Positions 1-64,000 of a stretch of 64,000 nt of DNA are shown here, piece after piece (positions within the stretch are counted from its first letter, which is position 1; every line of letters begins with the position of its first letter). The stretch is from assembly GCA_964016885.1 (NCBI GenBank), contig OZ024741.1, positions 320,850,001-320,914,000 on the forward strand, written 5' to 3'. The position numbers and the translations under genes are program-made. A model generated the notes under the pieces. The model searched no databases, was not told the origin of the DNA, and saw only the letters and a list, made by a program, of their open reading frames with translations. This stretch comes from Eledone cirrhosa (taxonomy: Eukaryota).

Positions 1-841
1 AGCGACGACGTACTTGGAGAAACTCTAGGCGTCGACGAAAATCAACTAGCCAATCTCTTCGGAAGGACTTTCGGGCTGGGGCCTATGGACAACTTCCAGA
101 AATCCCTGGCCTGGCAGTGCTACCGGGGTGCTTTGCCAGTTCAGGATAAACTCTACAGGCATGGAGGTGCCGTCAGCCGGGCATGTCCGAGATGCGCACA
201 GGGCGACGAAACCGTCCTGCACGCACTCGTCCAGTGTCCGAGCATTGCTGACTTGTGGGTTTATGTCGAACACCTGCTGTCACGTGTAGGACGGATCCAG
301 CTATCAGCTTAGTCCATCGTGAGGATTGCCCCGCCCTCTTCCTTTAGCCGGGAAGGGCAGGCAGTTTTTATCTGTCTGGTGGCCATGGCGAAAGAGATAG
401 TATGGTGGACACGTTTGAAAGGGCTGAAGACGAGCACTTACCTCTTCGGTGATGCACTGATTAACTTTTTCAAATTTCATTTGAAAAGGAAAATCAGGGT
501 AGAGAGGGAAGTGCTCTCTTCCCAGCATTTTGTTGAAAGATGGGTGAGAGAAGCAAGTATGGCCCGAATGAATGGGCCTTCTCTGAGTATGTGTCTGTAA
601 ATTAAAGGTGGAAAAGTGGGAGAGGGCACTTGCCCTGGTGGTCAGGGTAACTGTGGTCTTTTAATGGGCTTTCTCCACAAATGTCCCTCGGAAGTCTCCC
701 CCCTATTGGGGAATTTTTCTTTGTTATTTTATTACATCCTCTGTTTTTTACACGCAGAAATGCCCATTTGTACCGTCCTGTATTGTCCTGCACTCTCCTT
801 AATGTCTACTTTATGTAAACCCTTGTGGTTAATAAAGAAAA

Positions 842-887
<46 letters not shown>
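1..887 (+). mobile_element. 3' end of L1/Tx1-type LINE (ORF2 C-terminal zinc-finger region, 3' UTR, AATAAA, (TTA)n tail)
   Basis: ORFs 85-312 and 319-600 (LAWQCYRGALPV..CPRC..ETVLHALVQC) match the zf-RVT region of L1-like ORF2, with an in-frame stop at 310-312; homologous to the copy at 7.8-8.5 kb; AATAAA 831-836; (TTA)n 843-887. Confidence 0.9.
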
Positions 888-1157
888 GGTTTTGTTTCTG
901 GTGAAGCTGTCATTGTAAGAAGAAGAAGGTGGGGTACAGCAACAATAGCATGAGGGTGAGAGAACAAAAAACAAAGAGATAGAGAGGGAGAGTGAGAGAT
1001 CAAATCGTATGATTTATTATGCCATCTGCTGTAAGGCTTAAATGGATGGCGGGGGGTGTTAAATTCATTTGGAGACGTGGTTTGATTAATGATGACTAAC
1101 TTCTAATTTTTTTCTTCTTCATAAAAACAAAAACCTATACTAGAATAAGTTATTTGT

Positions 1158-1229
<72 letters not shown>

Positions 1230-1701
1230 GTGTGAGTATGTATGTGTGTGTGAATGTATGTGTGTGTTGAGGTAGTTGAAAGAACGAGTGAAATGAAACA
1301 ACCCGGTAAATAGGATATTGTAGATATTTCGGGTTCAACACATATTTCTATGCTTAATACGTGGGCATTTTTCTAAATAGATAATCTTATCAATAGGGAA
1401 TTGAGAAATTCTTTAAATTGCCGGATAAAATTATTGTTGAATTCTTTCTTTCTTTATTTGTGCATCCTGATTGCAACTCCTATCAAAGTCCACTTTGTCT
1501 TGTATGTTCTGAGGCGATTCTTATGTGTTCTTCCCTTCTCCCTACTTCTTTCTCTTTCTCTCTCTCCCGATTCTCAGAATAGGATGTAGCAGACATGACA
1601 GTGTCGTATAAAACCAAGAATATAAAATACACGCAGGACGGCAACAAGAAACCATTCTTGAATTCTCTCACGAAATCTCCTTGACAACAAACACGGCACC
1701 T

Positions 1702-1768
1702 TTCAAAAGAAATCATCAGGAAAACATTTCCTGGTGATTTCTTTTGAATGAAACAGTAGAAGCCATTT
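1702..1768. ncRNA. Fold-back pair of degenerate ~60-nt solo hammerhead motifs
   Basis: gaaatcatcagg..cctggtgatttcttttgaatgaaacagtagaagcc; same family as 21305, 48554, 48695, 50897 and 54008; core CTGGTGA, stem III partly deleted. Confidence 0.6.
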
Positions 1769-1780
1769 ATATATTAAATG

Positions 1781-1840
<60 letters not shown>

Positions 1841-1842
<2 letters not shown>

Positions 1843-2870
1843 ATAATAATAAATTTGAAGACTAAAATCGAAAGAGGGCTCGATAAGGATAAATATATAT
1901 CAAATATATACGAACCGTAGAGCAAATATTTATTAAAATAACAGATTAAAGTTTAAGCAAAGAATCGCTGCTTTCACCCTTAACGGGATCTTCTGAAACT
2001 AACAAAGTCAATCTGTAAACGCAGAAGTGAATATTTCAAAAAGCGTTGCAACCGGATGAAGACAGGAAGACGATACTTTGGTTCGTGGAAACGTTCCCTG
2101 GCAAAGAACGGGAAAAAACGAATATAATACGTCATTATTTGGAGCGGTGAAAAACAATTACACGCAAAGACAAAAACACGTTTACGGTATAAAAGAAGTC
2201 GTAGACTAATGTTTTCTTAGGTGGTTCATAGAGACGTTCTCTGGCAATGAGCCGGGAAAAAACGAAGATAATACGTCATATGTGGAGCGTGAAGAACAAT
2301 TGCACGCAAAGACAAAACCACGTAAATGGTATAACTGAAGTCGTAGACTAAAATTCTAACTAGGAAACCGAATGATTCTCGGCTTCAGCGTTAAGAATAA
2401 AGTAAATAAAATACAGAGGTAATTGAAATTAAATAAATACATACACGCATCCATATACGTACATACAAAAGCATACGCGAAAACACTCGCCATAGGTATA
2501 CAAATACACGCACATATAAATATGTGTGTGTGCGTGTATAAAAATAATTAAATAAACGTATATAAATAAATAAATACGTATATAACACGCGCGCACACAT
2601 ACCTACATGTAAATACACAAATGTTCGGAGACGTACGTCAACCAAAACACGAAGTACACATATACACACACCCTACATACGTACGAACCCGCATACTCAC
2701 ACAGACGCAGAACTCACGTATACACATAACCAAAAGCATATGTACCAGAATATATAAAATATACGCCATAACATATACAATCAAATATACGTACGAGAAA
2801 GTATACGTACCTTCACAAAACATACAGGTAATATATACTTACCTATGAAAATAAGTAATGGTATAAACAT
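1841..2870 (-). mobile_element. (TA)n-embedded repeat with a degenerate hammerhead (probable PLE pLTR or retrozyme)
   Basis: Flanked by (TA)n on both sides; internal ~141-bp tandem duplication (about 2083-2350); its terminus recurs inverted at 16270-16322; HHR-like fold at 1949-2001. Confidence 0.5.
1949..2001 (-). ncRNA. Type I hammerhead-like motif, core CAGAAGA (U4A, probably inactive)
   Basis: Minus strand: agttt CAGAAGA t-ccc gttaa ggg-t GAAA gca..tgc TT aaact; stems I, II and III all pair. Confidence 0.55.
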
Positions 2871-2888
2871 AATTATATATATATATAT

Positions 2889-2945
<57 letters not shown>

Positions 2946-3103
2946 ATATATATATATATATTTATATATATATATATATTATATGCATATAAATATGGAT
3001 ATATACATATAGATATATAGATATTTTATATATAATATATATATATATTATATATTATATATATAATATATATAATATATATACAATATATATATATATA
3101 TAC

Positions 3104-4027
3104 AATATGTAGAAAATATAACACACAAGAGAGAGAGATAGTGCGCCATCAGTCAAACAGGGAAAAAACCACCAGTGTATGGAATCTATAGCCCATGGAA
3201 GGCAGAGTAGGCACACGATAATTAAAAGTATAAATTAAAGTGTAAATACATACCTCGATAACTATCTAACACACACACACGTACAAATTTTAAAAGATCT
3301 GTTTCGCCAAATAAGTTGTTGACAGAAATGATTAGCCCATGGTTCATCAGCGTGTGTAAGGCTATACATCTCAGACAACTCTAAGAGAATATAAAGCGAC
3401 CATCCAGCCACACTTGGGAGAGAGAATTCACAGCGTGCCTAGGGCAGTAACCAGTAGTCTCTGAGGAATGAGCTGCTAGAAAGGGCAGCCCAAACCACTC
3501 AGAGAAGTGTGCTCAACCAAACAGAGAGAGAGGGAAGACTGTTATAAGGAACGAAATATCACGATAAATTAACGGAGCCATAGACTGTCGCTATTCCCTG
3601 TCAGTAATGTGCTCAAAGGAGAAGAAATCCCGAGCCCCTTATAATCCAATATGTAGAAAAGATAACACACTAGAGAGAGAGATAGTTCGCCATCAGTCAA
3701 ACAAGGAAAAACCACCAGTGTATGGAATCTATAGCCCATGGAAGGCAGTGAAGGCACACAATAATTAAAAGTATAAATTAAAGTGTAAATACATGCCTCG
3801 ATAACTATCTAACACACACGTACAAATCCCAAATAAGTTGTTGACAGAAATGCCCATGGTTCATCAGCGTGTGTAAGGCTATACATCTCAGACAACACTA
3901 AGAGAATCTAAAGCGACCGTCCAGCCACACGTGGGAGAGAGTATTGACAGCGTGCCTGGGGCAGTAACGTTGAGCACATTACTGACAGAAATAGCGAGAG
4001 TCTATGGCTCCGTTAATTTATCGTAAT
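3104..4027 (-). mobile_element. ~544-bp tandem unit (about 1.6 copies) plus inverted terminal piece, hammerhead-bearing (retrozyme/pLTR-like)
   Basis: Sequence from 3104 repeats from 3648; 3968-4027 is an inverted copy of about 3555-3617; flanked by (TA)n and (TG)n. Confidence 0.75.
3274..3357 (-). ncRNA. Type I hammerhead ribozyme (GUA site)
   Basis: Minus: acacacg CTGATGA a-cca...tgg-c GAAA cagat cttttaaa atttg TA cgtgtgt; 7-bp stem I, stem III with one G-U pair. The second copy (about 3812-3875) has lost GAAA by deletion. Confidence 0.8.
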
Positions 4028-4046
4028 ATATATATATATGTGTGTG

Positions 4047-4152
<106 letters not shown>

Positions 4153-4865
4153 CGCGCGCGCGCGCGCGCGTGTGTGTGTATATATATTATATTATATTAT
4201 ATTATAATATATGCATGGTAAAAATTTGAAAAAGATAGTGAACTGCCCACATGATCAACTAAGGGGATTAAAATGTTTTTTTGAGAAATTTTGAAATCGC
4301 ACATATTTCAAAAAATTATTCTGACACTCCCATATTAGTAACTAACCTGGTTACTGCTCAGAAATGGTCTACTGTATGCTAAGTAACAGGAAAACAATTG
4401 TGGTTGCTTTATCTAGTGTACCTATTGAGATAAAAATACGTATAAGAGGCATATATTTGCTGTACGTTTAATTCTTGGCAATTTTCAGAGGCCTGTAGAT
4501 GGCCTAAAAATATACAAAATACCCTTGATTTGATAAGATATTTGAACTCTACAGAAACAGTTAACCCCAAACACATATTTCAAAGTTGTCCTTACCTTAT
4601 TAGCGGAAGAATGGCTGTCTCAAGTTGGCCCGAGAGGCTTGTTCGGAAAAAAATGTATAATTAATAAATATTTTAAAGGCCTACAATTTCAAAACTACCA
4701 AAGATATTAACCTAATACTTGACAGTTTTCCATCATTTAGGTACAAGAGGTACTATGAATTTTTTCAGGGGGATCTGAAGGTGTGACCTGGGAAATTTTT
4801 CTGAAATTTGGTGATTTGATATGGAATAACCCTATATTATATATATATATATATTATATATATAT

Positions 4866-4914
<49 letters not shown>

Positions 4915-4941
4915 TATATATATATATATATATATACAGTA

Positions 4942-4975
<34 letters not shown>

Positions 4976-5174
4976 ACAAACGAAATGTGGTAAGGAACCA
5001 GATGGACCATAACGCACCAAAGTACTCAATACTTAGGGTAGTAGAGTGGGTAATAGGAACTAGTATGACCCCGACGGCAGAGCTCAAGCCGTTTCGACGG
5101 CTAATTCTGGACTCAATTCGTCCAGAATTAGCCGTCGAAACGGCTTGAGCTCTGCCGTCGGGGTCATACTTGTT

Positions 5175-5177
<3 letters not shown>
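4976..5177. repeat. Fold-back fragment of the PLE terminal repeat seen at 36.5-38.3 kb (HHR stem III plus downstream sequence)
   Basis: gccgtcGAAAcggcttgagctctgccgTCggggtcat in both orientations, inside (TA)n; other copies at 36203-36381, 38335-38520 and 54138-54258. Confidence 0.75.
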
Positions 5178-5227
<50 letters not shown>

Positions 5228-5231
<4 letters not shown>

Positions 5232-5360
5232 AAACCAAGAAATATATGTTTTATACGAAGTAAAGTTAACAGTTTTTGTGTGTTTTATATATGTATATAT
5301 AAAACACACAAAACTGTTAACTTTACTTCATATAAAACATATATTTCTTGGTTTCAATAT
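5228..5360. repeat. Near-perfect ~130-bp palindrome adjoining (TA)n
   Basis: attgaaaccaagaaatatatgttttata..aagtaaagttaacagt / actgttaactttactt..tataaaacatatatttcttggtttcaat. Confidence 0.8.
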
Positions 5361-5765
5361 TTTTGTCGCACCCTCAGCGCTTCAGTCACTGACACAGCTT
5401 TACTGCAAGACAACCCAGAACTAACATGATTGTTTGTTATCTTTAGGTCAGCCCTGCTCCATTAAATGTACAATGAAAGTCATTCCAGCTCTGATTATCC
5501 GCATCTTTTATTCTGACATTACATATGTGTTCTGTTTGGGGTAAATAATATTGCAATTTCTAACATATCTATCAAGCATGTACAGACTCCTTCATTGTGT
5601 TGTCCGATCTCACATTCTTGTTGTTACCGTTTAGGCCCATGTGAAGCCTAGTAGAGTCTCAATCACATTCCATTCGACTTGTTTGTATTTAACATCCGGA
5701 AAACTGTAGGTTTTATTTTATTGAGGATTTGGTTATTGCAATTGTATTACTATTATTGTTTTCTA

Positions 5766-5997
5766 GGGCGGTGGATTGGCAATATCGGTAGAACGTCGGA
5801 CATCATGCTTTGCGACATGGAGTTACGGCCCTTTCCGTTCTGTGTTCAAATGCCGCCATGGTTAGCTTTGCTTTTCATCCTTACGGGGTCGATAAAATAA
5901 AATACCAGTAATGCACGGAGGGGGGGGGGGTATTTAATCGACTTTCCCTTTCCCAAAAAATTGTTGGCCTTGTGCCTAAAGTAGAAACCGTTATTGT
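5766..5997 (+). mobile_element. tRNA-derived SINE with Nin/Deu-like core
   Basis: B-box-like gttcaaat and conserved core ctttcatccttacggggtcgataaaataaa(g)taccag; multiple copies in the window. Confidence 0.85.
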
Positions 5998-6095
5998 TTA
6001 TCTTTTTTAGTCTCAGGTCAAACCTTGTCAAGTAGACTTACTATCAAAACTCATTCCATTCCAGGCCTTTCTTTCTAGAGTTATTTATAACTACA

Positions 6096-6281
6096 ATGGT
6101 GGTGGATTGGCAGTATCAGTAGACGGTCGGACGCTATGTTTTCCAGCATAGTTACGTCCCTTTACGATCTGAGTTCAAATCCCGCCGAGGTTGACTTTGC
6201 CTTTCATCCTTACGGGGTCGATAAAATAAAGTACCAGTAATGCACTGGGTAATTGTTGGCCTTGTGCCTAAAGTAGAAACA
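6096..6281 (+). mobile_element. tRNA-derived SINE (same family) with target-site duplication
   Basis: Same consensus; agttatttataactaca duplicated at about 6079-6095 and 6281-6297. Confidence 0.9.
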
Positions 6282-6722
6282 GTTATTTATAACTACACTA
6301 TCTAATATATATTTCCCTCTTTAAAAACTGCAGTGTGTGGCGTGTTTGAGTGTGTGTGCTTGTAAATATCATCGTTGATGGATATATGTATGTTTGTATG
6401 TGTTTAAAATATGTCTTTCTATGTTTGCATTTACGTCTGAGTATATACATGCATGTGTGTGGCTGTTTATGATATTACGTGACTCTATATATGTGTGTAT
6501 ATTTGTATATCTGTGTATCCATGTATTCATATGTATGTGTGTTTCTGTGCATCTCAATATGTATATCTGTGTCTGTGGCTGTGAATATGAGACTGTGAGT
6601 TATTGTGTGATTGTGCCTCTGCATGGGACATTTTTTATGGATGTGCGCAGGAATTTAAATGTATGTGTTTACGAGAATGTGTAGATATAGGTTTCAGTGT
6701 TCCTGTGTGCGACTTTACGTGC

Positions 6723-6768
<46 letters not shown>

Positions 6769-7889
6769 GTGTGTGTGTTTAACTGTGTTTTTAACGTTGG
6801 GCGTGTTTGTATGTATGTGTGACAATATGTGTGTACGGTGATTACATTATTATATTACTATATGTGTCTATGTGTCTATGTTATAATTATACACTTGTGT
6901 AATAATAATTATAATAACCGGTAATTTCCGGTCGCCAAATACGTAGGAATTCTTTTTTTTTTATTAACTTAATTATTCTATTTTACATTATATCTTTTCT
7001 TTTTCATCAAACATAAATTACTTCACTTATTAGGGTTGTCAGACTGCACAACATGTAATGGATTACACTGTTCTTTCGAAGTCGTATGTTACTTTATTTT
7101 ATCTTGGGTTACTAACTACTCTGGATCTACAATTTCTGTTAGGGTGAGGTGGGTCTACATTTTTTACTGCTCTATTTTATCGAAAATGTATATTACTGAT
7201 ATTCTGTAGTAATTAGTAAAATTCAGTCAGGTCACTCTTGAGTACTACTAGTAACATGTCACCCAGTACAAACTGTCACATGGTCGGATCGTCAGCGACT
7301 AAACTGACAACCACCAAGAAAACTTAACAAAAGACGGAGTCAACGACCATCCCATAAGGTATAAATATGTATATGTTAACTTAAGTGTCTGCAGAAGTAT
7401 AGTAGATTTCCCTGGTTTGGCACTGGATGGTCTTTTGGGGCGTCTACTTTTACCTCAGTGTCTGTTCAACGTGTCACTCGGTAAACTGATGACGCTCTTT
7501 CAAGCTGAGCACCTAAACTCTCTCAGTTCGACGACCGACCTGCGTGGTGAAAATCCGCATCTTACACGAGATGTTTCAGATACGACTATCATAGGATAGT
7601 CTAGCAGAAGAAGAAGAAGAAGAAGAAGAAGAAGAAGAAGAAGAAGATTGATTTCATTTATTAGCCACAAGGGCCGACATGTAGGGGACAATACAAAGAC
7701 AGGGACAGTGGGGGTTTACAATAAGGTCGAGTAAAAGTGCACAATGGCAAGACTAATTTAACAATGAAAATATAAAAATATAAAATAAACTATGCATAAA
7801 TATAACAAAATAAATTCTCCGATAGGAGGTGGACGACCCTGGGGTGATTCGGGTACCCCACCAATACTGAACCACCCTGCGCTTCTAGG

Positions 7890-10800
7890 GCACCCAGGGA
7901 GAGCACCCCTCTCTTCAAGTTAGCTATGGTCAGAGTAGGCCCATTCACACGAGCCATTCTCGCCACATTCACCCACCTTTTAGCGAATGTACTGGGGGGC
8001 AGCACTTCTCTCTCCACCCTCACCCTCCTTTCCAGGTGAAACTTGAAGAAGTTGATGAGGGATTGGCCGAAGAGAAAAGTGTCTGTCTTTAGTCCTTTCA
8101 ACCTGGTTCACCATATAATCTCTTTCGCAACTGCCACCAGACAGTTGGACAAGTGCGTGCAGAACGGTTTCGCCGTTCTGTGCGCATCTTGGGCAGGTCC
8201 GTCTGACAGCACTTCCGTGCCTGTAGAGTTTATCCCGAACCGGCAGTGCCCCCCGGTAGCACTGCCAAGCGAGGGATTTCTGGAAATTGTCCATCGTCCC
8301 CGGCTCAAAAGTCCTCCGGTACAGACTGGTCAGTTCGACTTCGTCGAGGCCCAAAGCTTCTCCGAGTGCGTCATCGCACTTGCCCACCACTAATCCTCTA
8401 TAGAACTCGAGAGTGGAAGTTCCACTGATCGCATTGCCCGCTTGGTAGAGGGCAGTGAGTGCCTGGCAACATTCCAGGTGCCAGTCACCCAGTCTCGGTC
8501 TCTTCTTGACCCAGGACTGCAGCTCAGTCAAAGAAATGAGCTACGGATAGGCCCGTCTGATAAACGGCGACCACACCTGTTCACCATTGAGGCAGAATAT
8601 CTGGAGATGTCGCAGCCTCAACGCATATCTGCACATCATTAGCCACGGCAGCCCAGCCCTCCGCGTAGAGGGTGCTGGCAGCAGATGGACCGCCTCACCA
8701 ACGGAACTTGTCCCCTCCACAAGAATTTGAAGAGGAGCCGTTCCAACTTGACGAGGCGCGGACGGGGGTAAGGCACGACGGTTAGGCGGTAGTAGATGAC
8801 GGACGCGATGTACGCATTCGCCACCTCCGCGCGACCTTTCAGTGATAGCTTCCTCCCAGCCCATTTTTGGGTGAGACTGGCTACTCTGCTCGTCACCTCG
8901 TCCCAATTCTTTTCCACCTGGAGGTCTGGTCCGAACCAAACCCCGAGCAACTTTACCGGTCCGTCCGTCCAGCGCCCCACGACGCTGTTGGACGGCATGG
9001 GCTTGCCTCTTCAGGTTCCGAGCTGCAAGCCCACCGACTTTTCCGGGTTAAGTTTGGCTCCTGTCAACCTTGCATATTCCTTCAAAAAGGTGCCGACCAC
9101 CTCGATTTCTGAGGTGTTCGACACCATCACGGTGATGTCGTCCGCATAAGCCGACACCGCCTTTCCACGTCCCGGTTCGAGCGGGATGCCCTGCAACAGC
9201 TCCAGCTTCCGCAGTAAAGGCTCGAGAGTCAATACGTACAGAAGGGAAGAGAGAGGGCACCCTTGACGGACCGATCGGGAGAGCCGAAATGGTTCCGAGA
9301 GGTGGCCATTAACCTTGACCACCGAGCGTTTGCCGCTGTGCATTGCAACGATCCATCTTCTAAAGACAGGGCCGAAGCCAGCTGCTTTGAGGACAAACTC
9401 CAGATACTGATGGTCGACCCTATCGAATGCTTTCGATTGATCTAAATTGATCAGTGCCCCACCGAAGCCAGGTTTACACCCTACCCTCTCTATGATGTAT
9501 CGCATGAGGTGGAGATTGTCGTGTATGGACCTGGCTGGGATTGCGCAAGTTTGCGCCTCCCCAACCAAATCCTCGACGACAAGCGCCAATCTCTTTGCTA
9601 ACACCTTGGCCAAAATCTTAAACTCTGTGTTGAGCAGAGTTATGGGCCTGAAGTTGTCTAATGTATCCCACTTGTTCTCGTCTTTCCTTATCAGCGTCAC
9701 CACTCCCTTGCTCACAGAACTGGGAATTGCAGTAGAGTGCTTCGAGGAGTTCGGAGAAGTCTGGCATATTTACGTAAAGCTCGTAGGGCAGGCCATCCAA
9801 ACCGGGTGACTTGCGCCTCATGCAGCCGACAAGGGCGTCCTGAATTTCGGCTGAGGTAATCGGCCTTTCGCAGCGCTCAGCGTCGACCGTCGAGATACGC
9901 GGCAAGCCGTCAAGGTAGGGACTGAAATCCGCTACTCTCTCTGACTCGCCACTCTCCCTAAACAACCGAGCAAAGTGCTGGCGAAAGGCCTCACACATCC
10001 GCTTGGATTCGCTTATCTCGTGTCCGTCTCGGTCCGCCAAAGACCGAATTGTGGTTTTATTACCACGCTGCGCCTCCGCCACGCGGGCCCATCGAACAGC
10101 TTCAGTTCCCTCGTTTCTCAGCGCACGCGCCTTAGCTCTGACAATGCAACCTTCGTGTTTGGCATTGAAGAAATGGTCTAATGACATTCTCGCCGCTAGC
10201 ACGTCAGTTGCGATGCCACTACAAATAGCCTCGTCTAACTTATCTACAGCTCCCCCTCCTTTCTATTTTTCTCTAACGCTAGTTCTTTGCTGAACTCTAT
10301 CGAAGTTACTCTAATCTCACTTTTGAGAGCCCCCCACCATCTGTTGTTGATGATCCCCCCTGTCAACTTTTGCTTAACTAAATTGTTGACTCGGTCCCTG
10401 TAAGCCTTACGTGCCGGAAATGACATGTTCAGCTTCCAGTAACCCGGTCCTAACCTACGCGTTTTATTTAGGTCGACCGTACAGATCACAAATTTGTGAT
10501 CTGAATAGGCGACCGTTTTAAAAAGTGGACAGCCCACACTATTTCTATCTATTTTCCTAATGAAGATCCTGTCTATATACGATCTAGATGACCCCATTCG
10601 GTTGGTCCATGTCCATATTGGCACATTGGGGAAATCTAGTCGATACCTGTCAGACAGTTGGAACTGGCTGAGTAGGTGCTTGAGGCTTTTGCACTCCCCG
10701 CTCCTATCGGCTACTCCCACACAATCCCAGCGTGCGTCTAAGATGCCATTCCAGTCCCCCGCTAACAGTAAAGGGCGAGACGTACCCAGAAAGGTCTCCA

Positions 10801-11176
10801 GGCGCCTAAAGAAGTCAGGTCGTCCGGCCCCTGTAGGGGCGTAGACGGCCAGCAGTCTAAAGGCACCACCTTCGCTACTGCTCACATCCAAGACCACCAA
10901 CTTACCGTCCGGGTCCCGGAAGATCGACCTTACCTCGAGATCCAGTCCTTTCCTAAACAGCACTGCCACCCCATCCCCCATTCCCGGCCTGCTAACAGAT
11001 GCGAAGATCTGATAGTCATCGAAAATGGGGGCTAGTGCGCGCGTGTCGGAAATTCTGGTCTCGCTTATGGCAATCACATCCATTTCCAGCGACCGCAGGT
11101 CGTTGAGCAGGCGACCCTGCTTCCAGGGTGACCCCAGGCCGCGAACATTTAAACTTCCTACTCTTAATGTGGCCAT
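7890..11176 (-). pseudogene. LINE ORF2: AP endonuclease, reverse transcriptase, C-terminal zinc finger
   Basis: APE (SLNVRGL, ISETR, GDWN, SYIDRIF, SDHK) at 10244-11176; RT (FRPITLLN, DQSKAFDRV, RQGCPLS, AYADD) at 9011-9715; C-terminal pieces at 8639-8998 and 7980-8531; split over several frames, with deletions near 9720 and 8140 relative to expectation and to the copy at 1-600. Confidence 0.93.
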
Positions 11177-11185
11177 ATTGGTAAG

Positions 11186-13179
11186 CTAAGAGAGAGAGAG
11201 GGAAGGTTTACTTACCTCCCGGGTCTTGTGAAGGTCGGGTGGTTCGACCTCCATGGTTGGTGGGGTTTCTTTTGGGAACCCCTTTAAAAGTCTTGATGTG
11301 GGTTTCACATTCGGGGTTCCCACGTCTTGAGGAAAGCTCTCTCGAATTTCTTTGAAGGAATTGAGTGACATTCGGACCAGAAGCAAATCTTCTGGCACGC
11401 AAAATGTGCTCATTTCAAAAATCTCCCCATCTGTTTGAATGTCCTCGCTTCGCGCTAAGAGGGCCATCAGTTTATCGTTGGCCCTTCTGACAAGCACGAA
11501 GTTTTTAACATTTTGTTGGCGTGGTTTTATTTGTTTTCGTTTGGGTGAAGGTGGTGGCGATGGTTTTGGTGGTGTTGTTTCGGGTATGTCTATGTTTGTT
11601 GTAGGTGTGGTGTCTGCAATTTCAGGTATTTGTGTGTTTATTTGTACTTGTGTTTGTTTAGGTTGTTTGCGTTTCGGGGATTGTGGAGGTGGTGTCGATG
11701 TTGCTGTTGGTGATGATGTTATTGGGGAAGTGTTTGCTTTAGTGGTGTCTGTATTTTTTGTTGTGTGTGTTTTTGTGTTTTGTTGGGGCTTTTTTTTGGG
11801 GGGGGGGGTGAGTTTTCTCTGTTTTTTTGCACTTTTGGGTTTTCCTTCATCTTCGCTGCTGGAAGACAAAGGGTCTGTGTCTGTGAGTGTCTCTGTGTCT
11901 GTGTGTGCGTTTATTGTTTTGTCTATGTGTATAATTGGGGGTGGGGGGTAGGGGGAGTGGGAGAGCTTTCCTCGTTTTCTCCTTGGATTGGTTTTGGTGT
12001 TGGTGGTGATACGGCTGCTTTTGATGTTGGTGTCCGTGTTTTTGTTGATGTTGTTTTTGGTGGTGGTGGTGGTGCAGCTTTCCGTGCTGACACTGGCGTT
12101 GGCAACAAAGGAGGTTTGCGACCCCCTGCATTTTTGCGCTGAGGGCAGAAGGCTTGAAGATGCGTTGCTTCCCCGCAAACGAAGCAGCGTGGCCTTCTTC
12201 CGTCAATCATTAGTTGGATTGTTGTCCCGTCCTGCAGGCGGGCAAAATCCGGGATGTTATTCATATCCTCCGGTTTCATTTGGAGAAGAATCTCCAAATC
12301 CATTCCGGACCAGTCCTCTCTCTCTGTCCTTTTGATGTCCAGGAGGGTAGTGTCTGTCCCCTCCTCGATTACGCATCCCAGCAGCCACCATATGTTCATT
12401 CCTGGTGGGATGCTGGGAATGCGTACCTTCACTGTCCTTTTACCCATATAGAACGGATGCATGATAATGCGTTCCGTTCTGCAGGGGGTCACCGAGTGCT
12501 TAATAACGAGGGCCTCGGTTTTGAACAGTACCGAGATGGTACCGAACTGTTTGCCTCTTGCTTTGTACTCTATGTTACTTCCGATGTACTCCAAAGCAGC
12601 CTCTACCTCTGCTTGGCTTGCAAGTTCCACTTTTCGTGTCTGCACCGAAATACATCGAAAGAGCACCGTCCTCCTTTGCATGGCCGCTATTGCCCCGTCC
12701 GGGATGGTCAGGTTTGCCCAGGACTTCTCCCGTTTAATTAGCCTCCACGCTTTGGCCAACTGTTCGTCTTTATCGCTAATATCAATATCAATATTCAATA
12801 AGCGCTTTGTTTTTGCTGCTGCTGCAGCAAATGTGGTGTTTCTGATGCTCTTATTGTTGTTGTTGTCATTCTTGCTGTTGCCACCGTCATCCTTGTTTAC
12901 ATTGAAGCTGTCGATGTTATTGTCGTTATTGCTCTGAGTTGTTGTTGTGGTGGTGGTGGTGGTGGCGGTGGTGGTGGCGGTGGTGGTGATGTCGTTTTCA
13001 GATGATACTGCTGCTATGGCAGAAGGTTGTGATGGTAGCTTTTGAGTGTTGCCTTCACATTCAGTAGAGTGGATGACAGGCATGACTGTAGCCGTCGTAG
13101 TCGTGGTGAAATCTGCAGTGGCTGCCTTTAAACTTTTGACCTGAACGTTGTTTACCATTGTAAGGTCGAAAATTTCCAT
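11186..13179 (-). pseudogene. LINE ORF1 (gag-like, CCHC zinc knuckle, long T/P/K-rich tail), frameshifted near 11950
   Basis: CFVCGEATHLQAFC knuckle in ORF 11923-13179; continues in the frame of ORF 11186-12178 across G-runs; stop lies 9 nt upstream of the ORF2 ATG. Confidence 0.8.
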
Positions 13180-13499
13180 AATTTTCTTTTGGTGGGGAAG
13201 CGATTTTTTTCGAAGTTTTTAAAAATAAATCTGAATATTTGGGCTTAAAGCCCGAATATTGAGAGGTATCCCTCTCTTTAAATCAAGATGTGTACCTTAA
13301 GTTTCGTTAATGACAAGAAAATACAGAAAAAAAGACACTTTAAAACAGCTTAAAGTTACGAACCTTTTCCCTCGCAGATTTGTACTGTCTTCACACATGT
13401 GCAGCCATAATAATAATAATAATAATTCATAAAACATTAGGGCTGTAGAGTCTAAACTGAAAAATACATATGCGATAAACACAAATTTGCTACAAATAT

Positions 13500-14700
13500 C
13501 AAAGCCGTTTGTCCGGTAGCAAAATTACACTATTATAACTAAAACCTTTATCTTTTCCTTTCCTTTCATGTCGGATCATGTAAAATAGTCGGCAAATATA
13601 CGATGAACAGTTATGACATATATATATATGTGTATGCATGTGTGCATGCATGTATGTCTATCATTATCGTTCATCAACACATTTTTTCATGCACAGAGCC
13701 TCGTTAGCAAAGCATTGTAATAGATGCTTTCCCAAAATCAACTACATAGATTTGAGGTTGACTCTGTCCCCTTCGAACATTTATGAAAATGTATTAATAA
13801 AGAAATAGATTCATCATGAAGCATCATTCGCGGCTGATGTGAAAATTACACAGAAGAAAATACATTATATGTATGTATAGAATATGTTCTTTCCGTTGAA
13901 AACGTAGGAAAACGTTAGTTCTTGATTTTGAATGAGTCAACTAATATTACTCGTAAAACGTATCTATCTTTTTATGTTAATACTGTTACAATAACAGAGA
14001 CATAGCATCAAATTCTTGGGACATTAATAATTCTCTCTACATGCTAATGAATTTCGATAATTCAAAATTTTTTCTGATAAAATGCATTTGCCACTCCCTC
14101 TCTATTTGGCATGGTCCCATGATGCAGAATCATTACATTCTACCATCGGCTATCTGTTAAAAGGAACTTACTCAAAATTCCATCACTGCTCTGCAAAGAA
14201 CCGTATATGAAAATATATAAATAAATCAACGATGGCGTGGAACCATTGAAAATTATTTCCCTTCTAGCCAGAAGCTGGTTAGCGAGATATAATAACGTAA
14301 AAAGAATTAGCGACAAAATGGGTTAAAATTATGTTTTCAAATGACATCTATTTATGACAACTATTATCAAGAGAATTATACGTTATACACTCAGTTGCAA
14401 CTAATGAACTTTATTTATCATTCATGAAACCTGCGCTGGGTGAATTGGAAAAAATTAATTTACTGTTCCAGAACAAAATGGCGGATCACTATATCTTAGA
14501 CAAGCTGTGTAGTTTTGCATTGTCAAGGCTTGCAAGTATTTTGTAACTTCAATATGTCAATATCAAAACGTATTTATACATTGAGCCACAATACCTCCCA
14601 ATTGAAAAACACATATTTGGATAGGGCGAGTTCTACAATATTTTGGCTAGTAAAATTTCATCAAAACTAATTTAAAATTTCCCAAGAATAATAAAACACT
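13500..14700 (+). mobile_element. Possible highly decayed hAT-like transposase relic
   Basis: Only fragmentary similarity by eye (region near 14140-14260 resembles TRWLS..QW..LK.YF); no intact ORF. Confidence 0.25.
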
Positions 14701-14899
14701 GTACAAAACACGTCTCTCTAAGTCTCTCTAGAAAGTCTTCAAAGTGGTTGTACTGCCTAACTGATATATTAACGTCATAGTTTCACTTTACTAGAAACGT
14801 TGCTGCGTCAGGACAAAAGAAAATGGAAGTAATAAGAGTTTCCACGTCATGTCATATGTATGCCAGGGTTGTGTACTGTTCCTGTTCTAGTTCTTGGAT

Positions 14900-15300
14900 T
14901 TCATTACGAAGTACTCTAGAGATATACGACCTCAAATGGAGATAGGGAAGACTCCCCTTTGAGTTCGTCGACGATCTGAGACACGGACATTAGTTTCAGG
15001 AACAGACACTCAAATGTTGATCTTCGGATCAGCTTTGAAAAGACGCAAATTATTATTATTACAACAATACAGCAGCATCTAATCTGGTTGGAGGACAATA
15101 CACCGAAGAGCATTGACTATTGTACATACCTGGGCACTAACAACGCTGACAATGGCAACTCAAAAACTGGTCTGAAGAAACTTGTCAAAATTACAGCTGT
15201 CTTTCAGCGTCTTAAATCTGTATAGTACAACTTATCCATCAACCAAAGCACTAAACTCCGCCTGTAAATGTAAACCGCATTGTATGAGGTGAACCATATC
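14900..15300 (+). mobile_element. Decayed RTE-like RT thumb fragment
   Basis: Translations such as 'CTYLGT' and 'STKLRL' typical of the RTE post-RT region; many stops. Confidence 0.4.
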
Positions 15301-16181
15301 TCTCAAATCATGTTTGGAGGCATGGGACTGATCTGCGACAATATCGTGACAGGGGTTGTGACTAGACTGAGTGGAGATTTTTGTCTCCCGGTTGTTAACA
15401 GAGAGTGGATTGAAGAAAGTAATATGTAAGCTTTATTTTTTAACGAGCATGCCACGCACCGTTTAACTGTGTATCTAGAAATATTGAAACTCTTCGAAAC
15501 ATTGAACAATTTTCTCTCAGGATTTTTTTAAATCATATTCAACCATCTCTTGTAGTCATTTTCTACCTTTGGTTGATCAGCATAGAATGGAAAACCAGAG
15601 ACCTACTTCATGGAAAAAGTGTATTCCCTGCAACAAATCCTGTTGATAAGTCAGAGATTTAATGTAAAATAGGAAGACATATCGCATTTGAAGAATAGCG
15701 GGCCACTGATAAGGTCAATGGTTGAATGCGAGCTTTCAAGAGTAACCTACTCTAAAACCCAACTATGTAGAATAGAATTGGATCTACTTTTGTCAATAGT
15801 AAATCTAAAATTTAAAATTAAAAGTGACGATGATTTTACACCTAGCGGGACAATACCGAAGCACTACTGGAGCATCTACAGAATGTGAAAATAAATAGAG
15901 AAAAAGATAATTAAATTTTTGATATATTATATTTTAATCTTTAAAGCTGCTAATCCTATTGAATATTACATTAAATTATCAGCTAACTAAATTAGAAGCG
16001 ACAGACAGGCAACCTTGGTATATATATAGGGGAAGGGTGAGAATTTTTGAAAAATTAAAATACAAGTAATGGAGAGTGTGCTTATTTTGTCTTTAATTTA
16101 CTAGGAAATTAATAATTTTCAAAATCATTTTAAGAAATTCCGTTACTTTGGGGAAATATGTACACACACGCATACACATAC

Positions 16182-16230
<49 letters not shown>

Positions 16231-16816
16231 AGTGTCTGTGTGTGTAGAGAGAGAGAGACAGATAGACAGATCCTTATCGAGCCCTCTTTGGATTTTAGTC
16301 TTCAAATTTATTATTATTACTATATATATATATGTGTGTATAAATATATATATTAGTATTTGTTGCGTGTAAATGTATGCATATACAGTAGACATATACG
16401 AGATAGCAGCTGTGTTTGTGTAGATATGTGCCTCTCGGTGTCAAAAAATTAAAATGTTCTCTATATCACATTAGATAACTGTTAATAACAGTCTCACAGC
16501 AAGTAACTATTTTTTCCGTTTAGCTTATTTAATTGTCGACATCGTTGCATTGCCTTATATGTATTGGAAATTGAAATTTGGGAGGATATTAACTGTGTTA
16601 TGTGAATTAAAGATGGGTTCCTCATTGGCTTCTTTTAAAATTATACTCTTGCAAATCTCCTGCGATTCTCCACACGAAAATTTAATATCAATGCTCTTCA
16701 TTGTGTAGACAATACATTCTTTTCATTCTTTTGTCGGTGTGGGATATTGTATTACAAATGAAAGTGCCGACTATGAAGTCGACCTGAAAAATGCACTTAA
16801 CAATATATATATAATA

Positions 16817-16865
<49 letters not shown>

Positions 16866-17395
16866 TGTGTGTGCGTGTGTGTGTGTGTGTGTGTCTGTGT
16901 GTGTGTGTGTGTGTGTGTATTTATATGTATACATATATATACTGTATATATCTATACATATATATACACATATATATATATGTCTTTTTCTCTAAAGAGA
17001 ATATATATATGAGGTTTACATATATATATATATATGAGGTCTACGTTGAGGATATTTGTATCAACATTAAGATTTGGTCGTACATTTCCAGTGTTTTCCT
17101 TTAGAGAAAAAGACATATATATATATATAAAACATTTCTTTTTTTTATAACATATTCGTAAGTGAATTATAATAACTAACGTGCTAGAGAAAACAATTTT
17201 CGTTATGAAAAAATATTTTCTTCGTCAGCGCATTTATCGACTATAAACGTATTATATGTTTTCATATACACCACTATTATACTTAAACGCTGCCTTAGTG
17301 CTACTACCAATTATGAATATACACGTATTATACATTATCATAAATGTTTTCATACACACCTCTATTATTTTTAAACGCTGTCTGAATGCTACGGC

Positions 17396-17437
<42 letters not shown>

Positions 17438-17456
17438 GAGGTATGTATGTATATAT

Positions 17457-17503
<47 letters not shown>

Positions 17504-17769
17504 TATGGTGTATATACATATGCATTCATGCACACACACATATTTATGTTTTTGTGTGCGAGTGTGTGCGGTGTGTGTGTATGTATTACATAAACTAAGA
17601 GAAATACATACATACATACATACATACATGCATACATACATACATACATACATACATACATACATACATACATACATACATACATACATGCATACATACA
17701 TACATACATACATACATACATACATACATACATACATACATACATACATACATACATAACGTTACTACC

Positions 17770-18545
17770 TTTCCATGAAGTATGATGTCATATTTTGAAC
17801 GATCTGGAATGCATTACTGAAGACGAAAATAAAATAAAATTGGGAGTAATATGTTGAGATTGATGGTTTAAAGGTATACTGATGGAATCTAAATTCAAAC
17901 ACCACCACCATATTAAAGTACAGTCTGCGTGATACCTTTGTTTGGGTCTACACATTAAAGAGATACTCTATTTTAGAAATCAGCTGCCCAATAGAAGTGT
18001 AGCTACTGACCAAGAAAAGGAGTATACCTACTGATTATTGATGAAGAGTTTGCAGATCCAGTATCCAGTGTACATGTTCTGATTCATGCTTATCATTATT
18101 GAAGCTACAGGCGGTGGATTGGTAGTATTGGTAGAAGGTCGGACACCATGCTTTGCAGCATAGAGTTACGCCCCTTTACGGTCTGAGTTCAAATCCTGCC
18201 GAGGTTAACTTTGCCTTTCATCCTTACGGGGTCGATAAAATAAAGCACCAGTAATACACTGAGATAATTGCTGGCATTGTGTCAAAAGTTGAAACAATTA
18301 TTATTGAAGCTACAGCTTAGATACAAACCCGCCTGAATTTGAAATTATAGATGCAGAACGTATCTCCTTAATTCAGAAGCTACAAACGACTGTGATATCT
18401 GGAACCTTCAAAATCTGTAAATATTTCTTCCAATTAAAGGAATGAATACTTACACAAGAGACGAGGACATTTCCTTTTCTTTACAACCTTGCCAAAGGGA
18501 AGGCGGCCGAACATAATAAACAAAAAATTAAGAGAGAATAACATA
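17770..18545 (+). mobile_element. Decayed 3' end of R4/Dong-type LINE, interrupted by a SINE
   Basis: Homologous to the RLE region and 3' UTR (ccttgcca..ggaagg(c/t)ggcc) of the 24.4-25.3 kb element; bounded by (TACA)n. Confidence 0.65.
18110..18300 (+). mobile_element. tRNA-derived SINE with ~16-bp target-site duplication
   Basis: Family consensus; attattgaagctacag on both sides (about 18095-18110 and 18300-18315). Confidence 0.9.
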
Positions 18546-18559
18546 CATGCATAAATGCA

Positions 18560-19083
18560 GAAGGCCAGTCAAGCCTGAAATGCATAGACGGTTGTCCCCC
18601 TTGCTTCTGCTGGACATCACCAGAGGGCGTTAGCCGCCGGTGTTTGCATAGCTACGGCTTCCTAAAACCATGTTTCTTTAGAAATACGAAATTTCTATAT
18701 ATATTGATAAAGCTATGCTTGAAGTGAAATTTTATTTCTTTTCTATTATAAGTTGAGTCAACTTATGCAGCTTCATATGCAAATGAGATTAATCACCTCA
18801 TTTACACAGACGAGAAAACTATATATTCTCGACTGTTTTCAAGTCCAGCAGTAGCAAGCGGTGGGAGGGACCGTCCTGAAGAAGGCCAGTCAAGCCTGAA
18901 ATTCATAGACGGTTCTCCCTCTTGCTTCTGCTGGACATCACCAGAGGGCGTTAGCCCCCCCCCCCCCCCCCCCCCCGGTGTTTGCATAGCTACGGCTTCC
19001 TAAAACTGTGTTTCTTTAGAAATACGAAATTTTTATACATTTTTGTATAAAGCTATGCTTGAAGCGAAATCTTATTTCTTTTC
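18560..19083 (+). mobile_element. 321-bp tandem unit (about 1.6 copies), retrozyme-like
   Basis: gaaggccagtcaagcctgaaa at 18560 and 18881; contains a minimal HHR. Confidence 0.8.
18843..18936 (+). ncRNA. Minimal type I hammerhead with long stem I
   Basis: gggagggaccgtc CTGAAGA aggc cagtcaa gcct GAAA t(t/g)ca TA gacggttctccc; outer stem gtccagcagtagcaag/cttgcttctgctggac; the first copy has palindromic ATGCAT in stem III; predicted cleavage after 18907. Confidence 0.85.
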
Positions 19084-19109
19084 AATACATACATATATGC
19101 ATACGTTTA

Positions 19110-20330
19110 CACATATATGCTGGCTGCAAATTCTGCTAAGAGTATTGCAATCACTTGTCAGATTACAGAAAATGGTGTACTTATAGGCTACGGCCAGCGA
19201 CACGAACCTGTAACAGATCATGATAAAGTAATGCCTGTGCTTTGAAGGTTTTTTAAGTGGAGAAAAGCCTTGTACTCGACCAATCCCACTCTCTGAGCAT
19301 CGAAAACACTACCCGAAAAAGAGAACTGGTCAACGAGAAGGAGAACATCATAGCCTTGGCCTGGGCTATGTGAATTAGAATTTTGTCGATGGATATTGTG
19401 ATGATGGCCGTCGTATGCCTATATACAAACCCACCTACCTACCTACCTACCTATCTGCCTACCTGCCTACGTACCTGCATACATACATATATACATACAT
19501 ATATGATTGCTTGTGAGATTATAGAGTTTGGTGCACTTTTAGGCTACGACCAGCCACACGAACCTGTAACATATCCTGAACTAGCAATGCCTGTGCTTTG
19601 AAAGTTTTAAGTGGGGAAAGGCCTTGCACTCGACCAATCCCACTCTCTTAGTATCGAAAGCACTACCCGAAAAGGAGAACTGGTCAACATCATCGGATGC
19701 TTCCGAAATCGCAGGGGGTTTTTTCAGAGTTTCCCTCTCTTAGAAAGGTGTTGTGACAACAACTGAGGGCCTCTCGCTCCCAAGTAAAAAAAAACAAAAA
19801 AACGTATACACATATATACACACATACATACAACATACATACATACTTACATACATGATGATGGCTGCCCCTTTGTTATCGAGTATGGCCATTGCACGAT
19901 ATACCATCAGTAATAATTATTAATTAATTCTATCGTGCAATGCCTGTGCGTGAAGATATGTTTTAAAGTGAGGAAAGACTGTGCACTGAGCCAATCCCAC
20001 ATTCTGAGCAACAGTAGCTATAACCCGAAAAGAAGAAAAGATCACCATCATCGGCAACTACTGAGCCACAGGTTTTATGTCGGAATTATCCCAGTTTCCT
20101 GAGTTGCCTTCTCCTAGGAGTATGCCCTGACAAAGGCTAGGGGTCCTTCACTCCCAGTGGTTTAACCGCGTGATCGGGTATCCAGCCCGACAATTTCTAT
20201 GTCCCCGCGCATATACATACACATGCACATATGCATATACACATATACATATACATACATATGTACATATATACACATATACATATACATACACATTGGA
20301 TGGCCGTTGACTCTTATGAGTTCTTCCGCA
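19110..20330 (-). mobile_element. Three copies or fragments of an RTE-related non-autonomous retroelement in (TACA)n
   Basis: Shared caatgcctgtgc..ccaatcccact..ctacccgaaaag blocks at about 19110-19360, 19500-19790 and 19855-20330; homologous to 31495-32025. Confidence 0.7.
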
Positions 20331-20930
20331 TACATACATGCATGCATACATTTATATATATTAGCAGAATATTCGGTGTTACTCAGACTCAATATACGTT
20401 AAAACCTAACATTCTTTTTGAAGTCGTATTCTAAAAGTTACTTTTCGTGTACAAAATGAAATAGTTTTCTATTAAGTTTAGTCATGTCTCTAGCGCCTTG
20501 TGATTCAGATACACATTCATATGGAAAGTAGATTATATAAACTAATGGTAGAAATCTAATCAAGTAATTCATATGAATTAAATAAGAACACAATATCATG
20601 TAAACGTAAAAGTAATTTAACTTAATTTGAAACTCATATAGTTTGTCTCTTGTTTCTTGAATTTAATTTTTAATGGATGTAGAGTAGGATATTAGTATGT
20701 AAAGCAATTATAAAAATAAAATCTTTCGTTAATGTGTACCTGAAGAACATGCATACATGAAATAAACTTGTGGTTTCAGCAAGGAGGTGAAAGTAGAAAG
20801 GTTAGCAATAGCGACGTACGAAAGAAAGTGAGGAGGTGAGAGAGTTACGTTGATTAGGAAAAATATTTTGAAGCATTTCCAGAAGAGATTACACATATAC
20901 ACACAAATAATTTAATATGTAATTAATAAT

Positions 20931-21060
<130 letters not shown>

Positions 21061-21076
21061 TGTGTGCGTGCGTGTA

Positions 21077-21120
<44 letters not shown>

Positions 21121-21304
21121 TGTGTGTGTGCGTGTATGTGTGTGTGTGTGCGTGTGTGTGTGTGTGTGTGCGTGTGTGTGTGCGTGTATGTGTGCGTGTA
21201 TGTGTGCGTGTGTGTGTATACCAGTGAGTGACTCCCGGGTTCAATCGGGGATAATTACAGTAAGATTCTCAATACATTGTGAGTGTAGACATCATGTTTA
21301 ATAT

Positions 21305-21411
21305 AGAAATGGCTTCTGCAGGATTAGAACTGTTTCATTCAAAAGAAATCATCAGGAAAACCCTGATGATTTCTTTTGAATGAAACAGTTCTAGTTCGGT
21401 AGAAGCTATTG

Positions 21412-21413
<2 letters not shown>
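21305..21413. ncRNA. Head-to-head pair of ~55-nt solo hammerheads
   Basis: Plus: cc CTGATGA tttc tttt gaat GAAA cagttctagttcgg TA gaagc; the mirror copy at 21305-21358 has U16.1 changed to C. Confidence 0.7.
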
Positions 21414-21454
<41 letters not shown>

Positions 21455-21497
21455 CATACTTATATATATATATATATACATACATATATATATATAT

Positions 21498-21581
<84 letters not shown>

Positions 21582-21585
<4 letters not shown>

Positions 21586-22357
21586 TAAGTCATGTCCTTA
21601 GAATTATTAGATAAAATATATACCATTTCCTCTCCCAATTAGCAGAATTAACCATATAAAAAAATCAATTAGACCAGGCTATAAGAATAAAGTCTCCTAT
21701 GAAGAAATATTTGATAAATAACAGAAAGCGGCCTCTTCGCGGTTACCCCAATAGAGTATTTACCCAACATTTCAACAGCATGTAGAAACTAACTAAATAT
21801 ACCGTCAACCATACACAATTAGGTGTAAATTTAAACTTAGAAGAAACGTGTAAATACCGTAATTACATCTCTACCATGGTTTCGTCCGTATTTTTAGATA
21901 TCCTACTGTTAAGGATGAACCTAGAGTAACAGACTCTTCAGGAGACAAACTCAGTTGGACAGTTAATTTTCCAAAGCGATCGCGCCAAAAATAGATTCAA
22001 AAATGGCTAAGAATCGTGACTTGGCAGTGGTCAAGTTAGAAAGAATGTGATTAGTTTCTTACGGCGGGTAGGCTGGTTGCTAGAAAGCGCAGCCCAATAT
22101 CGCCCAATTGCATCTCAACCCAACTGGGATTATTAAATATAAAGATTTACATATACGTAAAGTCACAGATATATATGTGGCAACCGGTCACGTTGTGGCT
22201 CAATGAAGAATTAATAAATTAAATAATCAGAGCAATATATCATAAATCATGTCCTTAGAATTATTAGATAAAATATATACCATTTCCTCTCCCAATTAGC
22301 ATAATTAACCATATAAAAAAATCAATTAGACCAGGCTATAAGAATAAAGGCTCCTAT
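21582..22357 (-). mobile_element. 657-bp unit with ~118-bp terminal redundancy, hammerhead-bearing, in (TA)n
   Basis: catgtccttagaattattag...ctcctat at 21591 and 22248; no ORF; (TA)n on both sides. Confidence 0.8.
21867..21946 (-). ncRNA. Type I hammerhead ribozyme, canonical core, extended stem II, palindromic stem III
   Basis: Minus: gtctc CTGAAGA gtctgt...acggac GAAA ccatgg TA gagat; G10.1-C11.1 pair present; GUA site. Confidence 0.88.
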
Positions 22358-22754
22358 ATATATATATATAGCATGGCCTCAGCCGGATGGCTGAAACAGG
22401 TAAAAGAGTAAAAGAGTATACGTCTGTTTGTGTGTGTGTGTTTATAAATACTTTACTATTTGACAGGGCAATAGAGAAATTGTGATTCTATACTTGATAT
22501 ATATATAGAACCATCCATCACCAGATTGCACTATAATCTTGGTAACGTTTATACCATGGAGACATCGCCAATTTTTATCCAGTTTAAAAGAAGCATATAC
22601 AGTGTGTTTCCATGTGTGTGCGTGTCCAGAAATTCTTTCTGAATAATCCAGTCGCTGTAGTTAGTTATGTAAAAACTTTAGCTATGTATTTGACGTCTTA
22701 AACTTATAAAATTGAGATGGATTAAGCACATTTGTCTTGATACGACAAAAGTAT

Positions 22755-22786
<32 letters not shown>

Positions 22787-23654
22787 TGTATGTATGTATG
22801 TATGTATGTATGTATGTATGTGTGAGTGTATGTATGTGTATAGGTATGCATGTGTGTGTATGTATTTATGCATGCATGAATGCATGTATGTATGTATGCA
22901 TGTATGTATGTATGGGTGTTTGTGGATGTATATATATAAGAATGAATTACTAAAGTTATAAACTGACTATACATATATGTGTATACGTATATGTATATAC
23001 ATATATCTATATACATATATATATATATGTGTGTGTGTGTGTATGTGTGTGTATTTATGTTTGTGTGCATGTATGTTCTGAAAGTGCGTGTGTGTATGTG
23101 ACTTTCAAGTAATTATTCACAGTTAATTTTCTGTCTGGCTGTAAAATAAGAATCTCTTATAATATTTATTCACTCTCAATAATTGTTAGATTAAATTAGA
23201 AAATTAGTTACTAATTACTATTACTATTTTAAAACTAAGTCGCAACTCTATTTGCAATTACTTCATCATCCCTAACCAAATATGTTCAGTTCTAATTATT
23301 GAAAGTTCAAATGTATTCACATCTAGAAGGGATAATTACTCAATAAGGACTCGTGTGAAGGAGCGAACCTTTGGGTTGAAATGAGAAGCGTAAACAATGT
23401 TCAGTGTTTCTCTTTACACAGTACCATATAAGAATTTGTTCTTATACTTGCATTCATTCCATAGATATTTGTGAATTCATAATGGTATACTTATCTTTAT
23501 GAAGCGGTGTACGAAGGAATATTAAAAGCGTAAATATATATGTGTGTGGGGGGGTGCGCGCGTGTGTGTGTGTGTGTTTGTGTGTGTGTGTATACACATA
23601 TATATATATATTATACATATATACATATATATGTATTAAAGAGAGAGAGAGAGC

Positions 23655-23735
<81 letters not shown>

Positions 23736-23759
23736 TGTATATAACGTGTGCCTCCAATA

Positions 23760-24410
23760 ATGATAGGTATGAAGCAGAACATGTATCTTTGATACTAGAT
23801 CTGCAAACTCTTCATCAATGATCAGTAGGTACACTCCTTCTCTTGACATCAAATGTACAACAAAGCATGGTTTTAATATATTGTTCCAAACAAGAATATC
23901 AGGCCGGTTGTGCTTCAATTTAATGACGGTGTTCTTTTCCACCAGTAATCCTTTGAGCTATCAGTCTCAACATATTCCTCCTTATTTGATTTTATCTTCG
24001 TCTTCTGTAACACATTCCACATTGTACTAGCTATCACATTTTACTTCATGAGGAGGTAGTAACGGATTCTTTCAGAGTTGGCAATAATATAGTTAACATC
24101 TTTTGTCTTTTTTGCACAGTCTACTTTTATTCTCAGCTGATGACCTTCCTCTTTTCTGTACTACGTACTTGGCGGGGATTTCTTATTCATGGTTTGTAAG
24201 GGGGTGGGGGTATGTTATGATTTTGTCGGAGCACCATGCCAAGCTTTTAGTATAGTTTATACCCTCTATGGTCGGTGTTTTTTGTCCCAAGTACCCGTTT
24301 ACAATCTTCTTATTGAATTAGTCCATTTCTTTTTTTTTTTTAATATTGAGTAGAGTCTTCCAATGTTCCCGGGAGAAAGATTTATTTCAGCTTCTATGTC
24401 ATGTTCCTCC
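23760..24410 (-). mobile_element. Decayed R4/Dong-type LINE RLE fragment
   Basis: KLKHNRPDILVWN in ORF 23454-23942; parallels the adjacent element. Confidence 0.7.
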
Positions 24411-24419
24411 TATGTCAGT

Positions 24420-27400
24420 GTATGTATGTATGTTATCTCCTTCTCATAATTTCGAGTATATTTTTTTGACCGGCCACCTTCCTGGTGGCAAGGATGTAAA
24501 AGAAAAGAAATTGTCATCCCTTGAATCGCAAGAATGTCTTGCAAATTTTGAAGGTGCGAGCTATCGCAGCCATTTGTAGACTATGAATTAGGGAGCTGCG
24601 CTCTTTCTCCGCAAATCCAAATTCAGTCATACTTTGGTTCAAGCGGGTTGGTATATAACCCGTAGCTCCAATAATGATGGGTATGAAACTAAAGGTGTAT
24701 CTTGGATACTGGATTTGTAAACTCCTCATCAATGGTCCGTAGATGTCCTCCTTCTCCTGTATTTTTCTGAGAACGTTTACATCAAGTGGGCAGCTGATCT
24801 CCACAACAGAACACGTTTTCAATGTGTGGTCCCAAACAACAATATCAGGCCGGTTGTGCTTTAATTTGGTGGCAGTTTTTATTTTCAGGTTCCACGAGTA
24901 TTCCTTAGTGCCATCTCTCTCAATATATTGTTCCTCGTTTGTTGTTAATTTTGTTTTCCGATGTGCGTTCCAGATGGTTCTAGCTATCACATCGTGTCTC
25001 ATGGGAAGGTAGTAGCGAGATGACATTATTTCGCAGCTGGCAACAATGTGGCTTACATCCTCGATCTTTGTTTTACATAGCCTACATTTATTGTCAGCTG
25101 CTGGCCCTCCCTTTTTGTGCAGCAGATATTTGGTAGGGAGTTCTTGTTCCTGTATTGCATAGAGATATCCCTCAAGGTGTGATGTCATAAACTTGTCGGA
25201 ACTCCATGCCAGGCTTTTTGAGTGGTTTATCCCCTCTTTGGTCTGTGTTTTACGTCTCAAGTATCCATGCACAACTTTTTCTGTAAATTGCTCAATTTTT
25301 TTTCATCTTGTTTGAACATTGAATAGGATCTTCCGATTTCTCTGGGTGAGAGATTTATATCAGGCTTTATTCCATATCTCTCCTCCAGATCAGTGGCTAT
25401 TCTAATGATTTTTTTTTTTCATGCTCATAAACCTGGGCAAGATGGTTGCCAACATTTTTCCTCTGGTGAAGATGTTGCTTAATTGTTACTATCCAGGTCT
25501 CATATGATGTTAATATGGATTTTAGACCCCGGCCACCTTCCTTGCGTGAGAAGTATAGCCTATCCACATCACCATTGATGTTAAAGTTCCCAGTAACACT
25601 GAGAAGTTTGCGAGTTCTAACATCCATCTCACTTAGTTCTTGCAATGACCAGTTCAGCAGGCCAAATGTTGGCGTTAGAATTGGCACAGCATAAGTATTG
25701 TTGTACGCTGACAGTTCTGATGACCATAATTTCTTTACTGTTCTTAGGTATTCAGTTCTTGTTCTCTCCTTATTTATGGGTCCATCATATCTGACATTCT
25801 CATCCTGTCCAAGATATCTGTAGTTTCACCTGACTGTAGAGGTTGTATTGTCAGGCCATTCATCTCTAGATTTCTAGAGGAGGGCACAGCTCTTCCACGT
25901 TTTACTGCCAAATATGCACATTTGGACTCACCAAATTTAATTTTGATGTCTGTTGAAAATTGTGTAATGAGGTCCAATTGTTTCTTGATGTCATTGATAT
26001 TTGGCCCATACAACTTCAGGTCATCAACAAAGAAAAGATGGGAGATACTTCTGGACCCACTTCTTTGTCCACCTTGTTTTCTGAGCAGGTAAGTTAGTAG
26101 ATTTAGTGAGAGAACAAGAATAGCACTGACAAGCTATCACCCTGAAAGATGCCCTTCTGGTAATGTATCTCATCAGTCTTAACCTGCTTCTTCTCACCTC
26201 TTAGGATCAAATTGGTGTACCAGTTCTTGGTAAGACGTTCAACAGCAGCTACCAGTGGTTGTGGGACTTTGGATAACTGTAAAGCCTTAACAATCCACCC
26301 ATGAGGTACACTATCAAATGCTTTTGATAGTCCAGCCACACCACAGTCATGTTTCTGCGATTCTTTGTTGTTTTTTCTTGAATCATTTTATTAGTTAGTA
26401 GGTGATCTATGCAACCCACACCTCCCTCTTTCCACCAGCTTGCTCGGGTGTTATGAAGTTGTTGGCAGCACAGCGATCCTGTAAGAACAGGTTAAGGCAC
26501 CCAGTATATAATTTATACATGATGTTTTGGCAGGCTATTGAGCGGTAATTTTTAGCAAGGGTGGTTTGGCTATTTTGGGGAATGAGGAGAGTAGTGGCAG
26601 TTGATAACAATCTGGGCAGTTATTGTGCGCCTTTAATGGTTTCTGTAAACAGCCGTATGAGATCTTGCCGTTAGAAAGTGAAATTCTTCAACCAGTATCC
26701 TTTTATGAGGTCTGGGCCTGGTGATTTCCTATTTTATATTTTCTGTAGAGTTGTTTCCAGTATTGACCCATCTATGTCATACTGTTTTGTCTGGACATGT
26801 TGACAGTAGTCCTGTTCCAGTTCTTTTAGCCATTTAGTTTGTCTGTTGAATCCGTTATCTGTTTCCCATACAGATCTCCAGTAGCTCTCAACCCGTTCTT
26901 TTGAAGGGGTGACATTTACAGAGATTGAGCTTTTGCCACCGAAGCTGCGATAAACTGATTTAGGATCTCTGGTAAACAATCTATTTAGCACTTGTTGTTT
27001 ATGTGCTGTTGGCTTATATTTTAGTCTTTCTGTTGTAGCTGTGAGTTGCTGTTTCAACTGGTGTAATTTGGAGTTTAAATTTTTAAACTTTGTATCTCCA
27101 AATCGTCTCTCTAACATTTTGGGGTCTTCCTGGTGTCGTGTGAAGTTGCTCTCTATGTTGCATTTCATAACGACTGCGATGTGTGCGATACTTCGTCTCA
27201 GGGACAAAACTTTGCTTTTTAAATTTCGCATCCGCGCTGGTTCAAGCTTTTTGTATGTATCTTGATTGCGTGGTTTTAGATGTCTGTTATATGATAGCAA
27301 TGTGACAGCTGAAACATATAGCAAAATGTTAAGCGTTTCAAATGTCGTTTCTACACCTTTAGATCGTATAGCCTTCAGATAATTGTCAGCTATTTCGTTC

Positions 27401-28020
27401 AACGCTTCCAATTCCAATTTAGTGGGTTCTTTACTGATTCTGGTGTTGTATGGTCTGTCACTCACATTATGGCTGTGTATCTACTGAAGCATATCATCCC
27501 ATATCACTTGTAAGGTGTCCACAAGTTTTTGGTGTTCTGTTTGTACAGTACAGTCATGAATTTCAGACTCGTTGTTGATGTGGTGACAATTACTACTAGA
27601 GTTAGCTGACCATTCTCGCTGTTCTTCGGTGGAAGTGGGATGGATTTCAGCAAAATTGTTGGTGAGCTGTTCACTGTTAGATTTAGCTGGCCATTCTCTT
27701 TGTCTGTCAGTGGAGGTGGGGTGGTTGTCTACAAGGGCTGTATTTGTAGTATCACTCAATTCCGTTAGATGTATCAATTTACATCCAATGATTCGTTTTG
27801 CCTGTTTATTTAAATGATTTGGAGGAAAGTCTAATTCTGGGTGTTTGGAGTTCCATAAAGTGTTTAGCCTTTGCATAAAACCGAACTTTTGGGGTTTAGA
27901 TTGTTTGTATGCTTCATATAATTCTTTGTTAAGCTCGTAGCTCCACTGTATACAACGGTTGTAGTTGCGATTTGGTCGAAGGAGACTTATACGTTTTGCC
28001 ATGATGAGTTCGTCTATTCA
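24420..28020 (-). mobile_element. R4/Dong-type non-LTR retrotransposon (single ORF, RT plus CCHC plus restriction-like endonuclease), pseudogenised
   Basis: KAFDSVPH, GIFQGDSLS, LFFVDDL (about 26020), GGRGL, CRLC..HIVASC, RHD, RPDIVV..VEISCP..EK motifs over ORFs 24514-28002; multiple frameshifts; short (TACA) tail near 24420. Confidence 0.88.
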
Positions 28021-28689
28021 CTAATATTTTGTATTTATTTTTCAAAATAGTCGATGATCTTCTTTAAAGGTTTCGTCAAAGTTCTGTCAGAATCAAATTT
28101 AAAGTTATTCACAGCTTGGGTAATATTTCTTTTCAGTTAGTTTTTAATTCTACAACTGTGTTTTAAACGTTGTTTTTGAATCGTTTGAATCGAGAACAAA
28201 AAAAATAAAAACCGTTACTTAGTATATTTCTTTATGAATGCAATATAATATAACGACGCTGTATTTATATGTTAAAGTTTATGTATCATTCATATAAATA
28301 GGTGTTCTACAACATATTCACAACATATTCACAGTTCAAACACTTATGTTTTTTGTTTCTGAATCGAAAACGTTACTTGCATATTTCTTTAAAAATGTAA
28401 TATAACAACGTTGCTTTTATATGTGAAAGTGTATGTATCGTTCATATATCATAAGTGTATGTATCGTTCATATAAATAGGTGTTTTACAACACACCTACA
28501 GTTCAAACACTTATGTAGAATTATTATATGTAATCTTACCGCGTAATGTAGCTCAACTTTTTCCAATATATGGTATGTTGCCTTCATGTAAGCCGTAATT
28601 ACACGCGTCCGATTATCAGACAATGACCACAACGGTCGCCATTGTATGCATGTATATATGTATGTATGTATGTGTGTATGTATGTATGT

Positions 28690-28994
28690 ACTTTTTATCC
28701 TGGGAGTGAAAGGCCCCCAGTTGTTGTCACAACACCTTTCTAAGAGAGGGAGAATCTTTAAAAGAAGCATCCGATGATGTTGACTAGTTCTCCTTTTCGG
28801 GTAGAGTTTTCGATGCTCAGAGAGTGGGATTGGTCGAATGCAAGGTCTTTCCCCACTTAAAAAACCTTCAAAGCACAGGCATTACTTGTTCAGTATCTGT
28901 TACAGGTTCGCGTGGCTGGCCGTAGCCTAAAAGTATACCATTTTCTGTAATCTGACAAGTGATTGCAATACTCTTAGCAGAGTTTGCAGCGATC

Positions 28995-29027
<33 letters not shown>

Positions 29028-29065
29028 TGTATGTATGTATGTATGTATGTATGTATGTATGTATG

Positions 29066-29098
<33 letters not shown>

Positions 29099-29560
29099 CA
29101 AAGGGCAAAGGAGCTCTTAAGAGTCAATGGCCATCCAAAATCACCGGGAGAGATGACCCCTTAGCCTTTGTCAAGGCAGAATTCTAGGAGAAGGAAAACT
29201 CTGATATAGCACCTGCAACCCTGATGGTATCCAATGATGTTGACTTGTTCTTCTTTTTGGTAAATATCATCTTGGTTAAGAGAGTGGGACTGGCTTTGTG
29301 CAGTGCCTTTCCTCACTATAAAAGCTTCACGGCACAGGCATTTCTTTATATCTGGGGATCTCTCTGCACTTGTCGTCACATGGTACCATGGGCCCAGCAC
29401 TATGTGTCAATAATTGTCACAAGTGTAGTGTTTGTACCAGAGTTTTCAAGTCGCTGGCTGGACTAAAAAGTCGCACTCGTTGAGCGCATCGGTAGGGGTT
29501 GGTTCGCCTACATGGATATAAAGTAGTGGCCGTACTCGAAAACGAGTTGGCAGCCACCAT
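28690..29560 (+). mobile_element. Two copies of the RTE-related non-autonomous family flanked by (TGTA)n
   Basis: Reverse-complement homology to 19110-19790 and 31495-32025; includes ctaggagaaggaaaactctgat and a 3' end ggccgtactcg..gcagccaccat-(gtat)n. Confidence 0.7.
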
Positions 29561-30424
29561 GTATGTATGTATGTATGTATGAATATGTCGATGAGCTTCA
29601 ACACTCTGAGACGGAATCCTAAACCATATTGGCTTGCTTGCTTCTGTATGAGTTCTTCCGCAAATTAGCCGACATTATTCTTTGCTCTTTGGAAATAATG
29701 ATATTAAGGAGATAAAAATATACAGAGAAGAGCCGCATATACACATTTTCATACGTGTTTATGTTAGTTCGCTGAGTGCGTGTGTTGCTGTCAGGCACTT
29801 ATCGTGTGAGGTGCACTGATACTTAATCTTCGCATTTTCACTTCGCCCGAAACTTCCAAGAAGGATCCTGATTTGCCATGATATTTGGAGGTGAGACGCG
29901 AGTGTGTGGGCACGTCCAAGAAGCCAAAGCTCAATTACCACATTCGAATCATCCAACGCTACCAAGGCCCCAGAAAACACGCCAGGTGCGGAGTTGATGG
30001 TACTCTTCCACTTCCACTACCGAGGCACTGTGCAACATGAACGCGTAGTAGGATAAACGTTTAACAACGGAAGAACAGCAGAACCAATAACATCATTTAA
30101 CATCAACGAGTCACTAACAGTAGCAACAGCCTCAACAGCAACACTAACAGCACATTAACAACAGCAGCAGTAGATGTATTCAATTACATTTGCCAGAAAT
30201 CAATTTCATTGAAAATTTCATGACGTTTCTTACATATAAATAGTGTGCTAAAATTAACTTGTTTCATTATTGATGATAAGTAATTCTGGGGCAGTGGGGC
30301 GTATATATTACTACCAGCTGCTCAGCATAACATTCCAGATAACCAAGCAAACATATATACACATATAAATACATGCTTACACACATACATTCTTACATAC
30401 ATATTACATATATACATACGTTCA

Positions 30425-31425
30425 TACATGATGGCTGCAGACTTGTGTTCGAGCATTGCCATCGCCCGATAAAATACTCAAATCTGTGAGGCACGAATGT
30501 AACTCTTTAAACCAGCCAAAGACTTGCACCCTCTGGCACATAAATGGCAACTGTAGGCTCTTCTGGGACTTTCCATTGCTTTGTTCTGACTGTGTGTTCT
30601 CATGTGTCTTTTAGAACATCCCATGCTAGCCCATTTCTTACACCTTTTCAGATCATAATCTACATGAGGTCTACTGATATGATTTTGTTCGTGTCTAGTC
30701 ATACCAGCTTTGCTCAGGCAGACTCGACCACAGTGCTGACAAACCAGATGATGTTCAACAGCAGGCAGTTCAGAGCAGTTTCTTTTCCTTACCTACCTTT
30801 TCAGTGTTAGATGTTCTCTTCGACGAGTTTCAAAGTGTTCACCACCTGATTTGATCAAACGTCTCCACTTCACACGCTCCTCAGCCATTTTCTCCCATTC
30901 GTCAGACGAAACTCCAGCACAAGCCAAGGTACCCCTGACACAGTCCCGGTACCACATATTTGGTTTGTGTGGTGGTCACCTTCCTTCACACAGTTCTCTG
31001 TACAGAAGTTGCTTTGGAATACGATCATCAGACATCCGGATAACGTGTCCGCACCACCTCAACCGATGCCGAAAGATTATGTTCTCTATAGTCAGGCACC
31101 TGCTCCGTTCGAGAACTTCCAAGTAACTTATGAAGAGATTGTTGGTGAAATCTCTCCAGTTCATTGAGGTGTTCTCTGTATGTGACCCACGTTTCACAAG
31201 TATAAAGCCAAGAGAAGACCACACAAGTCAGATACACTTTCACCTTGGTTTCGATAGTGATACCTCGTCTGGACCATAAACGTTGATGCAGCCGTCCAAA
31301 AGCATCCCTGACTTTCTCGATTCTTAAGGATATTTCATCAAGTGTGCATGAATTGTTTAACGTACTACCAAGGTAAACACACTTGTCAGCAACTTTTAGC
31401 CTCTTTCCGTACACGTACACACTTG
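30425..31425 (-). mobile_element. 5'-truncated RTE-clade LINE (BovB-like 3' region)
   Basis: KCVYLGSTL, TKVKVY, YTCETW, RLRWCGHVIRMSDDRIPKQLLY and terminal CHLCARGCKSLAGLKSY zinc finger; (TACA)n flanks. Confidence 0.88.
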
Positions 31426-31494
31426 GTGTTCATACATACATACATACAAACATACATACATATATTTACATACATATACACATACATACAAACA

Positions 31495-32025
31495 TGATGA
31501 TGGCTTCCCCCTCGTTATCGAGTATGGCCATTGCACGATATACCATTATTAATAATTATTAATTAATTCTATCGTGCAATGCCTGTGCGTAAAGATATTT
31601 TTTAAAGTGAGGAAAGGTGGTGCACTGAGCCAATCCCACTCTCTAAGCGACAGTAGCTATAATCAGAAAAGAAGAAAATATCAACATCATCGGTAACTGC
31701 AGGTTTTATATCGGAGTTATCCCAGTTCCCTGAGTTGCCTTCTCCTAGAAGAATGCCCTGACAAAGGCTAGGGGTCCTTCACTCCCAGTAGTTTAACCGC
31801 GCGGTACATGTATATATACATATTTACACACTTTCGGATGGCCGTTGACTCTTATGAGTTCTTCCGCCCTTTGTCAGGTTTTGATTTTTGTCCTGCAGGG
31901 TGTCCAAAATCACCCTCTTCACCAAGTAAACTTGTTGTGGTTGCCGGTTTAGTCGCCGACGACCCGACCATGCAACAGGTTGTACTGGATTACATGTTAC
32001 CAGAAGCACTCAAGAGTGACCCGAC
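31495..32025 (-). mobile_element. Most complete copy (~530 bp) of an RTE-related non-autonomous element
   Basis: Non-coding; RTE-5'UTR-like motif (ctaggagaaggcaactc..gatataaaacctgc) and a 3' end resembling the RTE at 30425; its 5' part also occurs at about 7226-7325 (+); (TACA)n on both sides. Confidence 0.7.
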
Positions 32026-32086
32026 ATACATACATACATACATACATACATACATACATACATACATACATACATACATACATACA

Positions 32087-32120
<34 letters not shown>

Positions 32121-32129
32121 CATAGTTAA

Positions 32130-32762
32130 AGCCAAATCGTGTCCAAGTATGGCCACTTCTTAGAAAGAAGAAAAGAAACATTGGCAAAAACGTGTGATAT
32201 ATCTTGCTGTCGGTGATGTCTCATGAAATCAGGATGTAATTTACATGTCATACCACACAGTGTGCAGGTAAGTTTCCCATGTGCATGAGTTTCATTGTCC
32301 TGGCATGTTTGCGGTGCCATGTTAGTCCACTTGCAGAGTGACTCTTTGGTACAAAGGCCACACGTAACATTAAGGTGTATGGAATACTCAAAGTTATTAT
32401 TTCCATGAGTATGGCGTCTACTATGATTTAGTGGCTAGAGCCTTCGACATACATTCATGCCCGTTTCTCTCACAGGCAGAAGTATTTTTCGAATACTTTT
32501 CTGGGAGTGGATTAACAACACTGCATTTTTATCTGCTCGCTTCACTTCATCATAGGCCCTTCGCTTAAAATTTTTTAATACCGATAGCAATCATATTTCG
32601 CCACTCTGTCTGTTGCAAGATTTTCCTATGTTTCAGTTTTGATGTTGACTTCTTCGGGGTTTCCTTCAGGCAGTCTTTATACTGCCTGTGTGGCTTGCAC
32701 TGCAGGCGTTTGCCTTGCAACAGCTCTCTATGCAATAATTCTTTTGTGAATCTGGCGTCCAC
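32130..32762 (-). mobile_element. Decayed RTE 3' fragment
   Basis: DARFTKELLHRELLQGKR..YKDCLK and C2H2-like CTLCGMTCKLHPDFMRHH. Confidence 0.65.
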
Positions 32763-33483
32763 ATACATACACACACACACATGCATAGATACAACATACA
32801 TACATATATCCCGGTATTTTATGAAAGTAACATTGTATTCTGACACATATTACAAAATATTTGACCAATAAAATAAGATTACTGAATTTTCACTAAAGTA
32901 GGAATTATAACAGAATTTTCATTGTCGCTTGTTCAATGCAAAGCATCTAGATAAAAATATTGTTAGTTTTGTCATGTAGTGTACTTTTACAGTCAGCATA
33001 TGTAATGCTTCGTTCATAGATGGATCATTAGATATTTTGTCAGTGAAAAGGACAGGACCCAAAAATGAAGTTAGAATATTTTATTTATCTTCATTTATTT
33101 TCTTTTTTCGTTGCAAAATCAGAACCTCCGAAGTTCAAATCAAAACACCCGAAGGCGAATTTGAAAACCATAAATTTAATAAAATAGAAAATAAAGTTAC
33201 CATTGGCTCATGAATGAACTATTATGAAGCATTTACTGTAATTCAGGAAAGTGTATTTTATTTTTTACAGTGTAGCTTACACCCACCTATGCCTCTAAGG
33301 CAGTAGGATCGTGTTTGAGGAAGATTTATTTTCTATTTCTATCAGGTATACCAACAATTATAGAGACTCCCACAACATGCATGCATACATACATGAGACA
33401 GTAGAGTATGATTTGAAAGAAATTTGGTCGTATTTCTAACAGGTCTAGCTACGACACAAAATTATCACTTATACTACTTTATA

Positions 33484-35980
33484 TAGTAACGCTACCCGGG
33501 GACGCTTGCACATTCTCCCAAAGTAATCTATTCAGTAAAGTTGGGACTTCAGAATTCCTTACAAACTATATGACTAAGGAATTAGGATCTATGTGTATTG
33601 TCATGGAAGTAAGAATACTTTATTGTATTGTTCATTTACTTGTTCATTCCAAAGCCTCTGGATAAACATTATCGGTTTTAGCCTGTGATGCTACAATGAA
33701 GAGATAATCAGAGTTTCCCAACTCTTGTAGTACCAACATAGAGCTGAATATGTGACAAAACAGAATCTGCTAGGTTGAACCCAATGATATTCAATAATTG
33801 CCCTTGCACTTGAGATTTATTGGTGGTCATGGCAAAACTGTGTCTGATTGGAAATTGAAGCCTTTGAAATTCAAATGCCAAAGCAGTTGACTTTAAAGAA
33901 ATGAAACAATTGTCACCAGCAAATTGTCCTGGTATGATTGCGACCTCTAGGACACGGAGCATCATACTTTTAATGATGAACCTTGTGTCATTGCAATGGT
34001 TTGGAGGATCCAGAATACGAAGTAACAACCTGATACCACAAGTTCTAGTATCAGGTTGTGGAGGAATTTCTGCTAGTTCAAGGCTGTTCAAAGAATTCAG
34101 TTTGATAGTTTACAATCTGGTCCTGGGAAATGACTGTCAACTTATTGTAGCATTCTCCTCTCTTCTCGTAAGATGACCAGTAGCTTTCTGTTGATTTATT
34201 TCAAAGTAACATTTTACAGTGCTAAAAGTGTTCGTTCACGGTGTCTTTTGGGATCACATCGTCTGATCTGAATGTTTAGACAGACTCTGGCAATCAGTTC
34301 TTTTTCTGTTTCAATGACAACTGAATCTGGTCATTGGAGTCTTTTACAAGAAGTCCATTTCCCAAGTTGAGTGGCTGGATGGCAAACTCACCGACACCCT
34401 CATCACCAGTCAAGTGTACTCGCATATTGATTGTAAGACTCAGGCGCTGAAGGTGGGGAGAGAGATAGAATGTTTTCGGACACGCATTGACCTGATCGGC
34501 TCGGGTCTCTCGGGGCAGAGTTTTCTTCTGAAATCACCATTGTCACTTCTCCTGTTATCAATTATTGTCTCTCGGATCCCTAATTCTCTGATCCAAGGCT
34601 TCAACTGCTTGATTATGGCTCGTGGTGTCTTCATCCCAAATTATTATCTTGCATGTTTGAAAAAGCTTGCCCTTGGGTGGGTTCTTCTTGATGTTACAAA
34701 AAGTTTGTCCATGCCCTGTGAGGTCTATGGGTAACTTAAACATGGAGTGTCCTGTTCTTCCTCCATGTACAACTTGATGGTAGTATGACTAGCTGGGCAG
34801 TATTTCTTGGATCACCATTGAATAGATCGTATCTCTAAGGTGGATGTAGTTATCTTCCCTCAACTTATTTTGACTCCCTCGCATGAAACCTAATCTTTCT
34901 GTTTCCATTTTGGCATAAATGTCCACCAGAACTTGGTTGAAGAGATACCTTGCCATCAAATGATAGGCCTAAAATTCTTTGCTATTGATTGATCAGCCAG
35001 TTTCTTGTCCTGTTCTTGGGTTGATCTGCTGTAGCTGAAAATGATATCCATCTTGACCATTTCAGAAGATGAGTGGGTATTGGAGTGAGTCATAGGCCCT
35101 ATGAGTTTGACATATTCACTCTAAATCTACACTTCGATTTGGCAAAACAATGTCACGTCGTTCGTGTTGTTTATCAACCATTGTAAGTGTAAGTTCATTA
35201 GTGGTTGGTGCATTGAACCTGCGTTCATATTCTGAAGCTGGGTGTTTGTCTGCTCTGATAATGATTTTGCGATCCTAGTGTTTTTCATATGCTCCAATGT
35301 GATGTTGGTGAAGCATTTCTTCCACAATGCTGGTAGCATTTGTTCATTTTTCCAAGGTTGATTTGTGGATTGCTGGTGTAGTCCTAGTAGGGATGGGGGG
35401 GGGGGGGGGGTAAAAAGAAAGATTATTATCTATCAGCCAATTCATGTTACTTGTGGCTCCTGCTCGGACAGTAGAACGATGTGCTTCATCAATATTTCGT
35501 CTAATTTGCCTCTGTTCCTTAATGTGTCGTTCATGTATAGCAGGAGTCTTGTGTCTTTTTCATCCAAAGGTGTTTGTATCCTGTTAGCAGCTTGACGTGC
35601 CTGTTGAGCTTTTTTTCAGATCTCTATGCTTTCTTTCTCTTGGTTTCCTTAGATGACCTTCCATATAATGATCTGAAATGTTTGAAGTGATATTGCACAT
35701 CACATTCCTTCCGAAATAGAAACAATTATAAAATATATTGAAAGTTCACTCAATAATGTTGAAAGGAACTGTTTATCTGAATTTGTATGAAGGGTTAGTT
35801 AGTTTTAGGCATATGTAGAAAATGTTGGGATTTCAGAATTATTGGGTTGTCAGATAAATTCGTTCGGTTTTTTTTTCAAAAACCCTACAATAAAAATACA
35901 ATAAACACTACAATAAAAATATTTTTGTGTTAATTGAAATAACATTGGAAAAAAATAACGAACAAATTTATCTGACAGCA
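33484..35980 (-). mobile_element. Decayed Helitron (Pif1-like helicase and Rep fragments)
   Basis: FQRLQFPIRHSFAMTTNKSQ..QLYVGTTRV (33708-34091) and CKIIIWDE..VEALD (34558-34743); termini uncertain. Confidence 0.8.
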
Positions 35981-36378
35981 TTATATATATATATATATAT
36001 TCTTGATTTTGCCAGTGATAAATGAAGAGATGATCAGTGTTTCTAACACTTGTAGACCAAGCATACAGCTAACTGTAATGAAATATACATCGTCTGCTTT
36101 ATTTAACTTGAGAGAGGGACAGTTAAAGAACGCAGACGCACACACACACACATGCACACACTCAAACACACACACACACATTTATATATATATATATATA
36201 TATAACGAAGGAAATGTGGTAAGGAACCAGGTGAACCATAACGCACCAAAGTACTCAATACTTAGAGTAGTAGAGTGGGTAATAGGAACGAGTAGGACCC
36301 CGACAGCTGAGCTCAAGCCGTTTCAACGGCTAATTAGCCGTCGAAACGGCTTGAGCTCAGCCGTCGGGGTCCTACTCG

Positions 36379-36459
<81 letters not shown>

Positions 36460-36789
36460 CATACATATATATATATATAATGACGAAGGAAGTGTAGTAA
36501 AGAACCAAGTGGACCATAACGCACCAGAGTACTCAATACTTAGGTTAGTAGAGTGGGTAATAGTAAAATGTTCAAGACCCCGATGGCAGAGCTAAAGCCG
36601 CTTCGACGGCTATTTCTGGACAAAATTAGAATGTTAAGCGTGGTAATAAATAGCCGAACTTTTCAAAGGGTAATTCCTTATATGGGAAGATTGTAGTTGT
36701 CAAAAGGATTGGTCAAAATTTCTTGTAAACACAAGAAACATCACCAATAACCTGCTTAAAACATCTCCCTCCTGATATCTCGTTTATCC

Positions 36790-37555
36790 TCTAATGAGCA
36801 GATATTCGAGGAACATGCGCCGTATTACAACCAGGCCCTCAAGCGAAGCGGCTTTCGGGAGGAAATCTCCTTTTATCCAGCATCCTTTAGCGGAACCAGC
36901 AGGCGACGCCGCCGCTCACGCCATGTAACGTGGTTCAACCCTCCCCACAATGTCGAGGTTGCAACACCAATCGGGAAAATCTTCTTTAGGCTCTTCGAAA
37001 AACACTTCCCACCACAACATAATCAACAAAAACACTATCAAACTCTCTTATAGCACCACATCCAACTTCGCACAAATCATCGCCTCCTTAAACCAGAAGA
37101 AACTCAACTCCTACGGAAGAAACAACCTAGACATTAGTGGAGAGCCGAACAGGAGGTGTAACTTCCCTGATAGATCTACGTGCCCCCTCAACAACAGATG
37201 CCGAGAACGTAACGTGATTTACCAATGCAACGTCAGGACGGAAAACTCCAACAAAGCCTATATAGGATTAACCGCTTGTGACTTTAAGACCCGGCCCTAC
37301 CAACACCGACATACTTTCAGAAACCCGGCCCGGCGCCATGCCACTACACTTTCGCTCCAAGATAATAACATAACATACAATCTTAGAGCTTACTGTCCAG
37401 GGCTAATTCCTACACGGGAGGATGCCGTCCGTGTAACTTATGCTCGGAGGAAACAATACAAATGTTGTACTTGAAGGACCAACTCCTAAACAAAAAAGAC
37501 GAACTTTTAACTGCATGTAAACACCGATTGCGTAGGACTTACCTCAAACCCCATC
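36790..37555 (+). pseudogene. PLE linker plus GIY-YIG endonuclease (frameshifted, RT absent)
   Basis: ORF 36950-37474 and adjacent frames; VIY..YIG motif and Cys/His zinc ligands. Confidence 0.88.
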
Positions 37556-38197
37556 ATGACCCGGGTGGGTAGAAAAAGGCTGCAACATCCTTCTTTTCCT
37601 CACTTGCCCACTTGCCGAACAAGATAGGGGAAACCCCAGCATACATAGGTAGATGTACTTCTTTTCTTTTATCCCTGTATCTCTTCTCACTTCCTTCCAC
37701 TCCCTCTCCTCTTTTTTTTCCTTTTTTCTCTTTCGCTTACCCTGAGGCGGCCCATCGGGTTTTTGTAGCCTCAGTACCACCACCCCAGTAAATTCTATAT
37801 ACCATTGACCGAAAACGCAATACCAGCTAAAAATATAGCAGCTGCTTTAGACTCTAGTTTTGTTTTTATTTTTTATTTTTTTTATATTATTATTATTTTT
37901 ATTTATTTTTTAATCTCAATTTATTAACCTTTTAATTTTATAACTTCCTACTTTTAGATTCCTCAAGAATTCTTTATTCGCCTGCTTACTAACTAGCCTA
38001 ATTTCATACACACTCCTTAGAATTTGCTGTATAGAATTCACTTTCAACGCTTGACCGGCTCCACCCACTCCCTCTTTGTTCTATAGGCATGTTCAGCCAC
38101 CGCCACCTCTCACCCACTGCCATGAAATATTTAATTGTGTTTACAAGAAAGTTTGACCAATCCTTTTGACAACTACAATCTTCTCATATAAGGAATT

Positions 38198-38292
38198 ACC
38201 CCTTGAAAAGTTCGGCTATTTATTACTGCGATAAAAATTCTAATTTAGTCCAGAAATAGCCGTCGAAAGGGCTTGAGCTCTGCCGTCGGGAT
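38198..38292 (+). ncRNA. Type I hammerhead with U3-A8 variant core (UUGAAAA) and long stem II, in PLE terminal repeat
   Basis: acccc TTGAAAA g ttcggctattt...aaatagccgt c GAAA (c/g)ggc ttgagctct gccg TC ggg(g/a)t; inverted copy at 36576-36672 also has TTGAAAA; solo fragments give an intact stem III consensus. Confidence 0.8.
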
Positions 38293-38516
38293 CTTGAACA
38301 TTTTCCTATATATATATATAGAGAGAGAGAGAAAGTATAACTCCGATGGCAGAGTTAAAGCCGTTTCGACGGCTATTTCTGTCCAGAAATAGCCGTCGAA
38401 ACGGCTTGAGCTCCGCCGTCGGGGTCATACTTTTTCCTATTACCCACTCTACTACACTAAGTATTGAGTACTCTGGTGCGTTATGGTCCATCTGGTTCCT
38501 TACCACAATTCCTTCG

Positions 38517-38575
<59 letters not shown>

Positions 38576-38581
<6 letters not shown>

Positions 38582-39275
38582 GAATAGAATTGGTGCTCTG
38601 AAATACCGATATATATATGAATGTATATATATTGTATTTTGCAATAAATTGTATGCTTAATTAAAAGCATTTCGAAGACCTTACGCTATTGTTTTAGAGT
38701 AGTGACAGTTTCACTTACTTTAATTTTCAGCAAACAGGGGAGATAAAGCTGACAGAGCTCTCTTTCGCACTTTTTGGTGCTTATCAAAGCTAACTACTCC
38801 TCCTGTTTGCTGAAAATCATGAATGTTTGATTCTTATAGAATTCTAGTAATAATCAGGAACTGATTATACAGAGCGGTTGCCGGTCAAGCAGAAATTGAA
38901 AATTAGAATTGGTGCTCTGAAATAGCGATATATATATGAATGTATATATACTGTATTTTGCAATAAACTGTATGCTTAATTAAAAGCATTTCGAAGACCT
39001 ATCTAATTTTCAATTTCTGCTTGACCGGCAACCGCTCTGTATAATCAGTTCCTGATTATTACTAGAATTCTATAAGAATCAAACATTCATGATTTTCAGC
39101 AAACAGGAGGAGTAGTTAGCTTTGATAAGCACCAAAAAGTGCGAAACAGGACTCTGTCAGCTTTAACTCCCCTGTTTGCTAAAATTAAAGTAAGTGAGAC
39201 TGTCACTACTCTAAAATAATAGCGTAAGGTCTTCAAAATGCTTTTAATTAAGCATACAGTGTATTGCAAAATACA
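38576..39275. mobile_element. 319-bp retrozyme-like unit: about 1.3 direct copies followed by an inverted copy
   Basis: tagaattggtgctctg at 38585 and 38904; inversion from about 39002; (TA)n flanks; homologous scaffold to the 310-bp repeat. Confidence 0.85.
39093..39184 (+). ncRNA. Type I hammerhead with U3-A8 variant core (UUGAUAA), GUC site
   Basis: agct TTGATAA gcac caaaaa gtgc GAAA cag gact ctg TC agct, closed by agcaaacagg/cctgtttgct; predicted cleavage after 39158; second copy on minus at 38725-38815. Confidence 0.88.
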
Positions 39276-39276
39276 C

Positions 39277-39397
<121 letters not shown>

Positions 39398-40073
39398 TGA
39401 AATATGTATGTACAATTGAATTTAAATGGATTGCTTGCTTTGTAAAGGAAAATATATGTTACCATTGCTTGTCCCGTGATGGAGTCAATGTATATAATTT
39501 TGTCGGTGACCGTTCGCTAATTTCCGAGTTTTAGGCGGACACACAGAACCAAGACCTTTCATTTATATATAAGATAATTGTTTCATCTTACGCCATAGTA
39601 TGTGACTCGTGATGAGACATCTATCCATCACTAGATTATATATTTGTACAACCCCTCTGTCACTCTATGATAATCTTAATGCAAACAACTGCAAGATGAT
39701 CGAAAACTTTTCAACACAGGTTCTCTATCAAAAGCTATTTCTACAACAACACACAAAACAAACATAGATTCATATGCATATACATACAGTTTCTTTACAT
39801 AGATTATGAATTTAGGCTATACCTATCCTGATCGGTGTGTTAATAAATGTTTAAGCGCCAATCACGAGAAGCTAGTGTTTTCGGGAAAATAAAATGACCA
39901 GTTAATATTAACAACCTATATGTAGAACAGTAAATATGTACAATACATAATTTCACTTGAACGTGGTTGCTATCCAAACTTCGGCAACGGTGCTTTTGTT
40001 TCTTTGTTAGAAACCAGTTTATCCTTCATATAAATGAAAAAGCAAGGTATATAAATACATATATATATGTATA

Positions 40074-40262
40074 ATAATTGTTTCTACTTTTGGCACGAGG
40101 CCAGCAATTATCCCCAGTGTATTACTGGTACTTTATTTTATTGACCCCGTAAGGATGAAAGGCAAAGTAAACTTTGGTGGGATTTGAACTCAAACCATAA
40201 AGGGTCGTAACTCTATGCTGCAAAGCATGGAATCCTACCCTCTACCGATACTGCCAATCCAT
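40074..40262 (-). mobile_element. tRNA-derived SINE
   Basis: Reverse complement of the family consensus. Confidence 0.85.
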
Positions 40263-40413
40263 CGAATACAAGGACAAATGGTTACTCCTTCATTACGTTT
40301 ATTGGTTGGTGACGTGCGTTTCGCTATTGATCAGCTCAATGTTCGATTCGATCTGTATCGATCTGGCCCGACTCTGGAATCAAAACCTACAGTAACTTCG
40401 CGTTACAATACCT

Positions 40414-40498
<85 letters not shown>

Positions 40499-40518
40499 TA
40501 TATTTGTGTGCGTGTGTG

Positions 40519-40557
<39 letters not shown>

Positions 40558-40563
40558 ATATAC

Positions 40564-40663
<100 letters not shown>

Positions 40664-41624
40664 TGAAGTGGAAACGAACCTGAGATCTTATAGATGTTAG
40701 ATGAGCTTCTTAATCACTCGGGACGTCTACATCTACGTGGATAGAGCTTGGTTGATGATGAGTGTGATTGGTTAGACGTTTGTTAGTAGCTAGGAGTTAG
40801 TAAATAGGTGGTTAGTGGTTAGAGGTTGGTGCTGGGGTTAGTGGTTGATGGTTGGTGATTGAGATTAATAGTTAGAGGTTGATGGCTGGTGATTGAGGTT
40901 AGTGGCTGTTAGTTGATGGTTGGCGTTTGGGGTTAGTGATTGGAATTTATTGTTATATGATGGATGGTGAATGAATGAAGTGTAACATCAACAAAAAGTA
41001 AAAGGAAGAAAAAAGAAAAGGAAAGAAAAAGACGATCACCTTATCGGATATAAATGTGTGTGTGTTTGTGTGTGTATATGTGTGTGTGTTTGTGAGCGTG
41101 TGGGTATATGTGTGTGTGCTTGTGAGCATGTGTGTGTGCATGCCTTTGTGTTTGTGTGTGTTTATTTGTGCGTGTGAACATGTGTTGGTGTGTGTGTGTG
41201 TGTGTGCGTGTATGTGTGTGTGCGTGTGTATGTGTGTGTGTGTGTATGTGTGTATGTGCGTGTATGTGCGTACGTGTGTATGTGCGTGTGTGTGCGTGTC
41301 TGTATGTGTGTATGTGCGTGTGTGTGTGTGTGTGTGTGCGTGCGCTTGTGTGTATGTGTGTGCGTGTGTGTGGTGTCGTGTCTGTGTGTCTGTGTGTGTT
41401 TGTGATGGAAATTTTATATTTAGTTTAATACCAATTGACAAGAGAACGGAAGATATATGGTAGCCTGGAGGAATGTGGAAGTGTGAGAGTTAGTAATATC
41501 GTTTGAATTGCAATGATTTCTATGTAATAAATGGTACGTAATAAAAGACATGTGATAAATGGTCTGTAATAAATCTAGGTAGCATGTAGCAAGGTCAGTG
41601 GAAATAGTTATTGGCAAATTCTTC

Positions 41625-42099
41625 ATCCAACAACAACAACAACAACAGCAACAACAACTACAACAAGAAGAAAAACAACAACAATAACAAGAACTACAAC
41701 AATTAACGACGACGACAACAACAACAACAGCAACTAATACAAGAACAAAAACAGCAACAATAACATAAGAACTACAACTAATGACGACAACGACAACAAC
41801 AACTAATACAAGAACAAAACCAACAGCAACAACAATTACAACAACAACAACAACTAATACAAGAACGAAAACAACAATAACGTAAGAACTACAACAACTA
41901 ACGACGACGACAACAACAACAACAACAATTAATACAACAATAACAACAGCAGTTAATACAACTATGACAACAACATCAACTGCAGTAACATTGTCAAATA
42001 GAAGCATAACAACAACAGTAGTAAACTAAACAGTAGCTGTCTCAAATGTTACAACGGTAAGAACAGCAATGACAACATAACAATGTATTGTATGTAGGC

Positions 42100-42145
<46 letters not shown>

Positions 42146-42311
42146 TAATATTTTAACCACAACACACATGTTAGCAACAACATTAACAACTGCAGCCACA
42201 ATAAAAACTTCAACAACATCATAAATTCTAGCCAAGAGAACAATCCTAACAACAACAGTTACAGCAACAACTACAACGACGACGATGATGACGACGAGAA
42301 TGAGGACGACG

Positions 42312-42344
<33 letters not shown>

Positions 42345-42530
42345 CCAACAACAACAACAACAACAAACACAACAACTACAACAACAACAACAACAACACC
42401 ATAAATTCTAGCCAAGAGAATAACCGTAACAACAACAGTTGCGGCAACAGCAAAAACTACAATGACAACGTCATACAACGATGGCAACAACAACAGCAAC
42501 AATACTAACAACCACAACCACAACAACAAT
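41625..42530. repeat. Degenerate (CAA)n/(CGA)n trinucleotide tract with higher-order subrepeats
   Basis: Direct inspection; recurring caactaatacaagaac and cataaattctagccaagagaa blocks. Confidence 0.9.
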
Positions 42531-43380
42531 CATTATCTATGAGTTGATTAGATGCAAACTGGGTATTAGTTAACGGGCTACGATATTAAATGAGTTTGCC
42601 GTTTGCTGTTTGGGATTTGAGATTTGTTGTGCAACCATGCATGAACTGTGCTGTGAATAGTATGATACAAGAGTTGCGAGAAATCGATATTATAACGAGA
42701 TAAGGATATAAGCGAAAAAAAAGATTTATTCCACGTGTGATGATATTTCGTGTAAACTACACACTGAAGCGAACCAATAAATGAGTCTCCCCTACGACCT
42801 CAGCTGATCTGATTTTTGTTTTAATTTTTATTCTATATTTAGTTAATATCTTACTCCAGGCATTCATAGGTTTTAAAGCCAACACCCCACCCCCACCCCT
42901 CCGAAGCTATTGGTCAGATCAATGTAGTTGTTGTTCAGTTTCATTATCTGTAAGGTGATAACTGAAAAGGAAATGTAAAGAGTAGGAAGTGGGAAATTGC
43001 TTGTATGTACCTGTAACTGCTGATGGAGTCGTAGGGGCTTCGTAGTAACGTACAGCTTGCTTGGGCATTTAAAACGTAGTGTAGCCTTTCCATATCAAGG
43101 TCTAAATACAGTCGGTTTATTCCGGAGAAAGAGAGAGATAAAGAGTGTGTAATAGAGATGAAGTAAGAAAGAGATATAGAATAAGAATCAACTCCAGTAC
43201 TGGCCTTCTTTAGCGGCCTTGGGGGTGTGAAAGATAAAGGTGACCTCGTTTGGATTTGCAATAAAGACACTGAGAGCAGCAAATCATTCGATCTGACGTT
43301 CAAACGGATCTTGACATTTTGCCGCCTCAGAGGGAAATTAATAGCAAACAAAACTTCCTGTCGTCAGTGGCTCTTTAAAA

Positions 43381-43520
43381 GTTGTTTCTACTTTTGGCAC
43401 AAGTCCAGCAATTAACCAGTGCATTACTGGTACTTTATTTTATCGACCCCGTAGGGATGAAAGGCAAAGTTAACCTCGGCAGGAATTGAACTCAGAATGG
43501 CAAGGGCCGTAACTCTATGC
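43381..43520 (-). mobile_element. tRNA-derived SINE, 5'-truncated
   Basis: Reverse complement of the family core. Confidence 0.8.
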
Positions 43521-43559
43521 TAATAATGGAGAGAAAGGAGAAACAAATACATATTGTAG

Positions 43560-43786
<227 letters not shown>

Positions 43787-45064
43787 TAATTACCTAAACA
43801 ATATGACAGATAATCATCGTACAGTAGGTTCACACAAAGAAAATATTGTGAGTTGAAAATGTTCCATCAGCTGGATTTATTCAAGTAATTAATTGAAACA
43901 AACTTACACAAGAGGCGATCACAATCTAAAATCACCAAATTTCTGACACTATAGACAATACTCATTTAACTAGTACTGGTCTTCAAAATCAAAACAACGA
44001 ACATGTTCCGGGCTTTTGATGCATCCTCGGTTAACTATACTCTATCCAGTTGACAATATATATATACGATTTCGAAAGCGCCCGCATACTGAAATATGGC
44101 TCTCTCAAGAATTTGTCATTTTGTATTGAGGAAATTTTTCATATACTTACCAGCCAAAACTCTATTAACAAAAAAAAAGAATTATGCAGTTCTTGCAGAC
44201 ATCGACAAACCAAAACATTCAGAAGTATCTATAATCTATAGAAAATATTATCTATACCTCACGTGTTTACACTTAATATGTCTTCACTATGTTTTGTTGA
44301 TGTTTTCCAGTGATTATTAGATGATGTTTTTCTTTTTAAGTGATATTTTTCAAATGATACTCTTTTTAAATTGTTTTTAAATGATATTTTGAAATATATA
44401 TTTCTTGTGATAGTTTTAGTTGATGTTTCTGAATATACTTTGGATGTCTCTAATATTTCTTCCTAATTGACTATATATACATTAACATTTGCAGCGATGT
44501 AGATTATGCTGTCTAAATATATATATAAAAGAATTTTTATCTTTGAAAATATGTAATATAGGATACCTTATAATTATATATAAAATAATATATAAAAAAT
44601 GTTCTACATATATCTTGCATATATCTTAATTGAATATTCTTTTAAAGTAAATTCTACTATAAACGACAAACTTAACCTAACTATTTTAACTAAGAAATAT
44701 TGGAGTTTTCTTTTCCTTTTAATGTAACACGCTTAAATATTTCTTCTAATAAACAACTAAACTTTACATAAATATTAAATTTTCTGTATAATTTCGTTAA
44801 ATTACTAAACTTTGTAAATGTATTCCTATCTTGATTGAACTATAGAATGCACAAAATAATCTTCTCTAATAAAAATAGAACTACTTCCTTTTTCTTAACT
44901 ATATATTGAAAATGTAAACATGAAATTCTTCGAAACCCTTAAAAAAACATATATACTCACCAAAATTATTTATATAAATATTTATATAAATAACCTGTTG
45001 TAATATAATAAGGTAAAATATACTTACAACCTTAATTCTTCATAAAATATACTTATAAATATTA

Positions 45065-47568
45065 TCTATCTATCTATCTATCCATCTATTACTAAAACTC
45101 TGATCTTGCTTGCTTGTCTGTTATGTAATACAGCCAAAATGGGTAAATACTTTGAAAGCAAGTTGCCTCTGAAATGGGAATAGAAATTGAATAAAACAAG
45201 TTTCGCGAAAATCTCATCCCGGGTTCCCGATATTCGCGGGTTTTGGGGGTACCTTCGTAAATAGCCACAAGAAAATACCCCGAAATTAACATAACCCTGC
45301 AAAACTTCGTAAATAGCCAAAACATTGAATAATGAGATAATACTCTGAATAAAACAAGTTTGGCGTAAATCGCACATGGACAATATTTTCAATTTTCCAA
45401 AAATAGCAAGGAATTCATCTAAATTTAATTTATCTTGTTTTATAATGAATATCGAAAGAAATAATCCATTTGTTTTTTGGTTATCCATTCTGTAGGTAAG
45501 AGAGCCAGAGAGGGGGTGAAAGAGAGAGGGATGGGGGGAGAGAGAGAAAGAGAGAGTGAGGGTGAGAGAGAGAAAGAGAGAGAGTGAGGGGATGAGAGAG
45601 AGAGGGGGGATGACAGATAGGGAAAGAGACAGTGTCCTTAACTTTTATTTATTTTAACTCGCCCCCTATCCATAACGCTATTTCTTTCTCTCTCTTTCAC
45701 AGTTCTACTGCCACCGTGTGTATCTGTATGTGTATGTGTGCCAGTGCATGTGTTTACGTACTTAGAGACATGTGTGTGTGTGTAACGGTACTTAACTTAG
45801 AGACATATATATATATATTTGTGTGTGTGTGTCTGTCCGTGTGTGTGTGTGTTTGCGTGTAGGATACACTCGTAAATAGCCAAAACGGTGCATAATGGAA
45901 AACGCCTGCATTAAAAAATCCTACTTATGGCGAAGCTTCAAAATATTTCAGTTGAAGACAAACATACGATTGGGTGGGGAAGCAGGAGACTATTCACAGT
46001 TCCTATTGGATATTGGAGAAGATAAGATAAATAAAACTGAAAATGAGGAAATTATTTTGCCAAAAGAAATGGTTCTCCAAGCAACAACTATGGAAGAATG
46101 TATTGATTTCATCTACCCCTCATTCGACAAACCAGCTGAAGTGTTTTCGAACAATTGCATCTTAGTATCTCAATGAAATGATGAGAAGCATCAATTCCAC
46201 CTGTATCGGACGCTTCCCTGGACCCATGAAAGAGTACAGATCCTATAATTCTGTGAGTGATGGTGCCAATGCCACTCATTTCCCGACTGAATTCCTTGAT
46301 TCGGTTGAACTATCAGGACTGCCACCACATAACCTGGAATTGAAAAAAGGATCGCCAATAATTCTTATAAGAAACTTGAATCCTCCAAGGATTTGTAATG
46401 GAACGCGCATGATCGTGGAAGAACTGCACGACAATCTCATAGTAGTAAGAAGCAACACCGCTGCTTTCAGAAATGAGATCGTTATGATACCTAGAATAAG
46501 AATTAATCTATCCGAAGGTGAGGATATCCCTTTGCAGCGAAGCCAATTCCCAGTTCAATCGTGCTTCGCTATGACTATTCATAAAGCTCAAGGACAAACT
46601 ATGGAAAACGTCTTGGTTTATCTGGAACGACCTGTATTCCAACACGGTCAACTGTATGTAGCCTTTAGCCGCGGAAAACGAATAGAAAATGACGGAGTGT
46701 TTCTGAAGGATACCCAGTCACCTAAGGATGTTGTTATCAAAAGCATTCTTTTGAACAAACTGTAACAGCGTAAATATGATAAAATATTGATTCCGACGTC
46801 AGAAAATGAAAGGAAAAGGAAAAACTAAGACAATTAAGAATAATTTCTTTCGAATTTTTGCAGATAAAACCAGCTTTTCATTAACATTGCAACTTTTTAA
46901 GCAGAAAAATCTTTCAGAACAAACAGGCAAGCATCCATAGAGATATAGAAAAAAGAATTTTCAAGTGGAATGATTGGATAGCTATTAGTGAAAAATGATT
47001 TGATATTTTCTTTGTGAAAATACTTGTGAATAATACAGTGTAAATACAAGTTTCGCGTAAATTGGACCACGGGTTCCCGAGATACGCGGGTTTTTTCGGG
47101 TACCTTTATAAATAGCCAAATCAGCGCATAATGGGAAAATACTTTGAAAGTAGGGTACCATTGAAATGTGAATACAAACGCAGATAGTGGTTGTGAAAGA
47201 GAGAGAGGGAGAGAGAGGTGGTGGTGTTGTTGAATGAAATTATGACAGGTGACTTCAAAGAATCGAATACAGCATGACTGTATCTAGCTTGAATTTGGTG
47301 ACTGAATATTAAGTTATATGTATCTTATAACTTGTGTTAGGACAGGATGTATGTGTGTGTGTGTCTGTGACCAGTGTATATAGGCCACAGACACCCACAC
47401 ACACAAACACATATATATATATACACGTACATATACACACACACATACACGTATATATATATATTGGCTTTCCAATGTCATTTTACATTATATACATTTT
47501 TTGTATATTTTAATTATTTAAAAATTATTTTTAAGTGAACATGACCCAACGAGTCACGAGTGGTCTAG
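45065..47568 (+). mobile_element. Internally deleted Helitron with both termini
   Basis: Begins TC after A (atta|tctatc), ends CTAG before T, with subterminal hairpin tgacccaacgagtca (about 47542-47556); contains a helicase fragment. Confidence 0.85.
45895..46765 (+). pseudogene. Helitron Pif1-like helicase C-terminal fragment
   Basis: FPTEFLDS..GLPPHNLELKKGSPIILIRNLNPPRICNGTR, RSQFPV..FAMTIHKAQGQT, VFQHGQLYVAFSR; one frameshift at about 46176. Confidence 0.92.
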
Positions 47569-48101
47569 TATACTACTAAAATTCACGATTTGAATTGATC
47601 CAATAATTAGTACTATCTCTCAATTTTTAAAATTGGTATTCCACCACTTCAACAAATTTATAATTCTCATATTATTTTATAGATACTACCAAAATATATA
47701 ATTATATAATTAAATATATAATTATAATTATATCACTCTCTTTACACCATCACTAATTTGATCCATACAATTATATTTTAATAATAATAATGTATTTCTA
47801 AATATAATATATTGGTTTTCTTATATTAACATCTCTCTTCGTCCCTTAAAAATAAAAAAAATAAAAAAATATCCTAATAATTATTTAAATTTACCTAGCG
47901 TCTAAATATAACGATCTTTTTCAACTATACGTTTAGCCTTATTAACATATTTCATTCTAAGATTTGAATTTTCTTTCACTATCCAAAATGAACTTAAAGC
48001 GATAAGTTCTTGTTTTGGGATATGTCAATATTTATAGAAAAATTTGTGTATTTTATCTGATGAGTGCGTACCAAAATGTTGGCATCCTTGAAATATATAT
48101 A

Positions 48102-48293
48102 TAATTGTTTCTACTTTTTGGCACAAGGCCAGCAATTACCCAGTGCATTACTGATACTTTATTTTATCGACCCCGTAAGGATGAAAGGCAAAGTTAACCT
48201 AGGCGGGATTTGAACTCAGAATGGCAAGGGCCGTAACTCTATGCATCAAAGCATGGCATCCAACCCTCTACCGATACTGCCAATTCACCGCCC
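48102..48293 (-). mobile_element. tRNA-derived SINE
   Basis: Reverse complement of the full family consensus. Confidence 0.9.
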
Positions 48294-48437
48294 TAATATA
48301 TATATAATAAAATAAATATGGTTTTATAAAGATAGTTTCCATCATTGATATTATACTCCAGAAGAAATCTGTAGAGTACTTCGTATCTGTAATAAATAAA
48401 TTTGTTGAATAACCAACAAATTAAATATATATTTGCT

Positions 48438-48528
<91 letters not shown>

Positions 48529-48553
48529 TATATACATATATATATATATATAT

Positions 48554-48619
48554 AGCTTTCCTGGTGATTTACTTCGAATGAAACAGTTCTAGTCCTGTAG
48601 AAGCCATTTCTATATTAAA

Positions 48620-48687
<68 letters not shown>

Positions 48688-48751
48688 ATATATAGAAATG
48701 GCTTCTACAGGATTAGAGCTGTTTCATTCGAAGGAAATCATTAGGAAAGCT
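48554..48751. ncRNA. Two solo hammerhead motifs (48554-48612 plus, 48695-48751 minus) separated by (TA)n
   Basis: agctttc CTGGTGA tttacttcgaat GAAA cagttctagtcctg TA gaagcc and agctttc CTAATGA tttccttcgaat GAAA cagctctaatcctg TA gaagcc; each has one core substitution. Confidence 0.7.
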
Positions 48752-48784
48752 ATATATATATGCATATATATTTATATATGTATG

Positions 48785-48837
<53 letters not shown>

Positions 48838-48841
<4 letters not shown>

Positions 48842-49429
48842 CGGGTAAAATTCCAGAGATCCATGGACGAGTTCTCTCCACCGGTCTCTGTCCCTCAATA
48901 TCGCTGCCATGTCCTGCGTCTCCAACAGACCAGTGTCTGTCCTTAGGGCATCAACATACGTTAACCTTGGTCTTCCTCTTCTAGTGTGTCCATGTAGGGG
49001 CTCCCACAGGAGCACTGAGTGCAATGTCAACTCTGGATGTCGGTGAGCATGTCCAGCCAACCTCAGTCTCCTCTGTGTCACTTTTGAGCTGACTTTTGGG
49101 ATGCTCCCATACAGCTCTGAGTTTTTCATCGTCAGTGTATACTGATTAATGTTCAGAGCCATCTTCAGCATTCTCGTGTAGCACCCAGCCACCATCTGAG
49201 TGAGTTTCTTGGTCAGTGTCCAAGTCTCAGACCCAGGGGCCCGAGGATAGGAAGAGGAAATGGCTAGACCATTTTAGGACCCTACTAGGAGAGCCACTCT
49301 CCACAGCCCAGAGCACTGGGGAGATCAGGCGGCTGTTTGAGGAACTGGATGTTGAGACAGGGCCCTTCACCAGAGAGCCAAGAATAGGATCAAGGAGGGC
49401 AAGGCTCATGGAGAAGATGGAGTGGCATC

Positions 49430-49432
<3 letters not shown>
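48838..49432 (-). mobile_element. RTE-like LINE 3' fragment with inverted upstream piece
   Basis: RRLRLAGHAHRHPE..LLWEP..RGRPRLTYVD on minus (48840-49230); KWLDHFRTLL..GPFT on plus (49240-49430); (TA)n flanks. Confidence 0.8.
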
Positions 49433-49491
<59 letters not shown>

Positions 49492-49495
<4 letters not shown>

Positions 49496-49820
49496 AATGA
49501 TTAATAAAACAGGTAGACATCATAAAAAGATAATTTATTCCGAGTGCTTACAAATGTCTCTTTAGTAGTTACACAGCCTAGTCATGCTATGTGCAAATTG
49601 GTAGTTATTTATTTTCAAATGCTGTTCATTCTACCAAGTCTTCAGAGCGAATTAAGACTTGGTAGAATGAACAGCATTTGAAAATTGAGTATCTGCAAAT
49701 AAGTAGCTACCAATTTGCACATAGCATGACTAGGCTGTGTAACTACTAAAGAAACATTTGTAAGCACTCGGAATAAATTATCTTTTTATGATGTCTACCT
49801 GTTTTATTAATCATTCTTTA
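49492..49820. repeat. ~330-bp fold-back element in (TA)n containing a long-stem-II hammerhead
   Basis: Arms 49492-49643 and 49654-49820 are reverse complements; consensus attcgct CTGAAGA c-ttggtag...ctactaa-a GAAA catttg TA agc..gaat. Confidence 0.75.
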
Positions 49821-49970
49821 TATATATATATATACATATATATATATGCATATAGACATAGAATATTCGAAAATATTCTGTATGTTTATAATAAACATTT
49901 TGAAGACCTAATCGCTATAGAATAGAATACGTCACGTATTACAATTAGATTCTCGATAAAAGCAAGGGAA

Positions 49971-50013
49971 GTAATCTACGCGTTTCATTCTCGTTAGAAA
50001 TCATCAGGACTAC
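49971..50013 (-). ncRNA. Minimal type I hammerhead ribozyme, copy 1
   Basis: Minus: gtagtc CTGATGA t-ttct aacg agaa-t GAAA cgcg TA gattac; palindromic ACGCGT stem III; GUA site (cut between 49977 and 49976); enclosed by a perfect 16-bp stem 49949-49964/50022-50037. Confidence 0.88.
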
Positions 50014-50280
50014 ATATCCAGTGCTTTTATCGAGAATGACACAGCTAGAGACTTATAGAATACTTAGCTGTGTACAGGAACTGGTTTGAAAGAGCGGTTG
50101 CCGGTCCGGCAGAAATTAGAAATTGGAATAAATGCTCTGAAATAGCGATATATATGTGAATATAGACATAGAATATTCGAAAATATTCTGTATGTTTATA
50201 ATAAACATTTTGAAGACCTAATCGCTATAGAATAGAATACGTCACGTATTACAATTAGATTCTCGATAAAAGCAAGGGAA

Positions 50281-50323
50281 GTAATCTACGCGTTTCATTC
50301 TCGTTAGAAATCATCAGGACTAC
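50281..50323 (-). ncRNA. Minimal type I hammerhead ribozyme, copy 2
   Basis: Identical to 49971-50013, offset by 310 bp. Confidence 0.88.
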
Positions 50324-50590
50324 ATATCCAGTGCTTTTATCGAGAATGACACAGCTAGAGACTTATAGAATACTTAGCTGTGTACAGGAACTGGTTTGAA
50401 AGAGCGGTTGCCGGTCCGGCAGAAATTAGAAATTGGAATAAATGCTCTGAAATAGCGATATATATGTGAATATAGACATAGAATATTCGAAAATATTCTG
50501 TATGTTTATAATAAACATTTTGAAGACCTAATCGCTATAGAATAGAATACGTCACGTATTACAATTAGATTCTCGATAAAAGCAAGGGAA

Positions 50591-50633
50591 GTAATCTACG
50601 CGTTTCATTCTCGTTAGAAATCATCAGGACTAC
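50591..50633 (-). ncRNA. Minimal type I hammerhead ribozyme, copy 3
   Basis: Identical to 49971-50013, offset by 620 bp. Confidence 0.88.
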
Positions 50634-50896
50634 ATATCCAGTGCTTTTATCGAGAATGACACAGCTAGAGACTTATAGAATACTTAGCTGTGTACAGGAA
50701 CTGGTTTGAAAGAGCGGTTGCCGGTCCGGCAGAAATTAGAAATTGGAATAAATGCTCTGAAATAGCGATATATATGTGAATATAGACATAGAATATTCGA
50801 AAATATTCTGTATGTTTATAATAAACATTTTGAAGACCTAATCGCTATAGAATAGAATACGTCAGCTATATATATATATATGCATATATATATATA

Positions 50897-50957
50897 TAGC
50901 TTTCCTGATGATTTCCTTCGAATGAAACACCTCTAATCCTGTAGAAGCCATTGCTAT
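50897..50957 (+). ncRNA. Solo ~60-nt hammerhead with intact core, between (TA)n tracts
   Basis: agctttc CTGATGA tttc cttc gaat GAAA ca cctctaatcc tg TA gaagcc. Confidence 0.75.
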
Positions 50958-50978
50958 ATTATATATATATATATATAT

Positions 50979-53975
50979 AAATCAGGAAAGAAGAGTGACA
51001 CGGTTTGCTATACAAAAAAGGTTTTTAATCTCATTGCTGACAATTGTTTCTCTGAACTGGTAGGTCTATAGAGATGGCTACCCGCTTGTTTTCACGTCAT
51101 TCGATCACCAATACATAGTTGTAACCAGTCAATTCATCGGAGCTTGTGAGAATGAAAGTAATATACAGGCATGGCTACTATATATAGTAGTAATGGCATT
51201 CAATCAGAACAATAACAACTATACTAACAATGCTAGCAATAAATTATTTGAAATAATCACAACATCAATCTAGGTGAGAAATATAGTATATCTACGATTT
51301 TAGCGTGTAAAACTAGCTGACATGAGGCAGATGTATAAAATTGACATGTAAAAGCTATCATGGGGTGTATTATATATAGTGTAAAGATAAGCCGGTGGCT
51401 TTAAACAATGTAGGTCGTAAGAATCATTTATTATCTGACAGATGAAAAATTTATCACTGTAGTGAGGATAGTAATATTTGTGGTGTTAGGTTCAATATTT
51501 GTGTGGTCTATATTAGATGAAAGGGTTGTCTAGCTTTCTCATCATCAATAACATACATGTATAAGACAACATTAACAGAGTAGCAATATAATAGGTAAGT
51601 TACTACAGAGGTTAAGGAGGCAATATATATATATAAAGAGAAAACATGCTGACTACAATTATAACAGGAGGAAGATAATATTCTGCTGTAGTAGTATTTT
51701 GAAATTTTCTTGGATTTTGGTTCATTTGTTGAGTCAAGGGTGAGGAAGTTGTGTTGACAGCAGCTGAGAAGGGATATATTTATGGGTTGATAAGGTACTT
51801 ACAGACATTACTGTGGTATAGAATTAAGAAGGCTAGAATGTACTTAATGATTATATTTCTGTGGTGGTTCGTGCAATATAGTGGATATCCTAAGTTGAAA
51901 GCTAAGTTACGTCGGTTCGATTCACGGAGGCTTACATCTTGTGAATTTAGTGGCGATCCTGTGTCTGCAGAAGATTGATCTTTCTAACTTGTTGTTGAGT
52001 AGTCTTTTTACATTTCTAAGGATATATAGTAATTCTAGATCACAGTTGTGATACTGTGATGTGTTTATGTTTATAATTTGGTGTTATGTTGCGCATAGGT
52101 GGGGCGGATTCCCTAGAGGTATTTCTGTGGTTGATCTTGCGTATGTGCGATTCTATATTTGCTGCCGTAGAGTATGACAGTTTTATAGTTTTTCTATTGA
52201 GTATTTTATGATATATGTGTGAAATAGGGAAGTGTTTATCTATTAGTTTAAAGAATGTAGAAGGCAGTCAAGTTTTTACAGAGGAGTTAAAGATTGGATT
52301 GAACCATATGTATTTTCTTTCTCTGATTCTTCTATTGTTTCTAGGGTTTACATTATTGGTGGTTGGACCACTTACTCTAGGTGCTACGTGCCTAACTCTA
52401 TGTCTAGTACTGTTACCTCTATTTTTGTGTGAGCGGTTCGTGTAATTGCTAGTAGATTTGGCGAATAGATGTCTTGATTCGAGCCTAGTGTACATGTGTA
52501 CGGTCAATTCAGACAACTCCACTTGGAATTACATTGGATCCACCGCGGGTACTTTTAAAAAATGATGGTATGTGCACAGACACTCGATGAAAAACCGTGC
52601 ACTTGTGGGTTCTACAACCCTCGCCAAAAAAATCTGGGAACTTAAGGACAATAACACCAACTACAATATCAACTGGTCGAGGTTGTCGGCCGCAAAGACC
52701 TACAGTACCGGTATGTCCCACTGTAGGCTCTGTGATCTAGAATTACTATATATCCTTAGAAATGTAAAAAGGCTACTCAACAACAAGTTAGAAAGATCAA
52801 TCTTCTGCAGACACAAGATCGCCACTAAATTCACAAGATTTAAGCCTCCATGAATCGAACCGACGTAACTTAGCTTTCAACTTAGGATACCCACTATACA
52901 GCACGAACCACCACAGAAATATAATCATTAAGTACATTCTAGCCTTCTTAATCCTATACCACAGTAATGTCTGTAAGTACCTTATCAACCCATAAATATA
53001 TCCCTTCTCAGCTGCTGTCAACACAACTTCCTCACCCTTGACTCTCAACAAATGAACCAAAATCCAAGAACATTTCAAAATACTACTACAGCAGAACATT
53101 ACCTTCCTCCTGTTATAATTGTAGTCAGCGTGTTTTCTCTTTATACATATATATATATTGCCTCCTTAACCTCTGTATTAACTTACCTATTATATTGCTA
53201 CTCTGTTAATGTTGTCTTATACATGTATGTTATTGATGATGAGAAAGCTAGACAACCCTTTCATGTAATATAGACCACACAAATATTGAACCTAACACCA
53301 CAAATATTACTATCCTCACTACAGTGATAAATTTTTCATCTGTCAGATAATAAATGATTCTTACGGCCACCAGACCTACATTGTTTAAAGCCGCCGGCTT
53401 ATCTTTACACTATATATAATACACCCCATGACAGCTTTTGCATGTCAATTTTATACATCTGCCTCATGTCAGCTAGTTTTACACGCTAAAATCGTAGATA
53501 TACTATATTTCTCACCTAGATTGATGTTGTGATTATTTCAAATAATGTATTGTTAGCATTGTTAGTATTGTTGTTATTGTTCTGATTGAATGCCATTACT
53601 ACTATATATAGTAGCCATGCCTGTATATTCCTTTCATTCTCACAAGCTCCGATGAATTGACTGGTTACAACTATGTATTGGTGATCGAATGACATGAAAA
53701 CAAGCGGGTAGCGATCTCTAGACCTACCAGTCAGAGAAACAATTGTCAGCAATGAGATTAAAAACCTTTTTTGTATAGCAAACCGTGTCACTCTTCTTTC
53801 CTGATTTATCATTACTCCACGTGTTTAAAACATAGAAATTACCGCGTACTCGCAGCATCACTATGCCAACGCCTTGTTGAGTCAAACTTAGCCAAGCGTT
53901 GATATCATCCACTACCCGGAGTACCATAACTGGACTACACTTAAGTGGACTACCTATAACAATAATCTGTTACCC
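50979..53975. mobile_element. Head-to-head inverted Penelope-like element (~1.06-kb arms)
   Basis: 50979-52045 is the reverse complement of about 52730-53808; minus arm encodes YIWFNP..KLIDKHFP..TIKLSYST; plus arm ORF 52572-52853 TTLAKKIWELK..CRLCDLE..LLNNK..FCRH (second half of GIY-YIG); (TA)n flanks. Confidence 0.88.
53638..53757 (+). ncRNA. Hammerhead-like fold with CCGAUGA core and ~80-nt stem II domain in PLE terminal repeat
   Basis: tctca caa gct CCGATGA a-ttgactggt...accagtcag-a GAAA caattg TC agc aa tgaga; same core in the inverted copy at 51029-51151. Confidence 0.7.
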
Positions 53976-54007
53976 CGTATATATATATATATATATATAT
54001 TTAATAT

Positions 54008-54065
54008 AGAAATGGCTTCTCCTGGACTAGAACTGTTTCATTCGAAGGAAATCACCAGGAAAACT
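54008..54065 (-). ncRNA. Degenerate solo hammerhead (CTGGTGA core, cleavage triplet lost)
   Basis: Homologous to 50897-50957; in (TA)n. Confidence 0.6.
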
Positions 54066-54085
54066 ATATATATATATACATACTG

Positions 54086-54141
<56 letters not shown>

Positions 54142-54278
54142 GGAGGAGTTCTGGTAAGGAACCAGATGGACCATAACGCACCAGAGTACTCAATACTTAG
54201 GGTAGTAGAGTGGGTAATAGGAGAAAGTATGAGCTCTGCCGTCGGGGTCATACTTTCTCATATATATATATATATATG

Positions 54279-54385
<107 letters not shown>

Positions 54386-54386
54386 A

Positions 54387-54518
<132 letters not shown>

Positions 54519-55411
54519 GTGTATGTGTGTAAGCGTGGAAATTTGTATTTTCTATATACTTCAATTTTCATTGTCTATATTCTCCAAAAACATCCAATCA
54601 TCTGATTGAAACTACCATTTCTTTTTTATAGATTGTATATACCACTAGAGAGTATTTTCTACTAATTGCTTGCATTATCAGAGTTAAATCAAAGTCTGTT
54701 TCAATTCATTATACTGCATATGTGAGACCCGACCATATTTGTATTTAGCATACAGAATGCTTCCCAAGCTATTTTGTCCAAATCATGTTGTTGATCTGAA
54801 CAATAATAGACTGAGCAGCCGCATCATAAATGTGTATTGAGCTAGGAAGAACACCATCAAAGAGATAACACGTTACAGAGAGATGGGGAGGGCGAGAGTG
54901 ATGGAGGCGATGATAGTGGGAGTTCGGCTCTTCCACGTTCTGACCATATCCTAGTGGTTGTGTTCATTATCTATAGAGTTCATTCTTTGACAAGATGATC
55001 TCAATCTCTGTTCAGACATCAGGTAACTTGTTCAGGATATGCTTGACCAAAAACACGTACACTCAATCACCAGCTGAAACAGGTCACCTCAGACCGGTCG
55101 AATCGACTTGTTAGAAATGGCAGCTAAATCTCAATGAAACCATTCAAGAACGATACATTGGATAATGTGGCCCTAAATATACTCATCTGAAAATAATTCG
55201 AGATAGTCGAATCTAGAACGTTCCACCGAAGAAGATCTGGAGCTAAACAATATATATAACCACACTATATCTCTCTACTCAGCCTAAATACATGTACACT
55301 ACCGCCATAAACACGACACTACTACAATACCACCCTATCAACATTAACTATATCTCCTCCATTTTCCTTTCCACAAGCGCAATTTCTCATTCTCCATCGC
55401 TCTCTTTCTCT

Positions 55412-55495
<84 letters not shown>

Positions 55496-57849
55496 ATATC
55501 TGTCTCTCCATCTTTCCATCTCCCACTATCTTTCCTTTTCTATCTTTCCTTCTCATTTCTCTATCTCTCTCCCGTGCCATCTTTCTACCTCTATCTACCT
55601 CTTTCTACCTCATTCCATGCTCTACATCTCTTTTCCTCTCCACCCTTCCCCTCAACCTCTCACTCTATATCCCTCTCTCACTTCCTCTCTCTCTCCCTAT
55701 CCATGAATTTCCCTATCCCTCCCCCTCTCTAACGCTCCCTCTCTACACCTCCCCATCCCTCTATTCCCCTGCCCTTTCCTCTCCCTTCCCATCCCTCCCA
55801 ATCCTTCTCCCTCTTCCTCTCTCTCCATCTTATCTCCTCTTATCTGCTTATTCTTCCCTTCTCCTCTCAATTTTATTTTGGCACCATCTCCAGCTCATTC
55901 ACTGAATTTCACCCCGAGAGAAATTAAAACCAACAACCTTGAGATAATTACTGATTTAATTATAATTACAATTTGATTGGCAACATACCCAACCGTCACT
56001 ACCACACTCTTCACCGTTACAATATAATAGTTAATAATAGTATTTTCACTCGCATGTTATTTAATGTTCTTACTGTATTTCACTCATCATGTTACGCTAT
56101 AACGCCCCCACAAATTATCTAACGATGGTGTCTCAGTCATTGCATTAATAAAGCGCCATATATCATTTGCCAAGTTATGTGGATCGTTTCTCACTCCTCA
56201 CCTACTTTAAATGTCGTACTTCACTCACAAGTGTATTTGAGCATCATATTGCTTTCATCGTCTTAATAAAGAGTCGTATCTCACTATCCAAGTTATCTAA
56301 CAATTGTGTATCTTCAAAATTATGAGAAGTATATCTCACTGAGTTATTCAACCCAACAAATTATATGAATTGTATCACATCAAATTATCCGAGATTTGTA
56401 CCTCTTGAAATTTTCAAAATGTCATCTTTTTCTCAATAACAATCTCCAAGCATCTTCGATCTCTTTGATCGGGTGTTACCTGACAGAACGCTTCTCTGCA
56501 TTTGTTGCTGTTGTTGTTTAGTGCAGCTCCAGTATACCAATGATAAATGTTCTTTCTGCTATGCCCAGCCAGTATTTTATTCTATATCAAGATTATATTA
56601 TCCAATGTGCCCTTTTTTTTACGAAGGAAGTGTGTGATTCGAGAATAATTTGGTTACTATTTCTAGTTGGTTGAGGGACTATGGAGACCTCACTGAATTG
56701 TACATCGGAAGAGTCACCATCCTACCTACATTATATTAATATGCTGATGTATATCAGACTTCCCACATTCTTTTTTTCTGCATTAATCACCGACTCGTGG
56801 TTACAGAAGCCAATGAGGGACTTTGTGTGTATTTGTTCCAATTGCAAGAAATGACACCAAGATATCCCTCAAATACCACTTTTCAGCCTTCAGAAATAAG
56901 ACACATTGAGCAATGTATTTCTAGATATATAAAATGACTGGATGGTCACAGTTGGAATGATTTTAACAATACTTCTGCACGAAGAGTATATAATTAAGAC
57001 TAAATTACAACTAGATATTATTTCTAGTCTTGTGTAGATGATCCCACACGACTTTCTTTTTTAAATATTCGTATACAATATATAAATATCACCCTCGACT
57101 TCAGCTGATCCGAATTGAAGTATTATCTAGTAAAGAGAAAGAAACAGTTTTTCGGGAGTTAGTCACTTTCAACAACACCGAAGCGCAATCAAAACACACA
57201 TTAAATCACCTCGAATCACCAGAACTTCTTTTATTCATGAGCATTACGGCAAAGACACGACAACTGCTAGGCTTCCTAATTACTGATGTAATTTCAAGGA
57301 AACAGCACAACAGCCAATTCAACCTCTCAAAAATTAGGTTCATTCTTCAGTCTTGACCAGTACTGATCCTCTCTAAATGTAAAGTAAAACCCACATTGAG
57401 ATATTGCTGTGGTGAATTAGCAGAGTCGTTTGAGTGTATGACGAATTCACTTGTGGTAGTTTTTCCAGTCTTATACGCTGTGTTCAAATCTTTGCCCTCC
57501 ATCCTTTCGAGCTCAACAAAATAAAATACCAACCCAGAACAAGAGATTGGCGGTGTTGTTAAGACATCGGAAAAAATGCCTAGTAGTATTTGTTTCTGTT
57601 ATTTGTGACCTGAGTTCAAATCCTGTTGTGGCTTACTTGGGCGGTAAACATAATCCATCACCCGGCTTAACATCACTACTTGAGTCTTTGTTGCAAATAT
57701 TTAGGTCGGATTTCCGGTTGGAGGGTGCCTTCCACCTCCAGTCATGGACACTGCTCTTCCCTCTCTTGCTCCATAGTAAAAAGCGATTACACTGGCATAA
57801 GGTCAAAAGACAGTGAACAACATGTTCTTCAACTACTGGCTCACATACA

Positions 57850-58034
57850 TTATTGTTTCTACTTTTGGCAAAAGGCCAGCAATTATCCAGTACATTACTG
57901 GTACTTCATTTTATCGACCCCGTAAGGATGAAAGGCAAAGTTAACCTCGGCGGGATTTGAACTCAGATCATAAAGGGCCGTAACTCTATGCTGAAAAGCA
58001 TGGCGTCCGACCCTCTACCGATACTGTCAATCAA
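57850..58034 (-). mobile_element. tRNA-derived SINE
   Basis: Family consensus; ctcacatacat duplicated on both flanks. Confidence 0.88.
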
Positions 58035-58899
58035 CTGACTCACATACATAATGTACTTTCCCTCCATCTCTTCTTATACTATTACAACCTCCTCGATTCT
58101 ACCAAATTAGTAAACTGTTAAATTCTTAAAGTGTGAAGTATATATATTGATATGTGAAATATCATCCTTAAATATTATGGTGAGGATATTCAATGAATAG
58201 TGTAATCCTGGTAGAAAAACTTCTGGACAAATAAGTGTGACCACAGTTTAAATACCTCCAGTCTGTTGGACCAGAGTTAACAATAACATCAACAACCATA
58301 TTTTTAAAAGCGGGATGATATTTGATCTTGAATTCCTGAATATACTGTTTGAAAATATATGACGTGATGATGATTGTATTATATCAAAAATCTACAATAC
58401 AAACGCTCACGTAAACAGCAATAAAAACAACTTGTGCGGTATCACTTGACGTACTTGATATAATAGCTAAATCTGTGGTAAGACATTAGAAAAAGAATTT
58501 CTGGATATAAAATATCTGAAAATAGAAATAAAATACCTGAAAAAAGAAAACAAGATCATTGCTGGAATGTTTCTGATCATAGTTTTTAATCATAGCTAAC
58601 CTGGGTTCATCAGCAACAATAACAACATCCAATCATGTCAACAAGTCATATTTTATACAGTGGCTCAAACTGCAAGAAATAGTGATCAAAAGAATGTCCA
58701 TCGACTCAAACTCAACTATGTTAAGAAAATTGAAGAACACATTGGATAATATAGTGTTAAATACCCTATGTCTGAAAAAAAAGTGATGCATGATCACGTG
58801 TGGAACGCCTTTAATTCAACGTTAGGTAGACCAGCGCTGATCTGGTTTAAACAACAATAAGAATGACGACAAGAAGGAAACCAGCCGGCAGATGATATA

Positions 58900-59105
58900 A
58901 TAATGATTTTTAATATAGGCACACGGACAAAAATTTGTGGGGAGGGGGAGTTGTTTACATTGATCACAGTACGTGACTGGCATTTTATTTTAACGACCAA
59001 TGAATGGATGAAATGCTAAGCTGACCTTGGTGGGATATGGACTCAGAACGGAAAGTGTCGTAACAAATAACACAAAGCATTTAGCCGCCGTTCAAACGTT
59101 TCCGC
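58900..59105 (-). mobile_element. Older diverged SINE of related type
   Basis: ggatgaaatgctaagctgacc..gggat..gactcagaac resembles the reverse complement of the SINE core. Confidence 0.55.
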
Positions 59106-59811
59106 CTTAGTAGATGGCATAACAAATGTACTTCGCATTCTATTATATATCTCGAGTGTATATCAAACCCGTCCTCGAATTATCATCTAATAGTCACGTG
59201 TTTATACTATAAACAACTCTTACTAGATGCACATCGTACCATACAATAAATGTTGTACAATCCCCGAAAGAGTCTTGATAGAACAAATTTATATTTGGAA
59301 ATTCTTTTACTTGGGGTTTTGGTAGGCTTCAATTATCGATTTTGGTGATTTTCCTTCGTTATAATTATAGAACAGAATACAACTGTTTCATTGTTATTAG
59401 CAGTCGCTTGCTTGATGGATGTATTGATGTTTGGCTCACTAGAGCTGTGAGGTTGGGCACAGATTATGTACATAGTTGTTATGAGAATGAAGAATAGCAT
59501 TGAAATAGAGGAACAGTATATGTGTACGGTACGTGTGTGTATGTGTATGAGAGAGAGGTGACGGGGGGAGAGAGAAAGAAAGATAGAAAGAAAGCTAAAG
59601 AACGAGAGAGACAGAGCAACTGAAAGTCTAAGAGAGGTTTTAAGTCAGTGAAATTTGTCTTTGTGGCATACATGCACACATATACACACACATTCATAGA
59701 TACATACATACACACAATACATACATTAATATATACATACATACCTATGTATGCATGTATATATGTATATATATATATATGTATATATAAATATATATAT
59801 ACATATATATA

Positions 59812-59889
<78 letters not shown>

Positions 59890-60645
59890 ATGTATGTGCA
59901 TGTATGTGTGTGTATGTAGAGTAAGTGAGATATACGTAGATAGATATAGAGATCTATAGATAGATAGTTAGGTAGATTGATAAATAGATAGATAATTCGT
60001 GTACATACATATATATAGTGTAATCTGGAACATTCAGTTTAAGTAGACTAGATTGAGTACAATAGATATGAATACAGCAAATAGACCAGATAATGCGTAG
60101 AAAAGTAATGAAAGGAAATAACTGCAAATATATATCTAAAGTGCATACAGTGTACAGAAATGGTTTCATTGGCAGACAGACATGTAGATAGGTATACAAC
60201 ACATAGATGGGTACCTATCAACTAGCACGCACACGCACAGACATACACACATACACATGTATGTGTGAGTGCGTGTGTTATATATATATATATATATATA
60301 TATTGTTATACTTGGGGAGGGTCATATTTGTGTAATATTGCCAGAATTAATAACAGAACACACTCACTGTTTGGTTGGTTTTCGCTTTTCGCTTCTGTGT
60401 CTTTTATATCGGTAATCTAATTTATTCGGTCCTCAATGTTGCCATTGACTGACCAACGGTCAAAAATAATACAGATACAATATAGACACAAACACATATA
60501 TATATAGTTTATCAAAGTTCTTTCGTTGCACATCTGCAACATCGTCAGTGGTGCTATTGTTTCCTCCCGTTGCATTGTTTTTTCTACGCCATCTTTATTT
60601 AGTCTGTTTATTTAGTCTCTTTATTTAGTCTGTTTATTTAGTCGC

Positions 60646-61450
60646 ATGTGCGACCCAACAGAAATGGAAAGACACATCCAACACTTCATCAACCGCATGC
60701 AGTTCTCTGGCTACAACCAAAGAGACAGAGTCAGAGTATACGAAGGAGCCATGGAGAAGTATAAGACCCTCATAGAACTGGACATGAAAGGAATTTGCCC
60801 ATTATACAGGAGCAAATCATGGAATAGCTTAGATGGGGCTAGACATAAGATAGGGAAAGCCACCTCATGGTACGACAACCAGAGATACCAGAGTATCATG
60901 TTTGTGGCGCTACCCCTGGAGGGAAATTAGCTAACCAGTGTAGAAAGGCCCTGAGAAAGACCCACTTAAAAATTAAGGTGGTAGAAAAGCCAGGAACCAC
61001 CATAAAATCTCTGATCAGCAAAACCTACCCTTTAACAAAACCCACTGTACTAATAGGAAATGTATCATATGTAAGGTAAACCCCCGGATAAACTGTAAAA
61101 CTAGAAACGTAGTCTATAGCATAAGATGTACAGAGGGTACTTGCAGAAACATGACAACAACATACATAGGCGAGACAGCTCGTAGCATAGGTGAAAGGAT
61201 AGACCAACACTGGGGGGAACTAAAAGGACGAAAAAACGGTTCAGTACTATACGAACATGCTAGACAACAACATGACGGTAACATAGACAACATAGAAATT
61301 AGAATAATATCTAAACATAGGAATGACCCAGCAGATAGGCAAATTAGAGAGGCCAGTGAAATAGAACTTAGAAGGCCAAGGCTAAACAGAAAGAATGAAT
61401 GGAATAACAACAACACCCAAACAAACAACACTGACCTAAGAGAGGTATAA
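60646..61450 (+). pseudogene. PLE thumb/linker plus GIY-YIG endonuclease (frameshifted)
   Basis: RMQFSGY..PLYRSKSW, ATPGGKL..IKVVEKPG, CK..NVVY..YIGETARSIGER..H, RQIREA..I..LNRKNEW. Confidence 0.9.
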
Positions 61451-61711
61451 ATAAATAAATAGATAAATAAATAAATAAATAAATACATACACAAGCACAA
61501 TAACAACAAACACATATAAACACACACTAGTAAAGATAGAATAAATTAACCAATACACAGTCACCCAAGCACGAACACACATCAAACAAAACACTATACA
61601 AAACACGCGCAAACGCATGCGCAAAGAAGTCAAAAAAATAGACAAATAAATAAATATGTAAACAGACTAAATAAAGATGGCGTAGACATACGATGCAACG
61701 GGAGGAAACAA

Positions 61712-61760
61712 TAGCACCACTGACGATGTTGCAGATGTGCAACGAAAGAACTTTGATAAA
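61712..61760 (+). ncRNA. Partial or minimal hammerhead-like motif in PLE terminal repeat
   Basis: CTGACGA t gttgca gatg tgcaac GAAA gaac TT tgat; stem II is strong but stems I and III are weak; mirrored at about 60510-60556. Confidence 0.45.
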
Positions 61761-61997
61761 GTATATATATGTGTTTGTGTCTATATTGTATCTGTATTTT
61801 TGACCGTTGGTCAGTCAATGGCAACATTGAGGACCGAATAAATTAGATTACCGATATAAAAGACACAGAAGCGAAAAGCGAAAACCAACCAAACAGTGAG
61901 TGTGTTCTGTTATTAATTCTGGCAATATTACACAAATATGACCCTCCCCAAGTATAACAATATTTGTTTCGACACACGATTTCATATCAAAAACCTC

Positions 61998-62520
<523 letters not shown>

Positions 62521-64000
62521 GGTGTGTTGTGTTTGTGTAGTATGTATATATATATATACATGCATTGGCAACAGCATTAACAAAACGTGGTTGAGAATAG
62601 AAACGTATATCAGAGCATATATATAGGTTTATGAATGGTAAACAAACATATCTCATTGTGGGTATTTAGTGCTGTGATCATATCGTTGCTACTTCAGTAA
62701 CCGTATGAGAACACCAAATATCAGTATTTACTCACTAGCTACTGAGGCATTAGATGATAGCTTATATAGAGATTTCGCAAATAATACATGCTCCTTTGCA
62801 TATTATGCAGTCTTGGTAAGTGGCATTGATAAGTAATAGTAGCCCATCAAGCTCCCACAAAAGTACTATGAAATCAAATCTATATAGAAGCTATCAGCTT
62901 ATCTGTTACAGTACGTAGTAGATAAAGGACACAGACGATGAATAAGCATCCTGAAATACTAATATTCTCCGTTGTTAGACAATTACTGAGGTATGTGTGG
63001 CATGATATATATGTGTGGCATGATATATATATATATATAATAGAGGTGTATATTGAAGTGTATGTAATACGTTTATGAGTATATATATATATATATATAT
63101 ATTCATATATATATATATATATGAATTCATATATGTATGTCTGTGTGTATGCTTATATATATATATTATATGCATACACATACAGGCAGACATGTGTTGG
63201 TGATGGTCATAAAAGTTTCTAATATTATTCACGGTGACAAAATTTGTTGATGAAGGAGAAACTACAAAGCATACTTTTTAAACTATTTTTCTTGAACCAA
63301 GACACACATAAATCTACAGCATCCACCCTCCATATCCTCACCGATCGGATACATTTTTATGTCTATATCGAGTAAAGTGGTCTGATCCGAATTGAAATAT
63401 ATGATCATAAATCAACAACCCAAGTATTTTACTACACAATTTCTGTTTCTCTTTGTTTGACTTACTCATATGTGCATCAAATTAATTTTGTAGAAACTGT
63501 CATGGTGTGAGTCCAGAGAAAAATGGTGTTTGAGTGATTTATTTGTGGGTAAAGAATGTTAGGTTGGGTAAATTTTGGGGTCATACAATGACGATGTCAC
63601 ACATTGGAATATGATAGAATATGAATAGGGTGTGGTGATCTGGGAATCTTGTTAATAAAACAGTAAAAGAAAATTACCAAATACCCATTCCCTCTTATGT
63701 ACATATATATATATATACACGAGGTCCGAACACAAAAGAACCAAACTCCCACTGTTACCTACTCCGTCTCTCCTGCTCTCCCCATCTCTCACTAATGTGA
63801 GCAAATGGGGGCCCACGCACTGGCAGAATAGAAAAGGCGTTTCCCGGGAGGATGCTGGGGGAGACGCACTGATGTTTTTTTTTTAAATATCTGGAGTAGA
63901 GACGATTCCTTAATTACCAGTAACCTTTGCCTTAATATCTGAAAATATCGCAGTTGGATATCAATGTTTTTGGTTGACTCTATTCGAAATTATTAGATTG

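What the first reader, a model, noticed from the sequence alone, without database searches (positions are those of the whole stretch)
38198..38292. Second, unrelated U3-A8 hammerhead (UUGAAAA) in the terminal repeat of a GIY-YIG Penelope-like element
Seen: acccc-UUGAAAA-long stem II (cggctattt/aaatagccg)-GAAA-cggc/gccg-UC-ggggt, in both inverted arms of the PLE. The sequence is unrelated to the 319-bp family. Each local full copy has a lesion (G15.2 here, GAAG in the left arm), but solo fragments (e.g. 5131-5167) give an intact stem III. Known: PLE pLTRs usually carry minimal canonical HHRs. Inference: U3-A8 cores arose or spread more than once in this lineage, and this PLE uses a full-size monomeric ribozyme.
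Basis: partly seen in the sequence, partly recalled or inferred. Interest (0 to 1): 0.75.

Follow-up and report, generated by a model that had tools for sequence, protein, structure and literature searches.

The report
Variant hammerhead ribozyme in Penelope retrotransposon
A jumping gene with thousands of copies in an animal genome carries a hammerhead-ribozyme motif whose swapped core base pair is already published for other such elements; here both forms of the pair occur among close relatives, well-kept copies are predicted to fold as a single-molecule cutter, and the element's own RNA likely starts inside the ribozyme.

Summary
38198-38292 is a decayed copy of a type I hammerhead with a U3-A8 core in the terminal repeat (pLTR) of a Penelope-like element whose protein has Hydra-clade motifs. 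The family has at least 2,051 copies; of the first 100 listed, 99 have A8, 85 have U3 and none has G8. U3-A8 is already published (Perreault 2011; Schistosoma PLEs, Cervera 2014), and this scan noted it before in this genome and another. New here: a 5-bp helix III and long helix II, unlike all 26 tabulated Hydra hammerheads; compensatory helix II changes in a sister family; C3-G8 subfamilies beside U3-A8 ones in that sister family and in the 319-bp repeat; U3-A8 also in a Neptune-like PLE. 'Monomeric' is only predicted: loop 3 keeps a GAGCUC palindrome, and a C3·A8 subfamily spread anyway. Unexpectedly, 40 of 71 sampled arms begin 34-48 bases before the cut site, mostly at an initiator-like A inside helix II, also in the sister family. 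Likely the transcript starts inside the ribozyme, so only read-through RNA could cut. Cleavage and start site are untested. New variant of a known kind; interest 0.45.

The parts
38198..38292 (+). Type I hammerhead motif, right arm; two lesions (G15.2, one helix I mismatch)
   Evidence: aligned with 34 other copies
38203..38209 (+). Core strand U3-U4-G5-A6-A7-A8-A9
   Evidence: family tally
38210..38264 (+). Long helix II arm: G10.1-C11.1, then 9 pairs, then a 32-base apical region
   Evidence: three pairs change on both sides in the sister family
38245..38250 (+). Initiator-like TTAGTC; its A (38247) is the commonest 5' end of short copies, 41 bases before the cut site; likely transcription start (inferred)
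   Evidence: loose contig ends at the same place
38268..38286 (+). Helix III (5 pairs in intact copies) with a 9-base loop holding the palindrome GAGCTC (38275-38280)
38287..38288 (+). Predicted cleavage site, after C17 of GUC
   Evidence: Hammerhead numbering (established knowledge); not tested
38135..38309 (+). Right pLTR arm, short 3' end, followed by (TA)n
36483..36734 (-). Inverted left pLTR arm with the long 3' end ('tail'); hammerhead at 36577-36671 with GAAG
36735..37572 (+). 5'-truncated, frameshifted ORF remnant: RT thumb, WFNPP block, Cys linker, C-terminal GIY-YIG
   Evidence: translation; 80-87% protein identity to genomic copy L060; Pfam GIY-YIG only E = 0.18
38334..38517 (.). 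Separate two-arm mini insertion (fold-back solo) lacking the UUGA strand, in the (TA)n/(GA)n tract after the right arm
36205..36381 (.). Second two-arm mini insertion beside the left arm
4976..5176 (.). Two-arm mini insertion; holds the intact helix III at 5131-5167
54140..54259 (.). Very short two-arm insertion of the same family

Best explanation
This is a decayed copy of a type I hammerhead motif with a U3-A8 core in the pLTR of an abundant Penelope-like retrotransposon with Hydra-clade protein motifs; intact copies are predicted to fold and cut after GUC as single molecules, likely only in read-through RNA, because the element's own transcript likely starts inside helix II. Shown: the motif, its place in the pLTR of a 3.38-kb tandem unit with an RT-endonuclease ORF, the dominance of U3-A8, free variation at N7, compensatory helix II changes, and the pile-up of 5' ends 41 bases before the cut site. 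Inferred: RNA polymerase II starts at the A of TTAGTC, so the 5' end of the mRNA lacks the UUGA strand and cannot cut off its own cap. At the 3' pLTR the whole ribozyme is transcribed and can cut, probably slowly or in part. Reverse transcription primes at two internal sites about 15 and 100 bases after the cut site, one per inverted arm. Priming on the copy of these sites near the mRNA 5' end runs only to the start site and yields the many tiny fold-back inserts. Long inserts need RNA left uncut at the 3' pLTR. The 3-8 pair is a tolerant position that has switched between C-G and U-A several times in this genome.
For: Identity: core, GAAA, GUC and three helices in the family. N7 varies by subfamily (A 35, C 29, T 3, G 2 of the 69 UUGANAA among the first 100 matches, my hand tally). 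92.5% of cells pair, and three helix II pairs change on both sides. Monomer fold: the hammerhead is the lowest-energy fold of natural copy L055 (helix I p 0.99, helix III p 0.98), whereas the palindromic 319-bp and F3 motifs give P <= 0.002. Parent: RLRW, SDKT, YRDD, CxCX5C linker, no CCHH, (TA)n ends (Hydra definition; published proteins); tandem copies 3,382 bp apart with tail leading into the ORF. Start site: 13,257 matches to the tail against 2,051 to the 5' half. 40 of 71 tail-anchored arms begin at -48 to -34, mode -41 (11 arms), and only 5 begin at -6 to 0. In the sister family, whose helix II sequence differs, 26 of 44 arms begin at -41 or -40. Two priming sites: 16 of 20 two-arm loci have one long and one short end, matching the PLE tail and internal priming of PMC11167929. 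Switching.
Against: No cleavage or RNA data. Only 13 of 35 aligned rows have all three helices at p > 0.5, and 10 of 33 ORF-picked copies are fully intact; decay after insertion explains this but is not proven. RNAalifold returns a rival fold that buries GAAA. The pair-type measures do not beat shuffles (249 and 478 of 500), and its double changes mostly reflect one family split among hand-picked rows. A C3·A8 subfamily spread (12 of 100). In a saturation screen of a type III hammerhead only the G-C swap rescued this pair (PMC9901934). An anole PLE hammerhead cut only with protein present and was not needed for insertion in vitro. The TATA-like word at -30 is absent from the sister family. The test for an extra cap-derived G was inconclusive. 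No loop I-loop II contact was identified.
Confidence: 0.6

Rival explanations
1. The ribozyme works like other animal PLE hammerheads, as a dimer or with help from the element's protein: two copies swap helix III strands, with the GAGCUC loops pairing in the middle.
For: The helix III homodimer is -26.9 kcal/mol against 2 x -6.5; 39 of 1,500 loop permutations do as well. GAGCUC is kept in 22 of 35 sister-family arms whose neighbouring loop bases differ. Most other U3-A8 families here have palindromic helix III. Dimer and protein-assisted cutting are published.
Against: Helix III is a stable 5-pair hairpin in single-strand folds (p 0.98). Copies in a tandem lie 3.4 kb apart, and the 5' copy of an mRNA starting at -41 lacks the core strand.
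Confidence: 0.22
2. The motif descends from a hammerhead, but cutting is now weak or dispensable; the sequence is kept for promoter and reverse-transcriptase recognition.
For: The C3·A8 subfamily amplified. Sampled inserts cross the cut site uncut, with only 5 of 71 ends near it. Naiad PLEs thrive without canonical hammerheads. Core mutants did not affect insertion in vitro.
Against: Positions 3 and 8 change together in C3-G8 subfamilies (6 of 7 copies in the 319-bp lineage; 3 C-G and 2 U-G among 5 G7/G8 copies of the sister family). Subfamily-level core variation is otherwise confined to N7 and position 3. Helix II covaries.
Confidence: 0.14
3. The hammerhead reading is right, but the pile-up at -41 is a stall or template-switch hot spot of the reverse transcriptase at an RNA structure or bound protein, not a transcription start.
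For: Ends spread over about 15 bases. The site is at the 3' foot of a weak inner hairpin. The TATA-like word is not conserved and the cap-G test is inconclusive. Palindromic junctions in rotifer PLEs were read as self-priming.
Against: The enzyme passes stronger helices I, III and outer II before stopping. The same offset holds in the sister family with a different apical sequence. The non-coding family F3 with a long helix II shows no such pile-up by inspection of its 30 listed arms. PLE pLTRs are known to hold internal promoters.
Confidence: 0.3
4. The fold is a chance match inside a palindromic repeat.
For: Rfam finds nothing; the window copy folds no better than shuffles.
Against: Position in the pLTR as for all Hydra PLEs, covariation, and U3-A8 descriptor matches 4,909 against 215 control.
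Confidence: 0.02

Closest known systems
U3-A8 minimal hammerheads of Schistosoma mansoni Cercyon PLEs (Cervera & De la Pena 2014, PMC4209133; about 1,300 hits)
   Same: U3-A8 core, type I, in a pLTR, larger than usual helix II, thousands of dispersed truncated copies.
   Different: Those lack a real helix III and are thought to act as dimers. This one has a 5-pair helix III with a 9-base loop and a 55-base helix II arm, in a PLE with Hydra-type protein.
Hammerheads of Hydra-clade PLEs (Craig et al. 2021, PMC8557442, File S2)
   Same: Type I motif near the 3' end of a C-terminal GIY-YIG PLE that inserts into (TA)n.
   Different: All 26 Hydra rows have CUGA-N-GA, a short helix II hairpin and a helix III loop of 1-3 bases. 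None has U3-A8 or a long helix II.
Monomer-active PLE hammerheads of fungi and protists (PMC4209133)
   Same: Type I with a large helix III and no recognisable tertiary contact.
   Different: They are in endonuclease-less telomeric PLEs; a U3-A8 core is not mentioned for them in the text I read.
Poseidon element PAc of Anolis (Frangieh et al. 2024, PMC11167929)
   Same: Two internal priming sites after the hammerhead give the optional tail; uncut RNA is the template.
   Different: C3-G8 core; its tail is short; no transcription start inside the ribozyme was reported in the parts read.
Natural U3-A8 hammerheads in the all-domain survey (Perreault et al. 2011, PMC3088659)
   Same: Same covariation of the 3-8 pair, stated to be active in vitro.
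   Different: Rare scattered examples; no account of switching among close retroelement subfamilies in the section read.

Membership tests
Type I hammerhead ribozyme | Core U4 G5 A6 N7, A9, G12 A13 A14, A15.1-U16.1, H17, with a Watson-Crick 3-8 pair | tested here: met
   Family level: (3-8 pair U-A 24, C-G 3, U-G 3, unpaired 3 of 33 chosen rows)
Type I hammerhead ribozyme | Three helices around the core, helix I open | tested here: met
   Lowest-energy fold of intact copies; 92.5% of cells paired. RNAalifold gave a rival fold; the window copy fails.
Type I hammerhead ribozyme | Loop I-loop II tertiary contact | not tested
   None recognised by eye; no modelling done
Type I hammerhead ribozyme | Site-specific self-cleavage | not testable with these tools
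   No assay; no RNA run listed
Type I hammerhead ribozyme | Match to an Rfam hammerhead model | tested here: not met
   No hit in window or in intact copy L055. A library match is not a defining feature, and the long helix II lies outside the models.
Minimal (dimer-type) PLE hammerhead | Helix III absent or 1-2 pairs with a tiny palindromic loop | tested here: not met
   5 pairs and a 9-base loop; the loop does keep a 6-base palindrome
Penelope-like element, C-terminal EN+ | Single ORF with RT followed by GIY-YIG endonuclease | tested here: met
   Translations of genomic copies with YRDD and the GIY-YIG boxes. Pfam is weak or blank.
Penelope-like element, C-terminal EN+ | pLTRs in tandem or inverted arrangement with optional tail | tested here: met
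   Tandem at L187 and L324; inverted arms with one long and one short end in 16 of 20 loci
Hydra clade of PLEs | RWK motif and DKT in place of DKG | tested here: met
   RLRWR (R for K) and SDKT in L057, against RMRWK and SDKT in published proteins; compared by eye
Hydra clade of PLEs | CxCX5C linker, no CCHH, CxxC and CxH around the conserved E and N | tested here: met
   L033, L059, L060 translations; definition
Hydra clade of PLEs | Insertion into (TA)n | tested here: met
Hydra clade of PLEs | Descriptive traits: generally under 3 kb, canonical hammerhead | tested here: not met
   Unit 3,382 bp; U3-A8 core. These are described tendencies, not diagnostic, so I file it as likely Hydra.
Hydra clade of PLEs | Placement inside Hydra in an RT tree | not tested
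   Reference proteins were seen only as paper text; no tree with them was built

The most novel reading that the evidence does not exclude
This PLE lineage nests its transcription start inside its own ribozyme. The motif is then dead at the mRNA 5' end and live at the 3' read-through, where cutting removes the priming sites for long copies and diverts reverse transcriptase into making over ten thousand mini fold-back inserts. The genome is also a natural mutagenesis panel of the hammerhead core: the 3-8 pair has toggled both ways in several lineages, possibly through a G7 stepping stone (CUGAGAA), and a neighbouring young Hydra family has fixed A at the 'invariant' U4.
Probability: 0.3. Interest if true: 0.72.

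Novelty: new variant of a known kind. Interest (0 to 1): 0.45.

Why it matters
What hammerheads do for Penelope-like elements is still open: they are near-universal, cut poorly, and were not needed for insertion in vitro. This family offers a hammerhead predicted to work alone, natural subfamilies with U-A, C·A, U·G and C-G at the 3-8 pair, and a genomic footprint that places the likely RNA start inside the ribozyme. Together these make the question testable with simple cleavage assays and 5'-end mapping. It also shows that CUGANGA descriptors miss a large share of hammerheads in some animal genomes (4,909 U3-A8 against 5,452 C3-G8 matches with similar patterns). The U3-A8 swap alone is not new.

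Tried and rejected
Rfam scans: no hammerhead hit for this family; only a weak HH9 hit on the 319-bp repeat at 39108-39177 (27.1 bits, below gathering). Pfam: GIY-YIG E = 0.18 for the window fragment, nothing for two longer copies. Sequencing runs: no RNA holder listed; laying two contig runs showed loose ends at the -41 place but gives no expression or copy data, and they may be the assembly's own sample. Cleavage-site pile-up of 5' ends: only 5 of 71 at -6 to 0, rejected as a cleavage signature. Extra cap-derived G before the -41 A: 12 G, 14 C, 2 A, 21 T among 49 arms, confounded by the start of the opposite arm, inconclusive. TATA plus initiator: the only such site in 300 bases and 0 of 20,000 shuffles, but the motifs were recalled and chosen after the fact, and the TATA-like word is missing in the sister family, so I dropped it as support. 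Common origin with the 319-bp family: rejected except for one 8-base word. Common origin with family F3: looks alike around the core, but helix II alone is not significant (65 of 500); left open. Rooting the C3·A8 subfamily: trees on short, partly truncated flanks did not settle direction. Support for the sister family's C3-G8 group was in the cut part's output and was not seen; 4 of its 5 G7/G8 copies grouped together. Lunse et al. 2017 (PMC5785218) and the 2007 paper on exchanges of the core pair were not held.

Full report
Observation. The inverted left arm carries the motif at 36577-36671 (minus strand) with GAAG. The right copy has G15.2 and also GGGAU in helix I. It is predicted not to fold as a hammerhead (P about 0.001). 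The solo at 5131-5167 has an intact helix III. Between the arms lies a 5'-truncated, frameshifted ORF ending in a GIY-YIG domain.

Family. A core-blind anchor has 2,051 genome matches and 0 control matches. My hand tally of the first 100 listed (all on contig C1): U3 85, C3 15; A8 99, G8 0; 69 read UUGANAA with N7 = A 35, C 29, T 3, G 2; 16 carry U3 with a change elsewhere in the core. Twelve read CUGAGAA, a subfamily with a C3·A8 mismatch, checked in flanks. Among 34 copies picked by their ORF, 33 parsed: 27 keep the core, 22 helix III, 22 helix I, 10 everything. Intact copy L055 folds as the hammerhead at lowest energy in three context lengths. Across 35 hand-picked rows, 13 have all three helices at p > 0.5 (10 of 18 in this family, 3 of 17 in the sister family) and 3 prefer a rival hairpin that buries GAAA. 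RNAalifold on the same rows returns that rival fold.

Parent element. Genomic copies give RLRWR, SDKT, YRDD, WFNPP, a CxCX5C linker and a GIY-YIG without CCHH, flanked by (TA)n. These are the marks of the Hydra clade (PMC8557442 section 11), and the proteins match published Hydra proteins block by block on visual comparison. No tree was built. Tandem copies lie 3,382 bp apart, and the tail after the ribozyme leads into the ORF. All 26 Hydra rows of that paper's File S2 have CUGA-N-GA, short helix II and a 1-3 base loop III.

Covariation. A sister family (2,536 matches; about 60-70% protein identity in most matching pieces) has the same architecture. Three helix II pairs change on both sides between the families; 92.5% of cells pair, and 48 cells change on both sides against 22.5 in shuffles (0 of 500). 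The two measures that count pairs or types do not beat shuffles (249 and 478 of 500), and the rows were chosen by me, including C3 and G8 copies on purpose. The signal is therefore about three events, not dozens.

Repeated switching. A U3-A8 descriptor that excludes long helix II and most of the 319-bp family has 4,909 matches against 215 control; a similar C3-G8 descriptor has 5,452 against 66. The commonest U3-A8 family in that list is the pLTR of a full-length PLE with DKG, YLDD, a CX4CxxC linker and CCHH (L201, L203), which I label Neptune-like from motifs, without a tree. In the 319-bp lineage a subfamily with C3 in 7 of 7 and G8 in 6 of 7 copies (UFBoot 97) sits between U3-A8 groups, which needs at least two changes. 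In the sister family 8 of the first 100 listed rows have G8; the five with G7 and G8 read CUGAGGA (3) or UUGAGGA (2) and share other changes. A further U3-A8 family shares its tail with a C3-G8 motif beside a Hydra ORF (0 of 500 shuffles). So 'arose or spread more than once' is supported. Direction, and origin versus transfer between clades, are not settled. The target and the 319-bp family share nothing detectable except an 8-base helix III word.

Monomer or dimer. Helix III is a stable hairpin, unlike the palindromic helices of the 319-bp and F3 families. Its loop keeps GAGCUC: the commonest helix III form among 146 arms has it, as do 22 of 35 sister-family arms, and 39 of 1,500 loop permutations dimerise as well. 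I favour monomer competence with a retained dimer option. Published activity data cut both ways: U3-A8 is called active in vitro (PMC3088659), but a pairwise screen of a type III hammerhead found only the G-C swap to rescue (PMC9901934).

Start site inside the ribozyme. The tail has 13,257 matches, about six times the 5' half. I examined 70 loci around the first listed matches, giving 71 arms. Forty begin 48 to 34 bases before the base after the cut site, with the mode (11) at -41, the A of TTAGTC; 5 begin at -6 to 0; 7 run beyond -100. In the sister family 26 of 44 arms begin at -41 or -40 and 8 run to -43 or further. TCAGT/TTAGT as an initiator is recalled; internal pLTR promoters and an initiator-like TCACT are in print (PMC2377424, PMC3846280). 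Two-arm insertions have one long and one short 3' end in 16 of 20 loci (2 unclassified), as expected from two internal priming sites (PMC11167929). The inference is that mRNA starts in helix II, cannot cut at its 5' end, and that priming near this end makes the mini inserts. The rival is an enzyme stall; the cap-G test was inconclusive and the TATA-like word is not conserved.

Comparison with the known. U3-A8 is published for natural hammerheads and for S. mansoni PLEs. Earlier notes of this scan report it in this genome and another; I did not check their loci. Searches for prior reports; none listed a paper on U3-A8 in Hydra-clade PLEs or on a start site inside a PLE hammerhead, but the library is partial. 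What I saw of each paper: PMC4209133, parts 1-2 of 4 (abstract, results, discussion), no supplements; PMC8557442, passages, section 11, supplement parts 1, 2, 52 and two searches; PMC11167929, parts 1-2 of 4; PMC3088659, passages and section 8; bioRxiv 10.64898/2026.07.22.740005, parts 1-2 of 5, supplements not seen; PMC9901934, PMC7229834, PMC3846280, PMC2377424, PMC13282606, PMC6765202, passages only; Lunse 2017, nothing. Unseen supplements of the 2014 paper and Lunse 2017 may hold similar motifs.

Verdict. Real feature; works like a type I hammerhead and meets the sequence and fold tests at family level; cleavage untested. It is not a minimal PLE hammerhead. Likely Hydra clade. New variant of a known kind. 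Odds by step: hammerhead descent 0.95, cuts at all 0.8, cuts as monomer 0.6, nested start site 0.6.

Noticed in passing
L086:2108-2725 and loci L091-L120 (e.g. L110): A second, young Hydra-type family (51% protein identity, open frames over 700 aa) ends in a hammerhead-like motif with core CAGAAGA, that is A at U4, in 38 of 38 distinct rows, and a 4-pair helix III with a 9-base loop. One literature search listed no natural U4A.
   Followed up: partly
window 49861-50864, minus strand: 310-bp tandem repeat, 75-77% like the 319-bp family outside the ribozyme, but with a C3-G8 hammerhead; three identical units.
   Followed up: partly
window 38576-39276: 319-bp U3-A8 repeat as two inverted arms next to the PLE; tandem units elsewhere, (TA)n ends and 5' inversions suggest a retrozyme moved by PLE proteins.
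   Followed up: partly
L201, L203 (G000 C1): Full-length 4.8-kb Neptune-like PLE between direct pLTRs with a U3-A8 minimal hammerhead and a weak helix I; the commonest family in the first 100 rows.
   Followed up: partly
L007:1150-1245; L121-L150; L336-L365: Family F3: short unit with no PLE ORF found, U3-A8, 62-base helix II and palindromic helix III; helix I varies U-A/U-G/C-G between copies.
   Followed up: partly
window 50980-53806: Another Hydra-type insertion with 1,080-bp inverted arms; near 53650-53760 a hammerhead-like motif with CCGAUGA, very long helix II and palindromic helix III.
   Followed up: no
window 21941 and 42059, minus-strand scan hits: C3-G8 hammerhead with a 51-base helix II arm and palindromic helix III; many such long-helix-II families appear in flanks.
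   Followed up: no
L217-L236 (G000 C1:14.04 Mb and elsewhere): 469-bp tandem retrozyme-like arrays with a canonical hammerhead, at least 15 units in one array; dominates the C3-G8 list.
   Followed up: no
C3 subfamilies: C3 goes with G7 in 12 of 15, 4 of 7 and 3 of 3 copies in three lineages; CUGAGAA may be a stepping stone between U3-A8 and C3-G8. Untested idea.
   Followed up: no

What the first reader, a model, noticed from the sequence alone, without database searches (positions are those of the whole stretch)
49851..50864. Perfect 310-bp tandem array of hammerhead-containing, highly structured units: candidate young circular-RNA retrozyme
Seen: 3.27 head-to-tail copies that look identical, with no ORF, dropped into (TA)n. 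Each has on the minus strand CUGAUGA/GAAA/GUA with a 6-bp stem I, a 4-bp stem II and a palindromic ACGCGU stem III, at the tip of a perfect 16-bp helix. The rest of the monomer is a chain of hairpins (gaatattcgaaaatattc, tgtttataataaaca, aatacgtcacgtatt, acacagcta..tagctgtgt). Known: minimal type I HHRs with palindromic stem III cleave as dimers and occur in PLE pLTRs and in metazoan non-LTR retrozymes that yield circRNAs. Inference: transcription through the array releases 310-nt monomers that circularise, and the non-integer copy number reflects rolling-circle reverse transcription by a PLE RT. I do not know of this family being described in cephalopods but cannot search.
Basis: partly seen in the sequence, partly recalled or inferred. 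Interest (0 to 1): 0.9.

Follow-up and report, generated by a model that had tools for sequence, protein, structure and literature searches.

The report
Mirror-image retrozyme arrays from RNA circles
This repeat is one copy of a very young, abundant mobile element that carries a predicted self-cutting RNA and almost always sits in the genome as two back-to-back tandem arrays, a pattern that likely records a Penelope-type enzyme copying a small RNA circle round and round from two fixed start points at once.

Summary
The array is real: 49850-50864 has 3.27 identical 310-bp units, each with a type I hammerhead fold on the minus strand. It belongs to a family of roughly 1,400-1,500 insertions in (TA)n (estimate).

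Of 123 insertions examined, 107 are two inverted arrays, and in all 107 one arm ends at site A and the other at site B, about 35 nt further on. This is the Penelope-like 'tail', which coding Neptune-type elements in this genome also show. The window copy is a minority one-armed case.

Arms share a haplotype in 53 of 55 insertions. The 5' breaks ignore the ribozyme cut site. Array-fixed changes are skewed to A>G (16 against 3 T>C).

Best reading: a non-LTR retrozyme whose monomeric RNA circle is likely reverse-transcribed from both cut DNA strands. Cleavage, circular RNA and the partner enzyme are not shown, and Rfam gives no hammerhead hit. The scan noted a similar Penelope-type tandem element, without a ribozyme, in another genome.

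The parts
49850..50864 (-). Single-armed retrozyme insertion, 3.27 identical 310-bp units. The 3' end is at 49850 (site A, 127 nt after the predicted cut) and the 5' truncation at 50864 (phase 43).
49971..50013 (-). Type I hammerhead copy 1 (stem I 6 bp; stem II 4 bp on a U-U mismatch; palindromic stem III); predicted cut 49977/49976
   Evidence: sequence; no Rfam hit
50281..50323 (-). Hammerhead copy 2; predicted cut 50287/50286
50591..50633 (-). Hammerhead copy 3; predicted cut 50597/50596
50022..50274 (-). Domain of one monomer closed by the 16-bp helix (arms 50274-50259 and 50037-50022). Sister families have a long helix of different sequence in the same place.
50142..50228 (-). Conserved multiloop (closing helix plus two hairpins) containing site A; inferred recognition and initiation domain for the PLE protein
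   Evidence: 94.5% of cells paired, 3 of 20 pairs with two-sided changes across 10 related sequences; function inferred
50122..50157 (-). 'Tail' between site A (phase 130) and site B (phase 165). It is internal in this copy and present at exactly one end of two-armed insertions elsewhere.
49819..49849 (.). (TA)n target, left flank; 49836-49849 is a possible target-site duplication
50865..50898 (.). (TA)n-type right flank; 50870-50883 repeats the left 14 nt

Best explanation
The array is one insertion of a young, non-coding repeat family that nearly always lies in (TA)n as two inverted tandem arrays ending at two fixed sites, and it is likely a non-LTR retrozyme copied into the genome by a Penelope-like (probably Neptune-type) reverse transcriptase from a 310-nt RNA circle. 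SHOWN: family size, end sites, arm pairing, haplotype sharing and mutation skew. INFERRED steps: (1) Read-through transcripts self-cleave. The palindromic stem III would need two hammerheads, so multimers would be cut and a monomer circle would be stable. (2) Monomers are ligated into circles. (3) The PLE protein binds the conserved multiloop and cuts both strands of a (TA)n tract. One DNA 3' end primes at site A and the other at site B, about 35 nt away. (4) Both polymerases roll round the circle for a variable number of turns (arm medians 3.2 and 4.5 units). (5) The two cDNA ends join by short microhomology and template each other's second strand, giving a mirror-image insertion. The window copy is the minority outcome in which only the A primer was extended. 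Some of the longest arrays were probably also reshaped at the DNA level after insertion.
For: Abundance: 4,225 exact matches to the 32-nt core, reversed-pattern control 0. 718 A-end and 742 B-end junctions with (TA)6 on the forward strand alone. Architecture: of 123 insertions, 107 are resolved inverted pairs and all 107 are A/B, none A/A or B/B (106 by script, plus L039 read). Commonest ends are phase 130 (54 of 106) or 139 (31 of 106) and phase 165 (96 of 106). 190 of 212 arms exceed one unit. The 5' breaks are not enriched at the ribozyme cut: 5 of 208 within 5 nt, 6.7 expected. Junction microhomology averages 2.4 nt against 0.76 for random joins. Arm lengths correlate (rho 0.29, p 0.003) (all). 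One template: arms share a haplotype in 53 of 55 insertions (shuffled mean 6.9, maximum 16), and 7 of the 55 carry variants seen nowhere else in the sample and fixed in both arms. 112 of 125 minority variants occur in one unit only, and none of 41 testable ones is mirrored between arms apart from the L147 switch. RNA-strand signature: A>G 16 against T>C 3 among changes leading to rare haplotypes (p 0.0005), versus 7 against 12 among sporadic changes (Fisher p 0.007). Three sites recur 3-4 times, all in a UA context. Machinery: RT plus GIY-YIG elements with open frames of 938 and 1096 aa. Five coding loci show the same inverted ends with a tail on one side. Two RT start sites defining the tail, with both strands cut and extended, were shown in vitro for a Poseidon element (PMC11167929).
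Against: Cleavage, ligation and a 310-nt RNA were not observed. Rfam finds no hammerhead, and the U-U base of stem II is predicted to weaken it. In one published PLE, cleavage was not needed for insertion and unprocessed RNA was the main template. In Xenopus, 8 of 9 tested retrozyme dimers did not cleave. No coding PLE sharing the body of this unit was found in 50 GIY-YIG stretches, so the partner is unidentified. 2 of 55 insertions have arms of different majority haplotype (L067, L147), so more than one template can be used. 13 of 125 minority variants are shared by several units, mostly in long arrays (L050, L053, L054, L134), which points to later DNA-level duplication or conversion. The A>G skew could come from selection, since A>G leaves a G-U pair whereas U>C breaks one. 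'Private' variants are private only among about 8% of insertions. All sampled loci except the window are from the first 290 Mb of one chromosome, and most were found by one of their ends.
Confidence: 0.78

Rival explanations
1. Same PLE two-primer insertion, but the template is an uncleaved linear multimer transcribed through a parent array. The hammerhead would be weak or idle and no circle would be needed.
For: Unprocessed RNA was the dominant substrate for the anole Poseidon protein. Stem II has a U-U base. The lack of 5' breaks at the cut site fits this too. L147 could be a mosaic parent copied in order.
Against: Variants fixed in every unit of both arms need a one-monomer bottleneck (7 of 55). 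Editing-like A>G changes are fixed array-wide rather than unit by unit. No minority variant is mirrored between arms outside L147. Arrays could not grow longer than their parents.
Confidence: 0.11
2. Short PLE-type insertions that later expanded locally by unequal crossover or slippage, the satellite route proposed in the 2026 preprint.
For: Multi-unit shared variants with higher-order spacing in L050, L053, L054 and L134. The model is stated.
Against: Within-array divergence is only 0.045%. 112 of 125 minority variants are single-unit. 87 of 106 insertions have more than one unit in both arms, with correlated lengths. An arm cannot seed a 310-bp repeat unless it already crosses the cut/ligation point.
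Confidence: 0.06
3. DNA-based rolling circle (extrachromosomal circular DNA or Helitron-like) with reinsertion, and the hammerhead as a passenger.
For: This would also give homogeneous multimers. A Pif1-type helicase fragment lies in the window.
Against: It does not predict two fixed, paired 3' ends with a tail like those of coding PLEs, nor the strand-specific A>G skew.
Confidence: 0.04
4. Assembly or long-read fold-back artefact.
For: Perfect units and palindromic layouts can arise from read chimeras (general knowledge).
Against: Each insertion has different flanks on its two sides, A/B asymmetry, insertion-specific haplotypes and junction fillers. The head-to-tail joint stands in contigs of 3 of 4 other runs laid.
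Confidence: 0.01

Closest known systems
Metazoan non-LTR retrozymes (PMC7229834; preprint 10.64898/2026.07.22.740005)
   Same: Non-coding tandem units of 170-400 nt, low GC, one type I hammerhead per unit, highly self-paired, co-occurring with PLEs. Axolotl hammerheads with a palindromic helix III or a U-U base of helix II are described.
   Different: Those papers describe direct tandems and leave priming and the mobilising enzyme open, or invoke unequal crossover. In the parts read and the term searches made, no inverted two-arm arrays, paired A/B ends or editing-like fixed variants are described. Expression as circular RNA is shown there, not here.
Penelope-like elements: Poseidon PAc (PMC11167929) and general PLE structure (PMC8557442)
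   Same: AT-rich or (TA)n targets, an inverted 5'-truncated copy, a 30-40 bp tail at one end only, two internal RT start sites, and both strands cut and extended.
   Different: No ORF here, and both arms are long multimers of a 310-nt unit. The strict one-A, one-B pairing per insertion is measured here (107 of 107); the in vitro paper saw no strand difference in start site and, in the parts read, did not address pairing.
Non-autonomous Chlamys elements such as MRC1 (passage in PMC8557442)
   Same: Non-autonomous PLE derivatives with multicopy head-to-tail insertions.
   Different: That clade is described as lacking canonical hammerheads and lives in green algae.
L1 twin priming (recalled, no call)
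   Same: Two target 3' ends prime on one RNA and the cDNAs join by microhomology, giving an inversion.
   Different: In L1 one primer uses the poly(A) end, the other is not at a fixed site, and inversion is a minority outcome. Here both sites are internal and fixed, and inversion is the rule.

Membership tests
non-LTR retrozyme | Tandem non-coding repeats of about 170-400 bp, low GC, dispersed at many loci | tested here: met
non-LTR retrozyme | Type I hammerhead motif in every unit | tested here: met
   Core, stems I-II and palindromic stem III present by inspection. Common variants fall at N7, loop 2, the U-U repair (23 of 112) and pair-keeping stem I changes. Not confirmed by Rfam.
non-LTR retrozyme | Self-cleavage of the transcript | not testable with these tools
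   needs in vitro transcription
non-LTR retrozyme | Accumulation as monomeric circular RNA | tested here: inconclusive
   Only indirect genomic signatures; no direct RNA data were available
PLE-mobilised element | Inverted 5'-truncated copy and 30-40 bp tail at one end | tested here: met
   107 of 107 resolved two-armed insertions are A/B; commonest ends give 26-35 nt
PLE-mobilised element | AT-rich or microsatellite targets | tested here: met
   Flanks. The 10 loci found by the core alone, with no end selection, also end in (TA)n-type tracts.
PLE-mobilised element | Sequence shared with the pLTR of an autonomous PLE | tested here: inconclusive
   No body homology to coding elements in 50 GIY-YIG stretches; only the hammerhead core matches a small non-coding family
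autonomous PLE | ORF with RT and GIY-YIG endonuclease | tested here: not met
   such ORFs lie elsewhere in the genome
Rfam hammerhead families | Match to the covariance model | tested here: not met

The most novel reading that the evidence does not exclude
Each insertion is a fossil of one RNA circle being copied at the same time by both halves of a Penelope-like protein dimer. One half is fixed to start site A and the other to site B, each is primed by one strand of a double-strand cut, and both roll for many turns by strand displacement. A-to-I edits in the circle's helices are written back into every unit. This would be genomic evidence for double rolling-circle target-primed reverse transcription, and for RNA editing driving the heritable evolution of a mobile element.
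Probability: 0.5. Interest if true: 0.88.

Novelty: new variant of a known kind. Interest (0 to 1): 0.74.

Why it matters
How animal retrozymes are primed, which enzyme moves them, and whether their arrays come from rolling-circle copying or later unequal crossover are left open in the papers read. So is how PLEs form their tandem and inverted ends.

This family is young enough (0.045% within-array divergence) and numerous enough to read those steps from the genome. It shows PLE-type ends, strict one-A, one-B pairing, birth as multimers and a single-monomer bottleneck. It also supplies a 310-nt substrate with mapped start sites for an in vitro test.

The layout predicts kilobase-long perfect double-stranded RNA from any read-through transcript, at over a thousand loci.

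Tried and rejected
- DNA similarity search of the own genome returned nothing.
- Rfam found no hammerhead; the E-value hits were (TA)n matching microRNA models.
- No RNA holder was listed; this is no evidence on expression.
- Contigs of 4 runs were laid on one unit. Their library type is not on record, so they cannot show a circular RNA.
- The search for the autonomous partner by sequence in 50 GIY-YIG stretches failed. The hit in L082 is a sister retrozyme inserted beside a PLE fragment. Tail lengths of about 33-36 nt (L117, L128) match better than about 63 nt (L116, L121, L124), but predicted folds showed no convincing shared structure.
- Target-site duplications could not be measured in general because the flanks are microsatellites.
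- Conservation of the catalytic core among fixed variants is not significant, and positions 301-310 were the anchor used to cut units, so variants there are invisible.
- The idea that the small hammerhead at 50899-50965 is the missing second arm was rejected: it belongs to another family, is diverged, and occurs with the same flank elsewhere in the window.
- Rows dropped: L068 was fetched on the wrong side and replaced by L202. Five B-end loci listed beyond 86 Mb were not fetched. L001-L030 duplicate L031-L032.
- Host taxon was not determined.
- The look-up of earlier notes on this genome was empty.

Full report
OBSERVATION. The window holds an exact 310-bp periodicity from 49850 to 50864 (3.27 copies, no mismatch), between (TA)n-type tracts, with no ORF above 30 codons from an ATG. 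Each unit has on the minus strand the hammerhead core with a 6-bp stem I, a 4-bp stem II resting on a U-U mismatch, and a palindromic stem III that can pair only between two copies. The monomer folds better than 99 of 100 shuffles (z -3.91). Rfam does not recognise the ribozyme, so the call rests on inspection and on published descriptions of similar motifs. Below, 'phase' counts nucleotides after the predicted cut.

FAMILY. The 32-nt core occurs 4,225 times exactly in the 3.0-Gb genome. End-junction patterns give 718 and 742 forward-strand matches (the reverse counts list each locus several times), and an exact B-end pattern gives 943 on both strands. I infer about 1,400-1,500 insertions. At about 9.6 units each that is roughly 14,000 units. 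I examined 123 insertions: the window; 10 found by the core alone; 39 found by either end pattern, plus L202 replacing a misfetched one; 71 found by the exact B end; and one found by chance in L201.

ARCHITECTURE. 107 insertions are two arrays in inverted orientation with both 3' ends pointing outward into (TA)n. In all 107 one arm ends at site A (phase 118-139, mostly 130 or 139) and the other at site B (163-170, mostly 165) (L039 was scored by eye because a neighbouring element confused the script). Three run off the fetched stretch. Thirteen are one-armed (8 A including the window, 5 B). One of these has an 11-nt B stub and one ends at an assembly gap. One end was selected in most loci but the partner end never was, and 9 of the 10 unselected loci are A/B. 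The 5' breaks are spread round the unit (chi-square p 0.07 over 10 bins; 5 of 208 within 5 nt of the cut, 6.7 expected). Of 104 simple junctions, 69 have no filler and average 2.4 nt of microhomology against 0.76 for random joins; the rest carry fillers of 1-19 nt, and one of 272 nt.

LINK TO PLEs. An inverted truncated copy and a 30-40 bp tail at one end are PLE hallmarks (PMC8557442, passages). The tail lies between two internal RT start sites used by a Poseidon protein that cuts and extends both strands and is predicted to be a dimer (PMC11167929, parts 1-2 of 4 read). This genome has many GIY-YIG loci (10,596 candidates, 150 scored). Among them are RT plus GIY-YIG elements with open frames of 938 and 1096 aa and a cysteine-rich linker that I read as Neptune-type from the definition (Pfam found GIY-YIG in 3 of the 4 proteins scanned). 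Five of 20 long-frame loci show inverted ends with a one-sided tail. None shares the body of the 310-nt unit, so the partner is not identified.

EVIDENCE FOR A MONOMERIC CIRCLE. 923 full units from 112 insertions fall into 40 haplotypes. Both arms share the majority haplotype in 53 of 55 insertions with at least two full units per arm (shuffled mean 6.9, maximum 16), and 7 carry sample-private variants fixed in both arms. Minority variants are rare (125 in 892 units, 0.045%), 112 of 125 lie in one unit, and they are not mirrored between arms. The arrays were therefore mostly born long and homogeneous. The two exceptions look like in-register template switches: in L147 both arms start on one haplotype and one arm changes after two units, and L067 differs only at phase 276. 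A small linear hammerhead family in the same genome serves as a rough control. It has its own TATA-like 5' end and its own paired ends, and none of the 29 matches listed is part of a multimer (by inspection).

RNA-STRAND SIGNATURE. On a minimum spanning network, changes leading to rare haplotypes are 16 A>G against 3 T>C (binomial p 0.0005), whereas sporadic changes are 7 against 12 (Fisher p 0.007). Sites 20, 259 and 276 recur 3-4 times, lie in helices and follow a U. At phase 276, 5 of 48 units in G-fixed arrays carry A. This fits A-to-I editing of the template (neighbour preference recalled, no call). Selection favouring G-U over A-C pairs is a rival, and it also requires an RNA stage of this strand.

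STRUCTURE. Older sister families, one in the window at 38576-39299, share the multiloop and tail and have the same paired ends, but have different hammerheads and different long helices. Across 10 sequences, 94.5% of cells pair, 3 of 20 pairs change on both sides, and slid controls give 24-51%. The sequences are related and the structure came from the focal one, so this is supportive only. The focal hammerhead core is close to that of the small linear family, which suggests a module swap (inference).

AGAINST. There is no direct RNA evidence. Published retrozyme dimers often fail to cleave (8 of 9), and cleavage was dispensable for the anole element. Long arrays show multi-unit variants (13 of 125), so DNA-level change contributes. 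Sampling covers one chromosome arm plus the window.

COMPARISON AND NOVELTY. It meets the sequence criteria of a non-LTR retrozyme; cleavage and circularity are untested. Papers seen: PMC7229834 (passages and Discussion); the 2026 preprint (parts 1 and 3 of 5 and term passages; supplements not seen); PMC4209133 (passages), which notes hammerhead pairs on opposite strands 100-700 bp apart in a schistosome. Eight literature searches listed no paper whose title or abstract start describes inverted twin retrozyme arrays or A/B pairing. The library lacks most subscription journals and I read only five papers. An earlier scan note from another genome describes a ribozyme-free tandem element with Penelope-type ends (not checked). 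The parts are known. The inverted double-multimer form, and what it reveals about priming, appear new, though the form may simply be unrecognised in known retrozymes.

VERDICT. Real, young retrozyme-type family. PLE-type two-primer insertion is very likely, and a monomeric circular RNA template is likely (overall 0.78). Novelty: new variant of a known kind. Interest 0.74.

Noticed in passing
window 38576-39299: Insertion of an older sister retrozyme family (about 75-79% identical in the multiloop, different hammerhead with an atypical core), also an inverted pair with B end left and A end right. Relatives lie in L033, L045, L082, L136, L156, L160, L167 and L193.
   Followed up: partly
window 21290-21415, 48555-48755, 50899-50965, about 53990-54065, 1700-1770: Abundant small non-coding hammerhead family with a TATA-like upstream region in full-length copies and paired ends about 65 nt apart; short inverted pairs, no multimers seen. 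It looks like a linear, SINE-like PLE parasite.
   Followed up: partly
window 49493-49818: 326-bp near-perfect palindrome in (TA)n directly left of the array, with equal ends; MITE-like rather than PLE-like.
   Followed up: no
window 60521-60548 and 61720-61747: Another inverted pair of hammerhead-like motifs from a further family.
   Followed up: no
window 7980-11185 (minus): Broken LINE with endonuclease, RT and zf-RVT matches; a second zf-RVT fragment at 24514-25302.
   Followed up: no
window 46166-46765: Pif1-type helicase fragment, possibly Helitron-derived.
   Followed up: no
L054:3599-3870: 272 nt of unrelated, GC-richer sequence captured at the centre junction of an inverted array; source unknown.
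   Followed up: no
L134: An arm of at least 29 units in which a two-change variant appears in 6 scattered units: repeated template switching, a multimeric circle or gene conversion.
   Followed up: partly
window 49850-50159 laid on runs X1, X2, X6: Runs of three different organism labels hold the head-to-tail joint. X1 and X2 hold the unit as one 340-nt contig identical to the window haplotype, although that haplotype is only 26 of 112 here; X4 shows many variants. Library types are not on record.
   Followed up: partly
flanks of L031-L202: Many (TA)n tracts are hubs where ends of several different PLE-type families sit side by side.
   Followed up: no
L111:3809-6622 (-), L113:775-4062 (+): Long open Neptune-type PLE frames (938 and 1096 aa), candidates for active mobilising enzymes.
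   Followed up: partly
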